Assembly (NCBI RefSeq): GCF_000327385.1
Contig: NW_008709380.1
Location: 1,472,552 to 1,536,551, forward strand
Direction: 5' to 3'
DNA length: 64,000 bases
Origin: Lottia gigantea
Taxonomy: Eukaryota
Shown here: positions 1 through 64,000 of the stretch, one piece after another
How positions within the stretch are numbered: position 1 is the stretch's first letter
How the letters are laid out: every line of letters starts with the position of its first letter
Notes under the pieces: model-generated
Databases searched by the model: none
Told to the model about the DNA's origin: nothing
Seen by the model: only the letters and a program-made list of their open reading frames with translations
Translations under genes and position numbers: made by a program

Positions 1-1089
1 AGGGTTCATTGTTATATTTTTTTTCATTATTGTAATTTGGGCAGCTTTCATTTAGCTTTTGAAGGGACAAAATGTCAGCCACTTTTCTGTTTGTTTATAA
101 ATGTCTCTAACAATGGTATGTGTAAACACTAAGTAACAGTAGAATATAAGACAATATTTGTGTCGAAGGTGCCAGCACATGAGTTATATTTAATAAATAT
201 CCTGTACAGTCAATGTAAATATTACAAAGCATAGATATATTACGAATGAATATCTGCCTAATAAATAACCAAGGTCAAAAAGATAGCATTGCCTTGCTTG
301 AAGTTTTTTCGGCCATCGTCCAAAAACATATTGAGGGGCTGAGCTGTGCCCTCAATCCATGCAAAATATCGCTCTCTTTGTACTGTAGCATGATGCCTAG
401 GTCAAGCCCATTGCAGCCAAAAGCTATTTCAATACCTGTTTCTCTACGTCATATTACTTTTCAGTAACTATCTAGAACTGTGGTCCCAAAAGAAAAGTGC
501 GAATGTTCCCACTTCGGGTCTTGTGCCTGTAGATGAAAACCTACAATCTAGAATGAAATGGAGTTTTATAACATTGTTTTTGTATCCTTAAGTTATTCAT
601 TGTTAGAAAGTCTGCTATACTGCGTCCTATTCAAATACCACACATCAACAGTAGAATAATAAAACTACTCAACAAATAACTCTTTCTTTCTAGTTTTATA
701 ATACAGATTTCTACAAGTTAATTGGTGTTCGTTAGAGACGGTAGTTTGAGTTACGTGCCGCCGTGGATGAGGTCACTCGAAATTGCTTCACGTCGCCTCA
801 TATATAAAGGTATTGTTTTAGATCTAAAACCGACCCACGTCGAAGTTGATCCTAGTGCCCTTGTTATTTAAACAAGGCGTGGCTTTACCTGATCATACAG
901 GTAGATAGAATGGTTTTTACCAATTGTAAAATTTGAAAGCTAAACAATTCCTTTGCAATTGCTTTAACATTAAGACCTTATTTGTCGTACAATTTTCTAT
1001 ACTGTCAGACCTAAACCCTTCCCCCCTCCACTTTTTTCGTTAATGATGTCATCGAATGGAGTATAACTTTAAACACCCTCCAACCCTCC

Positions 1090-1500
1090 TTCTTTTGGGC
1101 AAGGCATGGTGTCAGTCCTCACCCCCTCCCATTCCTTTCGTCCATGGCGTCATGATTTCAGATCTGTCTTCAAGCACTACCACACCTTTCGTCCTTGGTG
1201 TCATGCACGATGTCGAATCCTAAACATTCTACTCTTGCCACTTGGGTTGGCATGATGACTGAAAACAAACTTCATCCTTGTGTCGCCCATGGTGTAAAAA
1301 CAGAGCTCCGAACACCCCATACCTTGGTGTCATACACGATATAAAACTTCATTCAAAGCATCCTACTATGCATTTTGAGCAGGGGCATGATGACAGAACA
1401 CTGCCAGCTGTACCCTTCAGTTTGTGTCGTCCAAGGGGAACTCCAAACTCCTCATACCGTACGTCCTTGGTGTCATGTAGAATGTCGAAATGAAACTCAA
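1090..1500. repeat. Degenerate tandem repeat of about 3-4 copies with a period near 130-140 bp (motif ...cgtccttggtgtcatg[c/t]a[c/g]gatgtcgaa...).
   Basis: Recurring ccttggtgtcat / gatgtcgaa blocks at 1145, 1190, 1270, 1320 and 1455. Confidence 0.6.
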
Positions 1501-4084
1501 ACAACATCATGAGGTCATGAAAAAGGCAGGTGTTATTGATTGGTAAATACTAATATAAACAAAATAATATAATATTATTTACTTTTGTCACGTTATAATG
1601 TTGTCAATTATTTACTATTTTTTAATAATATTGGTAAATTGCTCCTTTCATCTCTTCTTCTTACAATTCGCTACGTTAAATTCGTTAATATTTTAATGGT
1701 CTAGCTAAAATAAAACATCTTTCAAAGGCAAAATGTTTTTCTTTAACAATTTGGGTAACAATGCATATTAACGCGTCATGAGTTAAATTACAGAAAACAA
1801 TTCAACCAGAAGAAGAAGGCAAAACTTGTCAATAAGAATTCAGTAGCATCACTAGTATGTCCCACATTTTTGGCCACGAAATCCCAAAAATACCAGTGTT
1901 ATGTCTGAAATGACCGCTTCTGGAAAACACATCTAATTATTGAGAGCTACTTCCAGTCAACTTACTTATAAGCCTATGAGAAGCAGATTATGCATGAACA
2001 GGGTCATGACACAGAATTGTTTGCAAAGTGCAAGTCATTTTTTTTTAAAAAAGAACTCTAAATGTTGAGTGCATTATAAACATCGCAGATATAGAAAATA
2101 AAATCGAATTGATGATTAAAGCTTAGACCATAGTCACCCTTGTAAAATTGCAGAATTATTCCCAATATTTCTTTGAACTCTGCTGTTGTGTAGAAGAAAA
2201 AATAGTTCAATTTTAGAAGGAAACAATTAAAGAAAATCTTACCAGTTATGATAAATCTCCAACAAAAACACTAATTAATAAATCCCTGGTGTATTTATTC
2301 AAGTCGCATATAAAAATGAATGAATTATTATTTCCACCAACACGAAACGTGGAGAAAAAAGTATGTTATTTTAATTGGTGTGTTGGCGGTCATCTTTATC
2401 AAATATATAAATTATCACTAGAAAGAAATTATAAATAATTATCCTAATCCTTGAACTCTTGGCAAGTTAAAGGCTGGCTTCAGCGACTTGCATCGATCTG
2501 TCTTCCCTGAATTATCAATCAAATTGATTCCTTTGAAAATGTCTATAAAAATGGGAAAAAGTAAAGATTGTCTGAATCTGAATTCACCAGTAGTGTACAA
2601 GGGGGTTTGTGTACTCCATAAACCTCTTTTTTATAAGAGAAATGTTAAACATAATGTCTATTGCCTAGAAAAATATTAAACGAGACCAATGGTACAAAAA
2701 ATGTTGACTTTAACACAGATGGTAAGCCAAGTGCAAACGATGTAGATATATTAAGAAATATTATTTTTATAAACCAAGTGTATTTAAACTCATACTATTA
2801 TTTAATGTCCAAAATATCAGCGAACTGATCAACTTGGGGAAATATTTATTCTATGCAAATAAAAAACGAGATAAAATTTTAATTTAATATTTATTCATTT
2901 TTCGTGTTTTATGATAACTGTATTTATAATTGTTGAGTATTTTGTAATTTAGTCTCCTTTGCCGTCTTAACTGTATGTAAATATTGATTTGTGTCTAATG
3001 AGTCATTGGCTCAAGAAATAAAGAATTTGAATTTGAAATTTATTAGCTCATGTAATTGGAACTAAAGGGTTAGGACATACTCCTATAATAGGGTTCAGTG
3101 TGTGCCGCATGATTGGACCAATCAATACTAATCAGTCATCAGTGTCATTTAGGATTGAATTTCAACTCCGTAGATATACTCTCATAGTTGATTGGATAGT
3201 GACATTTTGATCTAATGATAAAACAGTGAATATTCCAGTTCTGGTTTAGAGAACAATTCAGTTTAATTTTCGAGCATAAAGAAAGGATTGCAATGAAAAT
3301 GGCGCACTGAGATTTTACTTTTGTAGAACACCACTCTGGTGCTTTAATAGTATTATCATCATATACGGTATTGTGTATCCATGATATTATATCCTGCAAT
3401 GTCGTTTCGTTATTCTTAAGTAGAGTGGTTGGATGGGTATAGGGTAAAAAGGACTACAGGTTATGTCAACAATTCATGAAATATCAAATTGGTTAGGTAT
3501 ATAACATATCTATGGCAAGGAATCTTAGGAAGACAGGTTAGTAGCAAGGAAAAGTGAATGAATAGGGAGAATTGAATGGTAAGATGTTGCAGTGCAACCC
3601 GAACTAATATGTTTATTTTTTCGAGATCATGTGATCGCACCTAAGTAATTATAGCTTTTCCAATGAAGATTCAGTTTCGTCGAAGAAGAAATGTATTCAG
3701 ATTATTCTTAAAGCGCAATGAAGAGATTGAATAAATGAATTTATACTTAATTTGCTTTGAAAATGAATCGCCAATAATTAATTTTATCAATAGAAAGACA
3801 CTCTTGCAGAATAAGAAGATGCATATTAAAATGTCAATTATCTTGACATAGAATATTTTAGTCATGAAATATTTAATACCAAGTTTTTCAAGACATTCGG
3901 ACACGACTGAAAATCCCGTCAACCCCCAACCTTTGCCCCCAACCTTTGCTCTGTAATAGTCTCCGACCTATATCAAGGGTTTTCAACCGTTTTATTTCTA
4001 TTATTCCTGTAAGTGCAGTGCCCCTATAAATCCTATACCCCCTTCTCCCTATAAATCCTACTATTTATGCTAGACTATAAGGCG

Positions 4085-4140
4085 TCTAAATACCCCCACC
4101 ACCTCCCCCGCCCCCTCCCCCCCCCCCCCCTACAAAAGAT
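4085..4140 (+). repeat. C-rich low-complexity tract including C14 (cccccaccacctcccccgccccctcccccccccccccc). Smaller C5-6 islands occur at 3910-3940 and 1020-1140.
   Basis: Read directly. Confidence 0.8.
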
Positions 4141-4669
4141 GTCAAAATTACGAGGTAATTATCTCGAGGTTCAAACCCCTGACCTAAATATATTTCGGTA
4201 TAAAAACCTTGGAGTTTCTAAATCACACCCGAGAAAAAAATTCAAACCATAGTGTTTTGATTGGACCTTTACCGTAATAGATTGTACATGGTAAATGATG
4301 TTAGATGTATTTAATGCAGATTGTATCAATATAATTATATCTTGTGTCTGGTTATCTTATTATCTTATTTATAAATATAATTTTCTCAAAATAGTTATTG
4401 TCTGCCTTGCTTATCATTTCATAGCTTTCCAGTTGTCCAGTTTCTGAAATTCCTTCCAGGCATTACATTTTGCAATCGAAGTAAAATCGACTGCAAAATT
4501 GTTATACTGTGCGAAAAATTAACATTGCTGATATTCTTGTATTTGGACACTTTAAAACATTTTCATTAAAAAGAAATTCCGAACAGTCGTTTGAGACAGC
4601 TGAAAATAGAGATTTATCCGCTGAAAAATTTCATACATCGCTTTTCAAAATTTAGATCCCATGCCCAGT

Positions 4670-4735
4670 TCTCTTAAGCTTATTCTGGTTCTCTTAAACT
4701 TATTCCGGTTCTCTTAAACTTATCCAAATGGAGCT
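4670..4735. repeat. Three copies of a 22-bp repeat (ttctggttctcttaaacttatt / tccggttctcttaaacttat).
   Basis: Read directly. Confidence 0.7.
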
Positions 4736-7171
4736 GTAAGCTGGTAAGAAATTTTACACGTGTATGTGCCCACGAGATTATGTTGGCTTGCCGAGAGAAC
4801 ACAATAAGAGAATGATATTTCAATAGAACTTTTGTGGAATTACGTCCAGTTATTTTACTACAATGCAAGCAATATTTTTCCAAAAGTCTGTTTGAATACC
4901 AAGAATCTATTTTTATATGAAACAAATGGAAATAGACATAAATTCCAAAAATATTTCAAAAACGATCAGACAGTGCAGCAAATATTTGATTTTCAGATTA
5001 TTTATTGAGAATTGTCTATAAATAAAATAAGTCTATATACGTCTATCTATAGAATTTCCTACATACGTTGTCTTAAAGAAGACAACCTTGATAGTAAACG
5101 TGCTGGTTAACATATGTAAGAAAATTATAATAATGCTGGCCTGAGTTTTAGTTCTTGCTTTTCCCCACTCTCCCTCCCTTATATATGCAGATCTACACTA
5201 TATTTTCATCTTGTATACATCGTTCAGAATATAATGGATCTTATTATTCCATAAATTGGAATGTTGCTGATATCAGACCAACTGGAATAGTTACTTTAAG
5301 TCCATGTCGAAATAAAAATATTATGTTCATTAATTGTAAGTTATTTTTGAAGGAGTGTACTTGAATATTTTGTAACATACAAAAGGCCGGTTAACCTATG
5401 TTATATTATTTATGATTACATCCTTATGCAAAAAAGTTCATTAGCTGCTACCTGTGTTTCGCCAAAATGTTGTTTTGGATTTCGTTTAGCGGTTCGGATC
5501 GTCAGTTCTTGGTTTATTTATTCACAAATGTCAGGTGCGATTTTTGTCTTTTACCAATTACAATCTGTGAAACACAATATTACAACACAATCTGCTGGTT
5601 GTGATCCAATCGTACAATGTTATCGCATCCACCTCGATAAAACCAAACTATTACGAAGTATTACTATGTATTAGACTTAGTTCACATGGCTTGACATTTT
5701 GAGGATGTCGACCAATTTCCTCCATAGCAATCAATTAAAGAATTTAAACATACCTTTTCCAAATATCGTTGTGAAAATTGTACTTGAATGTTGCCGTGAT
5801 ATCCCCAACATAGTAATATGTTATCTATCTGCCAAATGTACATTTTCCAAACCTCCAAGGTAGAAAGGATAATGCCATTGACTATAGATGGAAAATCTAT
5901 GCAAATCCACTTAATTACCCCGATATGGAAACAAGTTTCGGGTGTTGGCGCATAATAACAGCGTTAAAGTGCATTTGCTTTCATGAGGTAATCGGGTTGA
6001 TCAATAATAACATATTTCTACTGTTAGATGATATCAACGATTCTTTCTAATAACTAAATAATCTTTAACAATGTGTTATTATAAAGTCTGATATGTTATG
6101 ACAAAGATTGGCTTCATATATGACACCAAGAAATCGATGAGTATATAATGCATGTAGTAATGAGAACCTCATATTTAACGTGTTTCTTTTCCACATAGCC
6201 TAATTGTGCTGTTATACACCCACATTTAAAAGTATAGTTCTCTCGATCAAAAATTAATCAAATTGATGCCAAAGTTGAAATTTATTTGAGATGTTCCATT
6301 TAATTGATTTAACATTTTGCACAAATCTTATCAAGCGGTTGATATTTTAATCATTGCAGTCTTTAGGCAAGTATTAACATTTAAATTCTGTGAATTTTTG
6401 ACACTGTTCGGATAAGAATCTCTTATTATTTTTTACCATTACGTGACAAGTTCAATTTTATTGATTTTTCAAGAATTTCGTAATATGATTATTTCCGATC
6501 TACTCTGTGAACTTAAAAATACATAAAATAAGAAAATATATTTTACTCCAGAACACTGGAGGGTTAATTAAGTTCAAATTTAAAGTACAAACATGAATAC
6601 TAATTAGTTTAAAATTAATCATTTTACTTAATAACGTTAACTATTGTATGTGTTTCGAAACAGTATAATATCCATATAACTTGTGTTCTTAATGTTCACC
6701 TTCCTGCTTATTTTTGTCTTACAAAGACTAATTAGTTTAGTTGTATAGGTCAATATCCAGGCTGTTAGATGTTTGTATACAAAGATTTATTTGTTGACAC
6801 CTAAAATCAAAAGGCATGGTTAAATCTTAAATGAAAGTCTCAATTTAAAAGTTCTATGGTCGGCATCATGATATATTACTTATTTCCAGTAAAACAGCAA
6901 TTTCACTTCTGGTTAATGTTTATAAATGTTCAGCAAAGGGGCAAACGATGTCAACAGCAATACAGTACTTAGTATTATTATGAAGATTGATTGTTCAGTG
7001 GTTAATTGATCATCAATTAAATAGAAGTGTTCTGAATCTTTTCAACGATTACCTCCCTTGCCATGTCACATGCTCATCATGTGATGTCAAAATGGCGCAG
7101 TGAAAACAAAAACATTCAAATTACCTTTAATGATTTATATCGGGTATAATTAAATACTCTTAGGATATGCA

Positions 7172-7233
7172 ATGAGTGTTTTACAGGGAATAAAAGGAAC
7201 ATTCCAAAGTGTCCAACAGGATCTTGTTGACGG
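7172..7233 (+). CDS. DTNBP1: Dysbindin-like (DTNBP1 / BLOC-1 subunit 8) exon 1. ATG at 7172, MSVLQGIKGTFQSVQQDLVDG, then donor GTAAGT at 7234.
   Basis: Start codon is followed by a consensus donor. 'SVQQD' aligns with the human dysbindin N-terminus (LLSVQQDFTSG), recalled from memory. Confidence 0.75.
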
Positions 7234-7460
7234 GTAAGTAATGAAATCAAATTACGTTCTAAGGAAGTAAAATGTTTGGCCGAGTTGAATTTCAATTTTC
7301 ATTATAATTTGATCATCATGGATTCATAGAACGTTATAAAAGAAAATATATCATTTAGAAATTTAGACCGAGTAGCTGACTTTAATCCATTTCATTCTCA
7401 CTTAATATGATGGAGCATTATTATAAATCTTATTTTATTTTTCCTATTAAATCGTCATAG

Positions 7461-7565
7461 GTTTAAAGCATTAACAAGTTTTGAAAGCCATCCTAAAAGT
7501 GAAGCATTAAAGAGATTAAGAGGGGATGGTGTTAATTTAGATGCAGGTGCTGATTTATTATACAA
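7461..7565 (+). CDS. DTNBP1: Dysbindin-like exon 2 (FKALTSFESHPKSEALKRLRGDGVNLDAGADLLY). Acceptor cgtcatag, donor aa|gtaggc.
   Basis: Phase-consistent with exon 1 (2+1 nt) and exon 3. Aligns with human ...KTLSDKSREAKVKS...SAGLELLSRY. Confidence 0.7.
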
Positions 7566-7985
7566 GTAGGCCTTTATTTATTTACCTTATTTTTGTTTTT
7601 TTGATTATTTATGATGTCTATAGGAATATTGTATTACATGCAACTATAGACCTAAGCTTACATGAGCATGGTGAAACAAGCTGTTGGATGATCCCCAGTT
7701 CAAACCAAACTGTTCTACATCATAATTACTGTCTTGAATGCCTATACTGATATATACCACTAAGACAAGTATATCACAGGAGAATACAGTCTAAGACACC
7801 TATTCAACTGGATTCGAGAATAAATCTACTTAACTTGAATACAGCATAGATTTAGTACATTTAGCTTCAGATGATGCCATTAATAATGTTGAATTCCAGA
7901 TCTTTTTTGAACAAAATTTGAAAACTAAACAATCCTGTATGAAATTATTAACAGTCATAAATGATGATGAATTTTTCTATTTCAG

Positions 7986-8046
7986 GTATCATTTGTCATG
8001 GAGAGAAATAGATTCTTATTCAAAAGAAAGTGCAAAGAGAGCAGAG
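7986..8046 (+). CDS. DTNBP1: Dysbindin-like exon 3 (K-YHLSWREIDSYSKESAKRAE).
   Basis: Acceptor tttctatttcag, donor gag|gtatac. Matches human LLSRYEDTWAALHRRAKDCA. Confidence 0.7.
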
Positions 8047-8260
8047 GTATACCTTTTAATTCTGTCCATTGCTGTGGTTTGGTGCTTACTTTGCTCAAAA
8101 TTAGACTGCATTTTCTAACCATAGTTGAATTTTTAATGCAAATTCTGTGTAGACAGCAGTAGATCTCTTGTTCAATAGACTTTCATAAAACATAAAACTA
8201 TTAATTGTAAAATATGCAAATTGCATGTTAGGAAAAAATAAATATGAATTACCTTTGTAG

Positions 8261-8393
8261 GGAGTTGATGTGGAGATAAATAATGTATATAAAAGATGGT
8301 CTAAACAAGATAATTTAGTTCATCATTTAGATGAATCAGTGAAACAAATACCAGTATTATTAGAAGTCTTATCTAATCTTACTGCTTCAATAG
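8261..8393 (+). CDS. DTNBP1: Dysbindin-like exon 4 (GVDVEINNVYKRWSKQDNLVHHLDESVKQIPVLLEVLSNLTASI).
   Basis: Acceptor cctttgtag, donor atag|gttggt. Coiled-coil exon that aligns with the human dysbindin region [38 protein letters not shown]. Confidence 0.75.
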
Positions 8394-8681
8394 GTTGGTA
8401 TTGCTGAACTATATATTTTAATGTTAAAGCAAAATACAGCCCCTTTCTTTGATTTTATTATGGTACGGGTACGTTAACAATTTATGAATGAAAATGATAT
8501 ATTAAAGTTATTGCAGACATTTTGCAGTTCGTTTTTAATTAATTGTTGTGAAACAGGATAGCAGATTTCAATTCTGACAAGTGATCTGGATAGCTGAATA
8601 CATCAGCTCGTCAAGCACATATTATAATGATCATATTCACTCTTAACTCTTTAACAAAAGTGTCCTCCATTTGAATTTCAG

Positions 8682-8837
8682 GAGAACTTGAAGAAAGTTT
8701 CAGGATTGTAGAAGATGATTTAGAAAAGTTAGAAGATGTTTGTGAAGAACAAGAATTAATAAAACAACAACAAAATCAAATACATCAATTATATCAATAT
8801 AGGCATCAGAAATCTAAAGAAATAGAGAAAGTTAAAG
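8682..8837 (+). CDS. DTNBP1: Dysbindin-like exon 5 (ELEESFRIVEDDLEKLEDVCEEQELIKQQQNQIHQLYQYRHQKSKEIEKVK).
   Basis: Strong match to the human [50 protein letters not shown] block. Acceptor tttgaatttcag, donor aaag|gtgaat. Confidence 0.85.
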
Positions 8838-9221
8838 GTGAATTACACAGTCTTTAGGTCTAAAGTTTTTTTTTAGAAAAGAAGTGGATAGTAACAGTGA
8901 TTTTGCAGAATGGATAATGATTAATGCAACAATGTTGGATTGATATTTTATGTGGTTTAAATAACTAAGCGTCAGTTTCCTTTGAAAGCAATAAAGTGTC
9001 ATATTAAGAACATACCATTTTGACCCTTGACCTCAGCTAAGAGAAGCATATCGCAAATATTCAGCCAAATAAACTGTTTGAGTTCAATGGCAAACTTTTA
9101 AAGTTTTATTGGAATTTTTGCTTCATCGAATTTAAACATTAATGCAAAGAAACTTTTTAACTTGGAAATTAATAATACTTAATTAACAGTTTTTCAATCC
9201 TTGCATGCCTTCTATTTTCAG

Positions 9222-9362
9222 TACAAATGGCAAGAGACCATGCTAAAAAAATGATAGAATTAGAAAAGTTTAAAAGTTTTAAACTAAAAGAGAGACATGA
9301 AGCGTTTGAAGAAGCTTTTTCAAGTGATTTATCATATTATAAAGAACATGGTAAAACTGACA
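9222..9362 (+). CDS. DTNBP1: Dysbindin-like exon 6 (VQMARDHAKKMIELEKFKSFKLKERHEAFEEAFSSDLSYYKEHGKTD).
   Basis: Matches human [34 protein letters not shown]. Acceptor tctattttcag, donor aca|gtaagt. Confidence 0.85.
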
Positions 9363-9558
9363 GTAAGTGCCCTTCAATTTTTCATCGAATATGTTCCATT
9401 ACCATTGATGTAAAACTATGCCTACTAGCTGACCCATGTCTCATAACATTGCCTTATAATGTTTGAAATTAATGGCTTGCAATGAATGTTTTCCAAATAG
9501 TAACTTGGACTCACAGGACTTTACTTGAAAATTGACGCTGTATTATTGTTTATTTTAG

Positions 9559-9690
9559 AATTAAAACTACCGGTACCAGAAATACCTAAAGTAAGTAGTT
9601 TAAGTGATATAAATATTGATCAAGATGAAAAAGCCTTAAATGAATTTCTGTCCTCACAAACTACTAGTCCAGTTGTAGATCAAACTAAAG
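9559..9690 (+). CDS. DTNBP1: Dysbindin-like exon 7 (KLKLPVPEIPKVSSLSDINIDQDEKALNEFLSSQTTSPVVDQTK).
   Basis: Phase-consistent. The motif DQDEKALNEFL corresponds to human DQEALDVFLNS. Acceptor tattttag, donor aaag|gttagt. Confidence 0.75.
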
Positions 9691-10026
9691 GTTAGTACAT
9701 TAGTTTCAATTTCCTTTCTCCAGACCGAAGGGAATTTCAAGTATTCTAGTCTAAAGTATGTGCTTCTTTATGGACTTATTTTGATTTCCCATTTGTCCAC
9801 ATAACTCCATTAAAAAGTAATATGTCCAGCAAATCTCTTTTGAATCTCTCCAATTGAGAGAAAGATCTATCAGGCAAAATGATCTGGTTCTTTATAATAG
9901 GCAGACAATGATATGCTGAGTTATATTAGTTGTCCTTTGTTAACTGTCAGTAAAATGTTTTCACTACTGCAATCATTTATGGCTGTGAATAGAAGCAGAA
10001 CTGTCAAATATGAATTATGATTTTAG

Positions 10027-10688
10027 ATGAAGATGATGATGAAATACATATGAATGTTGTCGTCACATCAGAAGATTCATTTATAGATGATGATTACACC
10101 AAAGATTATGGACATGATATTAACATGATACCAGATTCTGATTCTAGTGAGGAGGATGATTCCACAGTATTAGGGAGAAAAACTGAGGACAATTGCAAAG
10201 AATCAGGTTACAAGGTTGAGGATAATTCTACTGTATCAGAGAGCAAAACTGAGAAAAATTCTAAGGAACCTGGATCGAAAGATGAGGACAATTCTGACAA
10301 ATCAGGAAGCAAGGTTGAGGACAATTCCAACAAATCAGGTAGCAAAATTGAGGACAATTCCAAAATGTCAGGGAGCAAAATTGAGGATGATTCCAAAAAC
10401 AAGGACCTCTCGAAACTATCAGATAATAAAGATGATGACCTGTTAGATCAGACAGAAAGTAAAACAGAGGATAATCAAAGCCATATTCAGGATACCACAC
10501 AACAGTCAAGCAATGAGGATATCCAGACTGAGGACAATAAGGATACTCCAGAACAGTCCGATAGTAGGACGGAGGATAATCAGATTACAGATGCTGAAGT
10601 TTCTAATGATCTAGGGAATAGTGATAAGGAAATTCCTCAACAATCATTTAGCAAGGATCAAAATGACAATGATAGTAAGGTATCTTAG
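10027..10688 (+). CDS. DTNBP1: Dysbindin-like terminal exon: an acidic Ser/Asp/Glu-rich low-complexity tail with tandem decapeptide repeats (KSGSK[V/I]EDNS), stop at 10686-10688. A GT at 10678 could instead be a donor to a further exon.
   Basis: Acceptor ttttag at 10021-10026. Long ORF in phase with exon 7. Human dysbindin also ends in an acidic PEST-like tail. Confidence 0.65.
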
Positions 10689-12081
10689 AAAATGTCAAAA
10701 GTCCAAAGCTATACAAGTGATAAACAATTTCCAAAACTTTTACATTTAACTTTGAATCATTGAGAGTTAAATTCGACAATTGAAAGTATAAGTATATAAG
10801 ACAGAATTATACCTGTTAATTAAAATTCTATAAAGGTCAAGAAGCTGAAATTCAATTATCATTGGTGGAAAAGGTGCACAATTGGTTTCTGTTTGGTCAT
10901 TTCTCCTCCTTCTTGGATCTATGACACAAATTATTACTTAATTCCATGGAATATTCAGGATTTAATTGAATTTGATTTAGATTTAGGGCTTCCTTAATTT
11001 CTTTTTTGTCTTAAGCAAAGTTCTTCAAGAGATTTTAAGGCTGTTCAAGCTATCTATATATGGTACAAGTAGATGCTATTAATGTCCCTGATAAAGATGC
11101 TAATAAATATTTTGTGATACATATGAATTGTCAGAGGTTGATCTGAGCAAATTTAATGCATATAGAGAGCTTTCCTTTATCTTAATCTGCTGTAAATCTT
11201 AATCAGTATGCAAATAACTTGCCAGTCTCTAAGCCCAGACTTTTACTTGTTTGTTGAATAATTCAGTTGTTTGTATAGATTGGTAGTTAAAATGGTTTAG
11301 TTGTTTGTTGTTTTTGAATAATAACTTGTTTATTAAACTGAGTAATATTGTGTGAATGAATATTATAATGAATATAATTATACAGTTATTCATTGTTCTA
11401 ATTAGTGTATGAAGAGATCTTATTTTCTTGATAATTTCATATCTAAAATAAATTATTTTAATAGTTTCTTGTTTTTGGGATAATGACTGGCCTCTCAGAT
11501 TCAAAATGAAGACAAAGTTACATTAATAAATAGTTTATTCGGTGGTTATTCCAAATCAAAAACATTCTTATCAATTCCAGTAAATTTTTTTACAGAATAT
11601 AGTAATCTAAATAATTGCATCACCAGCTAACAGAGCTCAATTTAAGCTATATGTATCAGTTTTCAAAGTTAAAATCCCACGTAGGGTTCTACCTCCCAAG
11701 CAGGGTAATACAATTATCACCAAGTCATCATTCATAACTGTCTGTAAAGATAACACAGTGACTGGATGTTTTAATAGTGCAAAGTTCTACAGATAGATGA
11801 AATTTGAACACCATCAGCTGGTAAAGCTAAATCCCTTTAAGAGCTTATATTAATGCTTAATTAAATATTAAATACTTTAAAGCTCTAGGTTAACAACATT
11901 CCATTTTATCACATTTGGTATGAAAATAATATAACAATCCATCTTTACATCATATAATAATAATACTATGAATTTTTATTATCACTTTTAAATGCATGAT
12001 CCTACGGTATATGGCTGATAAAGCAAATATATTGTAATTTAAAGATCTTCATGATTTATCCCAATCATTCAGAGTTTTGAT

Positions 12082-12238
12082 TCAATCAAAATGTTCCTGT
12101 ACTCTAGAATACAAACTAAAAGATTTTAATTCCAACCACAGAAAACCAAAGGTATTTTCATCAAAAACAACCCAATGTCCTGGTGTTCTCGAGGGGTTGC
12201 TGAAATCATGACCTGCAATTTGACCTTTTGCATGAAAC
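12082..12238 (-). CDS. FBXO31: FBXO31-like terminal exon ([52 protein letters not shown]).
   Basis: Near-identical to the human FBXO31 C-terminus [43 protein letters not shown] (from memory). Acceptor ttttttcag, phase matches the upstream exon. Confidence 0.9.
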
Positions 12239-12676
12239 CTGAAAAAAACCCCAGAAAAATAGTTCAAAATATTATGTGCATTAATTCATTCAATCAAATG
12301 CATTGAGTTGCCACTGTAAATAAAGTTGCCATTTGAAAAATGAAATCTCCTCAGTTTGTTAATTTCACAGTTGGCCAATTTTTTGAAAATTCTCTGAAAT
12401 ATTACAGAAGTATACCCCTAAAGTATGACCAATATACCAATTAGTAGTCAGCAACGTAATTTTCTTAGTTTTGTTGGGAACCACAGATATTATTTTTGTA
12501 AAGATGGAAGACAAAAGAGCCTGTTAAGAACAATCAAAGGCTTGGTAGAATTTTTTTCAGGAAAAACTTATAATTGTCTTGGTACATCTGTGGATATTCT
12601 TTTAACATGATTTCCTGTGTATTAAATGAGACTACAGCATTAGGTTATCAAGACATTACACATAGTATTTTCTTAC

Positions 12677-12900
12677 CTTCCAATACATTTATGAGGTGTA
12701 CCACTAAATCTTTCAAAACAGTCATCAGGTACCCGGAATGGTTGTGGGGGAAGATTATGAGGGTAAGAATCCGGTGGAGAGTCGGGTATATCTATTTGTT
12801 GTAATAAATCTATGGTTTGTTGTTGATCTCGGTTTAAAAACATTGGTCTTCTTAAATCTATATATAAACTTATTTTATTAGCTGGTACATTGGGGTCACC
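12677..12900 (-). CDS. FBXO31: FBXO31-like exon (GDPNVPANKISLYIDL...DCFERFSGTPHKCIG).
   Basis: Matches human ITGDPNIPAGQQTVEIDL. Acceptor tatatttcag, donor ag|gtaaga, phases consistent. Confidence 0.85.
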
Positions 12901-13080
12901 CTGAAATATAAAAGGATTGATAAGAGGTTTTGGCTTCAAATTCCACCAATTTTGCATACAATACATGGAATTTCCCAACAGATGGAAAACCTGATCAGTC
13001 ACTGTCCAATCACATACTAAAACTTTTCACTCACGTAATTGAAATTTAATCTACAGATTAAAAAATAACGCTAAACCTAC

Positions 13081-13237
13081 TGTTATTTTCTTGCCTTCTG
13101 CCATCATATCTGGTAAATATGTTAACATGATTAACTCTATACCATGGCCACCATAGTTACCTTTAAATAAGCCTGGTTGTACTATCACATTAGCTTCTGG
13201 TTGAGGGAATGAAAGACGTGTTAAATCATATGTACAT
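13081..13237 (-). CDS. FBXO31: FBXO31-like exon (G-CTYDLTRLSFPQPEANVIVQPGLFKGNYGGHGIELIMLTYLPDMMAEGKKIT).
   Basis: Matches human [22 protein letters not shown]...GTKIT. Acceptor tattgtag, donor aca|gtaggt. Confidence 0.9.
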
Positions 13238-13616
13238 CTACAATACATACAAAATAAGACATGATATTTATACTTAAAGGATATAATCTTTGTAAGACAT
13301 ATAGAAGTAGGAAGGTTACATTAAAACAATAAGATATATGGATATACTACTTCTGACTTTATTACATATTACGATATTTGACTTGGTAACATTAAATATG
13401 TTTCTAAACACAGAATGTAATAAACTCAAAAGATGTACATCCATACATTTTAGTGTTTTTCATAATATTTCTATTTCCAACTGATAAACCTCCATCTCAG
13501 CTATTAATATCACATTACAGAAATGAAAGCTGACGTTTGATCTCCTACAATTCAATAAACCGGTAAGTGCTCTACAGAATGTCATAAAACCCATGAAAAA
13601 AGGACAAGTTACTCAC

Positions 13617-13723
13617 CCTAATTGTGTTGTAACTAGAAATTTCATTAATAATAATTCTTGACCATGAACAAAAAATTCACTTGGTCTTTGACCTGTTTCT
13701 TCCACAAGCCAGCTCTCAAATTC
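13617..13723 (-). CDS. FBXO31: FBXO31-like exon (EFESWLVEETGQRPSEFFVHGQELLLMKFLVTTQL).
   Basis: Matches human [36 protein letters not shown]. Acceptor tcttattcttcag, donor gg|gtgagt. Confidence 0.9.
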
Positions 13724-13864
13724 CTGAAGAATAAGATTAAAAAAATGATCAGGAAGTAAAAATTAAAGCAAACATTTCATTTTCTGGGTTTTTTTAACAC
13801 CAAAACATAGACTACAAACAATGTGCAAAATTCTTTTCTTTGCATTCAGTTATTTTTGCCTTAC

Positions 13865-13936
13865 CTTTTGTTTACCTTCAGGATGTTTGTGTCTGTCGGA
13901 ATCAGAACAATGGAATTTAACAGTTCCAGCTTCTGT
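13865..13936 (-). CDS. FBXO31: FBXO31-like exon (TEAGTVKFHCSDSDRHKHPEGKQK).
   Basis: Aligns with human [23 protein letters not shown]. Acceptor atattttgtag, donor aag|gtaagg. Confidence 0.8.
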
Positions 13937-14099
13937 CTACAAAATATATTTCACAAAGATTAGAGTTAGAATGTCAATGACATTTTCAGGAATTTCTTGT
14001 GTCAGACATATAACATGACATACATGTATATAAGAATTTCAATGATGAAGTACTGCTGTAATGTATTTTCAGCTGTTAATGGTTATGATATATCTTGGT

Positions 14100-14875
14100 A
14101 TTTAACCAGAATGAGGTCTATCAAAACCTTATATCATAGAACTAGGAGGAGGTCTATCAAACCCCTATATCATAGAACTAGGAGGAGGTCTATCAAAACC
14201 TTTATAACATAGAACTAGGAGGAGATCTATCAAAACCTCTATAACATAGAACTAGGAGGAGGTCTATCAAAACCTCTATAATATAGAACAAGGAGGAGGT
14301 CTATCAAAACCTCTATAACATAGAACTCGGAGGAGATCTATCAAAACCTCTATAACATAGAACTAGGATGAGGTCTATCAAAACCTCTATAACATAGAAC
14401 TGAGGAGGTCTATCAAAACCTCTATAACATAGAACTAGGAGGAGGTCTATCAAAACCTCTATAACATAAAACTAGGTGGAGGTCTATCAAAACCTCTATA
14501 ACATAAAACTAGGAGGAGCTCTATCAAAACCTCTATAACATGGAACTAGGTGGAGGGTCTATCAAAAACTCTATAACATAGAACTAGGAGGAGATCTATC
14601 AAAACCTCTATAACATAGAACTCGGAGGAGGTCTATCAAAACCTCTATAACATAAAACTAAGAGGAGCTCTACCAATACCTCTATAACATAGAACAAGGT
14701 CGATGTCTTATCAAAACCTCTATAACATACAACTAGGAGGAGGTCTATCAAAACCTTTTTAAACATAGAACTATGAGGTCTATCAAAGCCTCTATAACAT
14801 AGAACTTACCCACTGTATAGAACTAGGATGAGGCCTATCAAAACCTCTATAACATAAGATTTCTTCATGAGTCGT
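14100..14875. repeat. Minisatellite of about 21 copies of a 37-bp unit (aactaggaggaggtctatcaaaacctctataacatag) in the FBXO31 intron, continuous with the 3' end of exon 3.
   Basis: Read directly. The units are imperfect and contiguous, with no spacers. Confidence 0.9.
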
Positions 14876-14983
14876 ATCTTCAGACAATTGAATAGAAAAT
14901 AGTACTTTTTTTCGTAGATTATGATAAACATCAGGATCTACTGGAGCAAAACATTCTTCTCCTATTATTCTTCCATCCCTTAA
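14810..14983 (-). CDS. FBXO31: FBXO31-like exon 3 (LRDGRIIGEECFAPVDPDVYHNLRKKVLFSIQLSEDTTHEEI, then LCYRGFDRPHPSSIQW). The last ~48 nt are one unit of the adjacent 37-bp minisatellite, ending at a consensus donor CAGTGG|GTAAGT.
   Basis: Aligns with human [38 protein letters not shown]. Only this donor gives phase 0 into the next exon. Acceptor tttacttag. Confidence 0.7.
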
Positions 14984-15207
14984 CTAAGTAAATATATAAC
15001 AAATTTCATTAGTCCACTTCAAGAAAATAAAATAAAAACTCAAAATCTTACAATATAACGATCAATGCTTATAAGCATTCATGGCAGAAGATATAGACAT
15101 TATAAAACAATGACCACTTAAATTATACTTTGGAGCTAATAAATAGTAAAAAAAGAGCATAAACTAACCATTGAAAAAAACTTACAATATTATTATTATT
15201 ACAGTAC

Positions 15208-15319
15208 CTTAATATGTAGTAATCCACCATATGAACCCATCTCAGGCTGCCAAATTCCCAGCATATCTTTATATTTATGTAATACTAGATAAGAATAAAA
15301 TGAACACAAATTGTTTTTC
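15208..15319 (-). CDS. FBXO31: FBXO31-like exon 2 (KNNLCSFYSYLVLHKYKDMLGIWQPEMGSYGGLLHIK).
   Basis: Matches human [28 protein letters not shown]. Acceptor catacttcag, donor aag|gtactg. Confidence 0.85.
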
Positions 15320-15864
15320 CTGAAGTATGATTTACTGTAAAGAGATGTTCCGATTGAATCATTTAAAAAAATGCCAGCAATGTATGCAGAGTTTTCATTG
15401 TAACTAGTAAAAGCTTTACCTTTGGTGTATACATCTTTATAAGAACCATCATAACAACCAATATGATTTTTGATATTAAACTCTATAAACAAACAAATTA
15501 TCATTTATACTACCGGTAGACATAATACCACTAGAAAATTGTTATCATTAACTGTGGTGGGCTTTGAAACAAACTTTCAATAAGCTTATTTATCAAGAGT
15601 GTAAGCACTATCAGAATTCTTTAGTACAGGGATTCATGATGGTAGCAAGTAGGTTATAGGCTACTAAGCAGTAGCATAAGCTTATTCATGGGCCTATCCT
15701 TTAATGGCTTTAAAAGAATGGGCTTTAATATAATTAAAACAAGCAATTGAGTAAGAAAAGCCAGGTATTAATTATTATCTACTTCTGATATAGATCTATA
15801 ATTAGAACAGTTCTCTGATAATCACGAATAGGTTAGAGTTAAAAATGTAAAACCAACTATCTAC

Positions 15865-16024
15865 CTGATTTAATCAAATTTTGCCACACAATTTCTTGAT
15901 CAGCAACTTCGTTGAGCTTTGTACATGTCTGGCACACACTAGAAACATCAGTTGCGGGTAAATAACTCAGAATATTTAATAGTAATTCAGGTGGAAGGTC
16001 TAAAATGTGAAATTTTGCAGCCAT
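15865..16024 (-). CDS. FBXO31: FBXO31-like exon 1 with ATG and F-box (MAAKFHILDLPPELLLNILSYLPATDVSSVCQTCTKLNEVADQEIVWQNLIKS).
   Basis: Canonical F-box LPPELLL..IL..L motif aligning with human [30 protein letters not shown]. Donor cag|gtagat. Its phase (1) does not match exon 2 (phase 2), so a micro-exon in between is probably missing from this model. Confidence 0.75.
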
Positions 16025-16689
16025 GTTTGTTTACGTTATACAACTTACTATCTAACTTCCAAGGGGTGCAACTATACACTAAACTAGGACAACAGTTAAT
16101 TCGTCATTTCATTTTTGCAATGTACGCCTACAGATTGTAGGGTTCAATACCAAGTTTTGAAAGATGAAAAAACATTCCGACACTTTAATTGCAGACTGAG
16201 TCATAAATATTATGCATCACTAGGTCTTTCCCAGAGACTCCTCTTGATAAGGTATTGGGTCTAATATTCCTTACACCTGCCATAGACCAACTAATATATA
16301 TTCTATATTTCTATAATACTTCAATTATCAATGTAAAAGGTATCAAATGGGTCTGAAACTTTTGCTGAATTGAGATCCAATAAAATGAAAGAAAAACAAA
16401 TGTAAAATTAATAAATATATTTATTAAATAAAGTACGGTAACAAAAACAAGAGCTGTCAGGGAGTATCAAAGCTCCCTATTTCATTGAAGATGGCGATTT
16501 TCCCTGGTTATTACTGATTTTATACTAAAAACTTGTATAAATAACAATAAAAACACAGCTATCTAAAAATATCAATAGAAAAATAATACAATATTAGTCT
16601 TTTGATTTCTCTTTTTAAAATTCTTGTCAAAATTTTTATTTTTTATAGTATGATCTGTATGATTTTATTTAATTATATCTACAATTTCT

Positions 16690-16865
16690 ATGGTTTTTCA
16701 AATTTTTCAGTGTTATGCTATTTCAATTTTCAGAGTTATGTTATTTCAAATTTTCAGTGTTATGCTATTTCAAATTTTCAGAGGTACCGGTATGTTATTT
16801 CAAATTTTCAGAGTTATGTTTATCAAATTTTCAGTGTTATGTTATTTCAAATTTTTAGTGTAAAA
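16690..16865. repeat. Tandem repeat of about 6 copies of a roughly 27-bp unit (gttatg[c]tatttcaaattttcag[a/t]g).
   Basis: Read directly. Confidence 0.8.
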
Positions 16866-18544
16866 TTATAAAAAGAGAAATTAAGGCTTTAATAATAAAT
16901 GTGTATACTATAGTCCTTAAAACATTTTTGTATAATCCATGATTTTATTTCCACTTAATTTGTCATTTTCTTTGACACCAACTTGAAATGTTAAGATCAA
17001 TTTCTATTATAAATGGGCACATATAAATTCAAGTGCAGAATATCTATATTATTAGAAAAGGATTCAAATAATTAATTCTTCTTTTGAAAGAAAGCTTCTA
17101 TAAAAACAAAACAATTTTAAAGACTATAGTCATACTAGTATAAATAGTGAAAAAGTTATTCTTAACAACACTGTTCCTTGCTATATAAATTGAGTTTGAA
17201 TTTGAATTTGAAGCGAACGTTAACTTGTCATCTACCTACCTACCTACCTATTAATATTTCTGGGAAGTTATTTGATCAAAGCACTGCAAGTTATTATATT
17301 GAACATATTTTTAAATCAGTCATTTTACATACTACCATAATATTAAAACCAAATGTTTGACAAAGACTTTTCGTCTTATGAATACTCTAGTGTCACCATA
17401 TAATTCTTAAGGGACAAAAATATCACATGAAAGATGGTACAAAGATTTCTAATAATGTGATCTGTTTTCACACCCACTTTTAAACTTATTGAGGTTTGTT
17501 ATTCATCTCTTAAAAATAAGGTAAATTATTAATTTTAAATCACATACAATATTAATTAGTTTGTTTCCTAATTTAAAAGCAACATACAATTTTTCCTACT
17601 TTTCTTACTATAAATAATTTGTCTTCAGAAAATTTACAACTTGTGAGAAAGTTAACTAAAAGCATATCAATTTCGTTTTCTTTCTTGTCATGTTTTAATT
17701 GCATTGATCTATTTCAGATGTTCTTTAATCTTGTTGCATTTTTTTTTCATCTTTTTTATTTTTTTTTTTTATAACAAAAACAATAATATTTACAATAAAT
17801 CCAATGCCATACTACCCTTATATTTTACAATCAAATATACATAAAATAAAAAAAATATTTACATATTGAAGTTCAACACAATATTTACAAAGTCATATAT
17901 GAAATTCACTGCATTTGGTATATAGAAATTAATAAGCTTTCAATTCTAGAAACATTAACTACAAAATTCAATTTACACCAGAATTTGGCTTTCTGTCACT
18001 GTATCAACGCTAAGGATAAATTATTAAAATACACCATATTTGAAATTATAAATAAAACTTGATCACAATATGTTTGACATTTCCGAATATCACTAATCAT
18101 TCATATAACTTATATATACAATCTAAGGTTATATACAAAAATTATAAGTTCAATTTTTCACATCCATAGTAAGTTACAATCAATTGATATATTTCTGTAC
18201 AAAATTTCACTTCCACATCATATAATTTTAAAAACACAATCTAATGTTATATACAAAAATTATACATTCAATTATACACATACACAGTAATTCATAACTA
18301 ATAGTTATAATTAATAGTTCCACTGTAATATATTCACATTTCCTAGTATATCTCCACACATCAATTTGATACTATTTACTGTATTGGTATTGAGGTGACA
18401 TAATGTTGATACTGGAGCTGTATTTATAAACATTCCAACCTAAATAACATAAAAATACATAAATAATACAACCAATTACACCTAAACCATTTGTATAAAA
18501 AATCCTTAACATTTTCAACAGGTTACAAAAGAATTTATATGAAA

Positions 18545-18730
18545 AAAAAATCTCAACAAATAAAACTCTTCTCTTCAGTTAAATCCTATAGAAATATGAA
18601 AAAAATCCCAACAAATAAAACTCTTCTCTTCAGTTAAATCCTATAGAAATATGAAAAAAATCCCAACAAATAAAACTCTTCTCTTCAGTTAAATCCTATA
18701 GAAATATGAAAAAAATCCCAACAAATAAAA
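18545..18730. repeat. Tandem repeat of about 3.5 copies of a 56-bp unit (gaaaaaaatcccaacaaataaaactcttctcttcagttaaatcctatagaaatat), immediately 3' of the last recognised TEP1 exon.
   Basis: Read directly. Confidence 0.85.
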
Positions 18731-18774
18731 TTCTTAGCAAGTCACAAAATATAAAGAAAATTATGATAGGTTGA

Positions 18775-18990
18775 GATATACAGACCTGAGCTCCTTCCAT
18801 CTTCCATGATTTGATAGCCTCCATTTTCCAGACTTTAATCAAACAGTCAGATGAGGCAGTAAATAAAAAATCTCCACATTTTAATACACAATTTATACCT
18901 CCATTATGTATCTGAAAATAAAACAAGTCATATTTTCTATCAAAAGATATATTTTTTGGTATGTGTAAAAAGTTTTTCGAAATCAAAGCA
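18775..18990 (-). CDS. TEP1: Most 3' TEP1 WD40 exon seen (…[41 protein letters not shown]). A GT follows at about 18775. The true terminal exon or stop is unresolved.
   Basis: Aligns with human SVTALHVLPELLVTASKDRDVKLWERPSMQLLGLFRCEG near the C-terminus. Confidence 0.6.
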
Positions 18991-21900
18991 AGTCTTTGCT
19001 AAATAGACGCCATGAATAGAACCAACAATTCTAAACAGATTTTGGCATGCAAGTAACATAAAATTGCCTCATAATATTTCCAGTTTTCATGTATCCTCAT
19101 TTCATTTCAATGGAGATGGCTAATTTGGAAAATAAAGAGGAAAGATTATTTAAATATATCATAATATATAATAACCTCTTACCTTCATAGATTTTAAATC
19201 ATGACCTTTCATTAGAGTCAGCTGACCTTTTGAATCACCAATAAAAGTAAAAGTACCATCAATATCTGATGATAAGATCCAATTAGCTTCTCGTTTCTCC
19301 ACTGTTATATGACTTTCATCTACAGTAATTGGTATACTGGTACTGTTCAAACTATATTCCATCTACAATAAATTCACCAGTGTGTAGCTTATGTAACAGT
19401 TTAGGAAATAAGTAAAGATAATGCTTTTAAGGTGAGGTGCAATTTATAATTGGCATTAAGAAGGCTTAACAAGTCAAATGCTTGTTTGGAAATCAAACTG
19501 TTCAATCCTGGCATAGGTGATACCCTTAAATTTTTTCGACCCAACTTTCCTCTGTCATGCAGCTCAAGGGGCTAATATGCAAAAAATTCAGAAAGGACAA
19601 TTATCTGAGGCCCCAAAAACAAAGTTAGTGGAATTTACGATCCCTGAACAGTTGAAAATAAGTAAAATAATTGGATAATGCTGGTTTCCTTCCGCTCGGA
19701 TGAATAAAAAAAGAAAAATTGAACTAACCATCTGTTGAAGATCGATACAAACTATAGCCGAGTCAACTCTACGTATCATTAATCTGTTAGAATTAGAAGC
19801 AAACTTCATCTTCAGAGCTGATGTTAGAGGTAATTCTGGTGTCTGTATTAACCTAGAAGACAATACAATACATCATGGTGATTATCAATAGCACTTGGTG
19901 GTTCAGTGTCTGAAATTCTGATGACTTTGTAAAAATGGTTCTTTCTTTAATTCTATCTTTCTTTCACACCATATGATCAATTAAAATGAGATATTTCATT
20001 ATGATATAAATTATTCTTCAATAATAGTTCAAGTCCATACCAAGAATATTCATGTATTTTGGTATTGAGATTACAGCCTTTTACTCTACCATTCCATTCC
20101 AGTACCCATATAAAATGTATATATTCTAGAGGTTGTTTATCACTCCACGTTACTGAGAGTATAGGGTTCTCTACCATTATCTCATCTGTACATCTGAAAT
20201 ATAGAAATAAATCATATTGATTTGTTGATATGTCCAAGTCAACTAAGGACACATCAAACCTTGACATTAGGTCAAGGTCAAGAGTAATATTGCATGATTT
20301 AAGAGCATTATTAAGAATATCAAAGAGCAAAAGGTCATGAGGTCAAGGTCAATGAAAATGAGGCCAAAGTCAAAGATTATCTCATATGGTTTATAAGTTT
20401 ATCACCTATAATAAAAGGTCATTAGATCAAGGTGAAACGTTATTAGGACAAGTTCTTTTACATGATATAACAATATTATTAACTATATCAAAGAGTCAAG
20501 ATCAAGAGACATGAGGTCAAGGTCAAAAGTAATGAGGTCAAGGCCAAGAGCTACATAACATGGTTTATCAACATCATTAACTGAAAATATAGATACTAAC
20601 TTGACAGCAATATCACCAGTTTTATTTGATATATTCCAGATCTTTATTAAACCACTATATGATACTGTGACAAATCTTGTACTTTTATTCTGTAGAAATA
20701 CAGCATCACTGACACATTTCTCATCAGCCTGAAAAATGATATATCATCCATTCAAATATAATTTTATACACATTTATATATTATTGTTCTACTCACCTCT
20801 TATTAGATAAATTCCACATCTCTATGTGCCAAGTTGTATTTGAGCAATATTGCAGAACATTGGAACATGCATGTTAAAGTATAGAAATGTGATAATAGTG
20901 AAAAATATGAAACTGAAATAAAATTTCTTGTCTACCTGGAAACTACAGACACAAACTTTACTCTGGTTACCATTATCTTGCCATATCTTAACTATACCAT
21001 CTCTATAATATATCATAACATTACAAATAATCTAACTACTGGAATTTAAGAAATTATGTGAAAAAGATACACAAAAATATTAAGCCTATTTACACATATT
21101 TAAACCTATGAGATGTTACTGCTGAAGTTATAAGAATCTGAATCATTTTTTACATTAGAAAGAAATGAGCTACATTTACAACCTCCTACTGAGCTTGGGC
21201 AAACAAAGACAAGCCTCACAATGCATGATAAATAGATAGAGATATCCCAGATGGAGACATAAGCTTCCTTTATTCAATTTCAAGTAGTCTAGGTTTCTTT
21301 AATGTGCATGGCTTTAATCATAGGGGTCTCTTAACCAACCAATTAGACACTTTTTCCATTTCATTCTTCCATAACCAAGATAGTATCAATTTGAAGAAAA
21401 ACACTTCCTATTTTCACAAAGCCTTCACACTCTTCTCTATAAATCTTATGATACTTCAGAGAATTATGTTAATGAAGTACATACCTGCTACCAGTGAGAG
21501 CTATATCACCATATTTACTAACTACAGTGAAGGTTATATCACTATCATGTTGTCCTATTGATTTAATATTACTCAGTTCTGGTTTCCATAATTTAATAGA
21601 TTTATCTAATGATGTAGAGCAGACATTACCAGCTGTATCTGTAGCTACAGACACTACTCTATCAGAATGTCCAGTTAATGATGCCAATTCATTTGCCTGA
21701 AAAATAAATGAATCAATGTAGGCTAGTCAGGCATTGATACGCTAAAAAAAATTGCATTTTAACATGTGACCTAATGTAGCCTACATGTTTTTTTATATCT
21801 GGTTTGATTCTATTATGCCAGGATCATCTTAAAACCCATCCAGAAATCATGTTTCAGTAAAAATTATTAAAGAAGAACATGTTGTTTTTCAAATGTTCAG

Positions 21901-24900
21901 GGTTTGAAGTTTCATTAGTTAAAACTGCCTAATACAAATCATTTAACTTAAGAATAATCTTAACTCACTTGGAGAGGTTTCCAGATTCTAATAAGACCAT
22001 CATCACTACAAGTAGCTACAATAACATCTGATACTACAGGCTCTGGTTGTTTACTGGCTAGCTTAGCTTTTTTAGGACTGGAATCATTATCTACCATAGT
22101 CGCCCAGTCCATTTCATCTTCTTCTACATCTTCTGTCATCACACCTTTACCTGAACAACATGAACATGAAGTGTTATAATAAAACAACATATAATCCTGT
22201 CAATATTAATTCGGAAGGGACATAACTTGTTGCCTACAAGTCCTTCAGATAGGCAATCAATCATACGACTGGCTGTCTTCGAAATTTAGGTCAAAATTCC
22301 AGAGTAAAAATCCAAACAACTCATAGAATGTTTACCTTCTTTAAACTTGACATGTATAGAACAATCATTTACTCTTTGTGTATGTCCATATAAGGTAGTG
22401 ATCTCTGTTCCTTTATGAGACCAGACTTTAACATTACCATCACTGCTTCCAGATACAATACAACCATACTGAAAATACAGTTCAATTGGAGTAATGTTTA
22501 AATAAACACAAACAAGTAACAATTTTTACCTAATTTTTTGTGCTTTGTGTGAACTCATATTTTAACATCAGTGCATGTCGGTCAAGTTAAGTGCTTGCTA
22601 CTGCCGTCAAGTGCCAACCGCTGTGGCTACAACCCTGGTTGTAATATAGATTTATTGGGCATTGGTTTATAACCTTTAAGCACAGATATAAGTAAGTCAT
22701 AAACCAACCTGATAATCTACACAGTTTATCGCTGACATATGACCAGTAAATTTCATCTTTTCTGTAGTTTTATTTTCATCACCATCTTTTAAGTTCAAAT
22801 TCCAAATCTTCATGTTAAAATCATTAGAAGCTGTTAACTGAAATGACAAAACAACAGTCAACTAAGGAATGCTTCATATTCCAACAGGGGCTAAAACCTA
22901 AACTACACTTGTGATCCATGATCTGATGACATTCTTCCTTCAGTCTTGTTCTGTTGAATTTTGACCCAACAAAATCAATAGTTATGCTAACCAACAAAAA
23001 GGTGATAAGGCAATTGAACAGAGCATTTGATTAGTTGAATAATAAATGTCCCAGAACATGAGATTCATAATAATTTTGTCAGATCAGGGATGACAAGTGG
23101 AATCACTCTAGAAAGCACAGGGAAAAAAAGTCTAAATTTCTAATTTATGAAAATAAATATTTGAAACAGATATGACATTGTTAAAAACTTCATAATCATA
23201 CGTACCAACATATTGCCTGTATTAGACCAAATACAACCATTAATCCAATCAGAGTGACATGATCGTAAATGTTGAAATGGTGGTGCATCAGAATCCACTG
23301 AAACCCATTTTACTTCCCATATCATAACAGACTGAAATATAACATAAACACTGGTATCATTACTAACAAGACTTCAAGGTATATATTTTCATCAATTTTC
23401 TTAAGATGAAAAGGCAGATAAAGCAATTGCAATATTCTTGAAAACTTGCCTAAAATTTTTTAATCAACTGATAGGTCAATCACTATAATTGATGTTAAAT
23501 TCAATTTGTAAGTATAAGGTCCAAGATAAAAGAACACACCTTGCTAACAATCTAACTATCTAACCAACAAGCCATGCATTTTTTGATCAATTCTGAAACT
23601 GGAGTGAGATGAATGTAAATCAACAGATAAGAACTTACCCCATCTCTACTAGCTGAAGCAAACATTGAACCATTCTTATTAAATGTACAGCTAGTAACTG
23701 GTGCTTGGTGATGATGTAATAAGGCTGCTGGTGGAATACTGAAATACACATTGTAAAACTTAAACACTGTCAGCTTGTATTATTGCACCATTTGATAAGT
23801 TGTCTCAATGTTACTAAAAATTGTAATATTTTGACTACCTACATTATTTTACACTAAACTATCTATGAACATATTTAGTCACCTTTTATAGGCCAATATA
23901 AAACTGCAATGGTGTTCAAATGACGTTATTTTTGCTAACAATGACAAATTGTGAGATAGGGAAAACAAAAGGCTGTCATATTAGATAGCAAGAAATAGGC
24001 TTTGACTAAGTAATGTTATCAGAAGGAACAAGTCAACTTAAATCTTGATTTCTCAAAGATATACTAGTAGATCAACGCCATCAAACCTTTGATACAGATT
24101 CATTGAAAGAAAATATTGCAATTTTGAGATCTATTCTAGCTATCTAGTGACATAGGTAGCTAAAAAAAATAGCCAGCGTTAACAAACTTTACTTACAGTC
24201 GAGATGTTTTTAACTGTGACAAATCATCATAGACACAAATAATAGAATCTTCCCCTCCACTGACTATATAGTTTTTAGAGGTAGCTATAGTTAATACATT
24301 CTTACTATGACCTGTTAATACACTCACTTTCTGACCACTAGATCTTGTACATAACTACAATAAACCAAAAAAATATTGTTACCACATATATACAAATGAA
24401 CACTTGTGGTCTAAAGCGAATGAAAATGTCTGTAATCTCAGTAGCAGGGTGACATCAGAACAGGCAGTATTGAGTTTTATAGAAGAAATACTCTCCTATA
24501 AAAGCCAGGCCGAGGAATTGAAATATAAAAAAATAATGCCTACCATTACATTCTCACTATCCACACCAATAAGTAAATTATTATCATCAGCTGTAAATGT
24601 TATGGCACTCACTGGACAGGAGCTATGTTTTACAGTGTATATATTAGCACCTACAATAAAACAACCAATAAATATTGGATTAAATCAAAATCTTTGGAAA
24701 TCTATTCGGTTAATTGAATTTTCACAATGAGAAGCTATTTCTATCTGTGTCTAATACCTTGACTGCAGTAATCTCCTTTTTTGTATCACAGCGATTGGAT
24801 TGAATGGTAGCAAATACAGCCAATCATAGTCCCTGATTTCATGTGCAGACAAATTGTTTACATTCTTTCTTTCAAGGGTTTTGATTGGCTGCAGTTGCTA

Positions 24901-39900: not shown

Positions 39901-42155
39901 TTATAGATGAAGAGAAATATTTCTTTAAATATGGCCGACAAGCTGATACATTAGCTGCCAGAGCCAACAGGAAGTTGCTAGTTGTTCGAATATTTAATTC
40001 TTTTCTTGAATACAATGCAACCTGAAATTATCAAATTAAAATAAACTTTTCAAGATATACTAACAAGATTTCAATAATGACAACTGCTTTTATAGCAAGC
40101 TGAAATTAAGCTTCAAAGTAGCCATTTTGTTTGTTTTGTAGGTATGAACACATGCATGAATAACTCATCTTGTATGAAAATTCTGTTTTGATTGGTTAAA
40201 AGTCACAACTCAAAATGAAGCCATTTGGATAGAGTGAACCAAGGTTCTATCTGTCTATTGATTTTGGGATGTAGTTTTAATGGTGATATATCAGTTGATG
40301 AAGCAAATAAATCAATGAAATTATCCCTGTTTCTGTTATATTTCTTCAAACTAAAATATATACTAATAAGACGTACCTTTAAGACAAATTCTGGATCATA
40401 TGGTACAACTCTTTCTGTCAATGCTGTTAAATCTATTCTAGCTCTATTCCCTCTATCTTTATAGTTCGGCTGACTGATTAAAGATGCACTCACAGCATTA
40501 ATTAAACCAAGCTGAAAGGTGAAACAATGGCATTACTATCACTTCATCAGTGACTTTTACACAACTCCTCTTTAAGTCAACAATTTCTGCACAGAATAAG
40601 ATCTGTTAAACAAGTTATTTTCCTTCCTGCTAAACATCATTTCATACATGATATATATCTTACCTTGATACCATTGACATCAGCTAATGATTTATTTATA
40701 GTAACTTGTAGACTTCTGTCTTTATTTGGTGGTATAAATTTAGGTCTATGTATACCAATAATATTACTGTCTCTATGCAGGTCATATTCAGGGTAGTCAA
40801 TACTATGATATTTTACAACACGATCATGTAGACTTTTATCTGATTTCTTGACTTTTTTCTTTGCCACTTTCCCTGAGTCTGGGGACAATTTCTGAACTGT
40901 GGGCTTTATAACCTTTAAATTTGAACTCTGAACTTTTTGACTCTTGATGTTCAAAGGCTTTTTCTCCACATCTAATTTGACTCTTGGTCTTCCAACATGG
41001 CTGTCAGTAAAATCTGTTATTGCTGTATCCCTTGCAGACGTCAAACAAGATGGTTTCAGAAGAGATGATTGTAACAAAGGAGAATTAAGGGATGTGGAAG
41101 TCAGACGTAAATTTGCTGTCAGACTTTCACTAAGTTTCGAAACTGGTGCTAATGTTTCTTTAGACTTCTTGGTGCTGTGACCATTCGATATATCAAACTT
41201 TCTCTTCCTGGCATCATTAGTGCTCATAAAACTGGATGATGTTAGCCCTTGAAAGGAAAAAAAATCATAAGAATTTTGAAGACTCCAATAGTCTTTACAA
41301 AATTTATAATAAATAGGTTGCAAAAGAGAAACTACACAAATTCTATGCTGAATAAATATTCTGCTAGTATTTGTAGCAAATAATTTCATGCACTATTTCC
41401 ATGTCAGTCTAAATGACATTGATACAAACATCTACCTCTATTTAAACCTCTGATAGAAATTCTGAAAGTTAATGGCTAGTGTAGAGATAGAAAAACTAAG
41501 CCTGTTTTGTGGGGATTTTCTGCAGATGCTTCGGACTACCGCCCAGAGAACCCTCTTTCGGTACCGTATACCCAGGTAAAGGTGCTTGCTATGGTACTTA
41601 CCACTGGACAGACATGATGAGGACAATAGAGAAGATGTTTGAGTTAAAGAACTCAATAAAGTATTTTTGGTTGATAATCTATTACTTGCCATTATCTAGG
41701 CTACTCACAACTCAATCTTTAAACTTGCAAAAACTGAAAAAATGCAGTAAAACATAAGTTATAAATAAAAAAAAAAATAGGCCCCAGATTGATCTGAGCT
41801 GGTGCTGAGTCTTATCTTTCTTCACCTTCCACTTTGTTCCATATATATACTCTTTTAAAGTAAATATCAGTCCCAAATGCTTCACCAGAGACTAGCTTGT
41901 CCACGAGTAGGCCTACCTGTCTGTGCTTCGTTCAGATATGATTATGAGGTCAAAGTTGTTCACCGAGAAAGAAAAGTAGCCTACATATAAGTCTACTTAC
42001 AAATAAACGAATTCAATCTACGTTGTGTATGCGCTAGACCACACTTTCTTCATGAGATATCTTACTGTCAATTTCATCAGATGCTAAACTCAGCAAATCA
42101 TCAGCAAAAATGTCAGCATTTTGTTTATTATTGCAACACTCCATGCCATATTTGC
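18775..42155 (-). CDS. TEP1: Gene span of the TEP1 orthologue (telomerase-associated protein 1 / vault complex component), with more than 50 exons. Domain order reading 5'->3' on the - strand: basic low-complexity N-terminus, TROVE (about 36.0-40.0 kb), DUF4062 (about 34.1-35.0 kb), NACHT P-loop NTPase (30.8-31.9 kb), WD40 array (about 18.8-30.1 kb). Both ends are approximate.
   Basis: Several blocks are near-identical to human TEP1 as recalled from memory: [10 protein letters not shown]...[65 protein letters not shown]...[35 protein letters not shown], Walker [10 protein letters not shown], and many WD repeats. Confidence 0.95.
20210..20590. repeat. Two tandem copies of a roughly 190-bp element rich in (A)GGTCAAGGTCAA motifs, in a TEP1 intron.
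   Basis: Copy 1 at about 20210-20400 and copy 2 at about 20405-20590 share ...gaggtcaaggtcaa..atgaggtcaaggccaa...catatggtttat... Confidence 0.6.
21485..21700 (-). CDS. TEP1: Representative TEP1 WD40 exon (…[65 protein letters not shown]…), bounds approximate. Roughly 30 further WD40 exons lie between about 18.8 and 30.1 kb (for example 19180-19360, 20600-20740, 22335-22480, 25030-25200, 26585-26710, 27000-27125).
   Basis: GH…D…WD/WK repeat signatures on the - strand, each flanked by AG/GT splice signals. Confidence 0.7.
30847..30994 (-). CDS. TEP1: TEP1 NACHT exon with Walker B (…[31 protein letters not shown]).
   Basis: hhhhDG(I/A)D Walker-B-like motif. Aligns with human TQVLIIDGADRLVDQNGQLISDWIPKKLP. 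Acceptor attatattacag, donor cag|gtaatt. Confidence 0.85.
31728..31900 (-). CDS. TEP1: TEP1 NACHT exon with Walker A/P-loop (…[23 protein letters not shown]).
   Basis: GxxGxGKT/S P-loop. Aligns with human SLVTGQSGQGKTAFLASLVSAL. Acceptor tttgaatttcag, donor atg|gtaagt. Confidence 0.9.
32022..32141 (-). CDS. TEP1: TEP1 exon ([41 protein letters not shown]).
   Basis: Matches human [39 protein letters not shown]. Acceptor ttttcag at 32142-32148 (minus strand), donor gat gag|gtaagg. Confidence 0.9.
32142..33400 (-). repeat. Minisatellite of about 18-20 copies of a roughly 62-bp unit (ctagaccaccccatctacatggatagctgaaaatatacataatatacatatcaatacataaa, with 21-bp sub-duplications). It fills the TEP1 intron, and each unit copies the adjacent acceptor (ttttcag) plus the first ~26 nt of the YPCRWGG exon.
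   Basis: Read directly. The exon 5' end at 32115-32148 is the terminal unit of the array, and the units diverge from the exon after ...ggtggtctagt. Confidence 0.9.
33670..33783 (-). CDS. TEP1: TEP1 exon ([37 protein letters not shown]), directly upstream of the minisatellite-filled intron.
   Basis: Acceptor tattctag, donor ga|gtaagt. Phase-consistent with the YPCRWGG exon. Confidence 0.7.
34098..34999 (-). CDS. TEP1: TEP1 DUF4062-region exons (two exons: about 34667-34880 and about 34105-34330; the intervening segment is intron). They encode [27 protein letters not shown]...[14 protein letters not shown] and [60 protein letters not shown].
   Basis: Matches human [27 protein letters not shown]...[43 protein letters not shown]. 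Confidence 0.85.
37443..37628 (-). CDS. TEP1: TEP1 exon (approximate bounds) containing an (RG)8 arginine-glycine repeat: ...[31 protein letters not shown]...
   Basis: Open frame flanked by TEP1-homologous exons (upstream QFPFRFF..., downstream [10 protein letters not shown]...). It sits where human TEP1 has a short basic stretch (NRPRRRF). Confidence 0.6.
   Translation of the reverse strand: MEAEQKASGIEPPTINIRGRGRGRGRGRGRGRGRGGSGTVEPKGTGTQWWLKKKEKPKTTK
38388..38545 (-). CDS. TEP1: TEP1 TROVE-region exon ([52 protein letters not shown]).
   Basis: Matches human [40 protein letters not shown]. Acceptor tttttgtag, donor ttag|gtaaac. Confidence 0.9.
39860..40021 (-). CDS. TEP1: TEP1 TROVE-domain exon ([54 protein letters not shown]).
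   Basis: Matches human TEP1 ARQQLNVRNVANNILAIAAFLPACRPHLRRYFCAIVQLPSDWIQVAELYQ. Acceptor aatttcag, donor cag|gtcagt. Confidence 0.9.
40664..41247 (-). CDS. TEP1: TEP1 large 5' exon encoding a basic, Ser/Lys-rich low-complexity N-terminal region (...[56 protein letters not shown]...NGIK).
   Basis: 584-nt open frame between acceptor tttcctttcaag and donor aag|gtaaga, lying directly upstream of the TROVE exons. Confidence 0.7.
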
Positions 42156-44441
42156 TAGCTTCTATCATCCAGTCTCATTTTGTCTACGAAAATCTGCAAC
42201 GAGTCTGGGTGTCAGAGACTTCATATTTAGCAGACGAATTGTACCTCTTAAACGCAAGAATTCAGTCCACAACAAATTTCTACAAGCATCTAGGGGACGT
42301 AATCAAAAATAATCAGACTGCAATAATATGCTCTATCTGATGGGTGTGGCTATTGCACCGAAATGTACTGGATTATTTTTCTAACCAAAATCATATAAAC
42401 AACGTGTTTAATGCATTTGTTGAATACTATACATTGTGTCCAATACGATTCTAATCATAATCTTAAAAAGAATTGAAAAAAAAAAACTAAAATTCAAAAT
42501 TTGTCTCTTTGTTGTCATCTGTAATATCCACATTCCCCCTCTCCAAACACACTACACACATAATCTGGACCATGCCTTCCCCCAGTAGATGAGCAATGGT
42601 CAGTAAAGTTGGCGTAATTTCTAAACATACTTTACATTACAATCTGTTTAAGTTGGCTATATTTGATTTTATTTAGTCGTATTTGAGAAAAGATGATATC
42701 AAAGCTTCTGTCTACAATATAAAGATCTAGTCTATTTAGTTAGTGTATTTCTCAACAATCCAATATTGACACTCTACCTTCCCGAATATCATTTCTAGTC
42801 CATACCACAAGTCGTAATTTCAAATCGTTTAATTTCTTAGGATCCTTTGTAATATCTTTACTCTTTCTGTTTTTTGGATTTGTTTTCGTGTTGTTCCGTT
42901 ATAAACATTTTCAGAGTGCTCCAGGTTGACCTTGCGACTAGTGACATCGCAGGAGATTTTTAACAACTGACGGATGAAGTCGACTCAAGAGCATCGCCAT
43001 ATGCATATGTTCTCTTTTATCTTAAAAATGCCCACAGAGAGGCAGAATCCCCTGGAGAGCAGTTGCTAGTATTGGGAATCAATTTCTCAATTTCAGCGTT
43101 CCGCGAAGTCTGGTGCCGATCCAATGAGATGTTTTGAAACCCTAGTTGACCAGAGCTAATATTGACCTGATGTCGAGACTTCTGTCTGAATTTGAAGCTG
43201 TTCTGAAATACTTGACCACAAACTGTATCATACAATTGCTTTAAATTAGATGTTGCTTTTTATTGTTATGAAAGTGTGATGGCCAAGGTACAGAGGTAAT
43301 GGTGCTCGGCGTAGTGATGTAATATGGCTAACGAATTCTCTACATACCATATCAAGATGAGTTCAGTCCAACTTTTTAGATCAACTAAAACATTCAACAA
43401 ATAAGGATATGTTATTTTCTTGTTGTTTATCTTTTTAAATTGTCAAACTTCAAAGAAATCAACAAATAATGTAAATGGATTTTTGATGTTTGGATAAGCT
43501 TGCTACCGCCATTTTTGAAAATTCGAAATACGTTTTAATATCGATTTCAGCATACACTAGATATCATTTGCGAGTCAGATATGTGTAAATTTGAGTTATT
43601 TTCACACTTAAATACTACAGTCAATTTTCTAAAAGGGGGTCTGTGTATGGTAGCAAGCGATGTTTAGATGTTATTTGTCGATAACGGCTTGTTTTTGTGT
43701 ATTTTTTGCGGCGTTTCAGGTGTTTGAACCAACGAGTGAAGTTTACATTGATACAAGAAAGGTGACCAAAAGGCTTGTAGTTTTACAGTCAGTATTTGTT
43801 GTTGTCTAAGGCAACACGTAATATCAATATCAGAAACATCACGACATGGGACCGGAACAAACATACCCCGACCCCTCACTTTCTACAATTTTCTAAGCGT
43901 GCAATGACGTGATGTCAACGTGAGAAAGTTTGATAAAGAGAAATTCAGAAGACATTATTACCTTGAATATTGTGGTCTGTTTTTAACAAGTTAATAATAC
44001 TATTTCAATATTTCTGGATGTATTTGAAAATTGGGATTAATTTGTTATATTATAAATATATTTTGTAATAATTTGGACTTTATATGTGATTTGGTTATTT
44101 GGACTTCCTAGCTAAACCGGTGAGCCTGATATTTTGTTATTATTTGAACATAATGTAATTGTCCGAATAATATCAAAAGCTTATGTTTATATCATACTGT
44201 TCATGGGCACGACCAAAACATTAGATTTCCTATTAAACATCGTAAGGATATATTACACAAATAATTTTTAATTAGTTACTATCTTGTATTTTGTGCCCAA
44301 AACAAGGCGATTCATGTCATTATATGAGCCAGAGGACAGACCATATTCCATTTGCTACTTTATATTTAAACAGGTAGGCTACATCCTTGATATAGAATAT
44401 TTTTGAAGTGATAGCAGTATGTTAGAGCCCTGGATAACTGC

Positions 44442-44562
44442 GTGATGTTTCATATGACCCAGCTGGGCCCAGGGCTGGGTTCCACCGATCATCTTACTTC
44501 CAGTAATGTAGAGTCTATGGAATACGGATTTGTTGTTTATGATAACCCCAACCACGTTACAG
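44442..44562 (+). CDS. Exon 1 (ATG; cytoplasmic N-terminus MMFHMTQLGPGLGSTDHLTSSNVESMEYGFVVYDNPNHVT) of a type-II membrane SEA/mucin/His-rich glycoprotein gene.
   Basis: ORF with donor acag|gtcagg (phase 1) that is phase-matched to the downstream transmembrane exon. Confidence 0.55.
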
Positions 44563-44947
44563 GTCAGGCATTTTCTTTTGACTTACTTATCCAATATGTG
44601 TGCTCGGATCGTAAGGCTTTTTTTATGTTACTCAAAAACATGAATAGTTTGGTTTTATTTTCGAGTTTAAGTATCGACAGTTTTAAAAGGATTGCACGTT
44701 AAATGTTAGTTTATCAGCAGTGTATAGGTTGCAGATTCTAGATGCTGATTCTATGGTAATTCATCAGCAGAATGTTCCGCCGATGTTAATGAATCTCATT
44801 ATATCTTTCAAAGTAGAGAGTTCTTTGAAATAAACTGTTGAAAGCGTTTTAATCGTTTAAATCCCACTACATGTTGGGTAGACTTCTGGAAACCTGAAAC
44901 GGGAGTAGCATAATATCTTTCGCTTTACACACCATTTCTCATTTCAG

Positions 44948-45067
44948 TATCGAGCTCTACCAGTGTATATAGAAGACCTCGATCTAAATTTTGTATTGGA
45001 CTCATCACATTTGGTATTGTTATCGTTATAACTTCAGTTGCTTTGGGATTTATCATACATTATGCAG
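44948..45067 (+). CDS. Exon 2: signal-anchor/transmembrane segment (VSSSTSVYRRPRSKFCIGLITFGIVIVITSVALGFIIHYA).
   Basis: A basic stretch (YRRPRSK) is followed by about 23 hydrophobic residues. Acceptor ctcatttcag, donor gcag|gttcgt. Phase 1 in and out. Confidence 0.65.
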
Positions 45068-45089
45068 GTTCGTTCCTTTGACTTTGAGT

Positions 45090-45335
45090 TTTGTTCAGTT
45101 TTGAGTCAAATCACAATTATTTCTGTCAAATCTCCTTTCGATCGTATATTTTTCCCAGTCAAATCAAAATTATTTCTCTTCCATCATTGCAAAATTAATT
45201 CTTTTAGGTCAATTCAGAATTTTTTTTCCAATCAATTCAGAATTGTTCCTTTCAGTCAATTCAGAATAATCTCCTTTCAATCAGTCAATTCATTATTACT
45301 ATTATTTTTTCAGTCAATTCAGATCGTCAAGTATC
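45090..45335. repeat. Short tandem repeat of about 8 copies (unit [c/t]agtcaattcagaat..., 25-30 bp). Each copy carries a ttcag acceptor-like motif. The array lies in the intron between the TM exon and the SEA exons.
   Basis: Read directly. Confidence 0.75.
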
Positions 45336-45397
45336 ACCAAGTAGTTCAACCTCTAATGTTCAATCACATGATTATAAAGCAACTAAAGAAATCAAAC
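45314..45397 (+). CDS. Possible exon 3: Ser/Thr-rich linker (VNSDRQVSPSSSTSNVQSHDYKATKEIK). Its acceptor lies inside a short tandem repeat that offers several alternative AG sites.
   Basis: 84 nt, multiple of 3, phase-compatible (1 to 1). Donor aaac|gtaagt. Exon 2 could also splice directly to exon 4, which is phase-compatible. Confidence 0.4.
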
Positions 45398-45730
45398 GTA
45401 AGTCTTTCAACATAATTTAAAATGTTTTCACTTATAAAATAATTCTCAATACATCAGTTGTAGAGCGATAATATAAATGTTATAGAAAATTCAAATGGTC
45501 TTTGTTTGGCTGGTCAAATCCTTATCCGAGTAGTGCATACACTAAAGTATTCATTGGCAAGTGATTATACAGAGCAGGGCTTTCCGCTCACTTCATTCAT
45601 TGTCATCTCCAAATTTTTTTCGAAGAGAAAATGTATCTTTATATAACGTTTAAGCATGACAGAACCAGTTGTAATAACTATGTTCAGGCCATGATATGCG
45701 ACTACATTAACTATACTATGTGCTCTCTAG

Positions 45731-45840
45731 AGGTTGATTTTGAAGGAAGAATACGAATAACAAGTTTAAAATGGATGCCTGATTTAGGAAACCATGCTAA
45801 GGAACTTTACCGAGTTGTGACTAATCATATTCAAAAGGAG
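45731..45840 (+). CDS. SEA-domain exon a (VDFEGRIRITSLKWMPDLGNHAKELYRVVTNHIQKE).
   Basis: Canonical SEA beginning (f.G.fritnl.y.pdl.n..s.ef..l...i). Acceptor tgtgctctctag, donor gag|gtaagc. Confidence 0.75.
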
Positions 45841-46171
45841 GTAAGCACTACTTCTTGCGTTCGTCATTACAATAACACTTACGCGAATTCTGCACTTCCA
45901 TACTTTCAAGCCTTTACTAAAGAAGCCAATGATATTTTGGGTGCTACATGTAAAGTTACTCTTAAAAAGATTATTCATTATTTGAGTGCTTGATGCAATT
46001 TTTGGGAACTATGGGAATTATCTATGATTCAGTCATTATGTCTCTAATATTCCTTAGCAATGAGTATTTTATTCATTGTTTTAATGAATATTGTAAACAT
46101 GTCTTGTCATGTCCAGTTTGTTATCATGTCGTGACTTTTTCACGAAACTCTGTATATTATTTATTTTTCAG

Positions 46172-46239
46172 TTGAATCACGTATTTGAAATAGGTCCACT
46201 AGTAGAAAGATATAACCGTACGGTTGTTGTTGATCTTAG
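46172..46239 (+). CDS. SEA-domain exon b (LNHVFEIGPLVERYNRTVVVDL).
   Basis: Acceptor ttatttttcag, donor ttag|gtgggt. Phase-consistent with the flanking exons. Confidence 0.7.
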
Positions 46240-46815
46240 GTGGGTTTATAAAGCAATCTACTACGCAATTCTGTCAGTTTGATTACAATAACATTTGTAA
46301 GCATTGTCAGAGGTGCAAGGCTACGTGAAGCGATAGAAAACTTCAATGTACTGTGTTAGATCTACAAACCGTTCCTTCTCCTAGTCGAAAACTGACACTC
46401 AAGCAAATATCATTTTCTAGAAACTGCCAAACTCAATTGGGAAGATATGAAGATAGCCATCTTGGATCATTTAAGACATAAATATTATATTGTTTTCACT
46501 ATATTATGATTTCAGTAAGGAAAGATAGAAATAACGTTGATATTCTCTTTGTCTACTACCATAATCCCAAAGCTCCCAGATAAAGGTCTCTTGGTCGAAC
46601 ATCCATCGTATTACTCAAAATTTCGATAATAACCTATAGACTATTGTAAAAATTAATGAAATTGCAGCATTCATTGATTATTTTAACTTCCACAAGTCTT
46701 GAAATGCTGCAACTGGGTTAGTTTCTTTCTGAGATATTTTCGTTCTTCTTTCCTCCCGGTAAGAAGCCACTGTTTTCATATCTTCCATGTGTCATCTTTA
46801 ATCTTTCTATTTCAG

Positions 46816-47015
46816 CCCTGGAAGTGTGATAGTTGATTTTATTGTGGTTTTAAATTCAAGGAGAGGTATAGAATCGGATACTATTAAGGCCATGATGTTA
46901 CAAGGTTTAGAAAAAAGAAGTAAATTCATAAAGAAATTAAAATCCAACCATATGCCTGCTTCGAAGATTGTCTTTGATAAAAGAAGTTTAAAGATAGCTG
47001 ATTCTCATAATCCGG
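46816..47015 (+). CDS. SEA-domain exon c (SPGSVIVDFIVVLNSRRGIESDTIKAMMLQGLEKRSKFIKKLKSNHMPASKIVFDKRSLKIADSHNP).
   Basis: SEA C-terminal signature GSV.V.F.V.f (…PGSVIVDFIVVL…). Acceptor ctatttcag, donor ccgg|gtaaga. Confidence 0.75.
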
Positions 47016-47269
47016 GTAAGAAAACAAACTGACAAGCAAAACAGCTTTGACTGGTTGCCCACATGTAGACACACTTCCGCACTTTCTGATGCACATATTT
47101 TTGTCAAACGACACAGAGAAACAATGAGTTCAATTTGTATCTCAAAGGGACATAATTCTAAGAATTCTAATGCCTATTTGGAAGCATTTTTTCTATATTT
47201 GCACGATAATGAAAAAAAACGATTTGCGTGTTAATTTACTAATCATTTTGATTATTTCACTACTTTCAG

Positions 47270-50200
47270 ATATAAAATCAGAAACCAAGTATATTCCAAA
47301 ACCAAAAATACTTACAGAAATACGACAACCTACTACGACTTCACAAGTACCACATTCGACGACCTTCACCAATGTTTCATCAATGACAAAGAAATCCAAA
47401 AATAAAGGCAAAAAAAAGAAGAAGAAGCCACCAACGACGACCACTATTATTCCTTCCACCACCAAATTACAACATGAGATTACGCTTCCAAGCACAAATA
47501 AAACTGAATCAAGTACAACAGCAAATCAACTAACTACAACGACTCTATCCATAACCACAAAGCCTTCTACCAGGAAACAAAAGAACACTGATACAAAAAC
47601 CACTGTGACTACTACACCATCGAAAACATTGCCGAATACAGAACCCACTACAGTCTCAACAACACCTACAATTATATCAAACAAAAGTCCAAAACCGACC
47701 ACTACTACAAAAACGAAAGTGGATAATACTAAAGAACAACAGAAGCCTAAAAACCTAACCAAAAAATCTAGTCCTAGTAAGAGCATCAACGGTTCTCTGC
47801 AAATTAATCATCATCATTATGATTATAACGACAGCCGCGGTCTTACCCATCATCACATACACCAAGGCATCCAGAATGCCTCCCATCAGCATAACAGTAG
47901 AAATAGCTCATCTATTGTTCATCTTAACAATCATTATCATAGTTTGGATCACCCAAAACATAATCATACCCAGAATGGAAGTCATATTGAGGCTCACGAA
48001 CAAAATCATGAACATAGTCATGATCAGACGTTTTATCACCATCATCAAAATAAAACCCACAATCTTAGCCACATGGAAGACCAAAAAGGGTTCCACAATT
48101 TTAGTGACCACGATGGCCATAATCATAGTACAAACAACACTCAACATTTTCTTCATAAAGAGGTCGACAGCCATCATCACCGCCCTGGCTCTAACAGTTC
48201 GCACTCTGAAGTGCATCATGAAATCAAGCATAAAGATGGCAGTGGTCGTCCTGAACACGGAAATGTGTCATTTCATCATATAAACAACCAATCGGTATTC
48301 TGGTCGACCAACGAAAACGATCCTAAATCATTTCATAACAAATCATATGATGGTCATCTGACAGCAATTGACGACCCTCCTGATAGGATCACTGACATGA
48401 ATGACACAGATGCTGAGGAGGTTCCTTTTCTGAATTCTTTTAGTGCCACAGATTTTGCAGCTGATGGTCGTGAAACGGCAACTTTACCAAATACAATTAA
48501 AGAACATGTTCCCCAACTGACAGACTTAGAACAAAGTGATAATCACATTCCACCTCACGAACCCTATTCCCAGAATTCTAGGGACAAACTAGAAAATTCG
48601 ATCCGAGATTCGAGAGACCGATCTAAAGCGATGGAATATGACCGGATCCTAGCTGGCATGAATAGGAATACAGCGAGAAGTCAACACCACGAAAGCAACA
48701 TGGTAGATCCCGAGGAGTTGGCTAAGGAATCGCCCCCTGTGGATGAGAGGTTTGACAATTACTGGCCTCATGGAAACATGAATCGTCCTTTCAACTTTCC
48801 CAATCGAATAAGTACTCCAAACCCTGTACTCCCACGAACCACCAAAGAAATAAAAGAAAGTGCTAGTGCAAGTACCAAAACTTCAGTAGATGATCTTGAA
48901 ACAGGATCAGGAGAACTGACAGAAACCTTTGAAGATCATATCACTCCTCCACCAACAACTACTTCTAAAGTTATACCACATATACGAGATATTAAGCGAC
49001 CGTCGTTCGACACATCCGGAGATCATCATTATTTCGATTCAACTCAGAGTGGAAACCCATTTCCTAATTCTATATTACCAAATGAGAATCATGGTGATAC
49101 CGAAGACACCCCAGCCTTGGTGCCAAACTCTGAGAAAATCGACTTCTCCAGACACCACAGAGAGGAGGTTCAGGAAGAACATATTGAACATGGTGAAATG
49201 GAAGAACCATTGTTCAATCTACATCATTTAGAATATGCAAGTACAAGACAACCAGGCAAAGATTATTTTGACCACCCGTCGCATTTCCATGATCAGCCAC
49301 ACGATCTAATTGAAAATGACTTAAATATCACCTCCAGTGAAGAAGACATCATTCCAGACCTTCTTGCTAATCATTTAGGCCAAAGACAACTTAACGAGGA
49401 CTTTGAATCGATGCTTTTACACAAAAACAAAACTGATATATTAGTACATCCGTTACCTATATCGGCAGCGGCAGGGGCTGATTTTCCAATGAACACCAAA
49501 GGTGACATTCCCGCTTCTGAGCAGTATCACAAAAAGAATGGTCAATCAAAGAAAGGTCAAGGAATCAGGGAAACTCGCGACAGAAAAGATGATTCTGTAC
49601 CAGACTTTATTGGACATCCAGTAGGTGGTATGGCTCATCTCGGACCATCAAATTTTATGCCATTTCCACCTGCAGCCGGTACTGCCTCAGGCAAAGAAGA
49701 CCTAAATGAAGAGAACGCATTGGATATGGATTATGATTCAAATCTTGGTCCCTCAAACTTTATGCCTCTGCCGCCACAATCATCATTACCTAAAGATCAC
49801 AAAGCTATATTACCTCACGGTGTAACTCCTCCAAAAGTGCACGTCCCGAAGGATGGCGAGGGTGTACTGACACCACCGCCATTGATCCATAAACCGGGAA
49901 TCATAACTCATGTTCTCAATAAAAATAAAAAGAAGGTGAATAAAGACAAAGAGGAACATGCTCATTCCAAGGCACATGTGTCTTTCTATCCAAAAAATAA
50001 ATCGACGCGCAGATCCAACAATGAATTGGACTCATCAAAGGAAAAAACCCGGTTGAATTTAGAAGGCGACAAGTCGCACAAAGAGTCCGATGGGACTAAA
50101 CTAGAATCTCAGAATAAAACCAAAGGACATTCAATGGATTCTCGTGAAAATTCTGTTGAATCAAATGGCGCGAACAGAATAGACTCTAAACAGTTGGCAC

Positions 50201-50440
50201 CAGTGACTACACCATCTGATATAGTGGCATTATTGAATTCAACTAGCCACTATACAAGAGCTAACCTTCTTGATGACATGGAGCCAAATGCAACAAATGA
50301 CTTTGGAAACCTCACCGAGACCAATGAGGAATACACACATGAGATTCAGAACACAAACAAGACTCTGATACAACGGCCTTGGCAGACTGAGTTGAATAAA
50401 ACTCTATCCAATGGAGTGAATGAAACCCAATCTACAATCG
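47270..50440 (+). CDS. Giant 3171-nt exon encoding a disordered extracellular region. It contains a Thr/Pro/Ser-rich mucin-like segment, a roughly 170-aa His-rich/Asn-rich block (about 45 His), dozens of N-x-S/T sequons, and acidic/Pro-rich segments with an internal LGPSNFMP(F/L)PP duplication. It ends at donor atcg|gtaagc.
   Basis: Single 1103-codon ORF (47170-50481). Acceptor tactttcag at 47269 is in phase with the SEA exon. Composition was read directly from the translation. Confidence 0.75.
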
Positions 50441-50760
50441 GTAAGCATAATGATTCATTAGTTGTTATAAGAGGAGCATAAAAACATTTCAATAGCTATT
50501 TTGATATCAACGGCACGAAAGGAAATTTTACTATGCATACATCTGATTATATGGCACAGCTGCTTTGATATTTATTCAAATATATAGTCTTGAATAAATG
50601 GCTAGTGGAATTACGTGGGGTATATGGTATTGTCAAACGCCATTACTTATGGGAATTTTTTTTATCTCATAGTAAAAATATCTATTATTTTAGAATTCTG
50701 TATTAATGTGATATTCATCGTCTAGGCCTTGCAATACCAGTTTGTGTCTTTGTATTTCAG

Positions 50761-50876
50761 CTACCAGTGGTTACAATCCGTGTCAAGACAATGATGTAGT
50801 TTTACAGTACTTAAATAACTGTCGCTCTTATTTCTTTCAAATAATTAGAACAGACCATAATAAATCAAGATGCATG
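50761..50876 (+). CDS. Candidate next exon (ATSGYNPCQDNDVVLQYLNNCRSYFFQIIRTDHNKSRC-). Further 3' exons were not identified.
   Basis: Acceptor tttgtgtctttgtatttcag is phase-compatible with the giant exon. Donor at|gtaagt. Confidence 0.4.
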
Positions 50877-53639
50877 TAAGTAATAAAATTAAACATTTAG
50901 ATAGAAAGTGTCGCTTTTCAAAATAGCTGTGGTTTCACTTTTTATATATGAGTTATCCCCCTTCCTATATATTCCTCTACCATCGCAAACCGTTGTTCAA
51001 TGTTTTGAATGCTGAATTTTACCAACTATGCATTATGCCTTAGCTTCTTGTGGTGGACACGATAGGGTGTGTTCAGCGAGTGTTATAGGTGGTATTTACC
51101 TTAATAGCATATTATTTAAACAATGTAAAATTGCAAAAGTCTGTAAGAAGTTCATGAAAATTATTGGACTGAGGAAATGAGTTATTTCCTGATATGGGAC
51201 TGGGTAAAGTTAGCCAATAAATACACCTAAAGCACATCGGGTCCCAGCCTACGGCCCTGTTAAATCTAATATTAAATTAATGAATATCATATTCCAGGCA
51301 TCTATTAAATGGTATAATGTGTTTAACTGATAGTATATATGATAAATATAATGTGAGATGTACAGATACAGATGTAGAACACGTCATTAAGCTCAACTCC
51401 CAGTCCATACGGCAGTTCTTCCCATCTTTTGATCCTAACCAGTGTTTGAATTAGAGATTGAACCATTATTTCATGAAACATCAATCGTCATCCCGAATTC
51501 CATGATCAAGTGCAAAGAATGTTAATCTTCGACAAGACGAAGCTGGGTATCACTAGAGAAAGAACTGTAATTTCTTGGAACACCAATCTTACTCCTAGTA
51601 GTTTTAAGATTCTGGTCTTCCTACCTTGTCTTGAGCTTATTCTGACCGCCGTTCTTTCAAAATTGGCTCCTTCTAACACAGCGTCTGTGACTTAATGACA
51701 CTGCTCTGATTTAAATATTGTGTAAATATGAAGAATTATGTACATCTTTAATTCTGATTGAATTCGATTCTGTCCTTTTGAGTAGCCATTGAGGACATTT
51801 TTCGAGTTTTTCAAATAAGTGGTATCTAATGCCAAGAGGACTATTGTAACTGGCTCAGCAACGATAAAATCATGCCGTGCATTACCAATGGCTTTAACAA
51901 GTTATTATTTGTATATACATGTATTTCTTATTTCTATATATCTTATGTAAATAATGCTTCATTCATAATCATTTGATAAATCATCTTATATGGTACTGTC
52001 TTCCCAATAAATCATAATCATATGCTATCTGGTGGTTATTCCATGCTCATTCATTAGTCATATCCGGTTAATAACATATCATGAAATTTCTGATGGCGGT
52101 CTTTCAAAACTTGCATCGATCAGATTTCAAACATTCAAGTGTGCTATATTGTACTCTGGACAAATATTGACGTGTAAGTCTTTACTTTTGGCATTAAATT
52201 TAAATTATTAGTTGGATAACACGATCCAAGTCTACCATCTTTTCTCCGACAATCAAACCTCACAGATTATTAAAACGAGAGACTAGAAATAAGGCTATAA
52301 AACTATAATGAATAATTTAGTAGACAATGCTAACAATTTAGTAGAGTCAATAAAAGCAAGGAGAGAGCTAATTAAACAACTATAAAATTGGTCTATAAAT
52401 ACCCAACTAGCCGTCTAATATGCCCGCCATAAATGGCAAGTAGGCGTGTCCCTTAGACTGCTGCTAATAACCTCTATTTACACATGATCGCTTGAATTGT
52501 GCAAGGCGTTTATAGTCCAAGTCCATAAATTACACCATCCTTTTATAGACTTTAATTGGCATTAAACAATGTGTGAAAACATGGGTCCATTTCCAAGCTA
52601 ATGGCTATAACATCTGTCCATTCAGGATTCTATAATATTTCATTGGCGATAAACATCAAACAACCGTTTTACCTCTATATTTTCATTAGATTCGATGTAT
52701 TAAGGCCACCGTGTGCGAAAGTGGATATATGAGGTAATAGGGGACAGAGGCAATGAGGGGGGTCTTACATGGTGGAAATAAATATACCACACAAATAAAT
52801 TACGTTTGCGAATTGACAAACCCACTCGATGAGTGATTTTAGATTCTCCGGTGGAGTAAGTTTGCAATTCCATTCAATCGACACCCATCGTAAATTATTT
52901 GTTTTCTGTTGTGGAATTACCACTGTACATAACCAAAAAGAATTAAAAGGTGAGTAATTGTCTGAAACTGGACCAATTCAGAGAAAATCTTAGATGATGT
53001 AGTTATTTTGTTCGGATTTCTGCACGGAAATGAGAAAACATTTGAATAAACTGTTTTTAAGTTTATATTCAAACATCTAAAACACAATATCTAAGGAATA
53101 AACAAACACGTATAGAGAAATCAAATAATATTTTCAGCATATTTTTAAAAAATTAGCAAAAAAAGTCAACTTCACTTAAATTTAATTTGAAAGATGGAAA
53201 ATTAATAATAAGAATTATTACGTGGTAAAAAATGTTTATCAAATTAGCAGCTGTCGTTTAAATCAATTCAATTCCAAGAGATTTTCCATTTTTTACAAGA
53301 AATAAAATTATTATGTTTAAAGCTCAGTTAGAAGAAATATCAATCAAGAAGGTTTAGTGCGATATATCAAGCTATAATTAAATTAGTTTCAGACTTGTTC
53401 AAAACGAGTAATAAATGAGTATCCCGTTAGACTCTTTACGGTATTTAGAAGCTAAAAATTGACAAGGTAGTGTTAATTGTTGTTGGCATGTCGTATGTTT
53501 AACGTCTACTGACGAATGTTTCCTGAAGATTTTATACTCCCTGAAGTAAGATTAGAAATTCTTGTCATTAATCTTTTATTTATTCGAACACTGATAACAT
53601 AAAGCACATTCGCCTATTCGAAATTTTTTTATGAAAAGG

Positions 53640-55080
53640 GTACTGCAAAAAATCGAGGATAGATCCAGATAGAAAAAAAAAATCAACAACAATAGACAGA
53701 AACAACCAGCGAACCATCATCTTCAACAATAGACGGAAACAACTAGAGAACCACATCAACCAATAGATATAAACAACTAGAGAACCACATCAACAACAAT
53801 AGATATAAACAACTAGAGAACAACAATCAACAACAATAGATATAAACAACTAGAGAACCACATCAACAACAATAGACGGAAACAATGACAGAACCACAAT
53901 CAACAACAATAGATATAAACAACTAGAGAACAACAATCAACAACAATAGATATAAACAACTAGAGAACAACAATCAACAACAATAGATATAAACAACTAG
54001 AGAACAACAATCAACAACAATAGATATAAACAACTAGATAACAAAAATCAACAACAATAGATATAAACAACTAAAGAACAACAATCAACAACAATAGATA
54101 TAAACAACTAGAGAACAACAATCAACAACAATAGATATAAACAACTAGAGAACAACAATCAACAACAATAGATATAAACAACTAGAGAACAACAATCAAC
54201 AACAATAGATATAAACAACTAGAGAACAACAATCAACAACAATAGATATAAACAACTAGATAACAACAATCAACAACAATAGATATAAACAACTAAAGAA
54301 CAACACTCAACAACAATAGATATAAACAACTAGAGAACAACAATCAACAACAATAGATATAAACAACTAGAGAACAACAATCAACAACAATAGATATAAA
54401 CAACTAGAGAACAACAATCAACAACAATAGATATAAACAACTAGAGAACCACATCAACAACAATAGACGGAAACAATGACAGAACCACAATCAACAACAA
54501 TAGACAGGGGCAACTAGAGAACTACTATCAACAACAATAGATATAAACAACTAGAGAACAACAATCAACAACAATAGACAGGGGCAACTAGAGAACTACT
54601 ATCAATAACAATAACAGAAACAACCAGAGATCTACCATCAGCGACTATAAATTGAGACAACTAAAGAATCACCGACAACAACAATAGACAGAAACAACTA
54701 GAGAGCTACTATTAACAACATTAAACAGAAACAATTAGAGAACTATCATCGACAACATTAGATACAAACAACTAGAAACCACCATCAAAAACAATGACGG
54801 AAACTACAATCAACAATAATAGGCAGAAACAGCCAGAGAACCACCATCAACAACAATGATAGAAGCAACTAAAGAATCGCCATCAGTAACAACTAAAGAA
54901 CTAATAACAACAACATTAGACAGAAACAACTAGAGAACTACTATCAACAACTATCACAGAAACAACCAGAGAACTACCATCAACAGCAACGGAGAGAAAC
55001 ATTTAGAAAACCACCATCAACAACAATAGACAGAAACAACCCAAGAACTACCATACACAACAACAATAGACAGAAACTTT
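53640..55080. repeat. Intergenic minisatellite of about 37 copies of a 37-bp unit (atcaacaacaatagatataaacaactagagaacaaca), degenerate at both ends.
   Basis: Read directly. Confidence 0.9.
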
Positions 55081-58000
55081 CTTCGACTTCGACAAAAGAA
55101 CATAAAATACCACCTACCAAGATACTTGTATCCAAATAAGCAATTATCATTTTCCTGCGACGTAGATAATGATCATTTGTGTTGTTTTACTTGGTAAATA
55201 TATATCACTGAAATTAGATTATGTAATGAACATTAGTGATAAATGTTGCCTTTTCAAATTTTGCTTGGATGAACATTCTTTCTGATTATCTGTCGACAAT
55301 GTTGTAGAATATTTGTCATTTGCTCGTTAATTATCCTACAACGTCTACTTTCGTTTTTTATTCTATATATAATGTGTGAACGTTTGCTGGAATTGAGTGA
55401 GAGAGAGACGGAAAATAAGAGACATTATTGACAGTCCACATTAAATATACATGATCCTTTTTCTAACAATTTACGTTTCGTAGACGATTTTCCATTTCAG
55501 TGTGGCTTTTCGTTCAAATTAACGTCACTCCATCCATTTATTGTTCTCTCTTGGGATTAAAGTCCCATGAAGTCACGAGTGTCAGTACACATTTATTTCA
55601 GCAACTCAGTGTCTTGAAGATTTTTCTTACCCTGAAGTGAGTTGCAATTTACAACATCGAGAAAAAGCATTCAAACCAATTTCCATGCTGACAAGTACGT
55701 TCCATTTTCAATGAAGAGGCTCTGGCGTAATTCAACGGCGTCTCTGCACTTTTAGTTGTAAAACGCCTTTACTCAAAAACACAAATACTTCCTCCGTAAA
55801 CAAAGTAAACGAACCGTTTATAATTCCATTTGCGTTTCTCACAAACAAGTACAGTTGATTTCATTTGATTTCTGTTCTATTAGAAATGAAAGTGTTTATG
55901 TATTTACTGCATGACCAAATTTATTCGCAAATTTTTCTTCCATCCGCGGTGTGATTGGAGTAGGAAATAAAAAATAAGGAAGGTGATAATGTAAGATCTA
56001 TTGTTTCCAGTCAAGTAGCAAATTATCACTTGTTCCTTTACACTTTCCGCTAGCCACATCATCAAGTACTTCTACTCTAATTCAACTAGACACCTCATAA
56101 ATGACAATGAGTAATGGTAATGTTCCCCTCTCAATATTAACTTATATTATTGTTCTGTTGACAGCCAATTACTAACTTATTACTTTGTACCATTAGTCAA
56201 TTTTTATTCGCGTGGCAGCGCATCGTTTTCTGTTATACCTACTTAAATTTCAGCCCTAGTTTTGTACTGTAGTAAGACTTTCAGCATGGAGATCGACACT
56301 AATAGCAAGGAACAATTAGGCATAAATCACGAGAGATTGAATTAATCTGGTTGTATCTCATGAATTTTACCATTGTGGTAGTGGCGGGTGTCGCGCGCGA
56401 AGCAGACCATGCTCCCTTTTTTTTCGAAACACCTGATGGTACTTCTCTTTGGAGGAGTCTACTACCACACAACTTTTACTCCTTATTTTGCCATGCTTTG
56501 GATGGGATTTTGATAAACGGAATTGTCTTGCTTGTACGGATTTTTTATTGAAAGTTAGTTATCACAAAATCCACTCAGGCTTTCAATACACGTTAGTGAT
56601 AGCGTCTACGAGCATCTGACACGATTGCATACGACTTCTGAGAAAATCTTGATTTATTTCAAACAGAACACCGATAGAACGATTTCGCCGCCATAAATTC
56701 AAATTATTTTCACTTTGCGCCACGGTATTTGCAAATGGTTACATAATGCTACTATGATTTATTGACTGTTTTAGCAATATGTTTATTGCATAGTTCCGCA
56801 GTAAATATATAACTCACGTGATAAATGAAAACGAGGCATGTGGAAAACCGCCCTGATTTATTGCCATGATGACGGCTACTATCAGCAGGTTGTTCATGGA
56901 ATAATTCACCGTAACCATGGTTTTAGTGTACAAACAATATTCTTGGTAGGAGGTCAGTGTTGGTATATCATCATCTGAACTTCAGGTCAAAGATCAAACT
57001 CAAAGCAATAACTTTCCCCGAGTCTTGAACATCCATTTTCTTATTATTTACTTCAGGCACTGAAAACTGTCGTTCCCTCTGTTAGGCTTGATATGTAATC
57101 GTATATCTCAGGATGCGTCTTGCTTGGACAGATTGATTGAGTTTTGAAATGTTCACTGCTGTGCAATTTCCTTAAATCAGTTATGGGCCTGTATATTTTT
57201 ATATGCTATCTTTTAAAGTAAAGGTGCATCAAAAATGGACCTACTGGAAGAAATGGCACAAATGAACATGTTAATGTTCCAATAAAATCATATACGTCGA
57301 CGTCCAGTGAAATTGATTTGACGTATATGTTCTGCGCTGGTCGCTACATCGATTTTCTTTTGAAATAATTTATTGACATACCAAACTGAATAAATGTCTT
57401 GAAGAAATTGAATATCTGTTAGAGACTGTTTTCTTTCAAAAGAAGAAATACGCCAGAACATCGTCAGTCATCACACATTTTATCTAAAATAAACTTGATT
57501 ACAAGCTAACTAGCTGGAAGTCAACTCTTTTAGATTATACGTACTTTAACCATCAACATTCTTTAAAATAGCTGATAATAAACGCTTGTTTCATTTTACT
57601 CTATCATAATCATAATTCATACCACTAAATAAGTAGGAAAATATCAAACTTCAAACAGATACTATCTCCACTTCCTGTCACTATACCAGCATGCCATGCA
57701 CGGGAGATCGCACTTTGACCCCAATATCTACCGTTAACGACCTGTGACGTCACTAATTTTTTCCATGATCAAAGAGTCAATAATTAGGTTTAAAATGAAG
57801 AGAAGAAGAAAATTATGAAATTTAAAAATATGATGAAATGTTTGAATGAGATAAGAAGGAGATATATCAATTTTATCCTAAATGACTATATTTCAGCAGT
57901 TATTTTTGTCTAATCTCCTCTCCCATCTACCCTAATAGACATTTTAACATGATAACATGCCGCGTTTTATTTATAAATTTCTCAGTATTTTACCGCTTTT

Positions 58001-61000
58001 TTATCCGTTAATTATCATTGTGAAATATGCACATATTGAGTTGATTTAAACCTTGTGTTTGTATACAGTTATGATGATTAAAGTTTTGAAAAATCCATGA
58101 TTGTTTTAGCTTTTGAAAGATATGCCTGTATAGATATAGCCGTCTACACGTGTGAATTATTTCTTCATGACAGAATTATGTTAATTTCACCCATATCCAC
58201 ACCATATCAATGTTCCCTAATAAACTCAAGACATCAAGAATGAAACTTTAGGTTTAACTTTGAATTAATCCTAGAAATCACTAAAGACTGAATAAAGGTT
58301 CCACCACTTTCACTTTCATAGACATAACTGTTCTTAAATTTAATCGTGTCTTGGCTCATATCGAGTCATAGGTAATTCCTTTTGTCCACCATCATCAGAT
58401 GTTAAGAAATTTCAGATGAACCAACATTAAACGTGTGAATTGGCAGAAAATGTGCTTTGTTTAAAAATTGTTAATCTGTAGAACGTTTGACTTCAATTAA
58501 TTGTTAAAAGTTAGATATAGATATGTAATTCCTAGTTTTGAAAATGGGATGAGACAAGGTTTCCAATTGACCTTCTTTTTTACATTTAGGTATTAATGAT
58601 ATGATTTTCTCAACTAAGTCTAAGATAGTGGTTGAATTTTTACACTAACTGTAAAAGTGCATAGAATGTAATTTCTAATTTTGAATATGGGGTGAGACAA
58701 GGTTTCCACTTGTGAACTTCTCTTTTACATTATATTTACAATTACGATTTGAGTTGTCTGGAGCTTGCTGTTGGTTGGTTATTGGTTCGTTCGAGGAAGA
58801 TTTGAAAATTTAGCCTTTGTATGAATTTGCTTTGGTCAACTATAAAACGGAAGAAAGAAACGACTATCGAATCTTTTTGAACAATTTTCAAGGGAAAAGT
58901 ATTTACTAATTATTTTGTGATTCTCCCTACTGCTTTTTAATTCTACAATTTTCTAAATAGGCTTATCACCCCTAAATCCCTCTTTTCTTTAAGAAAGGTT
59001 TAAGGTGTCTTGTATTAAATCCAGCTGCTCTACTATTAATATATGGCCGTATCGAATCCATACAGAAGCCCTTTAATTATAGCTTCATTTTACCTTAAAC
59101 TTCGCCAATTATAAGCACATTTACTCAGCTAGACGATTTCAGAGGTTATCCGATTACATCATCACAAATCCAGGAACGGTTACGGTCGTCTCATCGCCTT
59201 AATTTTCTCAAACTATTTTTAAAGTCTCGATCATTTTCCCCTTTTACGCTATAAAGCGTTTTGTTTTATAAAAAATTTACTAGCTAATAGAACCTTATGT
59301 CCCTTCTAGTTTTTAACTTTTTACGGGAGGTAACTCGTATTAAAACATTTATTGAAACTTTTAAGGTATATTAATTTAACGATCCATAAAAGGGTCTTAC
59401 ATTGGGAAATTGCTGTGTCTTTAGCACCTGTTCTGTAAAGTCTAGAAGTTTTGTAAGAGCATGAAGTATAGGCCTACAAATACATGTCATGAAAATTAAT
59501 TAATTATCCCAAATGAATTATTTCATTTAACACATCATGACAACAAAGGCTTGAAGATGTAATAGTGTACGTCATTTAACACACACTTCAATAGAAGCGC
59601 GTTAAATAAAGAGACAGCAGTAAATTATAGGGTATGCTTACTTAATCACAGCCGTTGGTGGCTTTCCTATTCTACCTTTCCAGATAATAAAATCTTAGTA
59701 TAATTTGAAACCATTATACCACTTATTAGCTTCGCATCGCTTGCTGAATTACTAAGAGCTCTATGTCTGTAACGACTGTTTTAACTGGTTAAACGTTTGT
59801 GACGTCATATCATGTGATTTATGTCTGAACTGTGACCCCTGCGATGTGTTTTTCAAAAGGCTTGATTGTGTTTGTGAAAGAAAGTCTGTCGGTAAGGGTT
59901 AAAATACAACATGAATTAAGAAAGCATCTTTAAGATATATAATGATATCTCATTACCGTCTAATGATTCTACTCATTATACCCCAGTCTAATTGACAAAT
60001 AACGGTCTGTGTGATTTATAGAGCACGTCTGTCAAAGAAAAACACAGACTTTTAAGATTCGATTAATGCTATTGATATTGCAGGAAACATCTATTTAAAG
60101 GACTATTGAGTAGATCTTTAACACAACAATTTTTATTTTTCTGAACGTTCTGTTCTATCGTAAATCGAGTATACTTCCAAAAATTAAATTTTGTTTCAAT
60201 ACAATCCGTAAATTCTTGATGTTGCAAAGACATGGCATCTCATTCAAGGTCCATTTTAATTTCAGGAAAAGCCTTATGAATATGCAAATCAACTTAATCC
60301 AACAACATTTTATTTCTGTACGATCTGATCTATTGTCAATCGAGTGTACTGCCAAGATCTTTAAGTAGAAAAACCGTAAAGTCACGAAAGGCATGTAAGG
60401 CCCAATTGTTAACCATTAAAGTACTGGAAAAGCCTGATGAATATTCAAAATAACGAAGCCCAATCCCTTTATTTTACGAGATGATTAGCCCCATGAATAA
60501 GCAAAAGAAAATTGTCGACTCATTTGCTATTATTAAAAACTGGAACAGCTACATGAATATGTAACGAAACTTAAACCATTTGAATCATTTTCTAATCTAC
60601 TTTGATGACAGAAAGCTGCATGAATATGCAAAGAAACATAACCCCAATTGAATTCCTTTGATAAGCTGATTTGAATACAAGAAAGTTGCATGAATATGCA
60701 ATTATAATTCATCCATTACTAGACCCCCAACTCCAATTCTTTTTTGAAGATCAGCATATCAACATTTCAACAATAAACATATTTTTAAAAACCTGATCTG
60801 AATATAGAGTTATTTTTCTATCACCTGATATTATAATGGAGTTACCAGTTAAAGTATTTGGTAGAACTGCTTGGGTCATTGCGTAAATTTACCTCTGTAA
60901 ATCATCTTGTAAGGGGAGACGACTCAACTGTCAAAGTAATTGAAACAGCAGACCGTTTTGCCTGCTTTACTGTCATAATTTAAACAACAATACTCCTATT

Positions 61001-62014
61001 GCACAAAACATACATAATTAAATTATCTCAACTAGATTTAATAGATTTACCATTTATTAACTAACCATGCATTTATATAGCGGATTAGTTTACCCAATGA
61101 CTGCGGTTATCGTGAGAAGATATTGAAGTGACGGAGATAGGATTGTATTAGGATGGGTAGATCTGTTTTCATTTTGATAATCTCAATTCACTTACGTTAG
61201 ATAGTAATATATATGGCTTTAGTCTTTGCAACTGAGGTGGCTCCAAACTCCGATATTGGTAATATGTAGCCACATTTTAAGATTAGTAAATTGCAAACGA
61301 ATAAGTTGGAATACCTACGCAATGCATGTATTATTTAGTCATTTATTAATTGTTGGGAGTAAATGGACAAATTCCATCCTGCTACTAAACTTTATACCAC
61401 AGCGTATCTCAAATTATTGCTCAATACAGACTCCATTGCACACAACATGGCTTTATCTTCTTCTGTATTAGATAAGGGGGTAGCCGGACTCAATAAGGTG
61501 ATATGTATCGTGTGTCCATGGTCTTGACAATGAATCAGAATTTGGTAAGATGGATCACGAAGGAAGCTTAGTAAAAAAATATTCATTATGATTGAATGTA
61601 TTTATTAATGATGTTTCTATTTTATAAATACTATAATAACCGTATTTAGGTTAAATGAGTATTAATTAAATAACAGAAGGACAATTATAATAACATTATA
61701 ATACATTTGGCAAATATTTCATAATCAACATTATAGGAGATTGTTATGAGACTGCTTTGAATACAGTTCAATAAAACATGATTCCTTCGAGTTATGTTCT
61801 TACAATGGAACTCTCCATACACATCGCACTGAGCACTGGTTTGCATTATGTTACAGCGTCTTCATCTAAGAGGAGCACGACATTTTAATGATGGCTGAAT
61901 TTGATGTCTTGTTTCCAAATGGAGGAAATCGCCCGGCTTGCAACGGGCTTGCGATTGAGGGCTTGACTAAGTAAATTCTAAACACTTGATTCCATGGTAA
62001 AATAAAGTGTCTCT

Positions 62015-62484
62015 TCACGAATTGTGTTCATCACTGACTTCAATATCTTCGTCGTCGTCATCTGACATATTTCCGTTATCTTTTGTCGGGCTTCTTTCCG
62101 AGCAAGCAATACTGGATGTTGGAGAATGACTGCGACTCGAGTTATGATTTCCTATAATAAGAGTTTCTGTCACTTTTGAAATATCAACAGCCAAAGGTAA
62201 CGTTGGATCAATAGATTTTGTAGCTGTAACGTCATTTTTCAATTCTTCTAAATCACGTTTCAGTTTTGCACGTCTGTTTTGAAACCACGTTATCACTTGC
62301 GCGTTTGTTAGTCCAAGACTTTGAGCGATTTCATCACGATCCGCTGGAGTTAAATATTTCTGATAAAGAAAACGCTTTTCGAGTTCATAAATTTGTTGAT
62401 TTGTAAAAGCTGTTCTGGATTTGCGTCGTTTTTTCGGTGGTTGATTTTTACCAAACAGTGCAGACTGCTCTCGTCTTTTGGCAT
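62015..62484 (-). CDS. LBX: Lbx (ladybird homeobox) exon 2: homeodomain KKRRKSRTAFTNQQIYELEKRFLYQKYLTPADRDEIAQSLGLTNAQVITWFQNRRAKLKRDLEELKNDV plus a Ser-rich/acidic C-terminus and stop.
   Basis: Near-identical to the human LBX1 homeodomain (KKRRKSRTAFTNHQIYELEKRFLYQKYLSPADRDQIAQQLGLTNAQVITWFQNRRAKLKRDLEEMKADV, recalled from memory). Acceptor tttttcag at 62485-62492 (minus strand), phase 1. Exon 1 was not found within the window. Confidence 0.9.
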
Positions 62485-64000
62485 CTGAAAAATAGAAGAT
62501 TTTGGAATAATTAATAAGATGCAATTTTTTTTTAAAAAAAATCTTGTTTTGGAATAGCTATATATAAGAGTGCAAGCTAGCTCAATATATAATCCGTGTA
62601 CACGTATTTTGGAAGCATAACATGTGACAGCAGTGCTCGTATATAGTGCACGAAAGTTTCTTGAGTTTTTGACTGACACGTCGCACATTATCGACATACG
62701 ACAGAAAGCAAGGCATATTTTATCCTAGATTTTAATAATTCATATTCCTTTCATAAAAACAAGACAGGTGATGAGGTTTTATCATGATCATACTTTATTC
62801 TCGTCATTTATCATGATCGAGAATCCAATATGGCGGCTACCTATTTTCTAGACACCCCTGTCATGTTGGACATACGCCTTGGATAAAAACGCCTGTTACA
62901 AACTGTCAAAGATTAAAGACAACCGCCTATGCTCGCGGCGAGTGTTAGAAGTGTACAATTTAGTTATTATAATATACCAATTAAATATATCATTATGTTA
63001 ATAATAGGTCGAGAAAACTTTTTATATTATATGACGTTAGCCAACTTCATTATTTTCTGTAATGTGCTTACTCCGCGGTCCGCGCCATACAAGCTACAAC
63101 TAAGAATTGATAGAGATCGTTTGTTGATCAAAAACGCTTAGCCTACGTAGCTTATGTTCATATATTTATTTATTCATCTTAAATATATTTTTTCTAAAAT
63201 TTCGAAAAAGTACACCGGTAATAAATTCACAAAATATTCATTATTAAATATTCTTAAAAAGCTAGCTTGTTATCGCTCTTTACATTAACATAAAACACAC
63301 TTTTTATAGTTTTTCTACGACAAATTCCATGTCACATTTTTAATAATTTTATTCAAATTTAATCCTATAAAAGAAAAAATTTAGAATTAATTTATTTTAC
63401 ACACTTTTTCGCCTAAACCTCTTGAACCTACATTGAAATTTTATTTTATTGTTCATTTTTCTTTAATTTATATCAATTTGCAAAATAAATCTCTGTGATT
63501 ATTCCCAATTGCAGTCAATAATTGTATTCAAACGATAACGTTATGTTTGGGTCGAAGCGTTGGTTTGGGGAGACTTGCATGACATGTATATATCGAAATA
63601 TGGGTACATTGGGAAATTGTTTTGAACCCCTACCTCTTTGACCCGGCACTATTGCTGACACAAATTGATCTGCTAAAGTACAAAAAATCGATTCACGCTG
63701 CCGTCAAGGGAACACAAAGTCAATCGATAACCAGGATAAAATTCATTGAAATACAAAACTTTCAATCGATTTTTCAATAACATCAGTATTATTAAATATA
63801 ATTATTCACTTAACCCTTTACATGGTGCTGCTTTCATTAACCCCTTGAGTGCGTATCTATTAGCGGTTAATAATTAAAAGTTTGGATTTTAAGGAGAATC
63901 AACTGTAATTGAACCCATCATTTTAACCCATCAAAGGCTTCACAGAAATTCCCTTATACTTTGACTAATCCATAAAGCCTAAAATTACCAGAAATTGCTC

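Follow-up and report, generated by a model that had tools for sequence, protein, structure and literature searches.

The 64,000-nucleotide stretch of Lottia gigantea DNA analysed here (the window) contains the gene LOTGIDRAFT_163537 (100% identity), which is publicly labelled "hypothetical / SEA domain-containing". With a probability of roughly 0.7, it is a nine-exon limpet gene encoding a 1380-aa single-pass type II membrane glycoprotein, which consists of a cytoplasmic tail, a signal anchor, a SEA domain, a glycosylated spacer and a distal six-cysteine (6-Cys) domain. LOTGIDRAFT_163537 is a real, uncharacterised limpet gene, and its predicted product is a membrane-anchored, heavily glycosylated mucin-like protein. 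The anchor, the SEA domain, the mucin-like, hyperglycosylated, disordered ectodomain and the lineage restriction given in a preliminary description of this DNA were retained; its claim that no orthologue exists and its biomineral or metal-related role were not.

Gene structure and orthologues

The corrected gene spans positions 44445-51454 on the + strand, on which all features described below are also located. All exon boundaries showed AG/GT and all phases matched, yielding an uninterrupted CDS of 1380 codons; the joins were deduced from splice signals, from phase and from their conservation in the gene models of the orthologues, which were predicted computationally. The seven exons implied by the preliminary description were all recovered with such boundaries and phases, the last being 3171 bp long (3.17 kb had been noted). 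GC content was 0.39 in exons vs 0.33 in introns, and the length of the large ORF (1103 codons in DNA of roughly 35-40% GC) is far beyond chance. The nine-exon layout, its giant exon and the two small exons at its end included, was also mapped by tblastn in Patella caerulea and Haliotis asinina.

The gene had been described as lacking a recognisable orthologue, but orthologues sharing its architecture were found in Patella vulgata, P. caerulea, H. asinina, H. cracherodii and H. rufescens. The Patella proteins align end to end with that of Lottia (~44% identity). The Haliotis proteins show the matching order of transmembrane segment, SEA domain and 6-Cys domain, and their N-terminal regions (tail, anchor and SEA domain) are 29% identical to that of Lottia (pairwise E=2e-20). 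Judged by these sequences, the family appears to be lineage-restricted, with orthologues found only in gastropods and shared modules in oyster proteins.

Cytoplasmic tail, anchor and SEA domain

Exon 1 (44445..44562) carries the start codon (MFHMTQ...) and most of the short, conserved cytoplasmic tail with its limpet-invariant YGFVVYDNPNHV motif, and is followed by a GT donor. An in-frame stop is located upstream of the start codon at 44412, and the N-terminus is identical to that of P. vulgata isoform X2. Exon 2 (44948..45067) encodes RRPRSK followed by one strong hydrophobic segment (aa ~51-82; the anchor itself is FCIGLITFGIVIVITSVALGFIIHY, aa ~54-78), in agreement with the signal-anchor exon proposed previously. 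In a Kyte-Doolittle plot with a 19-residue window, this segment peaked at 2.7 (aa 51-64) and was the sole transmembrane-grade segment of the protein; an N-terminal signal peptide was not found in the 1380-aa product. Four basic residues flank the anchor on its N-terminal side, and the positive-inside rule, rather than a dedicated predictor, points to an N-in (type II) orientation. The anchor is invariant or conservatively substituted in Patella and aligns with the Haliotis anchor. A Ser-rich juxtamembrane linker (aa 80-107) is encoded by exon 3 (45314..45397; AG/GT, matching phase), which is likewise a separate exon at the equivalent position in P. caerulea and H. asinina.

The SEA domain is distributed over exon 4 (45731..45840; β1-α1, VDFEGRIRITSLKW...HIQKE), exon 5 (46172..46239; β2, ...YNRTVVVDL) and exon 6 (46816..47015; the autoproteolysis motif, then β3-α2-β4). 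The earlier assignment of a SEA domain to 45731-47015 was confirmed by a Pfam search (PF01390, E=6.7e-13, 49.1 bits vs a gathering cut-off of 26.4, covering aa 110-192), in which the protein matched no family apart from SEA. The motif G169|S170-V-I-V is intact at the β2-β3 turn (codons 46820-46825, exon 6), and GS is invariant in all aligned SEA copies from limpets, abalones and oysters. The Haliotis motif reads GSIVA, compared with GSV[VI]V. An AF2 model of the domain showed b-a-b-b-a-b topology (pLDDT 79.9), in which exon 4 supplies strand 12-22 and helix 33-51 (numbering of the modelled fragment). When this model was compared with the PDB by Foldseek, the top matches were exclusively SEA domains, i.e. 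TMPRSS6 as the best (E=7.3e-9, TM 0.74), MUC16 and the mouse TMPRSS11-type 2e7v. At the sequence level, the best two matches of an N-terminal profile against the PDB were non-significant, one of them being the same mouse transmembrane-protease SEA domain, 2e7v (E=0.36).

The spacer and the C-terminal domain

The giant exon 7 (47270-50440, 3171 bp) encodes the entire spacer, which in Lottia comprises ~1050 residues, has zero Cys and is fast-evolving. In every orthologue the spacer is 1000-1290 aa long with zero Cys and 19-30 N-x-S/T sequons, while limpet and abalone spacers showed no detectable similarity to each other in BLASTP (best E=0.21). Its first part (47270..47811, aa 235-414) is a Thr/Lys/Ser/Pro-rich, mucin-like block with 25% T and 16% K (S+T, 69 of 180 residues; K+R, 33). 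Tandem repeats are usual in typical mucins; TRF detected none in the DNA of the giant exon, the mucin block included. The second part (47812..48294, aa 415-575) is rich in His (40 of 161 residues), tightly interleaved with 13 sequons, a number expected at 3.0±1.5 from shuffled sequences and reached by 0 of 5000 shuffles. Altogether the protein contains 32 sequons, 30 of them in the giant exon vs 16.2±3.5 in shuffles (~1.9-fold; reached by 1 of 5000); the Thr-rich block, the His-rich segment and the more than 30 sequons reported before were thus all found. The third part (48295..50440, aa 576-1290) is an acidic/Pro/Ser-rich, Cys-free disordered region with a sequon-rich tail, ending at the donor G|GTAAGC. 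To call the exon product 100% low-complexity was an overstatement, as this region contains islands of short limpet-conserved motifs (DRITxxNDTDA, NSFxATDF, IPPHE, two copies of LGPSNxMPxPP, and TPPPLIHKPGIITHV), which were not found in Haliotis.

The dense His and sequon content, the acidic stretches that come after it, and a spacer His content which even in Patella (5.5%) and Haliotis (3.7%; Lottia 7.9%) exceeds an assumed typical value of ~2% could indicate that the His block is the functional core of a primarily metal-binding or biomineral-associated glycoprotein of the shell matrix or the iron-mineralised radular teeth. This is unlikely, since ~130 residues of the block are gapped in both Patella species and the block as such is absent in Haliotis, although the other architecture is conserved. 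To our knowledge, a membrane anchor and SEA stem are also untypical of matrix proteins. Limpet teeth are mineralised with goethite (PMC9263180), which favours such a role, but the same paper contains no mention of mucins or SEA domains, and histidine occurs in it only in the title of a cited reference. Two proteome studies of the Lottia shell matrix do not list the JGI ID 163537 in their supplementary tables, while a positive-control ID was present in the 2012 tables. The metal-binding, biomineral or adhesive function suggested previously had rested on the His block; as the strong block is Lottia-specific and the protein is absent from both shell proteomes, a main role in metal binding or biomineralisation is unsupported. 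From the alignments, the block appears to be mostly a Lottia-specific expansion, i.e. a lineage-specific elaboration of the spacer rather than the conserved core of the protein, and its predicted property may be metal binding or a pH response.

The conserved C-terminal domain (89 aa, six cysteines, all-helical) is encoded by exon 8 (50761..50875; first half, YNPCQDNDVVLQYLNNCRSYFFQIIRTDHNKSRC; AG acceptor, GT donor, correct phase) and exon 9 (51298..51454; second half, MHLLNGIMCLTD...FDPNQCLN; stop codon 51452-51454). The gene had been taken to end at 50876, but exon 8 stops at a GT donor and the ninth exon completes the domain. An AF2 model of aa 1292-1380 showed five helices (pLDDT 84.5); neither a Pfam family nor a significant PDB fold match was found for the domain. 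Lottia and Patella are 69% identical in this region with all six Cys kept, and an equivalent of exon 8 is present in P. caerulea and H. asinina. The module follows the pattern C-x11-13-C-x15-18-C-x8-C-x12-C-x26-28-C with a P[FY]DPxxC end, and an exhaustive profile search detected it at the C-terminal end of the Haliotis protein and, in multiple copies, in oyster proteins that also carry SEA and WAP domains.

The public Lottia protein ends in ...VVIRGA, whereas the Patella and Haliotis proteins run on into the Cys domain. The domain is missing from the public model because the donor at 50440 was read through; the read-through (50441..50481, ...GKHNDSLVVIRGA, stop codon 50479-50481) probably reflects either an artefact of annotation or retention of the intron. 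As the public model ends differently, a Lottia isoform that keeps this intron and lacks the C-terminal domain may also exist. The preliminary description lacked the last exon and therefore missed the most conserved distal element, so that the 6-Cys domain was overlooked in both. That the public JGI model represents the true product, exons 8 and 9 being an unused relic or part of a minor isoform in Lottia, is quite improbable: the deposited protein (ESO91020/XP_009058291) does end in this read-through sequence, but the donor fits the splice consensus well, the orthologues have nothing equivalent to the 13-residue tail, and both exons are intact, in phase and conserved to the degree given above, a preservation indicating continued selection.

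It is hardly credible that the giant ORF forms a separate unit (a pseudogene, or an intronless or secreted gene with its start at the in-frame ATG at 47209), with the anchor and SEA exons belonging elsewhere: the ORF (47170-50481) does reach 100 nt 5′ of the exon 7 acceptor and contains ATG codons followed by a signal-peptide-like hydrophobic run (MKKNDLRVNLLIILIISLLS), but in P. caerulea this extension has just 7 codons and no ATG, the run is the site of the intron 6 branch-point and polypyrimidine tract, phase is unbroken through all nine exons, exon order is common to three genera, independent annotation pipelines joined the Patella and Haliotis exons likewise, and the frame is open for >1000 codons in every species, which disfavours a pseudogene. 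The earlier view of one spliced gene was hence upheld.

Proposed function and comparison with known systems

The product of the nine exons is most likely a transmembrane mucin in mirror image (type II), the function of which would be to present or shed a distal binding domain. The SEA domain would cleave itself while folding, after which only non-covalent contacts would join the large ectodomain to the anchor stub. The O- and N-glycosylated spacer might form an extended stalk or glycocalyx element keeping the 6-Cys domain, a putative ligand-binding domain, distant from the cell surface, and the whole ectodomain could be released by mechanical force or by additional proteolysis. The transmembrane-SEA stem would correspond to the one found in type II transmembrane serine proteases, a binding-type domain replacing the protease.

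The likeness to histidine-rich glycoproteins (HRG of vertebrate plasma and of Mytilus haemolymph) is purely compositional. Both have N-glycosylation sites within a His-rich region and could plausibly bind metals in a multivalent manner, but the limpet protein is membrane-anchored while HRGs are soluble plasma or haemolymph proteins, it has no cystatin-type domain (Pfam) and no tandem repeats (TRF), and even between limpet species its His block is not conserved.

The vertebrate type I transmembrane SEA mucins (MUC1, MUC3, MUC12, MUC13, MUC16 and MUC17) share with it a SEA domain close to the membrane, which bears the self-cleavage motif G|S[VI]VV and adjoins a long, extended region that is Ser/Thr/Pro-rich and heavily glycosylated (in the limpet protein, by prediction), and the SEA domains of MUC16 are among its top structural matches. 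By analogy, a non-covalent two-chain complex with a sheddable ectodomain may be the shared logic. The predicted topology is, however, reversed in the limpet protein, with an N-terminal anchor and the mucin region C-terminal to the SEA domain. It also differs in lacking mucin tandem repeats and a signal peptide and in carrying a distal 6-Cys helical domain, which the vertebrate mucins lack; outside SEA there is no sequence similarity.

The order of N-terminal cytoplasmic tail, signal anchor and juxtamembrane SEA domain is the same as in type II transmembrane serine proteases. Where these have trypsin-like protease, CUB, LDLa and SRCR domains, the limpet protein has the disordered spacer and the small helical Cys domain.

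The 6-Cys helical module, otherwise undescribed, is shared with the oyster proteins XP_065925759 of Magallana gigas (2894 aa) and LOC111102138 of Crassostrea virginica, in which it occurs together with SEA domains. Further features that the M. gigas protein has in common with that of the limpet are its type II anchor, a SEA domain close to the membrane and a Thr-rich mucin block. The oyster proteins are paralogous family members and not orthologues, as they contain the module in 4 to about 11 copies, together with WAP four-disulfide-core domains and SEA in many copies, whereas the limpet and abalone proteins combine one SEA domain and one 6-Cys module with a much longer disordered spacer.

Exon structure, 3′ end and orthologues

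The gene model was rebuilt from the raw sequence of the window, which is AT-rich (approximately 0.32 GC) and rises to 0.42 GC across the large open reading frame. Exons 1 to 7, all on the forward strand with AG/GT boundaries and continuous phase, were placed at 44445-44562, 44948-45067 (carrying the transmembrane segment), 45314-45397, 45731-45840, 46172-46239, 46816-47015 and 47270-50440; exons 4 to 6 each encode part of the SEA domain, and exon 7 is a giant exon of 3.17 kb. In a protein search the spliced translation matched LOTGIDRAFT_163537 of the owl limpet Lottia gigantea at 100%, a public entry of 1300 aa with no annotation beyond "hypothetical protein / SEA domain-containing protein". 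The SEA exons (45731-47015) and the 3.17-kb exon of the preliminary description matched the rebuilt model exactly, and exons 1 to 3 upstream fit that description. Intron 2 contains a short tandem array (TCAATTCAGAATT...) at 45199-45283, with a period of 23-24 bp and approximately three copies.

The 3′ end had to be revised. The C-terminal sequence of the Patella orthologues, YNPCRDNDVVLQYL...DPKQCLS, contains Cys, and its counterpart in the window lies in two further forward-strand exons that encode a 6-Cys domain, exon 8 at 50761-50875, joined from the donor G|GTAAGC at 50440, and exon 9 at 51298-51454, which includes the stop codon. An end of the gene at 50876, as proposed earlier, results from reading exon 8 into a TAA, so that the last exon was missed; this end is wrong, as the ninth exon is needed to complete the C-terminal domain. 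The JGI model, the public Lottia protein, passes the 50440 donor unspliced and stops at 50481 (…VVIRGA), with the whole C-terminal domain missing. Such a read-through product is possible as a minor isoform, but exons 8 and 9 are intact and conserved, which speaks for the spliced form as the functional product; the public model is wrong, or represents a minor isoform at best. The corrected product has a length of 1380 aa, and the public gene model is hereby amended, the Lottia protein in GenBank/UniProt being without its most conserved distal domain. Overall, the preliminary description had recognised a real gene and drawn its anatomy largely correctly, while its 3′ end and the presumed lack of an orthologue did not hold, and a His-rich metal or biomineral core function was not supported.

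Counterparts were found in Patella vulgata (LOC126815847), Patella caerulea (SNE40_017849), Haliotis asinina (automatically named "serine-rich adhesin for platelets-like"), Haliotis cracherodii and Haliotis rufescens ("mucin-5AC-like"). When each protein was aligned to its own locus by tblastn, the nine-exon layout could also be observed in P. caerulea and H. asinina, with giant exons of 3.0 and 3.9 kb, respectively, each followed by two small terminal exons; the exon joins draw their strongest available support from this shared layout. Lottia and Patella share approximately 70% identity over the cytoplasmic tail, transmembrane segment and SEA domain and 69% over the C-terminal domain, with far lower identity in between, where invariance is confined to short limpet islands in the big exon (DRITxxNDTDA, NSFxATDF, IPPHE, two LGPSNxMPxPP and TPPPLIHKPGIITHV). 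Lottia and Haliotis share 29% identity over the juxtamembrane tail, transmembrane segment and SEA domain (pairwise E=2e-20). A Logan contig of 4285 bp (P0015), considered as a transcript, was rejected, as its ends run into intron; it is genomic DNA of the giant exon from a species of Haliotis.

The four predicted isoforms of P. vulgata LOC126815847 (P0002 and P0011-P0013) differ solely in the cytoplasmic tail or the start, that is, at the N-terminus. Isoform X1 carries 18 inserted residues in the cytoplasmic tail, X3 is without a 20-aa segment, GNVDSMEYGFVVYDNPNHVT, which includes the conserved motif YGFVVYDNPNHV, and X4, beginning within the SEA domain, lacks the anchor.

Of the two neighbours named earlier, Lbx was recovered as a homeobox exon at 62015-62524 on the minus strand, encoding an Lbx/ladybird-type homeodomain (KKRRKSRTAFTNQQIYELEKRF...; Pfam Homeodomain, E=2.3e-22). 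Two adjoining minus-strand ORFs at 34098-34999 each encode one half of a DUF4062 domain (E=7.8e-10 and 1.6e-4), as expected if a TEP1/NACHT-type gene of several exons lies upstream; its TEP1 identity is putative. In P. caerulea and H. asinina, the 10 kb on either side of the locus contain neither Lbx nor the TEP1-like gene. Upstream of the abalone orthologue lies a cytochrome P450 gene (positions 1-2707, minus strand, of the H. asinina locus) and not a TEP1-like gene, indicating that local gene order may differ from that of Lottia. In the minus-strand DUF4062 region, 32115-33382 is occupied by a compound satellite whose periods of 19, 62 and 143 bp are nested; it accounts for a GC-skew dip of -0.34. 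Between the gene and the Lbx exon, an intergenic 37-bp minisatellite at 53670-55077 (approximately 30 copies, 87% match, with degenerate copies reaching 55077) explains the AT-skew peak (0.30) at 54-56 kb. A forward-strand ORF of 223 aa at 10017-10688, acidic and Ser/Asp/Glu-rich with repeated SGSK(V/I)EDNS units and without a Pfam hit, probably belongs to another gene as a low-complexity exon.

Signal anchor, SEA domain and C-terminal module

No N-terminal signal peptide was found in the protein. As proposed in the preliminary description, the N-terminus carries a signal anchor: a single hydrophobic segment of transmembrane grade was detected at aa ~54-78, encoded by exon 2 and directly preceded by RRPRSK. 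By the positive-inside rule, this flank implies a type II (N-in) orientation. The limpet-invariant cytoplasmic motif YGFVVYDNPNHV has a YxxPhi-like element, and its alternative splicing among the predicted P. vulgata isoforms may, speculatively, hint at regulated trafficking.

The assignment of exons 4 to 6 to a SEA domain was borne out by Pfam PF01390 (aa 110-192, E=6.7e-13, 49.1 bits against a gathering threshold of 26.4), and the orthologous domains also scored above this threshold (Patella 46.3 bits, Haliotis 29.6 bits). An AlphaFold (AF2) model of aa 100-233 (pLDDT 79.9) showed the b-a-b-b-a-b topology of SEA domains, with strands at model positions 12-22, 59-68, 71-80 and 121-130 and helices at 33-51 and 88-109. 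All seven Foldseek PDB matches with E<=1e-3 were SEA domains, among them TMPRSS6 (E=7e-9), MUC16 and a mouse TMPRSS11-type protease. The motif PGSVIV is found at aa 168-173, with G169-S170 within the predicted beta2/beta3 hairpin turn, and its G-S is invariant in the family. In SEA domains with an intact G|S[VI][VI]V motif, such as those of MUC1, matriptase and enteropeptidase, self-cleavage accompanies folding and yields two non-covalently held chains. Cleavage of this kind would tether a glycosylated ectodomain of approximately 1200 residues to a short membrane stub, from which force or further proteolysis could free it.

The C-terminal domain (aa 1292-1380) comprises 89 aa with six invariant cysteines. 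It had no match in Pfam, even with hits up to E<=10 included, and its AlphaFold model (pLDDT 84.5, pTM 0.71) consists of five helices. The module was defined in this analysis as approximately 85-90 aa, all-helical, with conserved Cys spacing (C-x11-13-C-x15-18-C-x8-C-x12-C-x26-28-C), a PCxD start and a P[FY]DPxxC end. When 1.84 billion representative proteins were searched exhaustively by HMM, the module was recovered in three places: the C-terminus of the Haliotis orthologue (E=2.4e-12), so that the domain is common to Lottia and Haliotis, a Magallana gigas protein of 2894 aa with seven matched stretches, and a Crassostrea virginica protein of 670 aa, the profile E values of the oyster matches being 2e-9 and 2.7e-4. 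With an iterated local HMM, approximately 11 and 4 copies were counted in the M. gigas and C. virginica proteins, respectively, and most of the 19 aligned copies keep all Cys columns. According to Pfam, these oyster proteins also contain up to nine SEA and six WAP domains, and the M. gigas protein shows, from its N-terminus on, the order cytoplasmic tail, anchor, SEA domain and Thr-rich block. A further match, to a metagenomic repeat protein of 353 aa (P0006, E=1.4e-4), was judged spurious, as this protein is almost devoid of Cys, with one per repeat unit and no 6-Cys pattern.

The 6-Cys module is thus an apparently undescribed extracellular domain, which recurs beside SEA domains in molluscs. 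Literature searches on the gene ID, His-rich radula proteins, type II molluscan SEA mucins and oyster SEA/WAP proteins returned descriptions of neither the protein nor the domain. A small, disulfide-rich helical domain with no Pfam family and no significant PDB neighbour has thus been identified, common to the limpet protein and oyster SEA/WAP proteins. A chimeric query of the N-terminal part and the 6-Cys domain returned limpet and abalone orthologues only and missed the oyster proteins whose segments it contained; the word index is therefore incomplete and does not bound the taxonomic range. The family is present in at least Patellogastropoda, Vetigastropoda and oysters, a range to be read as a lower bound since known members are missed by the index.

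The giant exon

The composition of the big exon agreed with the preliminary description. Residues 234-430 contain 25% Thr, 16% Lys, 11% Ser and 9% Pro, a Pro/Thr/Ser-rich composition predicted to suit dense O-glycosylation, and the Patella counterpart is likewise Ser/Thr-rich. The exon also encodes many N-x-S/T sequons, as claimed (30 versus 16.2±3.5 expected, a number reached in 1 of 5000 shuffles). Tandem (VNTR-type) mucin repeats were not found at 47270-50440, where Tandem Repeats Finder (minimum score 30) reported only three trivial repeats of approximately two copies. The segment of aa 415-575 contains 40 His, and downstream of it D+E exceeds K+R. In this His block (47812-48294) His and sequons are interleaved (HNHT, NGSH, NKTH, NLSH, NHST, NSSH and others), the sequons being more than four-fold above shuffles; 13 were present versus 3.0±1.5 expected, and none of 5000 shuffles reached that number.

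In alignments, approximately 130 Lottia residues of the His block are gapped in both Patella species, and the His content of the spacer declines from 7.9% in Lottia to 5.5% in Patella and 3.7% in Haliotis, indicating that the strong His block is a lineage-specific expansion. Limpet and abalone spacers showed no detectable similarity (best BLASTP E = 0.21). Across these species they measure 1000-1290 aa and carry 19-30 sequons, with a composition rich in S/T/N/D/E/P and devoid of cysteine. Length and composition kept without sequence similarity are a signature of selection on bulk physical properties between two conserved "bookend" domains.

A biomineral or metal-binding role as the main function, suggested earlier from the His-rich block, is disfavoured and unsupported as a core function, as the block is not conserved. 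Heavily glycosylated proteins are hard to detect in proteomes. JGI ID 163537 was absent from the parts searched of the Lottia shell-matrix proteome supplements PMC3374290 (17 files) and PMC4094399 (5 files), while a control, ID 232880, was present in the PMC3374290 (2012) files. Nor was any literature found that connects a protein of this kind with radula or shell. The Lottia His block may nevertheless plausibly bind metal as an add-on. That the giant ORF is a separate intronless gene could draw on an in-frame ATG followed by a signal-peptide-like sequence, MKKNDLRVNLLIILIISLLS, at the 3′ end of intron 6 (47209-47269, forward strand), directly upstream of the giant exon, but this extension overlaps the branch point and polypyrimidine tract and is not conserved in P. 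caerulea; phase continuity, the conserved exon structure and a frame open in every species speak against both a separate gene and a pseudogene, leaving a slight probability for a secreted isoform from an alternative promoter.

Comparison with known systems

The Cys-free glycosylated spacer would hold the 6-Cys domain well away from the membrane, as a head for binding or self-association. We tentatively propose, with a probability of roughly 0.4, that the gene is the minimal founding member of a mollusc-specific "mirror-image" (type II) class of SEA mucins that evolved independently of the type I transmembrane mucins of vertebrates; the hallmark of the class would be the 6-Cys helical domain, found with SEA and WAP modules in oysters, as distal ligand-binding or self-association head, the Lottia stalk having an added glycan-shielded poly-His metal/pH sensor. 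The significance is modest, lying mainly in annotation and domain cataloguing and touching no long-standing open question. A SEA-plus-mucin cell-surface design would also exist in gastropods in the opposite membrane orientation, which bears on the evolutionary recombination of SEA "breakaway" modules and mucin stalks.

The limpet protein shares a P/T/S-rich domain with transmembrane mucins, but not their tandem repeats. Type I mucins have a signal peptide, a mucin region N-terminal to SEA, and a C-terminal transmembrane segment and cytoplasmic tail, whereas in the limpet protein the sole hydrophobic segment (aa ~54-78) lies N-terminal to SEA and the C-terminus is a soluble Cys domain. Histidine-rich glycoprotein, of the cystatin superfamily, is characterised by cystatin-like domains and tandem His-Pro repeats, neither of which was found by Pfam and repeat searches. 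[quoted passage not shown] The description that fits the limpet protein best is that of a type II, SEA-containing, mucin-like membrane glycoprotein of gastropods.
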